From: Podarcis bocagei
Lineage: Eukaryota
NCBI GenBank assembly: GCA_964188305.1
Contig: OZ076896.1
Strand: one strand, 5' to 3'
Length of the DNA: 64,000 nt
This document shows, one piece after another, positions 1 through 64,000 of this stretch (positions are counted from its first letter, which is position 1; the number at the start of each line of letters is the position of its first letter). The notes under the pieces were generated by a model. The model saw only the letters and a list, made by a program, of their open reading frames with translations. It made no database searches and had not been told where the DNA came from. The position numbers and the translations under genes were made by a program.

Positions 1-465
1 TTTTCATAAAACGATGGCTAAATCCCTAGGTGCATATGGTGAACTTGGAGGTATCTGTGGCTAGTCAGAGTGAAGTGGGATCTCTACAAGGTGGCCCAAG
101 TCAATGCAAGGTTCCTGGTTGACCCTTGGTGATCTAGGCATTAAAAAATGCTGCAGACAAGAGTAATACTGTATATCTAAGTCTATTTGGTAATCTGGCA
201 CTGGCCACAGGCCTGTTCCAGCAGCCTCTTTCCTATGTTCCTAATTGTTTTCTATTGCTTTAAAATGTGGATTTATTTGGTATTATTTGCATATATTGGT
301 GATTTTAAAAGAATAATGCTCTAAAGCACTTTTGGCAAAATATTAAGGGGTATATAAATTACCAGGAAAAAATAATAGCCCATAATCTTAATGAGGCTTC
401 TTTCCTTCTTCCCTTTCTACCTGTGTACTTTCATATGGACTTTGATTCTTCATCCTTCATTTTGG

Positions 466-729
466 AATGACCGCTCCCCGCTTAAAATGGGGGGCGCCCT
501 TTGCGTGGACGCGTGCAGCCCCTAGATCTGGAGCGGCTCCAACAGCATAGGCTTGGCTTTGCCTTCCCTCAGGTGGGATACCTGGAGGTCTCCACCTACC
601 TCAGTCAGTTGTCCAATCCCACCTGGGGGAAGCGTTGCCAAGGAGACCAGGCCAGGTAGGGGAGGGATTACCTGCCCACACAATAGAGGGAGGATCTTAC
701 CTAGGAATCCACACTTGGCTCCAGAGCTT
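466..729 (+). repeat. Ngaro split direct repeat A1
   Basis: Identical by eye to 7751-8014 (aatgaccgctcccc...ccagagctt). Confidence 0.95.
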
Positions 730-1164
730 ATCCAGGAAGGACGTTGCTGGACTTCCTCGCTCCAAAAGGTAAGCCTGGGCCTTTGCCCCCCCCCCCACTA
801 GAGGGATCCCAAGGGATAACGGGGGGTAATGGACTGCTGGATACCCCTTCAAAAGGGGATCCTTTTTCTTAGGTGGGCCCTGATGCCCCGGGGTGTTGAG
901 TGGTGGCACGGGGGCCCCTCTAGCTGCCCCCCCATGCCTGCGGGGGCGTGTGGGCCGCGGGGGGGGGGGAGGCAACGCCACGCGCGGCCCCTTCCCTTCC
1001 CCCGCCAGGCCTGGCGGCCCTGGGGTGCGGCGGGTGGTGGAGGGGGGGTCCCCGGTCCCCTCCCAGGGCCTTGGTGGCCCCCAGACGGCCTTTTTTTAGG
1101 CCGCAGGGAGGCCCGCGGCGTTTCGTGAGGCCTTACTAGGCCTCGGGGGGGGCTCCTCCGTGTC

Positions 1165-2030
1165 CCCCAGCCCTGGAGCCTCCCCCGGGCGGCGGGGGCC
1201 TTCCCGCCGCCCCCGTGATCGCCGGGGGGGCCGCGGGCCCCGCCGCGCGGCCTCCCCCGGCTCCGGAGGGCTGCCTGGGCCGCAGGGAGGCCTGGCTGGG
1301 CCTCGGCGAGGCCTTGCCGCATTTTGCGGCCTAGCCGGGCCTCCGGCGGCCTTGGGGCCTTTGCTGGGCGGCGGGGGCCTTCCCGCCGCCCCCGTGATCG
1401 CCGGGGGGGCCGCGGGCCCCGCCACGCGGCCTCCCCCGGCTCCGGAGGGCTGCCTGGGCCGCAGGGAGGCCTGGCTGGGCCTCGGCGAGGCCTTGCCGCA
1501 TTTTGCGGCCTAGCCGGGCCTCCGGCGGCCCTGGGGCCTTTCCTGGGCGGCGGGGGCCTTCCCGCCGCCCCCGTGATCGCCGGGGGGGGCCCCGGGCCCC
1601 GCCACGCGACCTCCCCCGGCTCCGGAGGGCTGCCTGGGCCGCAGGGAGGCCTGGCTGGGCCTCGGCGAGGCCTTACCGCATTTTGCGGCCTAGCCGGGCC
1701 TCCGGTGGCCCTGGAGCTTCTCCTGGGTGGTGGGGGCCTTCCCGCCACACCCACAATCGCCGGGGTGGCGGCGCGGGCTGCGGCACGTGCCCTCCCCGGT
1801 TCCGGGAGGCCTAACCGGGCCTCGGAAGGGCTCTGCTGAATAGTGCGGCCTAGCTGGGCCTACAGCGGCTTTGGAGCCTCCCCTGGGTGGCGGGGGCCTT
1901 CCTGCCACCCCCCCATTCCGTGGGGGGGCTGCGGGCCACACCGCATGGCCTTCCCCCACCTTTGGTCAGCCTTAAAGGCCGCAGGGAGGTCCTGCCGCCT
2001 CGCATGGCCTACACCAGGCCTCTGGCGACC
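1165..2030 (+). repeat. GC/CpG-rich tandem repeat, ~179-bp unit, ~4.5-5 copies, in the 5' region of the Ngaro element
   Basis: The ttcccgccgcccccgtgatcgcc motif recurs at 1201, 1380, 1559 and 1739 (degenerate), with a further degenerate copy near 1898. Confidence 0.9.
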
Positions 2031-2643
2031 CTGGAACCTCCCCTGGGGGGGGACCTCTGCAGCCGCTGGGCATACCCGCCTCCCCCCCCAGATGGCCCCA
2101 GGGGACAGTGTGTGCCTCTGCTTGCCCCCCCCATAAACCGTGGTGGGGCCTGCTTAGTGGTGGCCCCAAGTCTGCAGACATTTCAATGGCGATCGCATGG
2201 CAGCAGCCATTGCGCCGGTGGCTACATGGCGGCGGCCATCCTGGATCTGGCTGCAGAGGCGGTCATGCTTCGGTGGTCCTTAGGTGCACCTATGGCCTCA
2301 TCAGGTACGTATTGGTTTTGCATCTCACTATCATAGCTTGCCAGCAGGTGCAGTGGACAGCAGGCATCGCGCTCATTATCGACGAGGGGAGACTACCCAT
2401 GGACCTCAACTGAAATCTGTGCAGTGATTTTCTAAACTATTGCTTGTTTTATTTTGCAGCCTTTAGTAGCGATCCCTGCTGCGACTCAGTCCTTGCCTTA
2501 TCTCCTCCCCTCCCATTATTTGAACCCTTACCTTTATCACTAGTGTGTGTTTGCAAATTGATGGCGGGCATTTTCTACCAATCATTGCCCCCCCCCTTGT
2601 TCTACGGATTCCCTAGCATACCCTACTCTATTAGCCCCACACC

Positions 2644-4100
2644 ATGCCACCAAAGCGTCAGGCTGCTTCTCTGCCCCGCATTAGAAGGGGCACTGTAAGG
2701 GGCGCGTCCACCAAGCCTGCCCAGATACAGGCCACTGGACAGCGTAAGGCGCGTGCGACCAGGGAGGAGCAGCCCAAGAAGACCGCGCCCAAGAGGGAAG
2801 CAGCACCTAGAGGGTCTTCTGGGTCCATAAGCCCACTAGCCATGGCGAGTCACGCCGGCAAGGGCTCGGCTGCCAAGCCGAGATGTACAGAGAGCTCCTC
2901 CTCTACCCGCTCCTGCCTTAGTAGCAGTCCCTCGCACCCGGTGCGTGGAGACAGTAAGGATAGGACCATTGCCCGGCTGAGGCGCCGCCTGGAGCAGCGG
3001 GATTCGCGCACAGGGCGCTCTGGGTCACCTCACAGCCGCAGGCAAGGGCGCAGTAGCAGCTCCGCTGACCGCCGTGTCCAGGAAGGCGCATCACGCTCAT
3101 CATCCCTAAGTCGCACAGATCGCGTCATCGTGGGAGGAAACACCGCAAATCCAGGAGGAGAGCCACAAGTCCAAGAGGGACTCTTCTGGATCATCTAGTT
3201 CCTCAGGTAGGTCCAGCTCCACTGATAGTACACGGGGGGGAGCATCAAAGGCTATTGGGTTACAGGCCCCCACGCCCCAGGGCTGCCGCACTGGGTCTGG
3301 CGGTGCCGCAACCGGAGGCACAGGCGTGAACATGGTGCTATTGCGCTGTGTGGCGAGGAGGGCATTGACTCCAGAGGTAGCATTAGGAAATCCAACTTCA
3401 AAAGAACTGACCAGCCCCCAGGCCTTCGCCTGCGCGAGAAGTTGCGGGAACGCGTCCTTAATGGGGAGTTTGTGGATTTGTTTGATCTGCTATCCCCTGC
3501 CTCTTCGACATGCCTAAAATCTAAATCCGCCAAGCAGAGGAAAAAAGATAAAAAAGTGAGTGTTGAGCGTACCTTTCGTAATTGGCTCACTGCATACACC
3601 ACTTACATGGGTATTATAGTCGCTAGTTATCCTGACAGGGGTTGGCACCTGACCAACTACCTACTTATCATCCTAAAGGCTGAAGCCATGTCTGGGGGGG
3701 GGAGGCGGCACTTGCCTATGACCAGGCATTCAGGGAGCGGGCGGCAGGGGACGACACAGCTAGATGGGATATCGAAGATGATGACGTGTGGTCTGAGTTG
3801 GTTGCCCCATTCTTCAAGAAAGGGTCTGACAATGTGAAACAGTCCAAATACCAATCCAAGGCCCCCAAGAGATCTTGCTGGGAGTATAACAATGGTTCCT
3901 GCTTCAGAGAAAAATGCCGATTTGCTCATGAATGCGAGCGCTGTAGTGGATCTCACCCACCACAAAATGTTTTTTGGGGTAGAAGTTTTTTTTCAAGGCT
4001 CCCGTGGATCAGGCGCAGGCACATCTCAAGACAAAGAGAGGCCGGTGCCTCTACAGGCTCCTCTGGCACACAGCAAAGCAAAAACAATGCCCGCAAATAG
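2644..4100 (+). pseudogene. gag-like ORF1 of Ngaro element, frameshifted
   Basis: Basic Ser/Arg-rich N-terminus (MPPKRQ...), conserved middle block (LNGEFVDLFDLL...FRNWLTAYTTYMGII...YP) and C-terminal zinc fingers CWEYNNGSCFREKCRFAHECERCSGSHP; split over several frames. Confidence 0.85.
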
Positions 4101-5437
4101 TGTTCTCCTTTCCCTAGCCCCCTCACCCGTATCTATATCAGCAATGCTGCCTTTTTACTCCAGTACCCCAATAAAGAGGCAGCAAAATACTTTGAGGAGG
4201 GCTCTAGGGAAGGTTTCCACATCCCAGTGGTAGTCACCCCTTCATGCACCAATCCCCCCAACCAAAAGTCTGTCTGAGATATGCCACACATTGCTGAGAA
4301 GAAGATCACCAAAGAACGTTTGCTGGGGCGAGTGGCAGGTCCCTTCTCAGAACCTCCATTTCCCACCCTCATAGTGTCTCCACCAGGTATCGTGCCTAAG
4401 AAGGCCCCAGGCGAGTTTCAATTAATACACAACCTTTCTTACCCAAAGGGTGGGTCAGTAAATGATGCCAATCCTCAAGAACAATGCTCAGTCAAATATG
4501 CATCTCTTGATCAGGCAATCAGGCTGGTTAGGGAGTGCGGCTCGGGCACGCTCACGGCAAAATGTGACATCGAATCGGCCTTCCGTTTGTTACCAGTCCA
4601 CCCCAGGGACTTCTGGTTGCCAGGTTTCAAATCATATCTGGGTATTGAACTGGATTCTGTCAGCCAAACCTATTTCCTGCCCCTAGCCGAACTCGCCACG
4701 TTGAGGGAATTGGTTACCACCACGATGGCCCAGAAAACGACTACGTTGCGTCAGGTCCAGACACTCTTAGGACACCTCTATTTTGAAGGCAGGGTTATCT
4801 CGCCCGGTTGCGCCTTTTGCGCACGCCTAGCCCGTCTCACGGCTGGTGGTGTTGCCCCCCACCACCACATCAGGGTCACTCATACCATAAGGGAGGACCT
4901 CAAAATGTGGCTGACCTTCCTGAAAAGTTACAATGGGGTATCCTTTTGGCGAGATTGGCCGCTGTTTAAGGAGCAGCTACATGTGCACTCTGACGCCTCT
5001 GGTCGCTCTGGCTTCGGTGTCTACCTCAGGGGTCACTGGCATGCGCAGCCTTGGCCGACATCTTGGCACGCAGAGGGCATTACACGCGATTTAACTTTTC
5101 TTGAGTTCTTTCCAATCCTAGTAGCTCTCCGGGTTTGGGGGACCTTCTCAAGGACACCAAGGTGTGCTTCTGGTCAGACAACCAGGCGGTGGTAAGAATC
5201 ATTGCGAAGCAATCTGCAAAATCCAACAGGGTAATTCGCGTGCTCCGTCTCTTCGTGCTGGAATGTCTGAAAGGTAACATCACCTTTTCCGCGCGGTTCA
5301 TCCCGGGCCTCAATAACGACATTGCAGATGCCCTGTCTCGCTTTCAGATGGAGTGTTTTGGTGACCTAGCACCCGAGGCCAATCAACTCCCAGAAGCCTT
5401 TCCGGAGGACCTCTGGGAACTTGGTCGAGAGAAGTGA
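4088..5437 (+). pseudogene. reverse transcriptase / RNase H of Ngaro element, RT core deleted, frameshifts and a stop
   Basis: RT N-half (GRVAGPF..SPPGIVPKK..LIHNLSYP..KCDIESAFRLLPVHP) joins directly to YLGIELDS with no YLDD. RNase H motifs SDAS, LEFFPI, SDNQAV, NDIADALSR are present, with a frameshift near 5140. Confidence 0.92.
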
Positions 5438-5439
5438 CA

Positions 5440-6332
5440 GCAGGGGTACTGAGCCCCCTTGCACCATCAACATTGCAATCCTACACCGGAGCATGGTCCC
5501 AATTCAAGGGGTTCAGAGATAAGTTTGGTTTACGACGCAGACGTGCAGCTAAGGAGTATGACGTTCTAATAGTTCACCTAAAGCGTAGAGGCATGGCCCC
5601 TTAAGACAATCAGCCTGCACAAGGCTGCTTTCTCATACTTCAGCAACTGTTTTTGGCTCCCAGACCCCTCTTAACAATTTCCACGTAAGGAAGCTTTTTC
5701 AGGGTGGCGTCACTCCCACCCGCCCATTCCAGATAAGAGGAGGACAGTAACCATTGAGATCCTCCGGCTGATATCGGATGTGCTCCCCAGTATCTGCTGG
5801 TCCAACTATGAGGTTAGGCTATTCAGGGCGGCCTTCTCCCTGGCCTTCCTTGGTGCGCTCCGTATCGGAGAGTGCGTTGGGGGCACATTGTCATCTCATC
5901 GCAGGGGCTTGTCTGTGGCTGATATCAACCCTGACAGGCGCATGCTACAAGTCAAAATCCGAGCCTCCAAAACCGATCAACTAGGTAAGGGTACCATGCC
6001 AAGTCTAGCCCCCTCCCCACACACTGGACCATGCCTGGTCGTGGACACGCAAATTCTTGAAGGTACGTCCTCCAGGACCAGGCCCTCCCATTCATGCATC
6101 AGGCCGCCCCATGACCCATTGCCAATTTGTTTCAATATTGCGTAAGGCCATCCATGCTTGTGTAGGCGACCCGGCACAATTTTCTGGGCATTCCTTTTGT
6201 ATCGGTGCAGCAACCATGGCAGCTGCAAGCGGCCTCCCAGCAGAACACATAAAAGCAATGGGGCGGTGGCGTTCAGCTGCCTTCAAAGGCTACATTAGAT
6301 ACAACCAGCAGACACTGACAGATACCATATAA
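5440..6332 (+). pseudogene. tyrosine recombinase of Ngaro element, disrupted
   Basis: LAPSTLQSY..AW N-terminus, AFLGALRIGE (catalytic R), SKTDQ (K), GHSFCIGAAT (HxxR with R changed to C), GRWRS..FKGYIR (W, Y); frameshifts and stops. Confidence 0.92.
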
Positions 6333-6345
6333 TCCTTTCTTTCAG

Positions 6346-7309
6346 GCTCAACCCCCAAACTTCGGCCACAGCATTGTGCATTGGGCGGCCATCCATGCCA
6401 CCACTGGTCCAGGCGGAGAACATCTGGGTCTGCAGCCAAAAATCTCCATTGCCTGGTTCGGACAACGGGGAAGGCGTTGGGATCCCCTGCTCCCTCGGTC
6501 GCGTCATGAACTTGCGTTCCACGGTGGGATGCCCTGCTCCCTCGGTTGCGTCATGAACTTGCGTTCCACGGTGGGATGCCCTGCTCCCTCAGTTGCGTCA
6601 TGAACTTGCGTTCCACGGTGGGAAGCCCTGCTCCCTCGGTTGCGTCACGAACTTGCGTTCCACGGTGGGATGCCCTGCTCCCTCAGTTGCGTCACGAACT
6701 TGCGTTCCATGGTGGGATGCCCTGCTCCCTCGGTTGCGTCATGAACTTGCGTTCCACGGTGGGATGCCCTGCTCCCTCAGTTGCGTCATGAACTTGCGTT
6801 CCACGGTGGGAAGCCCTGCTCCCTCGGTTGCGTCACGAACCTGCGTTCCACGGTGGGATGCCCTGCTCCCTCAGTTGCGTCACGGACTTGCGTTCTGCCA
6901 CCCGCCAAGCGCGGTTGTGCTCCACCTCTGCGAAAATGACTTGGTTGTGCACAAAAGCATAATTTTGATCAAAACAGCGATCGCAGACCTGGAAAGCGTG
7001 CACGCCACTCACCCCAATATCACGATTTTCTGGTACGAACCTCTACCACGCTTGCATTGGCGTGGCAACATCAAACCCACTAGACTTAATTACACTGTGG
7101 AAAAAATCAATAGGGCAGTGCGCTCTGCAACCACTCGCATGGGAGGTCAGGTCATGAAACACCCCAACATTAAAGTTTACATGCAGGAGCTATTTCAGCC
7201 CGATGGCGTGCACCTATCGGACCTGGGTAATGAGCGTTGGCTGAGCGACATCAGGCATGGCCTGATTGATTGGTGGAGGATGGCAAAGGCGTCTTTCAGA
7301 TGTTGGTAG
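6346..7309 (+). pseudogene. SGNH/GDSL hydrolase ORF of Ngaro element, interrupted by a minisatellite
   Basis: Block I FGHSIVHWA, block II WFGQRG, block III VLHLCEND, block V DGVHL. SGNH hydrolase ORFs are known from vertebrate Ngaro-like elements. Confidence 0.85.
6478..6896 (+). repeat. 47-bp minisatellite, ~9 copies, with a 4-unit (188 bp) higher-order repeat
   Basis: Unit tgggatgccctgctccctcggttgcgtcatgaacttgcgttccacgg; the variant pattern of units 2-5 is repeated in units 6-9. Confidence 0.95.
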
Positions 7310-7342
7310 TCTTGGCGGCGAGACCGCAATTGCGGTCTCGGG

Positions 7343-7752
7343 TGGCGGTATCAGGCCTTGGGCGGAATCCTTTTGTCCATCTTCCTCTTGCGGCGGCGAT
7401 ACCAGGGTTCCCCGTTAAAGGGGTTTTCTGAAGGGAGGCTTTGGCCGTACACCGAAAGGTCGTCATTGCTCCCTCCTGCGGCGGCGGCGTTACAGGGGCG
7501 GCCATCTCTGCTTGAACATATGTTCTCCAGAGCCGGCCCATCCCCCACACACACACTGGATAACCCTGATGCTCCCTAGGTCCCCGGCTGGGGACCGGGG
7601 AGGGAGAACGCCCAATGCCTGAGCCAAGGTCTACCCACATTTGAAATTTAATAAAGTTGTGGCCAATTTAATCCCATAGCACGTTGTCTTGAGTCGTTAT
7701 TCACATGACGGGGGGACCGTGCAGGATCTGGGGACTCCGCCTGTCCACGCAA
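7343..7752 (+). repeat. Ngaro split direct repeat B1 (AATAAA at 7650-7655)
   Basis: Matches 8202-8611 with two substitutions seen. Confidence 0.95.
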
Positions 7753-8014
7753 TGACCGCTCCCCGCTTAAAATGGGGGGCGCCCTTTGCGTGGACGCGTG
7801 CAGCCCCTAGATCTGGAGCGGCTCCAACAGCATAGGCTTGGCTTTGCCTTCCCTCAGGTGGGATACCTGGAGGTCTCCACCTACCTCAGTCAGTTGTCCA
7901 ATCCCACCTGGGGGAAGCGTTGCCAAGGAGACCAGGCCAGGTAGGGGAGGGATTACCTGCCCACACAATAGAGGGAGGATCTTACCTAGGAATCCACACT
8001 TGGCTCCAGAGCTT
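7751..8014 (+). repeat. Ngaro split direct repeat A2
   Basis: Copy of 466-729, directly abutting B1 through the shared AA. Confidence 0.95.
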
Positions 8015-8106
8015 CTCCCACCCTACCCACCCTCAGTTAAGGTCTTATTTTGCAGGTTAACTTTTCTTCACAGGTTTTGCAGGTTAACTTTACTTCACAG
8101 GTATGC

Positions 8107-8200
8107 GGGCGCTGCTACGTTAAGGTCGCTGTTAAAGGGCCGGAAAGGAATTTCCCTGCATTGGCAGGTTTCGCCTTTCCCGTAGCAAAACGTCACAACT
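8107..8200 (+). ncRNA. candidate structured cis-RNA element (ENE-like U-rich internal loop) in the A2-B2 spacer
   Basis: tgctacg/cgtagca, ggaaagg/cctttcc and cctgc/gcagg helices flank UUUC/UUUC; covarying homologues lie at 11760-11880(-), 28073-28193(+), 38448-38563(-) and, partially, 46596-46684(-). Confidence 0.6.
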
Positions 8201-8201
8201 T

Positions 8202-8611
8202 TGGCGGTATCAGGCCTTGGGCGGAATCCTTTTGTCCATCTTCCTCTTGCGGCGGCGATACCAGGGTTCCCCGTTAAAGGGGTTTTCTGAAGGGAGGCTT
8301 TGGCCGTACACCGAAAGGTCGTCATTGCTCCCTCCTGCGGCGGCGGCGTTACAGGGGCGGCCATCTCTGCTTGAACATATGTTCTCCAGAGCCGGCCCAT
8401 CCCCCCCACACACACTGGATAACCCTGATGCTCCCTAGGTCCCCGGCTGGGGACCGGGGAGGGAGAACGCCCAATGCCTGAGCCAAGGTCTACCCACATT
8501 TGAAATTTAATAAAGTTGTGGCCAATTTAATCCCATAGCACGTTGTCTTGAGTCGTTATTCACATGATGGGGGGACCGTGCAGGATCTGGGGACTCCGCC
8601 TGTCCACGCAA
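8202..8611 (+). repeat. Ngaro split direct repeat B2 (AATAAA at 8509-8514)
   Basis: Copy of 7343-7752; ends cacgcAA. Confidence 0.95.

Positions 8612-8612
<1 letters not shown>

Positions 8613-8656
<44 letters not shown>
8613..8656. repeat. (TG)n microsatellite
   Basis: Direct reading. Confidence 0.95.
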
Positions 8657-8658
<2 letters not shown>

Positions 8659-9214
8659 CATGCAAGTAAGGGGAGGGAGAAATCTTGGCAAATATAATTT
8701 CTTTAAAAATGAGGGTTATGGCATCCATGGATGTTCTGAAGATGAGGGTATTTAAGCACCTTGATGAAATCCACAGCAGGGGCTGCATTCTTTATTAGTT
8801 AAAATGGTAAAATGTCAGCATGGATTGAAATTAGAATTCTTTCATATCCGCAGTCATCTCAGTTATTCTCCACCCCACTCATAAATACTTGTGAAGTGAA
8901 AATAGCTATTACTCCTGTTAATCTCGGCAGGAAATAGCGTGCTCCTGCTAGTTTACACAATCTGTGTTGGTTGCTGTGAGGCAAAGACAGATGTTGTCAA
9001 AGGAGCAACAGCAGGCATTCCTTTAAGAAGCATCTGCATTAGAACTGCATGATATCCAGACAGCAAAGCCAACAAGTTTCCTTTGCTTTGGGTTCATGCC
9101 ACATCAAATGGGCATAAAGGTTGAATGTGATAAAGTGCTGGAATAAGTAGCTTTACAAACAGCCAATTGAATGTATGTAAGTAAGCAGGAAATTTGAATA
9201 ATGTCCTGGATGGC

Positions 9215-9966
9215 AGTCCTGGATGAATGGCAGTCAATGGACTGAGGTTGAATCCCGACAAGACAGAAGCACTGTTTCTGGTGGACAGGGGGAGGGCGGG
9301 TTTGGGGAACTCCCTGGGCCTGAATAGGGTAACTGTGGGCCTGAATGGGGTAACTGTCAACATGCAGAGGGCTGGGAGGCCAGCTGGCAAGCCCCAGCTA
9401 TGCCGTCTCCTTCCATTGGCCCATGCTCCGACGTAAATCAGTGACCCAGACTTCAAAAGCCAGGGCATGCTATTAGCAGAGTGTACTACGCACACAGAAT
9501 AGGCGTGAGGCTTGTGAAGTCATTCTATAGCTACAGATTTATTAAACATAAATCAGGACAAAGAAACATGTCGTCTCTCTCTCATGTCGTCTCAGAGAGA
9601 ACAGTAAAAGCAAAAGCTATACACAAACGGAAGTTCCCAGTATACTGTGCTGGAATGTAAACAGTCATGTGACACACAACAATTCCACATGCCTGTTCCT
9701 TAAGGTGGAATGGAATTCTCAACAGTAGCTGTGTCCTAAAGGACCAGGTGCACAGCCTGGGAGACATTTTGGACTCACCACTGTCCAAGGAGTTGCAGGT
9801 CAATTCTGTGTCCAGGGCACAGCTCCATTTGGTATGCCAGCTGATACACTACCTGCCTGCACACTGTCTTGCCAGATTAGTACATGCTCTGGTTATCTCC
9901 CACTTGGACCACTGCAATGCACTCTACATAGGGTTGCCTTTGAAGGTGACTCAGAAACTACAACTA
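9215..9966 (+). mobile_element. L2-clade LINE fragment (RT C-terminal region) interrupted by a solo LTR
   Basis: LRLNPDKTE and VHALVISHLDHCNALYIGLP motifs; homologous to 40295-41230. Confidence 0.85.
9355..9724 (-). mobile_element. solo LTR (TG...CA) with 5-bp TSD GTAAC/GTAGC
   Basis: Interrupts the L2 sequence exactly at ggggtaac|tgt; TG/CA termini; AATAAA on the minus strand near 9540. Confidence 0.75.
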
Positions 9967-11211
9967 GAGGACAAGTTGCATTTTTATCAGAGTGCTCGTC
10001 TTCATCCCTTTCAGTGCTATGTCTACTTATTTATTTGTTGCTATTGTTGTTACCAAAATCAGTGTGTGTGGGATTGTGTGTGTGTGTGTAATAACTGATG
10101 AGGGTGCTTGATTAGACATCTCAACTGAGAATTAGCTACTACCCCTGTTCTAAGCAAAATCCTACTCCTGGTTAACCTTCATTTCAGCAGTATAATTTAG
10201 AGCAGAGGGAAGGAGTTTATAGTTATTGTTGTTAAATACATGGGAGTCGGAAATGCTTGTCAGTCTCCTGCGAATCATCCAGAAATTTGCCAGGAGTCCC
10301 CAGTCTGTCTTCTGCCCACCTGTGATCTATAATGTGAAAACAAATCCTCAGGACTGGGACTTGAACAGCACTACGGAAGAAGCGCCCAAGTCATTCCGAT
10401 GAAAGTAATATTGGATTTGTTTAATATAAACTCTGGCTATATACGTATACTGTGTTATGTTAATTACAGTACAGACATAAATAACTGCTAGTATCAACAC
10501 AGTCACTTCAATCTCATAAAACTTCCCCAACACTGTATAGTGAATGAACAGTCATGGCTAATTCATCCGATATTCATTAAAACTTGTGTGAATTCATTTC
10601 ATATTCATGAAGTTGTCACAGAATATATATGCCCAGTGAAATTTGATTGTAGAAGCAGTGATATACGCTGTATAATTTTAAAAAGGGTGAGGTATGCTAA
10701 CCTTTCCCTGAATAATAATAGTAACAATAGTGACAACAAAACAACAAAAACAAACATGGTAGCTCAGAAAGAAAATGCATCTGCGTCAATAAGTAAACAA
10801 TTTAAATAGTAAAATCATAGTCATATCTAGGATTATGTATAGGTGTGTATAACATTGCAGTCATAATTACTTATATTTTAAATGAAATTTTTAATATGGT
10901 TACAAAATCATAGTTCAAATTTCGGTTTCTGTTTGCTTTCCCCCCCATTTACAGAAATTGAATTTTTCTTGTAGCGTGATTGATTAAAATGCTATTACTT
11001 CAGATTGTGACATTCTGCATTAACTTTTCATTCACTTCACGTGTTTTAAAGGCTGGACACCCAATTATTTGTAGTTACTTTGACATGGGTATGCAAGTAG
11101 AGAGAAAATGTATGAAGTCCCTATTCAGTCTCTAGACAGACGAGTGAGGCATACACTGCTGGAAGCTAGAAATGGCAAATCTTATTCCGTCTGACCTGTG
11201 CCCCTTTCATG

Positions 11212-11324
11212 TAGAACCATAGATTTGTAGAGTTGGAGGAAGCCCAAGGGCCAATATAGTCCAACCCCGTGCAATGCATGAATCACATCTAAAGAATCTC
11301 TGACAGATAGCCGCCCAAACTCTG
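11212..11324 (-). mobile_element. CR1-like LINE 3' end fragment (target of the 11325-12142 insertion)
   Basis: tagaaccatagatttgtagagttgga...gtccaacccc tail typical of squamate CR1. Confidence 0.55.
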
Positions 11325-12142
11325 TTTGCGTGTTGAGTTCCACAGTGCCACCCCCCAAATAATTACACACTTCACACATCAATTTTTGTTTAAGGTTTTT
11401 TGGCATAAATTTTGGCCACAACTTTATTCAAAATACAAAAAATTGTGAGTGGTTGCTTAGGCATTGGTTATGACTATCTGTCCTGGCCCTCAAGGACAGA
11501 GCTGGCCCTTCCGGACTCCACCGGAAGCCAGCGTGGGAAACAAGTATTGGATAGAAGGGAGGCTGGGAAACAGGCCCTCACTTCTGACCCTCATGTTCCG
11601 GTGGGGCTTGCACGGCCCAAGTCTGGCTCCACGGACAAGGACAAAAGAATGGCAAGCCCCTGGATTCCTTTAACGGAATTCCCTTTCCGCATCATTTGGA
11701 GGGGTAGGCACTTACCCCTCCAAGCACCAATTAACCAATGCCTAACCGCCAACCTTACAAGTTGTGACGATTTGCTACGCAGTAGGCAAAAACCAAATGG
11801 CACCAGCCAATCAGCCAGATGGCAAAATTCCTACCGTGCCCCCGCACCAAGGCGAACGACACCATGACAGGCATAGCAAGGTCAAGCAATCAACTTAAAT
11901 AAAAAACCCCCCTATTGGAGGGAGGGCGGGTGATCCGATGCAAAACGGCCAAGAGGACGTCCCTACGTCTGGCCCTTCTATTTATAACTTCTGACTCCTC
12001 CTCCAAATTGGTAACAATCAATTTTCCCCCAGCAACCCGATTAACCCTAAAGGCCAGGGTTGCAGATTAATTTGCCTAGTCATGGCTGGGCGGCCTGTTC
12101 CCCAACCGCAACACGTGCTCTCTGTTAGGGAGAACACGCTTT
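11325..12142 (-). mobile_element. solo A-spacer-B unit of a Ngaro-related family
   Basis: On the minus strand it starts AAAgcgtgttctccc and ends cacgcAAA; contains TATAAATA, cacccgccctccct, the ENE-like motif and aataaagttgtggcc; homologous end-to-end to 27820-28647. Confidence 0.8.
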
Positions 12143-14652
12143 AATGTAAACTCTGGGTTACATATTGTAACGCATAACATTCCTTTCCATTTGGTTATCA
12201 CATTATTGTGTGACTTAAAAAAACAACAACAACCCAAACTCTTTAATATTTGTGACACTCACTGGTGATGGGCTGGATTTGGATGGGAGGCCAGGATATA
12301 TTATTTATTAATTATCCTTCCTCTTACTTCAGTAAGATTAGCATCTAGTTTAGAAGAGTTCAAAATGTACATCATCCTTTGCAGCTTTAACATGGAAACT
12401 TGGGTGGTCAAAGCTGTGTAGCTTTCTATAATTATCCAGGATGCCTTTGGCAGACTGGATCTTCTCCTTTTTTTATCCCTCTAAATAAAATAACAACACA
12501 GAAGTCTGTAATGTAAGAATATAAAAATATTGTTTACTTACATAAAGTTGCAGACACAATTCAAGCAGAAAGTGGTGAAATATGTCAGGCAAAATATACT
12601 TCTAGATTACAAAATACACGGCTTAGATAAAAGATGGTGCCTGTGCTCAGGAGCTCACAGAACCTGCATGATGATAAAGAGACTGTTCCTCAGATAGGAG
12701 GAGGTAATAAGGAGGTAATCTTCCTACCTGGGCAAGCAGAGGAAGTGACCTCACAGTGTGCCCTGTAGGAATCTGCAGGGAACTCCATGTGTTGCTCACC
12801 TAGCAAATGTGTAATTTTGTATTTTGACTGGAGCACCATTTTTCCATAAGTGGTGGGTAGCCAGGTGTGCAATGTCACCCTGCTTTGCCACTCTGATCTA
12901 ACGAAAGGTCCTGTCTCTATTCTGATATAGCTTAGTAATAATTTAAAAAAAATGATAAATTTAATAGGAAGATTGGTTGGACACCAGAGACTACCCAAAA
13001 AATACTACCCAAAAAATAGTAAGCAGTGACCATAAAGGGATGGTGACAGTTACTTTAATAGTTCACCCGAAGATTCTAACATTGCAAATATTTGTGTTTT
13101 CAGGCATTTCCACATAATCTACATGAATGCATTATCTACATAAACGATGTAAATAAAACAAAAAGAAAGAAACCCAGACCAGTGATTGCATGCACGCAAG
13201 ATTCTTGCATGTTGCCTTGTTGCTTAACTTATTGGTCATATTTAAGTAGCACATATATCATCACATTTCTGTAATCTGTCAGTGTGCAACAACCGTACAA
13301 GGCTGGTTATGGTTATTATTCTAATGTTGAAACTCTGTGCGTGTGTGCATGAGAGAAGCATGACTAAGGCCTCTCTCAATAGTGATTTCATAATACAAGA
13401 ATATTTGTAGTTCAGTCTCCTTGATGCTACATATACCAGTAGTCAAAACTGATGTACTTTTTAGACCAATGTAATGATTTATTTCTGAAGTGGTAAATAT
13501 ATTTTTAGAGTTTTCTTTTACCCTTCCAATTACTCTTATCTCAAACCACCTAAGGTAAATTTCTAATGTTTAAAAATATACAACGGTTTGCATAAAAAGT
13601 AAGGAAAGTAACCTTGAATTAAATACCTCAGGGGTAATATAATCTCAAGTAAATGACTCCAGAATGTCAGCTCTGTGGAAAGTGACTGCAGAGAACATTT
13701 TGTGTGAGCGTACGTGAATATGTGTGTGCAACATAAAGCACATTGGGGAGAACAATTCAGTGTTAATGACAATACTGTGCCCTTGTGTTTACCTTCCTTT
13801 GGAAAGAAAATGGGATGCCCAACTTTATCTTGCTCAGAAAATGTCTTCAGGCTTCCTTGCTGTTTTTGCTCTTAGTTAAAATTGTTAGTTATGTACCTCA
13901 GTCAAATAAATCTGTATGTTCTTAACTGTTTGTTTTTTTTAATTAAAAAAAAAATGCAACCCCCGGAATCTATTACAGTTGTGTTTACTAGGCTTTCAAG
14001 AAAGAGTGGATCCATACCTGGTTCACATATTACACAGAAGCAACAAAATGTGTTATCATAGATCTCATTTGCATTTAGTGCTGAGTTTAGGTGTGCCAAA
14101 GAGCTCCATGTAGGGAACTTGCTGCTGTGTGCCCAGACTCAGCAAAATTTCTTTCCTTTTGTATCAGTGAAGGGGGAGCAATCCTGCTTAGCGCTGGGTC
14201 CCCACTTTGTGCAGAGCTTTAAAGGCTCCTGACAACCAGACAGTGGTGGGCCTACATTTGGGGGCCCCTGAAGCTTGAACTGTTATGGGGGGGGGGAGCT
14301 TCACAACCAGCAACAAGGTCTGGGTAACCACTGCTATCAGTGAGTTTGTATCAGAACAGATTAACACAAATTCTACATGAGATTGCATTTTTGGGTATCC
14401 ACCTAAGTACATTCCTCTAAGGTCTTGGCCTGTGTTAAAAGGGGAGACAAAATACATTAGCCAACTTATCACAGCGCTCCACACTTACAACATCTGTGCT
14501 ACTGATTCTCAACCTTGGGACTGGTGAAATATATACAACCCTCTCCCCCACAACTGTACACGCGTGATTCAATTTGGGTCTACTAGACCCACAATTTTTA
14601 AGCAATGTGGACGAAAGTTGCTTCTGGGGACCCTCCAGGATTAGGGGCCCTG

Positions 14653-16545
14653 GCCTGACACTAGTACGAAAAGGGTGTTGGAGATAATCCAACAATTTGG
14701 CCAGGTAGCTGGATTTAAACTGAACAAACAAAAAACTAAAGTCTTAGAAAAAAATCTAACAGCCACGGAGAAGGAGAAATTTCAAGAAGAGACAGGATTG
14801 ACACTGGTTAAGAAGGTGAAATACCTAGGGGTTTATTTGACATCAAAAAATCTGAATTTGTATAAGGACAACTATGAAAAATGCTGGTCAGAAATTAAAA
14901 AAGATCTAGAAATATGGTCAAATTTGAAATTGTCAATGTTAGGCCGAATTGCAGTGATTAAGATGAATGTATTGCCTAGAATGTTATTTTTGTTTCAAGC
15001 CTTGCAGATTCTTGACAAGATGGATTGTTTCAAGAGGTGGCAGAAAGATATTTCGAAATTTGTCTGGCAGGGCAAAAAGCCCAGAATTAAATTTAAAATA
15101 CTGACAGATGCTAAAGAAAGAGAGGGATTTGCCCTGCCGGACTTAAAATTGTACTATGAAGCAGCAGCGTTTTGCTGGCTGAAAGAGTGGATGCTCCTCG
15201 AGAACACAGACATTTTGGATTTGGAAGGTTTCAATAATCCATTTGGTTGGCATGCATATTTATGGTACGATAAAATCAAGCTGCATAGGGCCTTTAAAAA
15301 CCATATTGTCAGAAAAGCATTGTTTAATGTTTGGATAAGATATAAAGATCTGTTGGAAAACAAAACCCCTAGATGGGTGTCTCCCGTGGAGGCTAAGGCA
15401 GTGAAGAAAATATGGAGGTCGGATGGCCGAAGTATTGGGAAATTTTGGAACAGGAGGGAGATAAACTGAAATTACAAAGTTATGAGAAAATGAAACATAA
15501 AGTACAAAATTGGTTTCAATATCATCAAATAATGGAGTTTTTTAAACAGGATAGGAAAATTGGCTTTCAGGTGGAAAAATCAAAATTAGAGACTGAATTG
15601 TTAGAACCCAATACTAAGAATTTATCAAGAATGTATAACTTGCTGCTGAAATGGAATACACAAGATGAAACAGTTAAATCGGCTATGATTAAGTGGGCAC
15701 AGGACATTGGTCATAACATTATGTTTGCTGACTGGGAGTGGTTGTGGAACACCGGTATTAAATTTACGGCATGTAATGCCTTAAAGGAAAACATTATGAA
15801 AATGACTTACAGGTGGTACATGACCCCAGTCAAGCTAGCAAAGATCTATCATTTGCCTGATAACAAGTGTTGGAAATGTAAAGAGACTGAAGGTACTTTT
15901 TATCACCTCTGGTGGACATGCCCGAAGATTAAGGCTTTCTGGGAAATGATATATAATGAAATGAAAAAGGTACTTAAATGTACTTTCCTTAAAAAACCAG
16001 AGGCCTTCCTCTTGGGCATTGTCGGCCAATTGGTGTCAAAGAGGGATAGAACTTTTTTTATGTATGCTACAACAGCAGCAAGAATACTTATCGCAAAGTA
16101 TTGGAAGACACAAGATCTACCCACTCTGGAAGAATGGCAGATGAAAGTGATGGACTATATGACATTGGCTGAGATGACTGGCAGAATCCGTGATCAGGGA
16201 AAAGAGACGGCGGAAGAAGAATGGAAGAAATTTAAAACTTATCTTAAGGACTACTACAAACTTGAGGAATGCTAGAATGTCGAGGTTCTCAGAAAAAAAA
16301 GGGTTACAGTGATATAAGATTAGATTAAAGAAAAGACTAAGACGATAGAGGTTGGAAAGAAAGATTTAGAAGTTGCTAAAAAAGTATGGACAATGGGATG
16401 CAGAAAGGGGGGGTATGGGGAAGTCCTGGAAAAGAGGTTTATGAAAAAATGTTATGAAATTATACGTGTTTGTATGTCTTTTTATGTGTTTGTTTGTCTT
16501 TAAAAAATTTTGTAAAACCAATAAAAAAATTCTATATAAAAAAAA
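14653..16545 (+). mobile_element. 5'-truncated L1-clade LINE with 3' UTR, poly(A) and 16-bp TSD
   Basis: TSD aggattaggggccctg at 14637-14652 and 16546-16561; AATAAA and A-tail at the 3' end; ORF2 homology. Confidence 0.93.
14675..16275 (+). pseudogene. L1 ORF2 C-terminal half (RT thumb to CCHC zinc knuckle), one frameshift near 15410
   Basis: KYLGVYLT, GRIAVIKMNVLPRMLFLF, FALPDLKLYY, CWKCKETEGTFYHLWWTC. Confidence 0.92.
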
Positions 16546-17464
16546 AGGATTAGGGGCCCTGAGGCTTAAGCTCCATTAGTTTCATAGTAGATCTTCTGCT
16601 GCAACCAGGTGGTCGCTGGCTCTTTGGGAGCAGCACAAAGCAGATTTGGTCAAGCCCCACCCATATCTTTATAGCATAAGGTATCATACAGCATAATATC
16701 TACATATCTCCTCGCTCCCCAGTGTAACTGGAGGATAGGAATGCTTGTCTGCAACAACAATGGACGTAAATGCAATATAGTAACACACACACACGACTGT
16801 AAAGATTTTAGAATTACCGCGTCTCACAGATGGCTGTCAGTTTACCTCAGATTCCATTCCATTTGCAAAAATACATTTTGCAGATCACTTATAAATTCAT
16901 TTATCCAGATGGCAATTAATCACAACTATCAAAATAGATTTGACAGTGCTTTACAATTGCCAAAGCAAATTTAGCGGCTTGTTGCATTATCTCCGTATTA
17001 TCATTAGCAAACAGCAATTAATTTTTGTTGTTGTTGCAAATTGGAATGCTATGGTCCTTTGAGGAGATAAGGAACAAAGCTTTGATTTGTACTTGCTTGA
17101 AAAGTGTGTCTTTCCTCACTTCTGTGTTACATAGAAACAGGGCTGGTTCCAGGTTTTGCTGGATGGGGGAAGGATTTGGCAGGACGTCCCCCTCTCCTCC
17201 CTCCATCTCCTGCAAAGAGAGAGGGCACATGGTGGTAATGGCAGCCGGGTGGCGCTCCTTGCCATTGCTGATACCTGCTTATGCACTTTGGGAGAAATAG
17301 CAAGGAGCAGCATCAGCTATCACGTGCTCACTCACCTTCCTTTTCCTTCTGGATGGCAGATCTTTGGCACACCAGTAAGCAAGCAAGCATCTCCAGTGGT
17401 GAGAAGAAGTATCCACCACAGTATCTACCCTGCCCAGCAGACAAAGAGGAAGAGATGTCATCAC

Positions 17465-17625
17465 AAGTACATAGGAACATAGGAAGCTGATGAACTGTGT
17501 TAGGCTATCTAGCTCAGGATTCCCTATCTTCATGTCTCTGATGTCTCTCATAGCTCTACTTGGATATGCTGGAGACTGAAGCCAAGATCTTCTTCATGCA
17601 AAAGAGATGCTCAACCATTGAGCTT
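17465..17625 (-). mobile_element. degenerate tRNA-derived SINE
   Basis: Reverse complement of an agctcaatggttgagcatctc..tgcatgaagaag head; similar to 53262-53442. Confidence 0.5.
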
Positions 17626-18996
17626 TGCTAGTGATGAGGCATCAAGAAAGGGAACCCTGTTCTCACCACACCACTTGGATTGGCAGTGACCTCTGCTGGT
17701 CCTCCAGTGTGGAAAGGGATGAGGGGTTTGCTAGCTTTAAGGGGTGGGGGGTTCGCAAGGAAAGGGACCAGGAGGTGTTGGTTTTGGCAAGGGGGCTTGG
17801 TACAGGGTAGGGGAGGTTGTCAAAAATGTTGCCTGCAGAGCACTGAAGAGCTCTGAATTGTTTCTTTAATAAGCAGTGGGGAATTATTTGAGAAGCACAA
17901 GCAAATGCACAAACCATTTTGCCTAACTTGATGAATAAAGAAAAAAAAAGTATCTTTGTGTTAAAGTATAATCTGCAGGAATTTTATCTGAGCCATTTGG
18001 TTCATTTATTAAGTTGAAATAACAATTTCTGACTCTCCTTATTGCCTACATAGCTGTGGTAGCTGCACATAGGCCGCATGTTTTGCTAAGTGCTGTGGAA
18101 TGAAAATTGGGGATATTAAACCCAGTTTTGTTAGCCATCCAGCATGACCTGCAGTCAATTCAAATGAAATACAGTTCATGAAAAGTAGGAATCAACTGAA
18201 ATTGCTATCCAGGGATGTGAAGCATAAATGAGATTTCTGTTTGTATAGTTTCTTCCTTTGGGGGGAATGTGACAAATTAATGTGTTGGTTTACCTGACAA
18301 TAACTCAGAGAACAAACCACAGGATTACAGCTATTGCACATTTAACAAGTAAGAGCCCTTGACTGCGGAAGCAGGATTTCAGTACATAAAGTTTATTATT
18401 TTAGACTAGTAAACAATTACTTCTCCCTATTCTTTCATTCTTACCAGATATGATCCATATGTTTGCTAGGTTTGGACTTTGGAAGTGTGGGAATTTCATG
18501 TTCTGTGTGGTGAACGCCATCATTTGAACTATTTATAATATTGGTGCAAAATAATATCACAGTATGTTAATGGTATTTATATTGAGATTCAGTGTAGTAC
18601 TGAAATCCATATCTAGAAACAGACAAATTGGCATGCTTATATTTCAGGATAAAAGAAATTCAGGCTGCAGGCTCTTGAAGTGCCGAGGGAAATGTTTTTT
18701 CATGCAAGATCTTGATGGCCATTTTGGGTGCTGTGCTCCTGTGTTCTCTTGCCCTGGAAAAGCACTTTTCCCAGGGCTGTGATCTTGCATAGCACACAAA
18801 AATGTACACTCTTGAGTGCTACGTCAGATCTTACCCCCCCCCCAAATGCTTTTGGGGGCAAGAGTGAAGCGCAGGTTGTGTGACTCATTAGAAGTGCGAC
18901 CTGGAAAATGTGCACCCCAGTTTTCTGTCGGAAAAAGTTGGATGGTATGGCTCTCTCTGCCCAACCCAAAACAGTTCCACTAGGCCTCTAATCTGG

Positions 18997-19072
18997 TGTA
19001 CTAATGAGTAGAATGCCTAAAAGGGCTCTCAATGTATCGAGAGCCCTTTTAGGCATTCTACTCATTAGTACA
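18997..19072. repeat. inverted repeat with perfect 34-bp arms and 8-nt spacer
   Basis: tgtactaatgagtagaatgcctaaaagggctctc-aatgtatc-gagagcccttttaggcattctactcattagtaca. Confidence 0.95.
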
Positions 19073-19122
19073 GCCATCACATGATTTTACACCATGACAA
19101 GTGGGGATACTGCTCTCCACTA

Positions 19123-19346
19123 CAGTGGTACCTCAGGTTAAGAACTTAATTCGTTCTGGAGGTCCGTTCTTAACCTGAAACTGTTCTTAACCTGAGGTAC
19201 CACTTTAGCTAATGGGGCTTCCTGCTGCCACCGCCACCGCCGTGCGATTTCTGTTCTCATCCTGAAGCACAGTTCTTAACGCAAGGTACTATCTCTGGGT
19301 TAGCGGAGTCTGTAACCTGAAGCATCTGTAACTCGAGGTACTACTG
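19123..19346. mobile_element. Tc1/mariner-type MITE
   Basis: TIR cagtggtacctc/gaggtactactg, TA TSD; same family as 27536-27777 and 60895-61112. Confidence 0.85.
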
Positions 19347-20025
19347 TATTCTGAAGTGGGGAGCTCTTACACTCACGGAGGCTCCCTATGTGATTGTGAC
19401 TAGAATGTAAAAGGATTGTTCATTGCTACATTTTCAGGCATGCTGCAGCACCTTTGAGTTATAAGAAAGCTATTTTAGGGCAATTAAACGAGTTTCCAAA
19501 GAAAAAGCACTTTTTGCATTTATCAGATCTACAACACAGATATAAAATCTGCACCAGCACGGATATAAGTTGATTTAACAATGTTCTCTTTAGTCTACTT
19601 ACCTGCATTAGGATCAATTACACATGACTACACAAAGTATAAAAGAAAGCAAATAGGAATTCTTGCAGCTAAGGCCTAACTTTCCAATCACCCACATCCA
19701 CCTGAACCAGAACAGTTGTGCCTGGTGCTCTAGCAATGAAAATAGGATGCACTTGACTCATGTCAGCATTATACCATAAGAAATCATCTTGTAGCTCTCT
19801 AGAGAGACTTCAAGATGACCTTGTTGTTGTTGTTTTTTACTCCTAGATGACTTTGGCACTACATAACTACTGAAATGCATGCCCTTCATTCCCATCACTG
19901 TCTAGCAAACAGGTAGGAGTGGTTTCTTTGAGGTGACTTGAAATCTGTCCATCAGTTGAATGTGAAGTGAGATGAGGCTGTCTTGATGTGTGCTACAGAA
20001 TGATGGAAATAACTTCCTCCAGAGG

Positions 20026-20027
<2 letters not shown>

Positions 20028-20105
<78 letters not shown>
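20028..20105. repeat. compound (TC)n(CA)n microsatellite
   Basis: Direct reading. Confidence 0.95.
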
Positions 20106-20109
<4 letters not shown>

Positions 20110-21637
20110 TCAAGCAGCATTTTAAGTATGAAGTAGCACTCAAAGTAGCACGTGTGTTTGTGACTGCACATTGCATGAATGAAGCCGCACCAGGTTCCAT
20201 TCTGGGGAATAATGTTCTTGACAGGGCAAGTTACAAACAGGGCTGACCAAAAAGGTCTGAAAGAGGTCCCCCCCGCCCCCCCCATGGCTTAAATGTAAGA
20301 GGGAGGAGGACAGGAAGCTAAAGATTTCCTCACAGTCCTCGCTTGCCTTTCTTTTGCAGCTGTTGCCGACTCACTCCCTCCTCGGTTGCTAGGCACTATT
20401 TATTTCAAGTATCTTTCCATCCTTTTCTGTCTGGTTATGAAGCACTGATTTTGTCTTCTGCCCTCATTCTGATGGTATTCTCCTGAAGCCAAATCTGAAT
20501 GAGGAAGCTACGTTTCCTGTCTGGAGAGCAAAATCTAGAATGGGGGAGGGGTGCAACCAGCAGCATAGGGGAGAGTGAGTGTCACTGCCAGTTAAACATG
20601 GTGAAGATTTCCCCCTGTGCAAATGTCCTTCATTGCTGAAATGTCATTCATTACTGAAATGCCCCCAAAGTTTGTAGCTTATGAATAAGGTCATGGACTT
20701 AGGTCAGGCCATTTACACTCAGGTCTCTGTATACATGGAGAATCAAATATATTTTGTGCCCTTCAGAGACAGCTGAAGTGTTATTAAGTTCTAAATGCCA
20801 GTGTTAACTTATTGTAAATGGAAATGTTTGCTGTCACAGTGCTCCAGCTTAGTTCAATATTTCCCCCGCTTGAGTTTTACTTTCACCTGTCTTCTAGTAT
20901 CATCTGGCAACCAGGCAGTCCCACCACTGGTTTTTACACTGTATCTGCTGTACCACTGATTTTTGACAGACCAAAGAATTTGGGTTTTAGTTTATTCCAA
21001 CAGACAGTCAGCACATAGCTTTGACTGCAGCTCTAGGCTGCCTGGTCACTGCTATGAGGTAAATATTTAGCAAGGTTTATGAGACAAGCCACAACTTTTA
21101 TATTCCTGGCCTCCATATGATTTAACTGGAGTCCTTCAATTTTGGGCAGGTTTTAGCCCTACTGGAGATAATGTGGATATGTATCACAGATATTAACGGT
21201 GAACGCTATTTTCCAAGTGTCAGTACTTATGCTTAACACAGTGGTCTTTATGCTATCAGTGCCTCTGTATACCAAGTGCTCAGAATCACAATTGAAGTAA
21301 GTGTGCTGTTGTGCTCAGGTTACGCTTGTGGGCTTCCTATGGGCATCTGGTTGTAATAACAGACCAGTGGACTAGCTGGGCTTTTGGCCAGCAGGACGTC
21401 CCTATTTTCAGCAGAGAAATTTTGGCAGGTATGTTCTTCTTATGTGACCAAAATGGCACTATCCACAAAATAGGCTGATGTCAGCAGGCTTGGGGGAAGT
21501 ATAAGAGAAGAGGAAGAAAAAGTTAAAATAGAATTGGAGAATAAAACTTTAAAGGAGGGGAGAAAACTGAAAATCTTCCCAATGAGAACTGAACACTAGG
21601 GTAGAGGGGCAATGGAATGGAATGGCTAAAGATCCAA

Positions 21638-22330
21638 GCCACATTCACACCATACATTTAAAGCACTGTAATACCACTTTAGAACCTCATGATACCCTCC
21701 TAAGGAATTATGGGAGCTCTAGTGGTTAAGGGAAGCAATAGGAGACCCCTGTTCTTCTCAAGGATCTATAGTTGGCAAAGTTCCCTGGGAAAAAGGATTG
21801 GCTGCTAAACCATTCCAGGAATTGTAGCCCTGTAAGGAAGATAGAAGGGACGTGGGTGGCGCTGTGGATTAAACCACAGAGCCAAGGACCAGAAGGTTGG
21901 TGGTTCGAATCCCCACGACGAGGTGAGCTCCCATTGCTCGGTCACTGCTCCTGCCAACCTAGCAGTTCGAAAACACGTCAAAGTGCAAGTAGATAAATAG
22001 GTACTGCTCTGGTGGGAAGGTAAATGGCGTTTCCGTGCGCTGCTCTGGTTCCCCAGAAGTGGCTTAGTCATGCTGGCCACATGACCCAGAAGCTGTATGC
22101 TGGCTCCCTCGGCTAATAAAGCGAGATGAGCGCCGCAACCCCAGAGTCGGTCACGACTGGACCTAATGGTCAGGGGTCCCTTTACCTTTACCTTTACCTT
22201 TAAGGAAGATAGGGGTCTCCTAACAACTTTCAGCTGCCTCAACAAACTACAGCTCCCAGAATGCTTTGAGGGAAGTCCTGAGTGTTTAAAATGGTATCAT
22301 TGTGCTTTGAATATATGGTGTGGATATGGC
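21638..22330. mobile_element. old MITE-like element hosting a Sauria SINE
   Basis: Inverted termini (cacattcacaccatacatttaaagcac / gtgctttgaatatatggtgtggatatg); related copy at ~26385-26615. Confidence 0.5.
21845..22200 (+). mobile_element. Sauria SINE with 12-bp TSD
   Basis: gggacgtgggtggcgctgtgg head, B-box ggttcgaatcc, (ACCTTT)n tail; TSD taaggaagatag at 21833-21844 and 22201-22212. Confidence 0.9.
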
Positions 22331-24639
22331 TCTGAGCAGGAGCACTCTACACCAAAACATTTTGGTGCACTTCCCACTTGTGCAGTATATTTTGGAAGTG
22401 CGGCGCATGAACAATTCACAAACAAGTCACTGTGCTCAAAAAGGAGCCTTCAGAGAAAACTGGCATGTGAAGTGCCCTATTTATGGCCCAGACAACATTG
22501 GATTCTGTTTGTTTTGCTTCTTACTTAAAAATAAAATAAAAATCAGACTAATGAGATTATGGTGTAAACTGTGCTTACTTTTGGAAAAATGAGAAATGGA
22601 GAGAAACAAAAAATGATAGTTTCATCTGTTCCTAGTTCGAAGTAGTTATAGCAACTGCTTCCCACCCCCTTCAAAACAGCTATATTACGTGGAAGAGTTT
22701 CCACTTTCCTTGTTTATTGAAACTCTGCAGTCTCCACCAGCTCCTTCTGATAACTGAATAGATGGCTTTAGGTCACAGTATTTCAGCTGTGTTTGCTTTC
22801 AAAATCTCTGATAAAACTACAACAGAAAAAGTGCCAGAGATGATACACAAAACATTTCAAAGGACCAGGAGAGTCTTACATTAAAAGCCTGGATTTCTGG
22901 CCAAAAATAACCACAGCATTCAAAGAGGTAGGTAGGCAGGCAGGCAAGCAAGCAGGCAGACCTCTTCACAACCAGAAATCCTCCAAAATGGGTAGCTTCT
23001 TGGATTCCTTCAGATATTACCGTATGTCTTTGTCCCCTGTGTGATTACCTTCAACGCAGGAAACTTGTGGATGTGGCAGACTACAACTCCCACAATCTCT
23101 GAACACTGCTCATGCTGGCTGGAGCTAATGGGAGCTGAAGTTCAGCAGCCTCTGAACAGGTTCCCATTCTTGCTTTAAGAAATAGTGTAATAGCCAATTG
23201 TGTGCCAACAAAGACAAGAGAGGTGAAGGAGTGGGGGAGTTATAGAATATTGAATGTGTCCTGGAAGTGGGGGGGGGGGATGCTGTTAATAATCCAAATC
23301 ATGCCTCTACTACTTGGGGTTACTGTGAACATCCACAGTTTTACATTTCCAGGGTGAAAACTGCATATTCATTATTGTTAATAGGTGTCCTGAATGGGAA
23401 GCCGGATTGAGACTATTATTGCAGGGTTCCTCTGAAAGCAGACAAAGAGGTGTGCAAGCTGTTCTGCATTTGCAATGTGCAGCGATGATTAATTGAGCTT
23501 CTGTATGGGGAACGCAGTGCGCAGTTAAGCCAACTGTGGTTGCTAACATTCAGGCAATGCACAACAATGGAGGATGAGCTTTCTCATTCTGATACTCCTC
23601 CACGAGCTGCCTCTGCTCTCTCTTCTGCTCTGCCTATCTCCCGTTCTAAAGTTCTGCAATCCATTTCAGAATTGGCATGTGGACAATCTGTTACTGGGGC
23701 AACTCTCTGGTTTCCTCCAGGTAATATGCATCCATGAGCAATTTGACCACTGCAGCAAAGCAAATGGCAAACAAGGTTTATAGGAGTACCCACAAATTTT
23801 ATGTATGTGATGCACAAGTCATGTCAACTGGAAATCCTGGATTTGGATAATTAGTCTCGGCTGATACGCACCTCTAGACACTCTGCTTGTCTTCCTTGCC
23901 AAGCTCTCACTTGTCACCACTAATCTCTTTCTTAGCCTGTGGTGATGGGGTGTTAACCAAACATGGCAATATCAACAAGGTTACTCAACCGTTCACAGTG
24001 CGATTTCTTCATAAGTAAGGATATTTAGGCAGGGTCTTCAGCAGGATCATATGGTTCAGTGAAAAGCAAGTTCAAATATTGTCACTGGAAAAATAAGAAA
24101 ATGTACTAGTTTTGTTTCTAAACTGGAATGAATAGATTGCCTCTTCACTAGGCAGCACCACAAACACCTATTTGGAAACCCGTGACACATACCCTCCAAC
24201 ATTTCTCTGATGAAAATAGGGACGTCCCCTTCCATAATGGGAATTTTATTATTTATACCCCACACATCTTACTGGGTTGCCTCAGCCATTCTGAGCAACT
24301 TCCAACATACATTAAAACATAACAAAACATTAAACATGAAAAAACTTCCCTATACACGATTGCCTTCAGACAGCTCTGGGGTTGGATAACTCCATAACCT
24401 CCCACATTTCTCCAATAAAAATAGGGACATCCTAAGGAAAAGCAGAACATTCTGGGATTAAGTCAGAAACTGGGATGGCTTCTCTAAATCAGGGACGTTC
24501 CTGGACAATAGGGACACTTGCTATAAATTCCTGTGCTGCTTTTTGGCTCCAAAGAGAACCCCCAAAGCAGTTTAAAACTAGAAAATATCAGTGTGTGTGT
24601 GTATTTGTGTTTAAAGCATGTAAGTCAAAATCATATATC

Positions 24640-25065
24640 TTGTTGGAGTCAATGGAGGGGTGCGCCTTTGGGAGTGAGGTCTAACTGTTGGAAGGTTGCA
24701 GCGCTTGCTGTGGCTGTGGAGAGTGATGTGGGAGACACATGTTTTGTTGCAGATTAAGTTAGCCAGTTGGGCTGCTGCAGATGCATAATGACATTTCTTG
24801 TCTCTGCTCTCCTCCCAGCAGACATTTCTCCCTTGGTCACTGCTATGTATACACAACTTGACTGCTTGTTTCCAGGCTGCTGTCATCTGCAAGGGATTCC
24901 CACATGGCAGGGTTGATGTTGCCAGTCTTCATGTCATGTTTGCAGACATCTTTGTAATGCAGAGTTGGTCTGCCAATTAGCCGGGTGCCGGAAGCCAGCT
25001 CCTCGTAGAGCACATCCTTGCAGAATCTGCCATCTTCCATTTTGTGGACATGACCAAGATGTAAT
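24640..25065 (-). mobile_element. RTE-clade LINE 3' fragment
   Basis: LGHVHKMEDGRFCKDVLYEELASGTRLIGRPTLHYKDVCKHDM, the RTE ORF C-terminus; homologous to 50265-51110. Confidence 0.8.
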
Positions 25066-27039
25066 GGATAGAATGCCATTAAATTCTGGCAGAACAAAGA
25101 TGGCTGATCAGCTCACCTGAAGGAAAACCGAGAAGAGGTATGTCTCATCTCCTTTGGCAAGGAATTCCCCAAATGGGGTACTACTACAGAAAAGGTCCTG
25201 TTCCATAATCCCCCCAAGCATGCCCGCCACAGTGGCAGAACAGTCGCTCTGAAGATGGCCATAATTGACAGGAGGAGGCAAATATCCTAGTCCACAGCCA
25301 TTATTTTCTGCTTTCAATGTCTGTTTCAGATCACACTGGCATTCTCAAACTGATATCCCACCTTTACCTTTTCTATCCACTGGTCTTTCTTTCATAGAAC
25401 AATATCTAGGTGAGGGTTGCAAGTACCTAATGATTCCTTAAACATTGCAGAATACTTGTCTTGAGAATAATAATAATAAAAAATCCTGCATCATGTTCTT
25501 TTTATTAGGAGACTACTGTGCTTTATTTCCCAGCCCTTCATTTTGTATTTGAACCATGTTCCTCATGACAATGCCACCCCCACCCCCTAGCCAGGTTTGC
25601 TAATACATTTACAAGAGAAACCTATATTCCACCTAAGTACTTTGCCCATATCCCCAGTAGCAACTGACAGGATAAATGGAAAATTCCAGAGTGGATGACA
25701 ACTCAAAACAATAGATGACTATATTTTTGCCAGCTAGTTCACTGTGTCAGATCGAAAGCTCCATTTCTCACGAAGAGGGCTTTTTACGAGGAAGACGACA
25801 GATAAATGGCTGAGACATATTGTAGAGATAACTTATAAAATCTAGTCTCCTATTAATCTTTATTCTTAAGTCACTGCATTATGGAGCATTGCAGGGAACT
25901 CCTGTCAAAGGTTTATGATAATATATGGAGCATTTGTGATTAAATGCATAGCATGTGAGGTAGACATTAAAAGTTTAATTTGAACTAAATTGCATTTCTG
26001 TCTACTGGGAAACATTACTGAGCAAAATAAGAGGCACACAACAATATACATTGATTTTGCATCATATCTTCCCCTGATGCGTTCTTTCTTTTCCCCTTAC
26101 AACATAGACATGGCTTCCCTTTAAGATGGCCAACCCCCAACCTTTTTTCTTTCTCTTAATGAAAGAATCACAATTGTGCAGACATTCCTAATTTCTTCCC
26201 TGTACAGTGATCAAGTTGCTCAATTTGCATTTCCTTCCCTGATGAGTGGGGAGATGTTTCGAAATGAAACTTTTTACTTAAGGCCCCAGAAAAATCATGA
26301 TTCCCCCCATCTACTCTGTGACTTCTGAATCAAGCAATTTTGCCCTGTGCTGCCTACCTACCCCAGATTCATCAATTTCCCACAGATTCAGCCCACTGCA
26401 TGATACATTTAATGTAGTATCATACCACTTCAATAGTCATGGTTTTCCCCAAAGAATTATGGGAACTGTGCTTTGCTAAGGATGCTCAGAGTTGTTAGGA
26501 GACCCCTATTCCCCTCACAGAGCTACAATTCCTAGAGATCCCTAAGAAGAGGGAATGATTGTTAAACCACTCTGGAATTGTACCTCTTTGAGGGGAATAG
26601 CAGTCTCCTAACAACAGATGGGTCCTTTCATATTGTTCTCTTAGAAACCAAGTGGACGTGAAAATAGGGTAATTTCAGTCAAGGGGAAAGGGTTTAAAGT
26701 GGGAAGATTAAATTCCCACACAGTTACTCTCAGAAAACTCTCATGAGAATTTATTTTGCTTATTTGGTGTTGAATGAAACTCTATTGTTAGTTCATATTA
26801 CTAGGCGGAAGCAATGGGCTAAGAAAGCAGGACTGGAAGGTATATAGCAGCAATGGGGAGCCTTTTTCAGCCAGAGGGACAGATCCAGAGCTGGCCAACA
26901 CTTTGTGAACCAGTTCTGACAAGTGGGTGGGCTCTCCAACCAGCCAATCACCTGACATCAGATGACTTCAGATTCGACCCAGGAGCAGACATTTTTATTT
27001 TAGCAAACAAGAACTAATAATCTCCCTCCCACAAACGCA

Positions 27040-27515
27040 TTTAAAAGACCATAGGATGTTAATCAGTCAAAGGCCTGGTTATAGAGAAATGATTTCGCCT
27101 GGCTCATGAAGATATGTAATGAAGGTTCCAGGTTGGCATCTTTGGAAAGAGTATTCCACAAATGGGGAGCAACCACAGAAATGTTCCATTCTTGTGTGGC
27201 CACCCTCCAGACCTCTCATGAAGGGGATGCACAAAGAAGGGCCTCAGATTATGATTGCAGAGTCCGGGTTGGTTCATATGGAGAGAGGCAGTCCTTGAGA
27301 TTTTGCAGTCATGAGCCATTTACTATAGTTCAAAGCCAGCACTTTGAATTGGGCCTGAAAACTAACAGGCAGCCAGTGCAGTTGGGCTGGTATTGACATT
27401 ATATTCTCAAACCGGTGAGCAAACTGTCCGCCAAGTTCTGCACCAGCTGAAATTTCCTAACTTTCTTCATAGGTAGCTTCACATGCAACACATTGCAGTA
27501 ATCTAACCCAGACCA
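27040..27515 (-). mobile_element. old L2-like LINE fragment
   Basis: Reverse of the LDYCN (cattgcagtaatctaa) and cagcactttgaattgggc L2 motifs. Confidence 0.6.
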
Positions 27516-27535
27516 GAGGTAAGAGATCCCTTATA

Positions 27536-27777
27536 TAGTGGTACCTCGGGTTACATATGCTTCAGGTTACAAACGCTTCAGGTTTCAGACTCCAGTAACC
27601 CAGAAATATTACCTCGGGTTAAGAACTTTGCTTCAAGATGAGAACAGAAATTGTGCTCCTGCGGCACGGCAGCAGCAGGAGGCCCCATTAGCTAAAGTGG
27701 TGCTTCAGGTTAAGAACAGTTTCAGTTTAAGAACGGACCTCCGAAACGAATTAAGTACTTAACCCGAGGTACCATTG
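27536..27777. mobile_element. Tc1/mariner-type MITE
   Basis: TIRs and TA flanks; same family as 19123-19346. Confidence 0.85.
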
Positions 27778-27819
27778 TATCCAATCTTAGCACTTAGCTC
27801 TTAAAGCAGAAATCCTGAC

Positions 27820-28647
27820 AAAGTGTGTTCTCCCTCATGGAGAGCACAGGTTGCGGGCGGGGCTGACAAGACACCTCACTGTTACTAGGCAAATGGTTTG
27901 GCCATCCTTTAAGCAGGGGCGGGCTGTTACTGGGGAAATCTAGATGTTGCCATTTGTTGATTGACAGCCCTATTTGTTAAATACAATGCTCGCAGCGAGG
28001 AACTTCCTCTTTTCGCTGCTTACTTCGGATCACCCGCCCTCCCTTCCCTAATTTTAGGCTGTTTGCTTGACCTTGCTATGCATGTCATGGGGTCGTCTGC
28101 TTTGGGGCAGGGGCCTGGTAGGATTTTTGTCCATTTGGCTGATTAGTGTGTGCCACTTGGTTTTTGCCTACTGCGTAGCAAATCGTCACAACTTGTAAGG
28201 TTTGCGGTTAGGCATTGGTCTTGGAATTGGTTGGTGGAGGGGTATGGATTCGGCTATGCCTGCCCCTCCAAAATGCTGCTGCAGCTGCTGCTTCAAGGGT
28301 TTTCCATTAAAGGAACCAGGGGCTCCCCATGCTTTTGTCCGAAACCCCCTGGCAAGGGGCTAGGGCCACGCAAGCCCCTGGGAGCATTCTGGGGAGAGGT
28401 GAGGCATGGTTCCCAGTCCCATCTCTCTCCCCAAGTGACTTACCCTTGCTGACTTCACGGGGGGGTGTGAATGTCAGAGCTGTCCCCGGGCAGGGTCAGT
28501 TAGTGCTACCAATGCCTAAGCAACCACTCACATTGCTGTAATTTGAATAAAGTTGTGGCCCAAATTATGCCAAAAACCTTAAACAAAAATTAAGTGTCAA
28601 TTGTGTTTTTCTTTGGGGGGGGTGTCTTGGGGACCTCGCCGCGCAAA
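27820..28647 (+). mobile_element. solo A-spacer-B unit of a Ngaro-related family
   Basis: Starts AAAgtgtgttctccc, ends gcgcAAA; contains the ENE-like motif (28073-28193) and aataaagttgtggcc at ~28546. Confidence 0.8.
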
Positions 28648-31324
28648 ACCCTCTGCACCACCTTTCCTCAAAAACGGGGTGCTAATAAGTGGCCAGTAAT
28701 TAGCACACAACACTGGATCCAGGCTGGGCTTTTTATGGAATGGATACACCACCACCTCCTTAAATGGAGTGGCCCCACCCCATCATGGAATGACGCATTC
28801 ACTACACCATGAACCCACCTGTTCACCCCATTCCAGTTATCCTTAACCAGCCAAGATGACGGGTGTCTGCAAAGTAGGCTTGGTTTGCCTAAAATGTCCT
28901 CGCAGGCCAAATTCACTGGCCTAGCAGGTCTAATTAGACTCAGGGGCCAGAGGTTCCCCACCGCTAGAGTAGAGGCCACACTCATTGCATCCTTCGGTGA
29001 TATTAATATTAAAATGTTGAAAATGAATTCACAGTTTCACACAAAATTCGTTGATGGTGAAATGGACAAAGACATTTTGCAGAAGGAACTAAAGAAAAAT
29101 GCAAATTTGTCAGGGGCAAATTTGTCAATATTTCCCCACCCCCAGGAAATATTGGCTCAGAACTAAGACAGGATCAAAGCTGCAATCTTGATCTGTGGAA
29201 GGTCATATCACGCCGTGAGAGGCATTAGACATGAGGCATGATGAATTGTCAAAAAAAGAGCACCAAACATAACTTTTAAAGAAAGTGAACATATTTGTTA
29301 GAAGTTATCTTTAAAGCTGGCTAGAAATATTTTGGTCCGTTTTGTCTCTTCTTCAGTTTTTGTTTTTGTTGTTTTCTTATAATTGGCAACTTTCAGTAAA
29401 GGATTTAAATGGATAATTGTTTTGTGAATAGAGGCTAATTATGTAACAGTATGCAATAAAAAACACCAGTTGAATCATTGCAATGCCAATTATGGAAACG
29501 TATTGCTATTCCAGAAAATGTGACCTTTTCCAGCTGCTTAGCGCCTGCTATCTCTCAGCTGTGTGGGATAAAGATTTTCTTTCTTAAAACAACTTTTTAC
29601 AACCAAAACAATGATGCTTGGAACCTTAAAGTAAGAGGCATGTTATATCTGTATTTATTCAGAATCGCTATTAATAAATGGCGTCAGTCATTAGGAGCTG
29701 AAGCAACTTCAGTTAAAGATCACATTGAAGCACTCTTTGTTCTGTGTTTGTTCAGATCTTTCTTACAGATACCAGGTTCTTCCTCCTTTCTTTTTTACAG
29801 CTCCCTCCCTCCTTTACATGGTGGGTTTTGCTAGTTGTCCTGTTGGGGCTGATTAGGAACATTTTTGGGAGTCCCTGATTGGCCTTTGGGATGCTTGTTT
29901 TTCACGTACTGCAAACTGTTAGGTGATTCTGATTGGCTGCCGGAATGGCATGTATGAGTATTTGGTTTAATCTGCATTCAGTACACGCAGGTGAGGAAAT
30001 ATTAAGAACTGGTTTGTTCCGTGCCTTAGACATGGTTGGGTTAAAGGCACTCTTTAGTCACCTTATGTTGCCTTTGGCTTGGAGAGTCCTGGAGTGTCCT
30101 TTAGGCTTGGCATGCACATCTCAGTGAATGCTGGAAAGCAAGGCCAGAGTGCATGCATCAGGTTCACATACCCACTGTTTATATCGCATCATGGAGGAAG
30201 GGTTTTCTTCCAGTCCTTTGCTACATGGCCGGTTTGTGATTCTAAAATTCCCAGACTCCTATGATTTGATTAGTCTAGTTAATTACATTTACAGATCATT
30301 TAGTTTTGTAATTTTTAACAAATATAACAATTTCACCATATATTTTGCATTTTGAGTCTTATTTAATCGGTGTGTTGGCAATTTCCTATTTTCTCAGCCA
30401 TTTTTACCACAACTAGGCTTGAATGAATAAAAGTCATGCACCATGATGCAGCTCTACTCACATGCAAAAATGGTGTCTGTGTATGACTAGGTGTACTAGA
30501 GTAGAGATGGGGATACCAGACAACAACTGTGTTTGGACTGGAGCGGAGCTGAAATTTCCCAGGAGATATTTTCTCAGAACATTTCTGAGATTTTTCTTTT
30601 TATCATCCCATTGAAAAAGAATGCCACTTGGCCGGGTTTCCTCTGAATGTTTCCCACCATTTTGTTGTGCTTTGGGCCACCATTGCCACCACTGCAACAA
30701 TTGCATGGAACTCTGCTAGGTCTGGGGCAGTCTGGAAGATACAAAATGGAGACAAGACTGCCAACACAGTCGAAACGAAGGCACTGTCCTACTGTCACTG
30801 CTAATGATGAGCCCTACCCTTAGCAAAGTGTTGGAGAATTTATCTCCCCACTGGGGGAAAAATGGCAACTTGTTTCCCTCCCCAACACACACCCCAATTT
30901 CGCTGATACCAAATACTGTGAGAGGTTATTGGCTTTAACTCTTATAAATTGCTGCAAGGTTTTGTATTGAGAGTGCCTGGTGCATATTTCCTCATTGTGC
31001 TCCTGTTCTATTGCTTTGGTTTAAGAGTGTTGCTATTGTGATTATTAAAATTATTTTAAGGAACACTGGGAATCCAAACTGGAAATTAAGGATGGAGGAG
31101 GAATCCATTTTAAACCAATCATTACACTGAATTTGACAATTCTGGCCTGATCAAACTTTTCCTACTTAATGTCCGAAACACGTGTGCATTGTCAGTTGTT
31201 GTTTTAAACCCAAATAATTATATGCAGAACAATATGCAAAATATGTATATTATATGTATAAAATAGTCAAGCCCCACAGGGTACTAGGTTTCTGAATATA
31301 ATTTTGTAAATATTAATACATGAG

Positions 31325-31589
31325 TAAGGTACCTCTAAAGGACCTCTGAACAGTTAAGTGCAGTCAAAGGCGACCATGGGGTGGGGTGTTCATTTTGGTT
31401 TTCAGGCCAAGGGAGCCAGCATTTGTCCGCACACAGCTTTCCGGGTCATGTGGCCAGCATGACTAAACTGCTTCTGGCACAACAGGACACTGTGATGGAA
31501 ACCAGAGCACACAGAAACAGTGTTCACCTTCCCGTCGCAGTGGTCCCTATTTATCTACCCCATCAAGGGATTTGAACCGCCGACCTTCC
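31325..31589 (-). mobile_element. Sauria SINE, degenerate and internally deleted
   Basis: ccgggtcatgtggccagcatgactaa core and tttatctac motif on the reverse strand. Confidence 0.8.
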
Positions 31590-32738
31590 AAGTACTTTTA
31601 TACAGTTATGTGCATTGTTTTATGCATCTGATTATGTGTCAGTTACTTTAGGAAACCTGAAGTGTATTTGCATATAACTTGTATATAATGATCCATATAA
31701 TAATGTGTATAAAAATGCATGTATTATGCAAGAATTATTTGTTAAATGAAACCAGTAATTAACAACTCAACAACAAGCTCTTATCAAGATCAAGGAGTGA
31801 GACAGGAATGAGGAAGAAAATCCATGTGGTTAAGGTTAACATCAAGTTGTTTTCTCCTTACTGAAGATGTTGGATGTAAATTCAAACCGAAAGACCTGGG
31901 CTCACACTTCAGTTCCATGTAAAAAGGCCTGTTTTAAAATGAGATAGAGACGAGCCAAACCATGTTCCCTTTATATTATCACCTCGCCATCCATGCCAAA
32001 ACCAGTAAAAATAAACTCTTTTTAAAAGTCCCTTCCACGTTTTCTGTTAAGACTCATGTGGGCTATCAAAAATCAAGGGGCTGTCTAAATCCCTTTAAAG
32101 GAGCACTTAGAGTTTACCAAGGATAAGAAAACAGCCATTTAAAACTTTATCGTTCTGTGCCATTGCTTTAATGCTTTTATACAGCCAGATGAGGTAAATT
32201 GAACTTTCATTCAGGAGTTCACCTAACAGAATGGCTCCTCGTATTTTACTCGAGTAACCAGCAAAAAATATTGGGTAAGCTGTTCTTTATTACAATGTTC
32301 ATTTTCCTTGTACTGCACTGCCCCTGGCCTTGGCACATTTCTTGTGAGCTGATGCCGGAAAATTCTCTGTGCTTGGCAGGTCAAGAATTTATGATGTGCC
32401 TCTGAGCAGCACTGAGGCAAACAGCAAAAAGAGGGGGAGACTCAACATCCCCCCCCAAACAAAAACAAAACTATTATCCTTACAGCACAATCCTATACCT
32501 GTCAGCTCAAAAGTAAGCCTCATTGAGTTCAGTGGAGGTTACTTCCAGATAGATGGATACAGGATTGCAGCCTTTGTTATTTCCGTTGCAGTACTGTCTA
32601 TTAGATTGCACAGTAAATCTGAAATGTTAGCTTCAGATTCAAATAATGCTTTAGCATTGCTTCAGTGTCAAAGAAGCACCACCCCACTGTGATACTGAGC
32701 ACAGGCACAATAGCACCACTACAGTGGTTAACATCTTT

Positions 32739-32742
32739 AATA

Positions 32743-32798
<56 letters not shown>

Positions 32799-34463
32799 TA
32801 ATAATAATTTATTATTTATACCCTGCCCATCTGGCTGGGTTTCCCCAGCCACTCTGGGCGGCTTCCAACAAGATCTTAAAATACAATAGTCTATTGAACA
32901 TTAAAAGCTTCCCTAAATAGGGCTGCCTTCAGATGTCTTCTAAAAGTCTGGTAGCTGTTTTTCTCTTTGACATCAGTTACCCCATTCAGGACCAGGGAGT
33001 CCTCCACACCTGCCCGCCTCCTACCCCCAAAAACAGTACTTCTGTCTTGTTAGGATTCAACCTCAATGTGTTAGCCGCTATCCATCCTCCAACTGCCTCC
33101 AGACACTCACACAGGGCCTTCACCGGTTCTGATTTGAAAGAGAGGTAGAGCTGGGTATCATCCACATACTGATGAACACCCAGCCCAAACCCCCTGATGA
33201 TCTCTCCCAGCGGCTGCATGTAGATGTCGAAAAGCATGGGGGAGAGGACAGAACCATAAGGCACCCCACAAGTGAGAGCCCAGGTGTCTGAACAATCATC
33301 CCCCACCACCACTTTCTGAACACGGCCTAGGAGAAAGGAGCGGAACCACTATATAACAGTGTCCCCAGCTCCTAGGCCCTCTAGACGGTCCAGAAGGATG
33401 TTATGGTTGATGGTGTCAAACACCACTGAGAGATCCAGCAGAACTAGGAAACAGCTCTCACCTTTGTCCCTAGCCCGCCAGAGATCATCGCCCAGTGCGA
33501 CCAGGGCAGTTTCAGTCCCATGATGAGCCCTGAATCCCGACTGGAAGGGATCCAAATGGTCCGCTTCTTCCAGGTGTGCCTAGAGTTGTTCAGCAACCAC
33601 TCGCTCAATCAACTTGTCCAAGAATGGGAGACTGGGTGATAGTTGGTCATATTGGCCACATTAAAGATGGTTATTTAAGAAGCGGTTTGATAACCGCCTC
33701 TTTTAGCGGGTCTGGGAAGGCTCCCTCACAGAGAGAAGCATTCACCACCCCACAAAGCCCATCACCCAGCCCTCCCCGGCTAGCTTTTATAAACCAGGAT
33801 GGGCAAGGATCCAGGAGACAGGTGGTTGGTTTCACTTGTCCAAGCAGCCTGTCCACATCCTCAGAGGTAACAGATTGGAATTGATCCCACGCAACTTGAC
33901 TAGACAAGACTCTAGCACTCTCCCACCCCGGCCCTGCTCCCACGGTGGAGTCTACCTCTTCCCTAATCTGAGCAACTTTATCTGCAAAAAAACTTTGCAA
34001 AATCATTGCAGGAGATCATGTGGCCCGTACTGGGCCCCAATGGAGTAGGTGGTTCCGCTAAATTGTGAACCACCTGAAAAAGTCTCCTGCTGCTGTTTTC
34101 TGCAGATGCAATAGAGGCGGTGAAGAAAGTCTTCTTCGCAGTCACTACTGCCACTTGGTAGGCTCAACGTTGAGCTCTAACCTGTGTCCGGTCAGATTCG
34201 GAGTGAGTTTTCTGCCACTGACGCTCTAGCCGTCTCAACGATTATTTCATTGCCCTCAGCTCCGAAGAAAACCACAGGGCTGTCTGGGCTCCATGCAATC
34301 GGAGAGGGCGCTTCGGAGCCAGACAGTCGATAGCCCTGGTTAACGCCACATTCCAGTGGGCCACCAGGGAATCAGCTGAAAGGCCATCAACATGGGATAA
34401 AGCATCCCCTACCACTCTCTGGAAACCATTTGGATCCATTAAGCGGCGGGGGCGGACCATCTT
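32739..34463 (-). mobile_element. L2-clade LINE (5'-truncated, ~525-bp internal deletion, (TTA)n tail)
   Basis: QSGFRAHHGTETAL, LLDLSVVFDTINH, GVPYGSVLSPMLF, YVDDTQLY; 3' end matches 41045-41230. Confidence 0.9.
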
Positions 34464-36439
34464 CAAGACAAAACAAAAGGAAAAACAGCAGTGACATCAG
34501 ATCAATCTCCACCCCAAGAAACAACCAAGCAGGTGGCAGCATTTTTGAAAACAAAAAGGGTTTTACAATGAAAAAGAATTTGGTGCTTTATGCTAAATAA
34601 TTTGCCAAGTACTCCTTATGTTGTGTGTTCTGTTGTTTCCCAAGAAGAATTGTTTCTCTAGAAGAATTAGCTGTAATATTGCAAAAGCTAAAAAAAGTCC
34701 AACCCACTGCGCGCACACACAAAAGGTAAATAAAGTCATTAAAAAGAATTTGTGATGGGCTTCACAATGAAAACAAAAAAATGCAGCTTTTCTGACACCT
34801 GTCCGCCCCAGACTGATTAACAGCATTTAAATACAGCGGGCACTCCTGAAAAGCACTATAAAAAGGGATCATCTAGTCTCGTATCTGGTGATCCTCAGAT
34901 TATGAGGTTGTCTTTAAAGAAGATGGAAGAAGAAATCCAGCTCTCAATAAAACACTCATCTATCCTATTAAATTCATAGGGTCTTGTATATATGTTCAAA
35001 TGTCACACACACAAAGACTTGGGGCCTTACTGAAGCTGAAGAGATTTATTCTCTCTCAGCATTTAATTTCTCAAATACTAATAAAGAAAAAGAAGAAGCC
35101 GCTTAATGGATGTTGTCCTAAGAATGCTGAAGAGGCGGGGGGGGGCGGATATTGAGGAAGGAAACCCAACACAAAATGAGTTTGTGTGGAAAATGAAATG
35201 GTTTGGACACTCTCCCTTAATTTCTAAAGGTCAGTTCACACATGCATTTTGATCTCTGCCTGCTTACAGTCAGCTGAGTATGATTATTATTCACAAGATT
35301 TTGGTAAATAAGGGAGCATGTGAAATGGGGACACTGGAAAAGTGCATCTTAACCACTTAAATGTCAACCCAGCAGCAATTTGGCCAGCATACATCCAGTC
35401 ACTATGGAATGAATAGATGCCTAATATATTGGAGGCACTCATTATAAATTGAAGAACTGTAACACAGCATTGCTGCTGTAGATTATAGCCAAATTTGGGT
35501 CACACTGATACCGAGCGGCACATATCTTTCATTATGAATTCTGCAACAACAACCACACACACACACACACACACACGCTTTTTAAAAAAGATGTATTTTT
35601 ATTTTTTTAAAAAATCATTAAAGTAATCAATGGAAAACATTTCTCTTTGTTTCCCCGTGCTGCAGCTTTGCTTCTTAGATCTAATCCCATCTTTTTAATG
35701 AGAATCCAGCTCAAGATGTGTGTGATGGTTCAGAATGCTAAGTTGTTTATTTCATTGACTGCCTCAATTACTTTCTACCACTCCAGTTTGTCTTCGTTCA
35801 AAGGTTGACTGATTTATCAATAAATGTGCTTTTCTTGACAGCTGTTGTCCATTCTTTTAATCAACTCTTTTTTATTATGTTTTCCTCTCACTTCTAGATC
35901 ACTGTCTGTCACAACAAGCCTATTTTATTTTTATTTTTGTAAAGTTACCATCCTGGAGGCAGAAGTCACGACTCTGGGGACCAATTTTGAGATGATGAGC
36001 TAGTTATAGCAAGCATGCCATTCATATACCACCACTCTGTTCTCAAAGGTGATACCTGGAGAAAGAGAGATCCAGATTTCAGTGAGACTTGTATCCCAGT
36101 AAATGGTCCAGGATTGCAGTCTAGGGCCTTCTGGATTCAAGCATCCTTGAAACAGTAGTCAAAAATATTGCTGGAATAAAACTTACGCTGTGAATTTGTT
36201 TGTGAACTTGAGGGGCATAAAGTCAAAATGCCTTTGGGGTGGGACAAAAATAGAGGAGCGGAGAGCTCACCCCGAAAAGCCACTTTCTACTTACTGTTAT
36301 TTTCCCTTTAAAAACAAACAAACAAACAAAACCCTGCTTTGGCACAGTAATGGCAGTGCTCCCCCCAACAGCCCTGCTGCCATGGTTTCCTCACAAAACC
36401 TGCTGTTTGTGGAGTGGTCTCCCCAGGAAGGTTCAAATG

Positions 36440-36596
36440 GCACCTTCATTGTACACCTTTAGGTGCCAGGCAATAATGTTCCTCTATAACTTTTATTCTT
36501 GCTTTTATTTTTATTATATATTTTGTGCTTTTATATTGCGATTTGATGTTGTGAACTGCCCTGAGACCTGTGCATATAGGGTGGTATACAAATGTA

Positions 36597-36645
<49 letters not shown>
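36440..36645 (+). mobile_element. LINE (L2-like) 3' end with (TAA)n tail
   Basis: gtgaactgccctgag...gggtggtatacaaat followed by (TAA)n. Confidence 0.6.
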
Positions 36646-38046
36646 GAATCACACTACATCGTGACTTATAATTGTAATGAAATATTACTCCTGGTGCATT
36701 GAAGGGAATTCCATAAAACTAGGCCCATGATACCCAGTGTAGGGCTCCTGGTGTATTCAACTCATGCTTTTAAGCCATAAGGGTGAACTGACAGTGACTC
36801 TCTCCAAGTCCTCCATGCAACCAGACAGGAATAAGTGTTGAAGTGCTGAACAAAAGTCTCCCCACCCCCTTTTACATTGACATTCAGAAAACACACGTAA
36901 AAAGTAAAATGGGTTGACTATTTTATACAGGAAATGATTTGCATTTAAACTTGCTCTACAGTATCATGCCAGCTTCACGTTTTTCTATTCGTTTTCTATT
37001 GTTTTTATCCTGCTTGGAATATTATCTCTGAAGCTTGAAACACAAATTAATTTTCCCACTATACTTATCTCAAGCTTTCCTCTTTTTTTAAAAAAGAAAA
37101 GAAAGAGGAAGGAACCAAAATATTACACTGATGTGCCATTTTAATAAGTCTGCATTTGAATATAATGATATCCTGATGGATGTTAGAGATGTAGTACTAC
37201 TACCCACCAGAGATTAATCTTTTGTAATAGAATACCTCGCAATTACATTTCAGCACTATTCCCAAATGATACAATGAAATGTTTATGAGAATGATTACCA
37301 TTTTTAACCAATAAGCTACAAAGTAAGGAGTGCCCCCCAATATTTTCATCTGAGTCTATGCTTCAATGAAACAGCCTTTCCTGTGGAGTGGATCACTAGA
37401 GGGAAAATGTTTATATCATTTCAACTGTAACTAAATCTAGCATGGGATTCCATTATGTTTCCTGTATTCATCTTCATAGTCATCAGAATTCCTGGTTATG
37501 AGAGTTCTCAGAGGGGATGGGTCTACGTCTTTCAAATGCCAGGTGGATTTCTAATGGGAAATCCTAAAAGTTTGCCCAAAAACACTGTACAGGGAAGTTT
37601 TTAATGCTTGGTGTTTTATCGTGTTTTTATAGTTTACAGGAAGCTACCCAGAGTGACTGGGGCAACTCAGTCAGATGGGCTCATATAAATAATAATATTG
37701 TTATTAAATTATTGTTATTGTAAGGAGTCTGACAACCAGATGGAGATGTTTTATGTGCAGCATGTCTGGCTTGCTGTCAGGTATAGGTATAGGTAGTCAG
37801 AAAGCAGAACTGCAGTATTTAGTTCAATTGTCAAGTGATAAAAGGAAACCAGAGTCTGACTGGGTTCCTCATAGTTTTATGCCTGCTAACAGCTGACGTT
37901 GCCTCTGGAATGGCACCCTGAAATGTTCTCGGGCTAGATTTGAAGTTTGATTCCTGTTGGGGCTTGGGATTTATATACCGCTGGATATTTAAAGCAGGTT
38001 TACATTAAAGCAAGCCTGGTGAGCCTCAATATATTGTTACACTTGA

Positions 38047-38966
38047 ATTGTGTGGCAAGGTCCCGAAGCCTCCCCACTGTTGGAATAAAGACACTAGACA
38101 CAAGTATTTTAGGTTAATGGGCTAAAAACAGCCACAACTTTATTGGTTACAGAATGTGAGTGGTATTGGCTTAGGCACTGGAACCAAACCGACTATATCT
38201 TACTCCTGCCTGCCTGCAGGAAGTCTCAGAAGGGTTAATCACCAGTAGGGGGAGCCCTGCCGATGCTCATAAACTAGGAACTTCCCCAGGGTTGTGCCAT
38301 GGCCCTAGCCCCCACCTGGACTTTGGACGGGGCCATCCCCCCCCCTAGATTCCTTTAACAGAATACCCTTGAAATAGCAGGGGTAGGTGATGGCCACTAC
38401 CTCCCCTCACCTCCAACCAAATACTCCAATGCCTAACCACCTTACAAAGTTGTGACTATTTGCTACAGGGTAGGCAAAAAACCAAGTGGCTGGTGCCAAT
38501 TTGCCAAGTGGAAAAAAATTCCTACCAGGCCCCTTAACGGCGACCAACCGAGGTCCATAGCAAGGTCAGATGATTAAGTGCCTAAACATGGGGAGGGAGA
38601 ACTGTGAGAGTGGGAAACAGAAGAAAAAGCCTGCATATGGCCAGAAGCAGGGAGGGTGTCGAAAGCCCAGGCCTGTGCAAAACAAGGCTTTGTTTGCTGG
38701 CACTGCTTCTCCAAAGGCCAAAGGCAGATTTATTGTCGATTCTGGAGCCACGAAGCACGTCTGTGGAAATCAACCCTGTTTATTTCCAGCCAGAAGCCGA
38801 AAGGGGTGATTGGTCGGCCTAGTGAGTGACGCAGCTGGGGACTCCCTATGACGCTGGGGCTAACCACGCCCCCCTCACACGGGTCGAGCTCATGACCGGC
38901 CCACAACGCCATTTCCCCAGGGAAGGGAAATGGCTCTCCCATCAGCTTCAATCAGCATGTCTGATT
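38047..38966 (-). mobile_element. solo A-spacer-B unit of a Ngaro-related family, carrying a copia fragment
   Basis: ATT core at both ends; minus-strand end ccacacAAT; ENE-like motif at 38448-38563; aataaagttgtggc. Confidence 0.7.
38597..38790 (+). pseudogene. Ty1/copia gag-protease junction fragment
   Basis: ...KALFA...GRFIVDSGATKHVCGNQPCLF matches the copia aspartic protease motif (W/F)IxDSGATxHxC. Confidence 0.7.
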
Positions 38967-38995
38967 GTCAGAAATGTTGAGAACTGCAGTTCAGC

Positions 38996-38999
<4 letters not shown>

Positions 39000-39052
<53 letters not shown>
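39000..39052. repeat. (TC)n(TG)n microsatellite
   Basis: Direct reading. Confidence 0.95.
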
Positions 39053-40294
39053 AAACAAGTTCCCCAATCCTGTAATAAATGCCAACCACTTTATTATTGG
39101 TAACATCAAAAGCTTCTACAACTGGTATCCATTTTCTACACTCCCATATTCAAGAAAATAGTTTTCTACCTGTATCCCATTAGGAAAACATCTTCATTTT
39201 TGAATCCATGTCCTGCTGTGTACTAGTGTTTTCAAATAACAAAATAGTATAGTGAAAATCAATATAGATCTCAGCTTGCAAGACTATTTGAGGGTGGTGG
39301 CTGCTGTTTTTAATGGTAGGATCATTCCTATAACTCTTCAAATATAATACAGCTATGTATCTCCTTTAGGAAATCGATACATTCTCAGCTTATGGTCAGC
39401 AAGATTCTCAAGACAGGATACAAATGCTTACAATTGCACTCCACACATTTCGTCTTCCCATGCCATTGTTTGTTGGAAAGTGATAGTAAAAAGCATTGTG
39501 ATGCTATGGTTAGTGTCACATACCTAGCTCTATTTAATTCAGTGGGACTTATTTCTGAGAAGAACAACTTTAAATGCCTTACTTTTATGAAGAAGGAAAA
39601 TCAGCCTTAAAGAGAAGAAACATTTGAAACTACGGACAGCATTGCCGGAAATTTCAAAGCCATGAAATATTTTTCTAGGATTGTAATCCTAGACACAAAC
39701 TTACTTCTGACCAGACATGGCATAGGATTTCACTGTAAATTACCTCCACAAATTTAGAAGAGAGATCCCTACTGATATTTTCATATAAAATATTATTTTT
39801 AATTTGGTTCATAGCTCCGATTTTTCAGACAAACCTAGAATTCTAATATTTAAGGCATGGTTCCTCAGGGATATTTGTTTCCCTTCCAGAGATTGTTCAT
39901 TCAGAAATAGTTTTGGTAGTCTGTGTTCTTGCATATAAATGGAAAGCAGCACCCAGGGCACTTATTTATTTCAAAAGTTGTTGACTTTCACAGCAAATCC
40001 TCACATAAAAAGCCTGTATACCCCCCCAACCCATAATGAAAAATATAAAACATTACCCATGCATGTCTACTTAGAAGCAAGCCCCATTGCATTCAGTAAG
40101 GCTTACTCCTAGGTATAACATTACAGTAGCCACAATACAGAGAACCACATATCTAAATCAAAAGTTTCAAAATCCTGAAACTTGATTTCTATATCAAACA
40201 TCTGTTTAAAAGCCAGTAAATTCAGAACCATATGCACTTTTCTAAGGAGAAAATTACACATATAGGTGCCTACCACTGAAAAGATTTGTAGCAA

Positions 40295-41230
40295 GGGGTT
40301 TGGGCTGGGTGTTCATAAGTATGTGGATGATACCCAGTTCTACCTCTCTTTCAAATCAGAACCAGTGTAGGTGGTGAAGGTCTTGTGTGAGTGTCTGGAG
40401 GTGGTTGGAGGATGGCGGATAACAGATTGAGGTTGAATCCTGACAAGACAGAAGTACTGTTTTCTGGGGACAGAAGGTGGGCGGATGTGGAGGATTACCT
40501 GGTCCTGAATGGGGTAACTGTGTCCCTGAAGGACCAGGTGTGCAGCATGGGAGTCATTTTGGACTCACAGCTGTCCATGGAGGCACAGGTCAAATCTGTG
40601 TCCAGGGCAGCTGTCTACCAGCTCCATGTGGTATGCAGGCTGAGACCTTACCTGCCTGCAGACTGTCTCGCTAGAGCGGTGCATGCTCTGGTTATCTCCC
40701 ACTTGGACTACTGCAATGCGCTCTACGTGGGGCTACCTTTGAAGGTGACTTGGAAACTACAACTAATCCAGTATGAGGCAGCTAGACTGTGACTGGGAGT
40801 GGCCGCCAAGACCACACAACACTGGTCCTGAAAGTCCTATATTGGCTTCCAGTATGTTTCCGAGCACAATTTAAAGTGTTGGTGCTGAACTTTAAAGCCC
40901 TAAATGGCCTCAGCCCAATATACCTGAAGGAGTGTCTCCACCCCCATCTTTCTGCCCGGACAATGAGGTCCAGCACCAAGGGCGAAAACGAGGCAGAGGG
41001 AGTTCTCAGTAGTGGCGCCCTCCCTGTGGAACGCCCTCCCACCAGATGTCAAAGAGAAAAATAACTACCAAACTTTTAGAAGACATCTGAAGGCAGCCCT
41101 TTTTAGGGAAGCTTTTAATGTTTAATAGGTTATTGTATTTTAGTGTTCTGTTGGAAGCCGCCCAGAGTGGCTGGGGAAACCCAGCCAGATGGGCAGGGTA
41201 TAAATAATAAATTATTATTATTATTATTAT
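40295..41230 (+). mobile_element. L2-clade LINE 3' portion with (TTA)n tail
   Basis: YVDDTQFY, RLRLNPDKTE, SHLDYCNALYVGLP, LYWLPVCFRAQFKVLVL. Confidence 0.9.
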
Positions 41231-44200
41231 TACCTTGCCAGGACAAGGATTTCTTCTTGCACAATGGAATGTCCCCCCCCCCTTTCCTTGCAGGCATTCC
41301 ATACCCTCTAAAAATCTACTCTAGGTTGTTAGAAGAAACCCCAGAATGGTTTCAGGGGGTACATGGGAGAAGGAAAGGAGAGAAAGTTCCATTGCACAAA
41401 CAGAAACCTTTGTACATGTAGGACAAGCTAGTTGCACACCACCCAGTGAAAATGGGACTTAAAACAGTTAATTCAACTGTGTTTCATTGTACACAACTCA
41501 CTCTGGCAAAGGGGGAAACACAAAGAAAAATTAAACTAGCAATATAATTTTTTTAGGGTTTTTAAAAGATCCTTTTAACTAATGTTCTCCCCTTTTCGTC
41601 TTTTGTCTGGAAGGATAGTTGACATAATTATTTTATTTGTTCCGCCCACAGATAATGAAAATGGAATTGCCTTCCAGTCTCACAGTGGATGGCTGCAATG
41701 ATGGCTTGTTCAAAATAGGCCTCTGCTCTCTAAGATTACACTAATGTCAGAATTTCTTTATTCCTATTCTGCAAAAACCAGGGGTCAATGCATTAAATAG
41801 TGTAATGCATTATTTTGTAGATTGAACATCATCTTTTTTTTTCTTCTAGCGTAAAAACCAATTTAATGAGATAATTATCATTGACATTCATGTTTCATTT
41901 CCATAATTATTACAAGAATGGTGCCTAAGCATGTAAAGGAATTAACCTTGAGGAAGTAATTATTTGCCGAAGACTTCACAAAAACTTTTAAATACATGTA
42001 AAAAGAGCTCATCAAACAAGTTTCAACTCTGCAGTTGTTCCGTTAAGGGATCGTAGGATCTTTCTTGTGCCTTCAGCCCTCTAAGAGTGGAGTCCAGAAC
42101 TAGGGTGGGAAACTTGTTTCAGTCTGATCTTGGCATCTCAGCATCGTCCTGGACGCAGAGAAACAAATGTAAATTTTATCTTTGTACAGTAGGCGAATTC
42201 CAACATGCACTCACACAACGTTTTCGTTCTTCCATCCAAGCAACCAAGAGTTTGAAGTTCAAGGGCACCTTCAGGTTGATGTGAAGTAGGGTTTGTGAGT
42301 GGCGTGGATTGGGAATGAAGGGTGTGGCTGAATAGTGAGTATGGCCTGGGGAGATTCTTAAGGGCAAGAGCTGCGTGGCAAAATTTTGCCTCTGGGCCTG
42401 AAGTTTCCCACGCCTGGTACAGAGTTTGCTCCCACCAGTAAGGCATCCTTTGAGCATTGTTCTGCTCAGGAAATTGCCACTGGGCAAAGTGGAAAAGGTG
42501 ACCTCCCATACTATTCTAGAGTTTCCCCTGAAGCAGATTGTCAGGGAACATAGGGAGATGCAGTGAGAGGGAGGCATGGGCAGAAACTAGCTTCTTTCTT
42601 GGATTAGAAAGCTTCTATAAATAAAAAGTTCCCTTCCATTTTCAGGAGGCTAGTTCTAGACCCAGATCCAATAATTTATGCTTTTAACATGATGCGAAAA
42701 CTTTGCCTCATTAAGTGGACAGATGTGTTGTTATCTTTTTGCACTTTAAAGAAATATCAGGATTCAGAAGCTTAAAAATACCCTGATACACATGTGAGAA
42801 GTTTCCATTTTGAAAGGATCCCGAGGAGCTTCCAAAGTTGGAAGATCAAAGTTGTTCAGATCTCATTCAAGTTAGTTTGATAAGGCAAAGTGATCAAGTT
42901 CACATTTTCCTAAAAATGCTAAAGTATGCATGTATTAGTGAAAATAGCGCACAAAAAAGCAATACTTTAGGAGAAACCGCTTGGCAAAATGTGCATATTA
43001 GGTAGACTCGTTTATACAGATGTACATAGTAAGAGAAATTCACACAAATGGAGATGAATTTTCATGAGCACTTAAAAAAAGAAAAGAAACTGATGTAGAA
43101 ATGCGGGGAACTGAACTTAAGTTTGGAAGAATGAAAAACAGAGAGAAACCAACACTACCATATTCTCCGATCCCTGGTTACTGGGCTTTGCATAAACTGT
43201 TGCTTTGTGTGAATTGGAGATGTGGAGAGTGATTATGATGTAAATATTGGGTTGTAAGCAAATGATGAGACAGCAGAGTTCCGCTAGCACAATGGGGATT
43301 TCAATTCCTCCCCAAAATAAAATCTGTAATGATGGAGGTTGTTGTTGCTGTTGTTGTTGTTGACATCCCCTTAGCGTTAAGGACTTGTCTATTTAAGGAC
43401 TTGCCTTGAAGTCACAGAACCTGGACAACTCCTTCGACCTTTAGTTTCAGTTGTAGCAGAGGGTCTTAGAGGCTCTTCTGAATAAAGCTCTTTTGATAAA
43501 ACAGTTCCTCATTCTTGGTGCCTGTTCTTAGATCCAGAAACATTATGAAATCTGCTCCAGGTTCTTCTCCCAATCCCCTGGAGCTGATTTTGAGGGTGTT
43601 TGGGTAAAGTGGAGGGGACAGGAGAGAGAGAGGAAGCTCTGTTGTCCGTTGCACCATCAGAGCTACAATGTTGAATATAATGCTAAATTTAATTATTTTC
43701 TATTTAGACTATTGTTAATGTAAGTTTACAAAAATTCTGCCTTGGGCAGAGAGTGGGAGCAGTGAGTTAAACATATATTGCTCATTTGACAAGATTACAT
43801 ATTTTGAGGCAATGCTAAGCAACTTAGATAACAAGAATCACTGGGAAATGATGCATTGTTTGTAAATAAAAGGCCAGCAAGCTGAGGTTTCTTCTTCTTA
43901 GCTTTGTCTGGCAAATACCTTTAGATATCTTTAGAATACATACCAACACACTGTGTTTTATTATGCACATTTTTATATTATAATTTTATAACTCATGCCC
44001 ATCTCTTTAATGCTGAGCTATAAGGATTTACTTCCCTGACAGCTCAGATTTCTTTCCTTTTTGTGGCGATGGGGGGAATTGTTGGAAGTGGGCTAGAAAT
44101 AGACGTTGCCAATTATTTTTACTGTAAATATATTCTGACTTCACTGAGGACACATGCTGCAACTTTTTTAACAAGGAAAGAATAAATGTTCAAAATTCCA

Positions 44201-44887
44201 AAACAATACTTTGCAAAATAATGATATCCTAGTAAAGCACAATGTTTGAGAAATATCATTTCTGATCTACCCACCTCCTTGTAAATGAGTATTGGAATCA
44301 AGCAGCTGTTCAGACTTGAATTTCTGATTTCCACACCAGCTTTTATTTTGTTGTCTCAGTCTCCAAGTTGGATGTCACATTTTACATTTGGTCTGGCCCT
44401 CTCAAAAACTGATGAAGGAGGGAGTCAAGCTGGTGTTTGCACATGAAATGTAGGATTGTGCCCTGAATATGCACACTATTTTTCACAATCTCAGCACAAC
44501 CATTCTCTCAAACCTCGTAACATTGGAATGAAATTTAGCACATATTGTTAGAACATGGTTCTAGGTTCAGCTAATATCAGCTGAACCTGTCACCTGTTTA
44601 CACAGCATGGAGGGACAAGCAAAAGATATTGCGATGGGTTGAAGGGTTAGCTTCTTAAAATGAAACTTATTTCATTCATGGGAAGGGAACCGTTGAATCC
44701 AGCCTAGTATAATGCAGTGTTTGAAAGAAATGTAGGGTTGTATCCAGCACTGTAGTTCAGTAAACATAAGCATTTTCGTTTGTGTAATGGAACATCCCAT
44801 TCCTCTCTTCTCCTTTCCCTCTGTACCCCTGAACTCCCATGCCATCAAATGCTACTAACCCTTACTGCTTAGGTTTGTATGTTTTAT

Positions 44888-45210
44888 CATCATCAATCTT
44901 TATTACGGTCCAGAGACCCAACAAATCGTTACAAAGCAATGCACAATTCAGACAGCCTACCTCCAGGTTAAACAAGCATTTTGTTCAGACTTAAAGATAG
45001 GGATCATTGCTTCTTGCAACCACCAATAAAAACTTTGCCACTGCTAATGTTCTAGTGTTTGTTCGGTCTTCCAATAGGAACCTGACATGGTGAGCCTCTG
45101 ATTTTCCCGGGAAAGGTACCAGCAAGGGTAGTATCAGTTCATCCCTGGCTTGCTCATATTTCACACAGTGCAGCAAAATATGTTTCATAGAATCAATGTC
45201 TTGAGCACAC
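44888..45210 (-). mobile_element. short 3' end of a non-LTR retrotransposon with 12-bp TSD
   Basis: HILLHC zinc-knuckle tail ORF, AATAAA plus (GAT)n tail; TSD tgtatgttttat at 44876-44887 and 45211-45222. Confidence 0.75.
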
Positions 45211-46589
45211 TGTATGTTTTATGTTTGTCCAGTCCTCTTTTAAAACCATCAAAGCTGGTGGCCATCCCTACATACTTTGGTAGGGAATTCCAGAAGTTAA
45301 CTAAGTGAAGAAGGGCTTTTGTTTGTCCTGAATTTTCCAATATACAGCTTCACTGGGTTACCCTCAGTTCTAGAGTTAATGAGAACTCTGCTCCACTTCC
45401 TGTTTGCACCAGAGGAAATTGGGAACTTTCACTTCTAGTTTTAACATATTTGCACTTCCCCATGATGTCAGAACTCAGAGAACTGGGATTTCTTTAAATT
45501 GTGGTAAGTTGTTGTTATATATTTATTTATACCCAACCTTTCCATGATGGGACTGAAGGTGATATGTGAAAACTCAGGATCAAACCATGTTTACAGCTCT
45601 TGACTTGCTATGGGAACATCATTTAAACACCATCAACTGCCCCATGAAAAGAATCCTAGTTGTTGTTATTTAGGGTGTTAATGTTGTTTACTGTATTTTG
45701 AAAATATGCAGTTGAATGTTACTTGTAAGCGGCATCACCCGGAACTGTGGTTAGTTTCTTTTGAATTCCTCCTGCAGCACATGAAGGAGAGGGGGTGTAT
45801 GAACCATCAGCTGACTGCAGCTTGTTCACTTATCCAGAATCCGTGGTTTCCCATTACATCTGAGCAGGCCTTTCAAGTTGGAACTAAGTTTGAAGGAGCA
45901 CTGGTGGAAACCTCAGTGTTTAAAACACCAAGTTGCAAGTCATCTGCTGCATACAGAATATATGGTAAATAAAAGATGTGTTTTCACATGCAGATGGACT
46001 CAATTAATAGCCCTTATGTGCACAGAAATTCACTGAAAATTATAATTACAGTCTGTATTTGAAACATGTTGCTTGCCATTACTCCATTTCAAAGTCATAT
46101 AGGAAAATTTCCATTTACATTAATTAAAAAATAATCTTCTCCACAGTAAGCAAAGTGTTATGCACAGTTCCATTAGCAGGAAGATATTTATTTTGACAGT
46201 TCTGTAAAATATTTGAATCTTGCTTATCAATATAAATGGAGAGCAGCAGCCTTATATGTCAAATAATTCATTAGTCCAGAAGCGTGTAACAAACACCATT
46301 TATCAAAACAGCGTTGTGCAGGAAATAACCCATGCTGTGTGTGTTGAGATAACAGTTACACAATGTATATCTCTTTTTTAAAGAAATGTTATAGAAATGT
46401 GGACTGTATTCCTTTACATACACACACATATATATTAGTAACAAACACAAAGGGGTACATGTGTATGTTTAATAACATCTCAATTGTGCATTCGTTGATA
46501 AAAAGCAAGCTACATTTTATGTACTACACAGAAGCAAAAATATAAGAAAATTAAAGCTATCTGAGTACTGCAACACTGGTAGAACAAGA

Positions 46590-46926
46590 TGGCATTCAAA
46601 TGGTCAGTGCCAATCTGCCAAATGGAAAAATTCCTACCTGGCCCCTGTCCCAAGACAGGCAACCAACCAAAGTCCAAAGCAAGGCCAGAGGACATCTAAA
46701 ATAAAGGGCGGGTGTTCGGCAGCATGAAGCAGGTGCCTGACACATGTCACGCTGCCACTTTTATATCCCCCCACTATTACCCAACACAAAAGTGATTGGC
46801 CAAGAAGCTAGGGTGATCGTGGTGCCACCCTGGCATGACGGCATTACTCCACCCACACCTGGGGGGGGGGGAAGCGGCCTGGGGACCTGCCCACAACCAG
46901 GACCATCCTTAAAGATGATCCCACTT
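46590..46926 (-). mobile_element. 3'-truncated solo unit of a Ngaro-related family
   Basis: Minus strand: AAgtgg plus 5' hairpin, TATAAAA, cacccgccct, ccttgct...ggccaggtaggaatttttccatttggcagattggc, then truncated. Confidence 0.65.
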
Positions 46927-48617
46927 AGCAGAAGGAAGAACAGTTGGCTGTCATCCTGGTGTGGATACTTTGAACAATCTTTTTATGTTTAACTGACAGA
47001 CAGAACATTGGAAGTCCTTTTTACTTTACTTTACTTTACTTTACTTTGCTTTGCTTTGCTTTATTTTCTTTCTTTTCCTATTTCCTTTTTTATGTCCTCC
47101 ATTCTGAGTCACTATTGGGATTATACACACATGAAGCTGATGGTTGGTTGGTGAAGGACCCTGTGTGATAGGCTGGGAGAAGAAAGGGAATCTCCCAAGT
47201 GAGAGCTGAGAGGGTCCAGCCTTTTCTGTATGAGACAAGGGTTAATATCCACCTTTGAGAAAGCACTCAGCATTTCCTTTTCTCTTTCTCTTTTGTTTTT
47301 GTTTTCATTTAGATTAGATTGTTTTTTATTGTATTGTATTATGAAAAAAGCTTCAATTAAAAAAAATTACAAAAAGAAAATGAGGCTGGTTATCGCACAA
47401 TCCAGAGGCTTTGGGGAGCCAATAAAAACCTTTCTGGTAGCTGGTGGGTATGCTATGGCAGGAGTTTTTTCACTGCCATTGTTGTAGCAGTGGCACTTGT
47501 GGCAACAAAAACAATGCACTGGCTGGCAAGAGCTAGCCATGTCTTATGACTGCAATTTAATTCTCGCACGATGCCCCTGGGTCCTGAGAGTTGTTTCACA
47601 TTCACTGCCTATCAGTAATTATCAGCCTCCAGGACTGCTGTGGAGGCAAAATGGAGTCACCTGCATATGCTACCTTCATTTCGTTGGACAAAAGAGTTTA
47701 CTTGCGTTTTGAAGAAATTCTCTGGAGATTTGATCATCAAGCTATAGCTGCAAATTGATTTTGATAACTGCACATAACAAGGCTACATTATGTAGCCTTG
47801 TTAATGAGATTTTAATTCACCAATTCATCTTGTGAATGAGTGCAAGGAGTGGTAGTCAGCCATAATGCGTTGTTAGATACTGTACACTTATTAGCCAGCC
47901 CGTGGTTCATTGTTTATTCTATCCCAGTAGGAAAATCATTTTCCCCTCCCTCCGATTTCAGATACATGTTCTAATACTCAACCAGACAAAGATGAGTTAC
48001 AGTCTGATTTATTTAGTCCCCACCCCCACCCCCAGGAACATCACAAAGAACCGTACTGTTCATCCTCACAATGAAAACATCTGCTTTTCAGAGTCTTCCC
48101 CCATTCCTGTTATTCATACTGCAGGTCATTCCATGGTGACCCATGCTCTTGTAGTCTTTGTTTGATATGGGAGGCTACCTTTGAAGCTGCCTAGATACAG
48201 GAACTGATTCATTTGGCTGCTAACAGGGACTGGGCAATGGGAACACATATCACCAGTGTGGAAATAAGTCCATTTCCAAGTACAATTCAACCTTTCAAAC
48301 TTGACCTGGTTTGGTCTAACACTGATGGTAGATCCATTCCTTGATCCAGATCAGGATTTCAGAAGACTTTGACACCTTGGAACATATAATAGTCTGGCAG
48401 AGCAAGAGCAGTGCTGGAAGAAAGAACACCAGCCTACATGTAGCTATGTGTAAGGAAGGAACTCCTAAATAATCCGGAAGCTCAAGTTAGTCAATGGTTG
48501 TTGACAGGAGTGAGATCCTGCCAGCATATAACAACTCTGCTCAGAGTACTGAGTACTGGTTGCCAATTTGCTATCAGGCCAAGTTCAAGTTGTTGCTGTT
48601 AGTATATAAAGCCCTTA

Positions 48618-48965
48618 TCATAAGAGCATAATAAGAGACTGCTGGATCAGGCCAATGGCCCATCTAGTCATTCATACTGTTCTCATATTGTCCACTAGAT
48701 GCTTGTGGAACTTCTGCAAGTGGGACCTGCGTGAAAGGGCACTGTCCTCTCCTGTGGTTTCCAGGAACTGGTATTCAGAAGCATACTGTCATTGACTGGA
48801 GGCAGAGTCTAGCCATTGTGACACTGATAGCCTTAAACGCCATGAATTTGTCCAATCCTCCTTTAAAGCGATCCAAGCAATCCAAGTTTGTGGCCCTCAT
48901 TGTCTCTTGTGAGTTCCATAACTATGTGCTATGTGAAGAGGCACTTTCATTTATCTGTCCTGAAT
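48618..48965 (-). mobile_element. CR1 LINE 3' end
   Basis: catgaatttgtccaatcctcctttaaa (reverse strand encodes FKGGLDKFM) and the CR1 tail gctggatcaggccaatggcccatctag. Confidence 0.7.
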
Positions 48966-50264
48966 TTTTCATTTATAGAAATGTGCTTTCTCTCATTGTA
49001 GCTAGTGCTGATTTTAATATTATTTTCAACATGTGTAATATTGCTGTTGGCTTTTATGCCTCACCTGCTGCCCAGACAGGCAGGCAGCCAATGCCCTATT
49101 AGCCAGCAAGGTACACCCTCAAAGAGGAGGCATCTCATTGGCCAATTTGAAATGCAGGAGCTGGTAGGAACTGCAGCCAGCTGCCCAGATGGCCTGTGGA
49201 ATTCTCCAATGGTTGCCTGGCTGTGTGAGTTCCGCCTGCCTGGGGATGGCAACTGGGTGTGAGGATCTGCAACAGCCACCCACCCAAAATGGAAGGAGTG
49301 AACATCCAATTCAACATTTTTAATACCTGCTTTTAACTGTTTAGTAGTAGATAATTTTAATGTTTCATTTTATTTTGTAAACTGCTTAGAGAGGTAGGTT
49401 CTTTTTACAATCAAGTGGTATATAATTTTTGTTAAATACGTATATAAAAGGAAAGAAGGCTATACATCTACAGAAATGTAATCTGTTCCTAGATTCCTAT
49501 TTCTATTAGAGTCCCAGACCACTGTGCCCAACGTCTGGATCCTGCATACCTGAAGAAGAGCCCTGCTGATACATGTTGGGTCATCTTCAGAGGTCATATT
49601 ATGAGTGCCCTCATTATCTGAGAGGCAAATCAGATGGATGGATGGCAAATGGGAAGAGGGCTCTCAAAGCTATGGTGTCCCAGTTATGGCCTCTCTCTCC
49701 TATTTTAATTGCTGCTTTTATATTGTTGTTGATTTATTGCTGTTGATTTTGTTTCTGTCATTCATCCTGGAAATGGTTGTTGTTTTTGTTAAACTAAAGG
49801 GAAGGATGTAGGGAAGGATTTATTTCATATAACTGTTTTTCTTCTGTAGGTAGCCAGTTCTTTTTAATAATGTCCCTTATGCAGCACCTGTTGAGATGCA
49901 ATGTGATTTTGATGGCTTAAAATCAGTGAATGCTATACCACATTATCTACAATGCATCCATTATAAATATTCTATAAAACAAACTATTAAACCGTGACTG
50001 ATTCAGTTCATGGTGTTATAATGCCATGATTCAGTTCATGGTGTTATACACCACACATTAAATATAAAAAAAATCATGTCGTCTATGCACATAGAAAACC
50101 TTCCTCCTGATGGGCTAGTTGTCTTAGGGCTGACAATTTATTACACAGGGGAACATTTCAACCTGCAGTCTGAAGTAGTACAATCCCACATAATTATGTT
50201 GAATGTCCAAATTGAATCTGTTAATTCCTCTTCTTGAAGCCTACTATTAGGGATGTGCATTTGC

Positions 50265-51110
50265 TCTGTATGGCTGGCATCCATCTGTCTTGGGAAACAA
50301 TGAAGGAGTGTGCCTTTGGGGGTGAAATCAAACTGCTGGAAAGTTACAATGTCTGTTGTGGCTGTGGAGACCAATATGGGAGAGACATGTTTTGTTGCAG
50401 CTGGGGCAGATGAAGGCATCTGGTTGTGCTGCTGCAAATGCACCATGGTGTTTCTTCTCTCTGCGCTCCACCCAGCGGTCATTCCTCCTGTGGTCACTGT
50501 CATGTGAGAAGGGTATTTAAGAGCAGAAGCAGTAAAGGAAGCAGTAAAGGAGTCTAGAAATGTTGTGAAATGCTGAAAAGCTGCAGAATCATTTAGCATG
50601 CTGAATCACTGTGACTCATCTTGAGGATGACTCATTCTCTGTATAAGTATTGTATCTGCTTGCAGGCAGACTTGGCATTGGTGGAGCCTGTGCTCTGTGG
50701 AGCCTGTGCTCAGTAAAGACTGTTGGCATGTAATGGCTCTCTGTGACTCACTAACTCTGTGTATGCTCTGAAGCTAGTTTAATCTTCTGTTCACTATGCT
50801 GTTATTTGCAAACAAGTTTATTTTAACTCAGTAAAACTTTTATTCTTTTACTGAAGAAGACTTTGCATTATTAATTTATGCTATGGATCACTGCTATGGA
50901 TATATGTTGAGACTGATTGTCTCCAGCTGCTGCAGTCATCGGCAAGGGATTTTGACATGGTGACATGGTGGGGTTAATGTTGCCAGCCTTCCTGTCACAT
51001 TGCAGACATCTTTGTAACACAAAGTTGGTCCGCAAACAGGCCTGGTGCCTGAAGCCAGCTTCTTGTAGATGGATCCTGCCATCTTCCATTCTGTGGACAT
51101 GACTAAGCTA
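50265..51110 (-). mobile_element. RTE-clade LINE 3' fragment interrupted by a solo LTR-like insert
   Basis: Homologous to 24640-25065; MEDGRI, ASGTRPVCGPTLCYKDVC. Confidence 0.8.
50498..50887 (+). mobile_element. probable solo LTR with 4-bp TSD (TCAC)
   Basis: Absent from the homologous RTE copy at ~24840; starts TGTCAT; the 3' terminus is degenerate. Confidence 0.55.
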
Positions 51111-51239
51111 GCATAGACATGGGAGGGCAGAAGTATCACCCACCAATTCCCCAGGGGGGGGGGGAACCAAGTAGGGTGTTCTGGGGGTAGAGCCTATTTT
51201 TGTTCAGGACGGCATCATCCGCATATAAGAGCACTGAGA

Positions 51240-51530
51240 TTGGTTTTGTGGCCAATTTAGGAGCATGGAACTCCGGAGATGTTAAGCTTTTAACCATGTC
51301 ATTGATATATAGGTTAAATAATGCTGGGGCTAAAATGCAGCCTTGCTTAACCCCTTGGTGACTGGTACAAGGCCTATGAGTTGGCCATTTGTGGAGGATC
51401 TTACGTACAACACAGTATCTTTATATAGGCCATTAATAAAAAATAATAATCTTTTATCTTTACTGGAGATAAAAAAAAGACTCACAGAGTCTTACTCGTG
51501 AAATTGAATCAAAGGCCACTATCTGAATGA
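51240..51530 (-). mobile_element. degenerate LINE RT fragment
   Basis: Reverse strand encodes GVKQGCILAP. Confidence 0.55.
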
Positions 51531-52879
51531 TAATCTTGATCATTTGATTGTCCTTTTTACCCATTGTTGTCTTTTTAATTGTATATATTGCTTGTTTTAT
51601 GTTGCTATGGCCGTTGGCTAATGCAAAGAAAGTTTATCTATCTATCTGGAGGCAGGGAGGAAGTGGGCCATATTAAAATATTTTCCAACAACAGAACTAC
51701 CAGAATTGAAGGGGAGGTGGGGGGGGGGATTAACAAATTCTTGGAACAAAATGGATGCTTTGCTCAAGAACACAGCATGCATTTTCATGACATTATTTTA
51801 CACAGATTTCTTACACATGAATGCCATCAAATGTCTATTACGCTCGATTAATATTATTGATATTCCTTCCCATTTTAGTAGCTGTGCATCTACAGACTGA
51901 TCGGCCGTGTGGTCTCTGCATCTGCTTCTGGTGGCCATTTCGGTGGAGTAGCGGCTAACCTTGAAGATCTACAAACTCTGGGAAGTGTGTCCTATCAAAG
52001 CGAGTGGTAATCTCCATGGCACGCAAGCAATATTTCCACAATATTCAGACCCAAATGTCTCAAATACATTCATTTTCCCTTCCACACAAAAAGTCCAAAA
52101 GTGGTTATCCAATTACTATTATTGATGGATATAAACAGCCAGCCTCATATAACCAACATGCTTAAGTCTAATTAATACCACAGAGTAAGTTGTCCTGCCA
52201 GGTTTAGTTATGTCTACTTCCTCTCACCTTGGGAGAAACTAGATAATCGAGCCTATTGTTCTCTTTCAGCTTACTTGAAAATCTCAGTGTGTATGTTCTT
52301 TTCCAACTTCCCCAGGCCCACTGTGTGACCAGTGCTGGCCCCTGTCTTCAAAGTGCACACACTTCTGCCTCAGTGTAGCAATGCTTGCGAACATCCCATA
52401 ATCATTTGGTTAGCCACTGTGAGAACAAGATACTGGACTAGATGTGCCTTTGGTCTGATCCAGCACACCTCTTCCTATGTTCTTACTTCAGAATCTTAGA
52501 TTGTTCAGTGAATTTATCTTACTGTTTCATTTACATATAATAATTCTAAACATTTAAAGTGGTATCCACTGTTGAATTAAACTTCTACTTGAAGGAACAA
52601 GAAGTCTGTTTCTTTAAATAAAAAACCTGGTAAAAAATAGATTTTTGCTAAGGTCACAACATAGTTATTTTTCATTTGGATGCATCCATTCTGCTAACTT
52701 TCATTTGTACTTTCTGTCTTCAGATTTCAAAGATCTCACCAGATGGGATTTATCAGACATGATGCATTTACCTTTGTGAAAAAAACCTGCTCTTTAGTTT
52801 ACTCTGCGAGTGGCGGGGTGACATTACAATTTGGCAATCGGTTGGAAATGAATCAAATTAGGAAGCAAATCAAAGACCA

Positions 52880-53620
52880 AAGGTCACAACAATGGAAAGA
52901 GCCTTGCTAGATAAGGCAGGGGGTCCTGTTTTCTACAGTCACTTAGCAGATGCCCCTGGAAAACCCAGTAACATATTAATGACCCTCTCCTGCTGTTGTC
53001 CTGGCCCCCAACTGGTAATAAGTGGCACATACTGTGCACACTTTTGTATGTCTACTCAAAAATAATGAAAATCTGTAGGACTCACTCAGAGGCAATTGTG
53101 CATAGGATTGCAGCCAAGGCCTCTGAATGTGTTACCATGTAGCAATGATGGGTAAAAGCTGCTGATAGCTTTATCTTCCATTAATTGGTCCAAACCCCCT
53201 TGAAGCCAGCTACTAAGCTACTAAGTAGAAGTGGCTGCTATATCCTTTTTCTGCAGAAAAAGGGAAGGAGACATAACTCAGTGGTAGAGCACTTGCCTTG
53301 CATACAGAATGTCCCAGGTATAATCCCAGGCATCTCCATGTTGGGCTGGAGGTGTTTCCTGCCTGAAACCTTGGAGAGCCCCTGCTGGTCAGTTTAGACA
53401 ATAGAGAAACAGATGTTCGAAGGCAGCTTACGATATTCCTATGAATTACTAAGTTACCGTTGAGTTGTGTGAAGAAGTAAGTACTTTCTTTTCTCTGTCC
53501 TAAATCTACTACCAATCAATTTGTTGGGTGACCAGAAGCTTGAATATTTTGGGAGAGGAAAATACAGTTTCTCTGTGTCTCAGAAAAATAACTTTATTAA
53601 CCACCATCATGCCCCCTTTT
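52880..53620 (-). mobile_element. old CR1 3' region with nested SINE
   Basis: aaacccccttgaagccag and tgtgtgaagaagtaagtactttc CR1 motifs. Confidence 0.55.
53262..53442 (+). mobile_element. tRNA-derived SINE
   Basis: taactcagtggtagagcac A-box head, gcctgaaaccttggagagcc body. Confidence 0.7.
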
Positions 53621-53640
53621 AGGACCTAACTAACTCATAT

Positions 53641-53974
53641 TATGGGACACGGGTGGCGCTGTGGGTTAAACCACAGAGCCTAGGACTTGCTAATCAGAAG
53701 GTCAGTGGTTCGAATCCCCGCGACGTGGTGAGCTCCTGTTGCTCGTTCCCTGCTCCTGCCCACCTAGCAGTTTGAAAGCACACCAAAAAGTGCTCCAGCA
53801 GGAAGGTAAACGGCGTTTCGGTGTGCTGCTCTGGTTTACCAGAAGTGGCTTAGTCATGCTGGCCACATGACCCGGAAGCTGTACGCCAGCTCCCTCAGCC
53901 AATAAAGCGAGATGAGAGCCGCAACCCCAGAGTCGGTCATGACTGGACCTAATGGTCAGGGGTCCCTTTACCTT
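53641..53974 (+). mobile_element. Sauria SINE with ~10-bp TSD
   Basis: gggacacgggtggcgctgtgggttaaaccacagagcctagg head, ACCTTT tail, TSD taactca(t/g)at. Confidence 0.9.
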
Positions 53975-56900
53975 TAACTCAGATATAAAAGGTGACTTCC
54001 TATTTAGTATGTTGTCGACTCCTGTATTCCAGATATGTCCGGGAAAACTCGGATGTATGGCAACCCTATTTTCCAAACCCATGATCATTTTGGTTTCCCT
54101 TTCCTGCAAATTTTCCAGCTCTACAGTGTCCTTTGATTCTAAACCTAGCCTCTCCTTCCCACAGAGCAGAGGTGATGCTCCCACAAGGAGATGGAGCTTA
54201 CCAGGAAAAATGAAATCTAGTGCACCTAATGTAGCTTTTCGGAGTTGAATTATATGTAAACATGGGACAGAATCCATTTTTATTAGGATTCAGTTCTTAT
54301 GCCTAGAACTATTCCTCTACCTCTATTCAAAATTTAGGATCTGAAACATTTATATTTGAGAAGACAGTTGCCAACTTACATTCCACATTTGTTAATCTGT
54401 GCCACAGACCCAGTTCATTTCTTTAAGACTGAGGCCTGAAGACCAATCCAAAGTTTAGCAGATTTTCTAAAATGCATGGGGAAGTCCTACCTGGGCAATT
54501 GCTTTGCCGTTCATTTCAGTTTCAAGGGCAGCTCTGAGGAAGATTCCCCTGATACTGAATCAAGGACTAGATGCAACCTCGACTGAATGTTTTGCTTTAA
54601 GTGGGCATTTGGCCTTCTACATATGAGAATGGGCTCTATATTTTAATGCCATGGCAATTCTTCAATTCCTTTCCTGGACTCTTTTTCCTCCTTTTTTTGG
54701 TCAATTTATAGACCATCCTTCGAACACAAGGCTCCTGGAATATTTCAATTCTTTTTCCTCCTAAGTTTGGTTTGTTTGGCTTTACTTTACAGAACATTCC
54801 CCCCTCCCCTGAAGCCAAAACATGATAAGAACTGCAAAATACAGCAGGCTGGAGATAAAAACACACTGCAAATATTACCTTGCTTCTGAGCGATGTCTAC
54901 TGCCCACAAAGTATGAACTTGATGAAATTTCAGATCGCTTTCACCATAAATTGGATGTGATTCATAAAGTGTCATCACCTCCCTCCAAAGCATTTTTTGA
55001 GCAAACAATATGCTCATCCTCATCCTCTGCTTCTGTAATAAAAGCTAAAAACCAATTTGATTGTTTAATAAACAATAAAGGAAAGGTGTCAGTTCCATTA
55101 CTGCCCACGTCTTTATCTGGCACCATTATCTATTCGGGACTCATCCTGAATGGCTGATATTAATCTATCAGATCAGACTTGAGCTTAAGTAGTGACATTC
55201 AATTTGTGAAGCCAGAATGTTCTGCAGTTGATTTATCATTTACTGCTGTTGTTTTTTTGTCCTCCACCTTTTCAATTCATTGCTCTGGCTGATCTCTTGT
55301 CTCCTGAACATATTAGTTAAAGCCTTATCATTTGGCTCCATGGTGCATCAATATTTTCTTCCTACCATCTCTAACATATTTCTTTAACACATGCTGGAAG
55401 AGAGATGCTGTTTCCTTACAAATAATTACTCCCCAAATGAAAACTCAGTACGTTCTGCTAAACAACAATATTTTGAATATGAATATCAAATATGCCATGG
55501 AGAAAAGGTATTTGACTGGCTGAATGCTGAACTGAATTTCCCTATAATTAAGATCTGACTCCATGCTTTATTGCTTCATATCCCATCCTCTCCTGTGCTT
55601 GTCTAGAAGACAATATTGTTCTGGATGACACTGATATCATTCCATGCTTACATGCGCAGCATAATGACTGAGTTGCACATGAATAGTGAAAGCTCTGCTC
55701 TGATTTACATTCCATTTAGTTGTAGCTGTTGACATGTAAAGAGCTTCAATGCATCTATATTTTTACCCATTTTGCATTAGAAAACAACTTTGTAGCATTT
55801 GGTCTAAAACTGGAGTTGATGTTAATGTAATGGACAAATAAGCACAGTTTCTGCCAGCATATAGAAGCAAAATGCATCATTTATATACTTTTAGATGGAT
55901 AGCACCCCCCTAAACACTTTAATGGAAAGTAAATGGTTCTAATATTACTCGTTCTCCATGTTGGGAAAAAGCACACTACACTGTGTGAAGATGTGATGAG
56001 CATGTTTACAGGAGCTGTGTTCATATTCAATTCCCAAAGCATGTGGTATGTGAAGAATTATTGACAGTGTAATACTAAGCATGTTTACTCAGAAACAGGA
56101 CTAAATGAGTTCAGCAGGGCTTATTTCAAGGTAAATTGGTATAGGATTGCAGCCTAGATCTTACTAATCAGATTTTTGCCTTGCTGAAGGGCATGGATTG
56201 ACAAATGCAGCTCTTGGTTTAGGTAATAAATTGAGCCATGAAAATCTGGTCCATAAGTCTTCTCTCCAATACTAATTCTTCTAAAGCGACTTCAGAGAGA
56301 GTAGAAAAAGGAAGGATTTAAACAGATGAGCAAAGTGGTAAGCCTTCTTTCCCCCCTTATTATATGGTATAAAACCAATATTTTTCAAAGGAACAGAGAT
56401 GGGGGACATTTTATATTTCCTGCCTTGGGTGGCTATTGGGACACTTTATTTTTATTTTTTTTGCCATTGCCAGCTTTAAAATAGGTTCAAGCATGGAATT
56501 GTCTCATTTAATTCCCCAGAAGGTAGGTAGATAGATTTCTCAAGGTTATTTCATGGTAGAAAAGACATCACTTTTTAAGGTAAAGCTGCAATGCTATTTC
56601 AGGTCTTCTGGACAGTAGCCAAAGAGTTCATACGAGGTACTATAAGCTCTTCCAGTTTATTGGGGATTCCAATCCTATTTCAGTTCATTGCATTCATTCA
56701 GTTGATTCTTTGGGTATGTCATTTATATGGACCATCTAACAGCATGATCCTAACAGTAGATAAGCCAGAATGCCAGGATATTGGCTGACTGAGTCCCACA
56801 AACATCAGCAGAATGACAGTTGGTTTTATCTTCTTGGTTTTTCTTAGGCTGCAAGCCTACAGAGATTTTCCTATTGATAAATAAGAAATGCTAAAAAGTA

Positions 56901-57384
56901 CGTTAATGCTGTTTACTTCTGCAAATTGTGTTTCTTGAATTATGGCTGTGACAAGAGAGTTTCTTTCTTTAAAAATCCTTTATTATTCATTGCTTTTGTT
57001 TTGTTTCTGAGTGCATGTAATGCATGCACAATTTTTGTAGTGTAAGTCATTCATTCTAACTAAAAACAAAATTAGAAATCAGGAAAGAATAGTCATAAGC
57101 AGTCTTCAGTTGGTAGGTCATCGTGACCCACTTTGGGGTTCCAGTATCACCTAAAGCAGAACCAAACAAATCCATGGAAGGAGGAGGAGGAGGTTCCTAA
57201 ATGAATATTTGAGTTCCAGGACTGAAGCACAGAAACTTCGTACACTAGGAAAAAGTCAGTGGAGCAATGGAACTTCAGTAGATTCCATTCCTGAAAGGCA
57301 AGCAAGAGGCATTATCACAATTTAATGACACATTTGGCCCCAGGGACTGTGATTTCCAGCCCCCACTCTAGAGCAGTTTATGAC

Positions 57385-58060
57385 ACAGGTCATTCATGTT
57401 AGCATCTGCCTGACTTGAGAGACAATGAAGTGTGCCTCTGGGGTTGAAGTCAAACTGCTGCATCAGCAGCACTGAAGTGAGCTCTCCAGGAGCAAGCCTG
57501 GGCAGTGTGAATGGAGATCCTGGGCTGCCCAGATGACGAGAACCCTCTTTCAGCCTCACCAATATGTTCCAAAGGAAAGCAGAGCAATACATTTAGCACC
57601 AACTTGGCTGCAGGGAGTGGCCAGAAGAAGGCGTACAAGATGCCACCCAACTGTCTTAGGGGCTCCACTCTGGATTTGTGCAGGATTTACTCCTTACCCT
57701 TTCCCCTCCCAAAGATATCCCGCAAGGCAGAGGAGGTTTTGGATCAGCATTTTCATCCTAGATTGGCTACCTTCCCAGGTTGACAAGCTCCAAATTCCCC
57801 TCACTTCCCTCTACAGCAGGTGCAGAAACTGCCTTTGGCTCCACTATTGTCTCGTCCTCTCAATCTGCTGGAGACTGTCTTCATATGTAAGGGAAGAAGT
57901 CTCTAACTCACCAAGCGTTTGAGACCCATTAGCTACTCTCACCTGGTTTAGCTGGCTGGTCGAAGCTGTTCCCAGCATGTGGCTGCTGTTGCATGCTGAC
58001 TGCTTTTAGGAGCCACAGGTGAGAGCTGAGTGCATGGTGGTGACCAAAGGTGGACAAACT
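57385..58060 (-). mobile_element. RTE/BovB-like LINE remnants
   Basis: 3' end homologous to 24640 and 50265 (gtgcctctgggggttgaagtcaaactg) followed by further RTE-like sequence. Confidence 0.5.
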
Positions 58061-59229
58061 ACCCCAGAAGGAACACAATGTGTACCCCACCAGTGGTACC
58101 TCCCCTCCCCTAACACCCCATACACCCCACAAAATACATTATAATTCATTATAAATTAGGAAGCAGGCATGTTGGCACAAGAACAGAAAAATATGTAAAG
58201 AGAAACCACTCAACACATTCCTGCCCCTGTACAGTGTTCATTTTGTGCTGCTGTTGTTATTTACAAGGTATAATGAGCTATTGCAATAATACTTTTTAAT
58301 GTACCAAAAATTATTTCAGTATATCATGTCACAAAGCACAATTGAAAGATAAACTAAAATGAATCATCCTTCCGAGCAGGGAAACGCAAACTTTAATTAA
58401 AAATAAATGTGTTGTTACTTCTCCTTCACTGTGTCGTGAAATTCCACCAATGTTTCTTTAATTAAACACACTCTGGTATTTTTATTTTTATTTTTAATGA
58501 AATAACTCAATTACTCCAGTCTAATTCTGTATCTAGCCCATAGTGTGGGTGATCATCCAATACTAAATATCATTGCTGTATATTGTTAGATAGTTTGGGT
58601 TATAAAATCATATTTACCATTAATACATTTTCAAAGGTAACTATTTCCACTTTGTATTAACTTCAGGGTTTGATGTGCTGAAAGAATGCAGTGAATTCTT
58701 TACCAACAATGCATATCCAATGTCCCAAATGTGGTGGAGAAGTGTCCTCTGGAGTACCTCCAAACATCCTTCCCACTTCAACTGTCTGGTTAGGTTGATT
58801 TGATTCTTCCCTTGTTCTTGATGTTGATCTTTATTCCCCATGTATTCCTGATGGAAATCTTCACTCTCCCCTTCTTCCCTGCTCAGGGGGAGGGGGCACA
58901 TATCTGTGGCTTGCCCTGACATTGTTGTCATCTTGGTCACATATTGCCATTGTACAGAAGTTAGTTCCCTCTGCCTGGCCCAAACGGGTTCAAGCTGGGG
59001 CAGTTTTATATAAACAGTCAGGATCATGGCCCCACACTTAATCCCAATTCTGACTGATACACCCCTAGGCTTCTACATACTTTTTAAACCCTAATATAAA
59101 TTAAGATGGGTTAATTTTGCATGCCATTGGTTTTGCTGAATGCTAAGCTTGGTGGTAGTTAAGTTTACAAAATCTGGTAACAAAAATAATCTTGCCAGGC
59201 TATCTTTTGTTGTGTAATGTATCTTAAAG

Positions 59230-59367
59230 CAGTGGTAGCCAATGTAGTTTGCTCCAGATGTTGTTAGACTCTAACTCCCAGCAGCCCCAACCAGCATGAC
59301 CAATGACATGGGATGGTGGGAGTTCTAGTCCGCCAACATCTGGAGAGTATTATATTGGCTACCCCTG
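59230..59367. mobile_element. hAT-type MITE (degenerate)
   Basis: Palindromic body (cagtggtagccaa...ttggctacccctg); related to 62512-62647. Confidence 0.65.
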
Positions 59368-59819
59368 TGCTTATTTTTTAAAAAAAATGTATGTGAAGGA
59401 ACAATTTGCGTCTTTAAGGACTTGTCTCATCTGAGACATTATGCTGGAAAACCACAAGGCAAAGTCTGTCCTTGTGAGAGCCCATATATGATTTAAAAGC
59501 CTATTATGAACCAGTAGTACAAGGGAAACAAATAATTGAGCACCACAATGCCAGCATGAGCTAGGAAATAATATTCTAAAGGCACAGCTCCTCTAATGAG
59601 ATTTCCCTTTGCTATTAGTATTACATTCATCCAAGAATTGCTTCCTTATCATGAAGTACAGGAGCTCCTTATTCAGCAGGCCTGAATGAGATTTTAGTAG
59701 TGTGAAGTAGCAACAAGACTGTTTTATAGATTAAAAGCAAATAGTGGTTGTTTTGTGCTTCCCCTGCTTCTCCAATCAGTAGGAAGTTGCAGAGGCAGCC
59801 AAGTCTTTTCTCTGTGTGA

Positions 59820-60070
59820 AGAGAGGGTATGTATATTAGGGATGCTGCTGAATCAGACCAAAGATCAGTCTAGAGCAGCACCCTGTTTTCCAGCTGTGGC
59901 CAGACAGATAGTCCTGGGGGAAAAGGTCCTCTATGTAGCTAGCATCCCAGCATTGGGACACATAATAATTCTGAATATGAAGTTTACTAAATGGCTGGAA
60001 GAGCCATTGATAGACCAATACACCACAAATTTGTCCAGTTCTTTTCCAAACCATCTAAGCCTGCATTCCC
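59820..60070 (-). mobile_element. old CR1 3' end
   Basis: Reverse strand gatggtttggaaaagaactggacaaattt...ggtctatcaatggct, the CR1 ORF2 terminus. Confidence 0.6.
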
Positions 60071-60894
60071 ATTCCCGTTTATTGTACACTCACTGGATTT
60101 CGAGTTCTGTGCTCTTAATCTGTGTCCACACAATGTTATTGAAAACGCAGATGTATCCCATACTTTCTTATATGATACAATTTTCATAACACTTGCGCAA
60201 CTTTTTCTCCTCCAATTTAAAACTCTTTCCGGACTGATAATCAAAAGTCAGCAATGCCTTTTGATGATAATCAAAAAATACCCCCCTTCTATACACACAA
60301 CACCCCTGAAAATGATGCAATGTCACAACATAGCATTGTTCCAAGTGTATACTATATAGGGATGGAGGAGAGAAGGGTTGCTCAATGTCTGAAGGGGCAG
60401 CGAACCTTGTTCTATATACAAATAAGGAAGAAAGAATTTTGACCTTCTTCTGTCTTGTCTTGTTGCTTATTCCTCTAGTGCCACTGGAAATTTTGCCCTC
60501 ACCTTGAAGACAAGCATTCACCTGTCCATTTTTTGGCCTCCCCAACCCCTCCAGAAATGCAAAAAACCAGAGAGAGAAAAGAGCAGGATGAATAATCTGC
60601 TTCACTCTATCATATTTCCATAGTTTTTGCACTCAGAGCAAGTTGCTCTCCTGGGACTACCACTTCAAAAGCAGATGGAAGGCTGCATGTTTGAATGAAG
60701 CTCTACATCCAAAACTGCATGTAGGAAACCAGGCAAGAATAATTCTCCCTAACATAGCAGCTTTCTATGGCCAAGGTTGATGTGTGGTACCATTCTGAGC
60801 TGTGAATATCATCTGCATGTGGCTAATGCCACTTGTAAAGATGCAGCCAAATCTATTCCCCCCAAATCTACATCCAATCCAAAGAAAGTATGTA

Positions 60895-61112
60895 CAGTGG
60901 TACCTCGAGTTACATACGCTTCAGGTTACTGACTCCACTAATCCAGAAATAGTGCTTCAGGTTAAGAACTTTGCTTCAGGATAAGAACAGAAATCATGCT
61001 CCAGCAGTGCAGCGGCAGCAGGAGGCCCCATTAGCTAAAGTGGTGCTTCAGGTTAAGAACAGTTTCAGGTTAACAACGAACCTCCGGAATGAATTAACCC
61101 AAGGTACCACTG
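60895..61112. mobile_element. Tc1/mariner-type MITE
   Basis: TA-cagtggtacct...aggtaccactg-TA. Confidence 0.85.
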
Positions 61113-62039
61113 TACATTGATATTGGCAGAACTATTTTCATGAACTTTTAAAATTTCAATTAAAAAGATATGACTACAGAAAACCTCTTGACATGAAAGA
61201 AGAGCATGCATCTAGAATTATACAAAACTAATAATGGAATAATAATTACGTAGGCCAGCCTTACCACGAGGGAGTGTGATATAGCCATATCAGAAGGCAG
61301 ATGCTGGGGAAGAGCAGTGGCAGCGCCCCTGGCCAATCTTCCTGAGACCCTTGACTCTGCCTCCTGAATTGCTAGGCCAATAGCATCCCCCTGAGCCAGT
61401 ATCCTGATGGCAGCAATGCTTCCTTGTTGATGGCATGTGTTGGTTGTCTTGCCTTGTCACCTTCAGGGGTGGGAGAGAAATTAGTTCTGTTTTCATTTTA
61501 ATGTGAGCCTGCAAAATTTGCACTTTGTGAAATAAGATGGGAACCAAAACACAGCTCTCTAGCAAAATCCACACCTATCTGAATTTTGCAGTGCAGTTCC
61601 CCAACCAAGAAATGGGCATAAAAATGCGCATATTAGTGAAAAGAATGTGTAAAATGCATTCTGTTGAAGAAAAATGGCTTGCAAAAAATGCATCTACTGG
61701 GAAAAATGTTAAAAGTGCATTTTTTAAATAAACCTGCAAAAAAAAATTGTGTGATTTTTTATATTGACTTCTTTAATGATAATGATAATGATGATGTAGA
61801 TGTATGGAGAAATGGAGTGAGCATGAACAAAGATGATGGTTGCCTCTGACAAAGCTGGAACAAACTCCTAATAAAACTCATTTTTAACTACAAGCAATTT
61901 GGCACACTAGAGTCAGGGCCCATTATATGTACAGAAGTTACAAATCACCAGTAAGGAATATTTTGGGTGCAGTTGTGTGCATATCCCTGGCAATATTTTC
62001 CCACGGGAGCTCAATCTATCTTAGAGTTCTGTGCAATAT

Positions 62040-62185
62040 GAGGGAGAACAACTCCTCAGTGGTAGAACATCAGCTTTCTATGCAGAAGGTCTCAGGTTGA
62101 AACCCCACTATCTCCAGATAGGACTGGAAAAGTCCCCTGCCTGAAACCCTGAAGGGACACTACCAGTCACTGTTGACAATGTCTA
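62040..62185 (+). mobile_element. tRNA-derived SINE
   Basis: ctcagtggtagaacat...ggttgaaacccc head; same family as 53262-53442. Confidence 0.65.
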
Positions 62186-62214
62186 AGTGACCAACACTGG
62201 CCTACAAGTGCTCC

Positions 62215-62472
62215 AATTGGAGAACAGCCTTTACCAAAGGTGTCATGGGCTTTCAAGACACTTGAACTCAAAACGAAAGAGAGAAGCATGTTAAGAGGAA
62301 GGCACGCTTGGCAGACCCTTGTTGTGATCAACTTCAGCCCAGAAACCTATGTTCCCACTGTGGAAGAACATGTGGATACAGAATCAGTCTTCACAGTCAC
62401 TTACGGACTCATTGTTAAAACCGTGCTCATGAAAGACAATCTTACTCGACTATGAGTGATCGCCAAGAAGAC
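62215..62472 (+). mobile_element. RTE-clade LINE 3' end
   Basis: Zinc-finger-like tail (CSHCGRTCGYRISLHSHLRTH) and short 3' UTR. Confidence 0.65.
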
Positions 62473-62511
62473 GCTGCTGCTCTCCAAACACTCATTTGCC
62501 TTCCCTTGGAG

Positions 62512-62647
62512 CAGACTTCCTCAAACTCAGCCCTCCAGATGTTTTGAGGCTACAATTCCCATCATCTCTGGTCACTGGTCCTGCTAGCTAGGGATCATGG
62601 GAATTGTAGGCCAAAAACATCTGGAGGGCCGAGTTTGAGGAAGCCTG
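62512..62647. mobile_element. hAT-type MITE with 8-bp TSD CCTTGGAG
   Basis: Long TIRs cag(a/g)cttcctcaaactc(a/g)gccctccagatgtttt; TSD at 62504-62511 and 62648-62655. Confidence 0.9.
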
Positions 62648-63099
62648 CCTTGGAGTGAAGTTCAGTCAGTGTTTGTTTATGGTCTTGGCAGGGATAGAAA
62701 GACCTTGGTATACTTGTGTTTTTCTCTATCCTGCCCATACAGAACATCTACAAGGCACTATGCAGAAGGGCAAAGTGCAGTCATCTCATCTTTCACACAA
62801 ACTAAAATGAGCTTCAGAACTAAAAGTATTTGTTAAGATAAATAGGAAATACAAAGAAACTATACTTTATGAAATAATTACCCCTCCCCAAGTACAGGGG
62901 TGTTTTGAACAATTATGATAAATAAGCTGATTGCTTTTACAGCTTTCTCAATCCTTTAATTATGTTCGAATGTTATTTTAAGTAATGTGTAATTTCGGGA
63001 TGGTATTTTGCTAAAGGTCTTAATTAATGATTGATGCACGAACGCTGAAAGTAAATGAGCATCTTGTAAAGGCTTTGAAAAAAGAACACAATAATATAC

Positions 63100-63101
<2 letters not shown>

Positions 63102-63152
<51 letters not shown>
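63102..63152. repeat. (TG)n microsatellite
   Basis: Direct reading. Confidence 0.95.
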
Positions 63153-63154
<2 letters not shown>

Positions 63155-64000
63155 TATGCATCAAGGTTAGTTGTATGGAACATTCAGAGTTAGTCCAGTC
63201 ATCCATAATGCACTGTTGTCTCCAAGATCTCAGGAATTTGGTATAGAACTCCAGAGCCCCAGTGAGCAGCATGAGCAGGATGGCACCGAAATGCAACAGA
63301 GCTGGCTTAACACATTTTAAAACGGCTGAAGTAATATACATTGCCATCTAAACAGGGGGTGTTTAAGACCATTAAGTCTGTAGACTAAAAATAGCCAACT
63401 GTCAAGATATCATCCTGCTTGAAGATCATTTAAATAGAAATGTCAGAGATTGAATTGGTGACCTTCTGCATGATATACCCTAACACTGAAATATAGCCCC
63501 TCCCTTCATCCAGAATATATTCCTTTATCAAAGATGGGCTGTTTCCCCTCCTGGCTCCAGCCTTTTCCTCTCTGCTCTGATCTGTCTACTAAAAAAATCA
63601 TATTCTCTATATCTTGTCCTAAAGCTAAAAACGGCTTTCCAAAAACACTCCCCCCCCCACTGCCTATGATGTACAGGCTTAAAACTAAAAAGCCAACAGT
63701 GACATTCAGATGTTTGAAGAGGGCTATTAAAGTAAAGCTGCTTAGAATTACAGAAAGTGGGGGGAAGAGATGGGAAAGGAGGGACCTTAAAGAAAGAAAA
63801 CTCTTTAAAGGAAAAGAAGAGAACCACACATGAGGCAGAAGGGTAATTTGGAATAGAGCATAGAGAAGATGATAAACTTGGTAGGAAGCATCTTAAAATA
63901 AACTATAAGGCTGCATCCTCTTGTGTCACTCTGCTGATGAGATGCTCTTTGATCCAGCAGAGGATTCCATGAGCAGAAGTGGTTCCTGTTGGAATATGAG

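Follow-up and report, generated by a model that had tools for sequence, protein, structure and literature searches.

The single-copy spacer between repeats A2 and B2 of squamate Ngaro elements encodes a structured RNA domain of about 130 nts, which we identify by folding and by covariance models. The domain is an undescribed conserved RNA family of these elements, and it is their only conserved single-copy non-coding segment. It is a real RNA structure of the sense strand, maintained by compensatory change. One arm of the fold carries a two-sided U-rich internal loop that resembles an ENE, defined as a stem-loop with a U-rich internal loop beside G-C pairs that take A-minor contacts (PMC7583470). 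Based on its architecture and position, we tentatively read the fold as an ENE whose U runs would capture the transcript's own poly(A) tail, and we place this reading somewhat short of even likelihood. The material is one strand of a 64,000-nt stretch of Podarcis bocagei DNA (contig OZ076896.1), which we call the window, and all positions refer to it unless another locus is named.

The fold carriers are supported as Ngaro-type tyrosine-recombinase retrotransposons by their RT, weak YR and SGNH hydrolase ORFs and by terminal repeats in the order A1..B1-A2-spacer-B2, which bears out the Ngaro relation proposed in a first-pass annotation of the window. Ngaro retrotransposons were reportedly described by Goodwin and Poulter in 2004, and the elements reported here are like their SGNH-hydrolase lineage of amphibians and reptiles, with ORF1, RT/RH, YR and SGNH hydrolase between split repeats A1..B1-A2..B2. 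The Ngaro descriptions that we consulted do not mention an RNA structure in the spacer. For element 1 of the window, the split direct repeats are 99.5-99.6% identical: A1 (466-733) corresponds to A2 (7751-8018, plus strand, 99.6%), which has a TATA-like gcttaaaatgg near its start, and B1 (7343-7752) corresponds to B2 (8202-8611, plus strand). The single-copy spacer between A2 and B2 occupies the 183 nts at 8019-8201 of the plus strand, and the fold lies in its 3' half. B2 includes an AATAAA at 8509-8514 followed by a GU-rich downstream element, and the B1 signal at 7650-7655 is its twin. The RT ORF of element 1 is fragmented, its region being split into several frames despite the near-identical terminal repeats; RT homologs in lizards, snakes and amphibians carry PF00078. 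The ORF at 6593-7309 matches GDSL_2 (SGNH hydrolase) with an E-value of 1e-3, below the Pfam curated cut-off. Element 1 also includes two tandem arrays, one with a 179-nt period in the 5' region (1045-1956) and one of about 11 units of 47 nts (6428-6944) overlapping the start of the hydrolase ORF. A (TG)n microsatellite at 8612-8656 abuts the 3' end of the element (..CACGCAA), and it is here that RNA reads from other copies enter different flanks.

The fold consists of an outer stem, P1 (4 bp) and P2 (7-9 bp), leading to a three-way junction that bears a short side hairpin P2a (GGUCGC..GGGGCC) and the ENE-like arm. The arm is formed by helix P3, the two-sided U-rich internal loop and hairpin P4. 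The first-pass annotation had proposed nested helices in the spacer at 8107-8200 and similar copies near 28, 11.8, 38 and 46 kb; the letters it quoted are present in all five copies, and minimum free energy (MFE) folding of copies 1-3 (at 8.1, 28 and 11.8 kb), each alone, reproduces the same nested helices with z-scores of -2.0 to -2.3. In these three copies the pairs are ggcg/cgtc or tgac/gtca in P1, tgctacg/cgtagca or ttgctatgc/gcgtagcaa in P2, and ggaaagg/cctttcc or ggtagg/cctac in P3. For copy 1, the focal copy, the whole fold spans 8108-8194 of the plus strand in the MFE structure, and the model scores are 76.9 and 71.5 bits. Its helices are P1 (8108-8111 with 8191-8194), P2 (8113-8119 with 8181-8187), P2a (8124-8141) and P3 (8142-8148 with 8174-8180), the P4 hairpin is at 8155-8168 (with loop AUUG), and the internal loop reads AAUUUC on the 5' side (8149-8154) and UUUCG on the 3' side (8169-8173).

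Copy 2 (28060-28205, plus strand) has its ENE-like arm at 28117-28171, which reads GGUAGG-AUUUUUGU-CCAUUUGGC..GCCACUUGG-UUUUUG-CCUAC. Copy 3 (11748-11892, minus strand) has loops AAUUUUG and UUUUUG and is 76% identical to copy 2 over 588 nts. Copy 2 lies within a solo A-spacer-B unit at approximately 27825-28640 and copy 3 within another at approximately 12138-11335. Each unit is about 800 nts long, with a TATA box in A, the fold, and the poly(A) signal AATAAAGTTGTGGCC in B. The solo units are either products of recombination between A1 and A2 or small non-autonomous units, and they could be transcription units for an RNA of about 550 nts. Copy 4 (38436-38576, minus strand) has its arm at 38526-38469, composed of GGUAGG, AAUUUUUUU (38520-38512), CCACUUGGC..GCCACUUGG, UUUUUUG (38481-38475) and CCUACC; the sequence AAUUUUUUU-CCACUUGGC..GCCACUUGG-UUUUUUG is thus present as quoted for the 38-kb copy, although the MFE structure of this copy on its own misfolds the arm. 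Copy 5 (46596-46695, minus strand) is partial, as had been claimed: it has the 5' half of the fold, is cut within the 3' strand of P4 and continues into unrelated sequence. The covariance model R1, built from these five copies and covering only the RNA region of about 140 nts, matches exactly the same five copies in the window. The broader model R2, restricted to the same region, adds a sixth, an old decayed remnant at 29810-29936 of the plus strand (32.3 bits, E-value 4e-07) that retains GGAACAUUUUU, CUGAUUGGC and GUUUUUC. The lacertid P4 (28131-28160, 11811-11792 and 38511-38482) has a conserved 2x2 pyrimidine-pyrimidine mismatch (UU/CU, UC/UU or CU/CU) between segments of 3 bp and 4 bp. Its apical loop includes AUUGGC in every copy, which corresponds to CCAAT on the opposite strand.

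Covariation was measured on a model-derived alignment of 12 sequences from 6 species. Standard pairs occupy 95.3% of the pair cells; sliding the partners by 1-3 columns lowers this to 40-46%, and column shuffles give 75%. Both partners vary in 28 of the 35 pairs of this alignment, its covariation score of 0.59 compares with 0.08-0.13 for slid partners, and none of 500 shuffles reaches any of the pairing or covariation measures. Because the alignment is fitted to the model, we made a structure-blind alignment and single-sequence folds as independent checks. The structure-blind MAFFT alignment analysed with RNAalifold recovers P3, with five of its seven pairs compensated, and the single-sequence MFE folds of each homolog give the same architecture. 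There are 49 G-U pairs and one A-C pair, and 96% of the cells are paired in the sense orientation compared with 82% in the antisense. The excess of G-U over A-C indicates that it is the sense RNA that folds, in agreement with the compensated sense-strand structure that the first-pass annotation had proposed.

Genomic loci from other species were reached from RT homologs. The model search places the fold 2.1-2.6 kb downstream of the RT in five other species: Podarcis muralis (146 bits), Hemicordylus capensis (two loci), Eublepharis macularius, Erythrolamprus reginae and Anolis carolinensis. All six loci have the layout A1..B1-A2-[fold]-B2, and the identity of their repeats is 98-100%. The distance from A2 to the start of the fold is 4-9 nts in five of them and 39 nts in the Podarcis locus L002, and the fold occupies approximately 70-87% of a spacer of 155-189 nts. 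One Hemicordylus element (L003) has repeats 100% identical, U runs of 7 and 6-7, and four open ORFs encoding ORF1, RT, a weak tyrosine recombinase and the hydrolase. Its domain matches are RVT_1 (7e-12), Phage_integrase (1e-3, weak) with a SAM-like N domain (3e-3), and GDSL_2 (2e-4), the recombinase and hydrolase matches falling below the curated Pfam cut-offs. With four open ORFs in L003 and near-identical repeats at all six loci, the fold is a fixed part of young, apparently competent elements.

From 5' to 3', the consensus of the arm is a lower stem ending in GG, AA followed by 3-7 U, a hairpin, 3-7 U followed by G or CG, and CC as the first bases of the lower stem's 3' strand. The upper hairpin P4 begins with CC (or GC) and ends in GG (or GU). 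Both sides of the loop are U-rich in all 11 complete copies, with at least five consecutive U on both sides in seven and at least four in nine. The longest U runs (5'/3') are 7/6, 5/5, 4/5, 3/4, 3/3, 6/5, 7/6, 6/5, 6/7, 6/4 and 5/5, and the lengths on the two sides correlate (r = 0.71). The U tracts are conserved in that runs on both sides persist in lacertid, cordylid, gecko, snake and anole elements, five squamate lineages, despite sequence turnover in P2, P3 and P4. Above the loop, C-G and C-G (or G-U and C-G) pairs directly adjoin the U runs. Below it, the lower stem has G-C at both pairs nearest the loop in 10 of 10 copies of the structure-blind alignment and in 11 of 12 of the model alignment, and the distal pairs covary; AA (5' strand) and G or CG (3' strand) stand between the U runs and these near-invariant pairs. 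The proposed ENE layout stands as regards the helix, the two-sided U-rich loop, the second helix, the CC..GG closure and the lower G-C pairs, and it departs from an ENE in the AA/(C)G spacing and in the focal copy. With AAUUUC/UUUCG and only U3/U3, the copy at 8107-8200 has the poorest loop of all, in an element with terminal repeats 99.5-99.6% identical. The Podarcis element L002, with 100% identical repeats, has loops AAUUUA/GUUUUG (U3/U4). Short U runs in such young copies suggest that long runs are dispensable for some copies that moved recently, and the variants among reads of the family, 8154 C>T and 8172 delC, show that the focal loop drifts. The apical AUUGGC and the P2a hairpin GGUCGC..GGGGCC are conserved in sequence; an ENE needs neither, and they point to an additional or different ligand.

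Rfam 15, which possibly includes no ENE model, gave chance-level matches only (miRNA, snoRNA and bacterial sRNA) when the whole window was searched at the gathering score and three copies at E-values up to 10. A strict descriptor with at least five U on each side and stems of at least 4 bp recovered four homologs; we dropped it as a test because it missed the lacertid copies through the 2x2 mismatch in P4 and picked up a small number of AT-rich sites by chance.

Exactly one AAUAAA follows the fold on the same strand in nine of nine copies, at a distance of 297-430 nts and together with a GU-rich downstream element. None of the nine has an encoded run of at least five A upstream of the AAUAAA, which leaves the poly(A) tail as the only A-rich partner. 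RNA-seq over 7751-8625 (two bulk sets, one single-cell set and one contig set) gives thin cover of both strands, with no A-tailed ends or pile-ups. In lacertid and cordylid copies, the start of the B repeat is predicted to pair with a stretch 1-25 nts before the AAUAAA, closing B into one domain. The cores of this closure are GGUUAGGCAUUGG/CCAAUGCCUAA in lacertids and CAGUGCGGG/CCCGCACUG in cordylids, at 8202-8240 with 8470-8492 and 28206-28225 with 28508-28525 of the window and in the B2 repeats of loci L003 and L009. The pairing exceeds that of shuffles in five of nine copies and does not in the gecko, snake, anole and second cordylid copies. Where it forms, B closure would bring the tail close to the ENE-like arm. 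We also considered a tRNA primer-binding site at the TGGCGG that starts B, and rejected it by eye, its complement being unlike a tRNA 3' end.

As an ENE, the fold may work as follows. The opposed U runs would form U-A-U triples with a portion of the poly(A) tail on the same transcript, and this capture would slow the decay that depends on deadenylation. The poly(A) signals of B1 and B2 are identical, and the spacer would be present only in RNA that reads through B1 and ends in B2. Since the spacer is restricted to read-through RNA, the element would favor its full-length RNA, which alone would hold all the information for transposition. Poly(A) binding, stabilization and selectivity for read-through RNA are what we infer from the observed position of the covarying sense-strand fold, its conserved U runs and the signal downstream. 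We consider it unlikely that the fold goes as far as a true poly(A)-clamping triple helix that selects the full-length RNA over the shorter mRNA, with the solo units as genes for stable, PAN-like polyadenylated non-coding RNAs. If this were true, tyrosine-recombinase retroelements would gain their first ENE, of a structurally distinct subtype with AA/(C)G spacing and set within a three-way junction.

Tested examples of ENEs come from herpesvirus lncRNAs, MALAT1/MEN-beta and a few plant transposons. The KSHV PAN ENE has a single domain, and its U-rich internal loop forms five U-A-U triples and A-minor contacts with oligo(A). The Ngaro fold is like it in the two-sided loop with about five U per side, the upper C-G closure, the G-C pairs of the lower stem and the position upstream of a canonical poly(A) signal. 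Unlike the PAN ENE, which belongs to a viral lncRNA, the Ngaro fold has AA and (C)G between the U runs and the lower stem, its arm branches from a three-way junction whose side hairpin is conserved, as is the apical loop, and it lies in a retrotransposon, 297-430 nts from the signal. ENEs of plant and fungal transposable elements were reportedly described by Tycowski et al. in 2016. Like these, the Ngaro fold sits in the spacer before a 3' terminal repeat that bears the poly(A) site and has U-rich loops with G-C flanks; the tested ENE of the Arabidopsis retrotransposon Evade/Copia93 lies in a spacer just upstream of the 3' terminal repeat (PMC12501189). Most plant ENEs of this kind have a double domain with four U tracts, unlike the single-domain Ngaro fold, and their plant and fungal hosts are LTR, hAT and similar elements, whereas the host here is a vertebrate tyrosine-recombinase element. 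In Evade, the G-C pairs abut the U runs directly and are essential (PMC12501189), whereas the lower G-C pairs of the Ngaro arm do not abut them. The MALAT1/MEN-beta ENE, in a vertebrate RNA with a protective triple helix, shares the U-rich internal loop with the Ngaro fold, for which a triplex is putative. MALAT1/MEN-beta has C/G interruptions in the loop and an encoded A-rich tract that RNase P exposes by cleaving the RNA; the Ngaro fold has neither an encoded A tract nor a tRNA-like structure, and a normal AAUAAA is present.

The chief rival to the ENE reading is that the fold is a recognition signal specific to the genomic RNA that serves packaging, the initiation of reverse transcription or template switching. 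An element protein (ORF1/Gag-like or RT) or a host protein would bind it, with the U runs as the binding surface. We regard this as rather unlikely, even if several observations fit it: the elements have just one single-copy non-coding segment, the fold takes up essentially all of it and occurs only in read-through RNA, the conserved loop and unpaired motifs (AUUGGC, the GGUCGC/GGGGCC hairpin and GGAAUUU) resemble contacts for a ligand, copies whose U runs are short moved recently, and the GUCACA[A/G]C..UUGGCGG kept at the spacer/B2 edge where the fold is missing indicates further cis signals. On the other side, the partner protein remains hypothetical, and two matched U runs with G-C flanks are the signature of an ENE, not of known packaging or priming signals. 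Families that lack the fold and have near-identical terminal repeats also argue that it is not universally needed for the steps of replication. More improbable is a U-rich upstream element that boosts cleavage and polyadenylation at B2, as U3 does for a retroviral 3' LTR, and so distinguishes B2 from B1. The identity of the B1 and B2 signals, with the fold preceding B2 only, agrees with such a role, and in lacertid and cordylid copies the predicted B closure puts the fold near the AAUAAA. Known upstream elements of polyadenylation, however, act within about 100 nts, and the fold is 297-430 nts upstream of the signal. A linear U-rich motif needs neither 35 covarying pairs nor matched U runs on two sides, and a full-length RNA requires that B1 be skipped, not that B2 be strengthened.

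We give very little probability to a DNA regulatory element, such as a reverse CCAAT box (ATTGGC) with neighboring promoter or enhancer motifs, to which the RNA fold would be incidental. The apical loop has an invariant ATTGG and the lacertid B repeats hold additional copies, as such an element would have it; against this stand the compensatory change in 28 of 35 pairs and the 49 G-U pairs versus one A-C, which fit sense RNA only, and a protein-binding DNA site would not keep its pairing through sequence change. A self-cleaving ribozyme, the alternative named in the first-pass annotation, finds some encouragement in a three-way junction within a retroelement, and several retroelement families carry ribozymes. 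Several findings speak against it: no Rfam ribozyme family is matched, even at E-values up to 10, the junction strands are short and variable, and the conserved bases are in the internal and apical loops and not in a junction resembling a catalytic core. We consider a ribozyme extremely improbable.

We found no description of the Ngaro spacer fold in Rfam or in the literature searched, and no publication that connects triple helices with Ngaro or DIRS elements. The novelty that had been claimed for the fold holds to this extent; as a vertebrate first it is tempered by ENEs in stickleback fish retroviruses, which a review lists along with ENE-type elements in a slime mold (PMC7583470); transposon ENEs of plants and fungi are listed in reviews too. 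Genome-wide ENE searches, as summarized in reviews, report no squamate matches (PMC7583470). If the fold is an ENE, capture of the poly(A) tail would extend to vertebrate tyrosine-recombinase retroelements, the fold would offer a structurally different subtype for probing the real requirements of the triplex, and it would suggest a way for an element whose two poly(A) sites are identical to favor its full-length RNA. Even if it is not, it constitutes an undescribed conserved RNA family in geckos, lacertids, cordylids, anoles and snakes. To our knowledge, transposon-borne ENEs in animals are almost unknown, and we know of essentially no studies on the RNA biology of vertebrate tyrosine-recombinase retroelements.

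Some elements lack the fold. The young family at the Anolis sagrei locus L001 has a spacer of approximately 90 nts without it. The Gastrophryne carolinensis element L012, also young (repeats 100% identical) and with the split-repeat layout A1..B1-A2..B2, has a 380-nt AT-rich spacer that is unstructured (z +0.26) and without the fold; this spacer has two encoded A runs of 17-18 (11737-11753 and 11838-11855 of that locus). Outside squamates, the models do not match in Xenopus laevis (L006), Leptodactylus (L008), Hyla (L011) or an AT-rich genome (L010), the best score of this search being 10.7 bits for a sequence that is unstructured when folded. Split repeats are not recognizable at the frog loci L006, L008 and L011, so that the absence of the fold there says little. 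The A. sagrei Ngaro is embedded in and followed by satellite arrays with a period of approximately 90 nts (4000-4900 and 11760-17200 of its locus), and a duplicated B copy lies inside the array at 13622-13921.

Two motifs mark the edges of the spacer. The boundary with B2 has GTCACAACT (GTCACAGCC in the frog) followed by TTGGCGG, at 8192-8200, 28185-28193, 11768-11760 and 38456-38448 in the window, 11454-11462 in L001 and 11967-11985 in L012. GTCACAACT has four exact matches in the window for 0.6 expected, and GUCACA[A/G]C..UUGGCGG is common to lacertid, A. sagrei and frog elements, even without the fold. The A2 edge is spanned by a C-rich motif resembling CACCCGCCCUCCC in lizards, a snake and a frog, at 8019-8040, 28031-28045 and 11930-11917 in the window, 11576-11590 in L007 and 11592-11606 in L012. 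The fold-less A. sagrei and Gastrophryne elements retain both the C-rich motif at the A2 edge and GUCACA..UUGGCG at the B2 edge, which indicates that the spacer carries other cis signals too. In MFE folds, the C-rich edge motif pairs with a GGAGGGG just past the fold, forming an outer helix P0.

Follow-up and report, generated by a model that had tools for sequence, protein, structure and literature searches.

A predicted long-range helix and its flank-specific extensions at the 3' end of Ngaro-like retrotransposons in Podarcis bocagei

The element, its relatives and their copies

The window analysed here, a stretch of 64,000 nucleotides from Podarcis bocagei (assembly GCA_964188305.1, contig OZ076896.1), contains one retrotransposon with split direct repeats and three shorter units of other families:

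466..8611, + strand: Ngaro-type tyrosine-recombinase retrotransposon, A1-ORFs-B1-A2-spacer-B2, with direct repeats and a weak GDSL hydrolase ORF
466..733, + strand: A1 repeat, identical to A2 at 267/268 positions
7343..7752, + strand: B1 repeat, with helix arms at 7351-7364/7609-7622 and AATAAA at 7650-7655
7751..8018, + strand: A2 repeat, direct repeat of A1
8202..8611, + strand: B2 repeat, direct repeat identical to B1
11326..12142, - strand: solo A-spacer-B unit of a different family, approximate ends
27820..28646, + strand: solo A-spacer-B unit of a different family, approximate ends
38048..38590, - strand: spacer-B unit of a different family, A part unrecognised, approximate ends

Judged from its repeats and reading frames, the layout of the element is Ngaro-like (order DIRS), with the split direct repeats arranged as A1...B1A2B2 and a spacer of about 180 nt between A2 and B2. 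The accessible text of PMC9210276 ascribes to Ngaro-like elements split direct repeats (A1-B1-A2-B2) and an RT, a YR and then an SGNH/GDSL hydrolase. The GDSL-like hydrolase ORF of the window element, which ends in a stop at 7307-7309, gives a weak Pfam match (0.0011), and the element's own RT and YR fragments give none. The domain order RT, YR, hydrolase is seen in the related element L205 (RVT_1, 1.8e-13; YR N-terminal, 0.016; GDSL, 1.2e-4), and a Phage_integrase match (6e-5) was obtained in the related copy L063; no methyltransferase domain was matched by Pfam in the scanned ORFs of the window element and related copies. The Rfam search at E up to 1 returned 12 matches, none of them within the element or the solo units, and no tRNA genes were found in the window. 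In the genome, 9,401 occurrences of a 15-nt word at the poly(A) signal were counted, against 3 of its control, and solo AB units have already been described for Ngaro-like retrotransposons (PMC8547959, in excerpt).

Several other repeats accompany these sequences. A 47-nt tandem array precedes the hydrolase domain (6428-6944), GC-rich repeats of 90/179 nt occupy the 5' region of the element (1045-2050), and a fragment of a LINE-type RT lies at 14645-16275. A gypsy element is inserted within one Ngaro copy (L063), and copia-type ORFs stand directly upstream of the RT of another (L205).

Many elements extend no further than B1. This is so for 14 of 30 picked by pattern (L121-L150), and a second B was found in none of the 20 older loci picked by protein (L184-L203). 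Elements ending at B1 are the counterpart of the solo A-spacer-B units and were probably produced by recombination between B1 and B2. In one family group (within L123-L149) three A at the B1/A2 junction are flanked by a short inverted repeat, the form that a recombinase site would be expected to take. Permuted elements, which would reflect integration via an inner B-A junction, were absent from 10 upstream stretches, and among 23 B2-type copies checked for permutation repeated sequence followed B in one. Most of the listed hydrolase matches, belonging to at least two young families, lie on contig G000:C19, which is possibly a non-recombining chromosome.

The long-range helix P1 and the domain it closes

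The following features were recognised within B2:

8201..8205 with 8482-8486, + strand: short outer stem, separated from P1 by a 4-nt bulge
8210..8223, + strand: P1 5' arm, partner of 8468-8481
8269..8282, + strand: conserved hairpin with a 6-nt loop
8468..8481, + strand: P1 3' arm, partner of 8210-8223
8509..8514, + strand: AATAAA of B2, with tail addition expected near 8538-8543 from other families

A helix closing the B repeat had been described in four copies of the window by the first-pass annotation, and all four were recovered in place. The helix of B2, here called P1, comprises 13 Watson-Crick pairs out of 14 and one previously unmentioned C-U mismatch; those at 28208-28219/28508-28519 and 11457-11470/11732-11745 are perfect over 12 and 14 bp, respectively, and that at 38171-38182/38425-38436 contains one G-U on the sense strand of its element. 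This G-U had been taken to fix the strand, which it does not, the G-U and A-C cells of P1 standing at 14 to 9. When each of the four copies was compared with 200 dinucleotide shuffles, 0, 0, 0 and 1 of them equalled the observed helix. The C-U mismatch is found in 9 of 9 tabulated copies of the window family, and an older relative (L186) carries the matched base.

The P1 survey drew 99 units carrying the motif from the window and the beginning of one contig; the two arms could be placed in 76 of them. In 73 of these 76 copies, 26-31 nt separate the end of the 3' arm from AATAAA; the enclosed domain, put at about 260-300 nt, has a core span of 188-319 nt (median 271). The helix was also said to have a different sequence in the solo units, a description that had to be abandoned: the core has mostly the same sequence in all units and varies at 6 of 13 positions. 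The helix is kept across diverged families with compensatory changes. Using a tree built without the arms, a minimum of 14 independent Watson-Crick switches was counted at six of the 13 positions, one position using all four Watson-Crick pairs, and the remaining seven never switch. RNAalifold found P1 de novo in 20 hand-picked units, and its pairing probability exceeds 0.5 in 61/67 B2-type copies. Among 20 loci chosen by hydrolase protein similarity and not by the B motif, P1 beat all 30 shuffles in 15, one of which passed through a neighbouring stretch and not the true arm. All the covariation evidence comes from one genome; a metagenome scan with a single protein query returned one short unrelated match only.

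For the whole domain, 72 B2-type units were assembled, of which seven were dropped by a filter for unrecognisable arms and three by hand (one mis-anchored, one with a deletion and one with an insertion), leaving 62. Over this set the 42 named pairs have 95.3% of their cells paired, against 31-52% in slid controls, and 13 of the 42 show double changes; the shuffle control for this structure ignores relatedness, and the structure itself was drawn from the same sequences. Across all 42 tested pairs there are 178 G-U cells versus 46 A-C cells, with five family-level wobbles, CpG decay explaining some of both. The fold z-score is -2.85 for the sense strand and -2.09 for the antisense strand. In both B copies the interior combines a conserved architecture and a conserved hairpin loop with variable peripheral stems. 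The small conserved motif reported inside the domain is indeed present in all four window copies, and it corresponds to the 6-nt loop of the hairpin at 8269..8282, the stem of which covaries. The P1 domain itself was also considered as the seat of a conserved U-rich loop, a candidate rejected because its U-run is family-specific. P1 is best read as a conserved sense-strand pairing; in B1 and B2 alike it encloses a domain of about 270 nt with several hairpins.

Different pairings at the B1 and B2 flanks

Upstream of B1, two features are specific to that repeat:

7294..7316, + strand: arm X, B1-only, made up of the final codons of the hydrolase ORF and its stop (7307-7309); partner 7623-7646
7319..7340, + strand: B1-only hairpin between arm X and the B1 start, looped out of the X pairing

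The partner of arm X is the 22-27 nt before AAUAAA at B1, and the complementarity is family-specific. The duplex of the window element is predicted at about -30 kcal/mol versus -12 for shuffled sequence; over 26 distinct pairs from 31 loci the median is -23.7 kcal/mol, compared with -13.4 for shuffled and -17.3 for cross-family pairs, and B2 flanks reach -9.7 kcal/mol by the same measure (n=68). The own partner beats others in 22/26 pairs, and the sense strand beats the antisense strand in 22/26; the extension passed in only 12 of the 20 older protein-picked loci. In two family groups the pairing with arm X extends over half of the hexamer at B1, namely its first half; in the others it ends before the hexamer. 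The pattern of the B1-only hairpin has 1,127 genome matches versus 0 for the control, with stems that are variable yet still pair.

Accessibility at the two signals was compared by folding models in 16 elements, a set that includes near-duplicates and comes mostly from one group of families. The 20 nt preceding AAUAAA have lower accessibility at B1 than at B2 in 15/16 elements; for the 8 nt following the hexamer the less accessible copy is B2, also in 15/16. Opening of the hexamer is cheaper at B1 in 11 of the 12 elements computed out of 16; its first half is less open at B1 in only 7/16 and its last three bases in only 3/16. The upstream UGUA-type word, UGUA being a cleavage-factor site, is less open at B1 in only 6/16. 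Considering that the hexamer opens more easily at B1 and that its last three bases and the UGUA word are rarely less open there, folding supports only part of a weakening of B1, and the direction of a B1/B2 switch is not fixed by these models.

The flank of B2 is provided by the spacer:

8113..8187, + strand: spacer-only three-way junction with an ENE-like hairpin (predicted fold; RNAalifold; covarying stems)
8142-8148/8174-8180, + strand: lower stem of the ENE-like hairpin, double changes in 4/6 pairs
8149-8154/8169-8173, + strand: U-rich loop of the ENE-like hairpin (predicted fold)
8155-8159/8164-8168, + strand: upper stem of the ENE-like hairpin (predicted fold)
8192..8201, + strand: arm Y, B2-only, complementary to 8513-8522 (the AATAAA end and 8 nt), with one invariant U-G

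The B1 flank has neither a U-rich loop nor an arm Y. Since P1 is present in B1 too, where this loop is absent, it cannot exist solely for a triple helix. Runs of at least four U on both strands, the length that about four triples would require, occur in 43/60 parsed copies (12 of 72 were unparsed), and the runs range from 2 to 8 across families. Those of the window family are the shortest, with 3 and 3 in the window copy and 2 on the 5' strand in 6/8 family copies. The G-C pairs flanking the loop are near-invariant (57 and 60 of 62), and the lower stem is predicted in only 36/59 copies. No conserved genomic A-rich third strand of the MALAT1 type is seen: an A-rich tract after the signal is found in some families and is absent from the window family.

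Arm Y is located five bases downstream of the three-way junction that holds the ENE-like U-rich loop, and its pattern has 5,302 genome matches versus 6 for the control. The pairing is predicted in 51/67 copies; within the window family it is predicted in 1/8 (0.06 in the window copy), a local hairpin winning instead. Its 10 pairs are invariant, without a double change. The 3' side was fixed by the search motif that picked the units; a search anchored elsewhere, which excluded C at those places, found it unchanged in 90 of its first 100 matches.

Use of the poly(A) signal is recorded in two processed genomic fragments, L152 and L228, which end in A runs at distances of 24 and 29 nt beyond the hexamer, lack the 3' end of B and are too short to tell B1 from B2. 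L152 (G000:C13) has a 15-bp target duplication and L228 (G000:C12) only a doubtful 7-bp one; both look like LINE-made retrocopies. A looser search for A tails gave 10 places: six A-run expansions in intact B, two unrelated and two of the processed type. Both B1-type and B2-type flanks are present in four raw RNA-read runs from a related organism, and these few reads (18-117 per run) contain no joints, piled ends or A tails. Splice-like words were seen in the window, namely twice-repeated acceptor-like tracts in the family's spacer (8020-8105) and a donor-like word after A1 (768-775), and the same reads hold no spliced joints at such words. A TATA-like word near the 3' end of A (L068:462-470) could allow A2 and the solo units to start a short spacer-B RNA.

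The placement of the poly(A) tail beside the U-rich loop, also put forward by the first-pass annotation, stands in part. The sense-strand domain loops out, a U-rich loop with covarying stems lies just upstream, the signal is tailed in the two fragments, and the nested helices would bring the tail near. The contact itself, however, needs the outer pairing 8192-8201/8513-8522, which is invariant, shows no covariation and is unpredicted in the window family.

Candidate roles and comparison with known systems

The flank-specific extensions of P1 at B1 and B2 likely control 3'-end formation. The particular device that we favour, in which the first poly(A) site is weakened and the tail is docked at the U-rich loop after the second, is held tentatively, with a probability slightly short of even. 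DIRS-1 requires an internal region (PMC7192593, in excerpt); by analogy, the element would need read-through of B1 in order to copy the B1-A2 junction and the spacer, and with its two identical poly(A) sites it would thus be in the same position as a retrovirus. In retroviruses one of the two is silenced via flanking sequence and RNA structure, according to the accessible part of PMC3694450. At B1, arm X would pair the stretch upstream of AAUAAA and make the site weaker, and at B2 the freer upstream stretch would let the site be used. After cleavage, the spacer arm Y would keep the 3' end next to the U-rich loop; this loop may bind poly(A) as a triple helix, and the genome-length RNA would be stabilised by it. 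An ENE is reported to stabilise Evade RNA (PMC12501189, in excerpt). The device leaves the conserved interior and the sharp start of B unexplained.

In a rival reading the fold is a replication signal. P1 would lay the 3' part of the RNA on the start of B2 in a primer-like manner, with RT starting at the spacer/B2 border and the hairpin before B1 marking the second-strand start, or else the domain would act as a packaging and RT-loading signal. The reading, which we consider rather unlikely, draws on the start of B at exactly TGG in 12/16 elements, where the outer stem sits, on the invariant-looking hairpin loop kept in the domain, and on the 90 of 97 variants separating close relatives that are found in both B1 and B2 (reciprocal pairs counted twice), a joint change implying that each cycle uses a single B as template. 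For elements of the DIRS order a primer is not known, a 3' hairpin being one suggestion (PMC7192593, in excerpt). Strand displacement in circle formation, however, would presumably homogenise B too, the border is shifted in two elements, the outer stem runs past it in the largest family, and self-priming requires a cut within the duplex. An improbable, more specific form makes P1 the missing primer of split-repeat YR retrotransposons: the RNA 3' part, lying on the TGG that starts B2 and kept in place by the spacer arm together with the tail-binding loop, would prime the minus strand at the spacer border, B2 would be rebuilt from B1 in each cycle, and the extension into the ORF end at B1 would block the same reaction.

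The cheaper opening of the hexamer at B1 in 11/12 elements and the less open 8 nt past it at B2 in 15/16 would also suit a switch of opposite sense, in which the protein-coding mRNA is polyadenylated efficiently at B1, the B2 signal is masked by arm Y, and genome-length RNA is rare or ends differently. We assign this a low probability, given that the hexamer at B1 has its first half paired with arm X in two family groups and that a U-rich, tail-binding loop found only at B2 fits tailing at B2. It is just as doubtful that P1 mainly closes an autonomous protein-binding domain, such as a Gag-binding site or an element for the export of unspliced RNA, to which closeness to poly(A) would be secondary; in both B copies the interior architecture and the loop are conserved and the peripheral stems variable, but the flank-specific extensions would go unexplained and no Rfam match at E up to 1 falls in the region. 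Arms that work as inverted repeats in DNA, either as protein sites or in a fold of the minus-strand cDNA, would agree with the seven of 13 P1 positions that never switch, with the little strand bias of P1 alone and with the single-stranded cDNA used by DIRS-1 (PMC7192593, in excerpt). That the arms are not RNA structure is nevertheless very improbable: pairing is kept while the sequence changes, family-fixed G-U pairs favour the sense strand, and the fold z-score is lower on that strand.

DIRS-order elements are abundant in many vertebrate genomes, and their RNA-end choice and RT priming are described as open questions (PMC7192593, in excerpt). What the present analysis offers is a covariation-backed RNA map of the Ngaro 3' end with two mutually exclusive flank-specific pairings, in which short RNA fragments would allow poly(A) choice, tail protection and priming each to be tested. 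Should the loop bind the tail, as in the 3'-end device that we prefer, tyrosine-recombinase elements would join those with ENE-type protection, and one genome holds thousands of their solo copies. Among the literature titles and abstract openings searched, none described RNA structure in Ngaro repeats or spacer.

P1 and its flanks may represent a variant of known 3'-end devices in an element class for which none was found described in the literature searched, although published survey tables of ENEs could already list such a loop. Tf1-type LTR retrotransposons self-prime from an intramolecular RNA duplex at the repeat border, using the 5' end of the RNA; the candidate considered here would use the RNA's 3' part. 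Single-domain ENEs (KSHV PAN RNA, Evade/Copia93, and plant and fungal transposon ENEs) are likewise stem-loops with G-C pairs beside a U-rich internal loop; they lie near the 3' end, upstream of the terminal repeat in which the poly(A) signal is found (PMC7583470, PMC12501189, PMC13541005, each in excerpt). In contrast to these, the hairpin described here sits in a three-way junction, has a near-invariant AA before the 5' U-run and U-runs of 2 to 8, and a long-range scaffold links the predicted loop to the poly(A) signal. Retroviral poly(A) choice in HIV-1 and foamy virus also distinguishes two identical sites by unique flanks and RNA structure, and in the HTLV-1 Rex-responsive element a large folded domain shortens the distance at the 3' end (PMC3694450, in the part available). 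Unlike in retroviruses, the looped domain of the Ngaro-like elements lies upstream of AAUAAA and not between the signal and the cleavage region, and both sites are near the 3' end, the first being paired by the end of a coding ORF.
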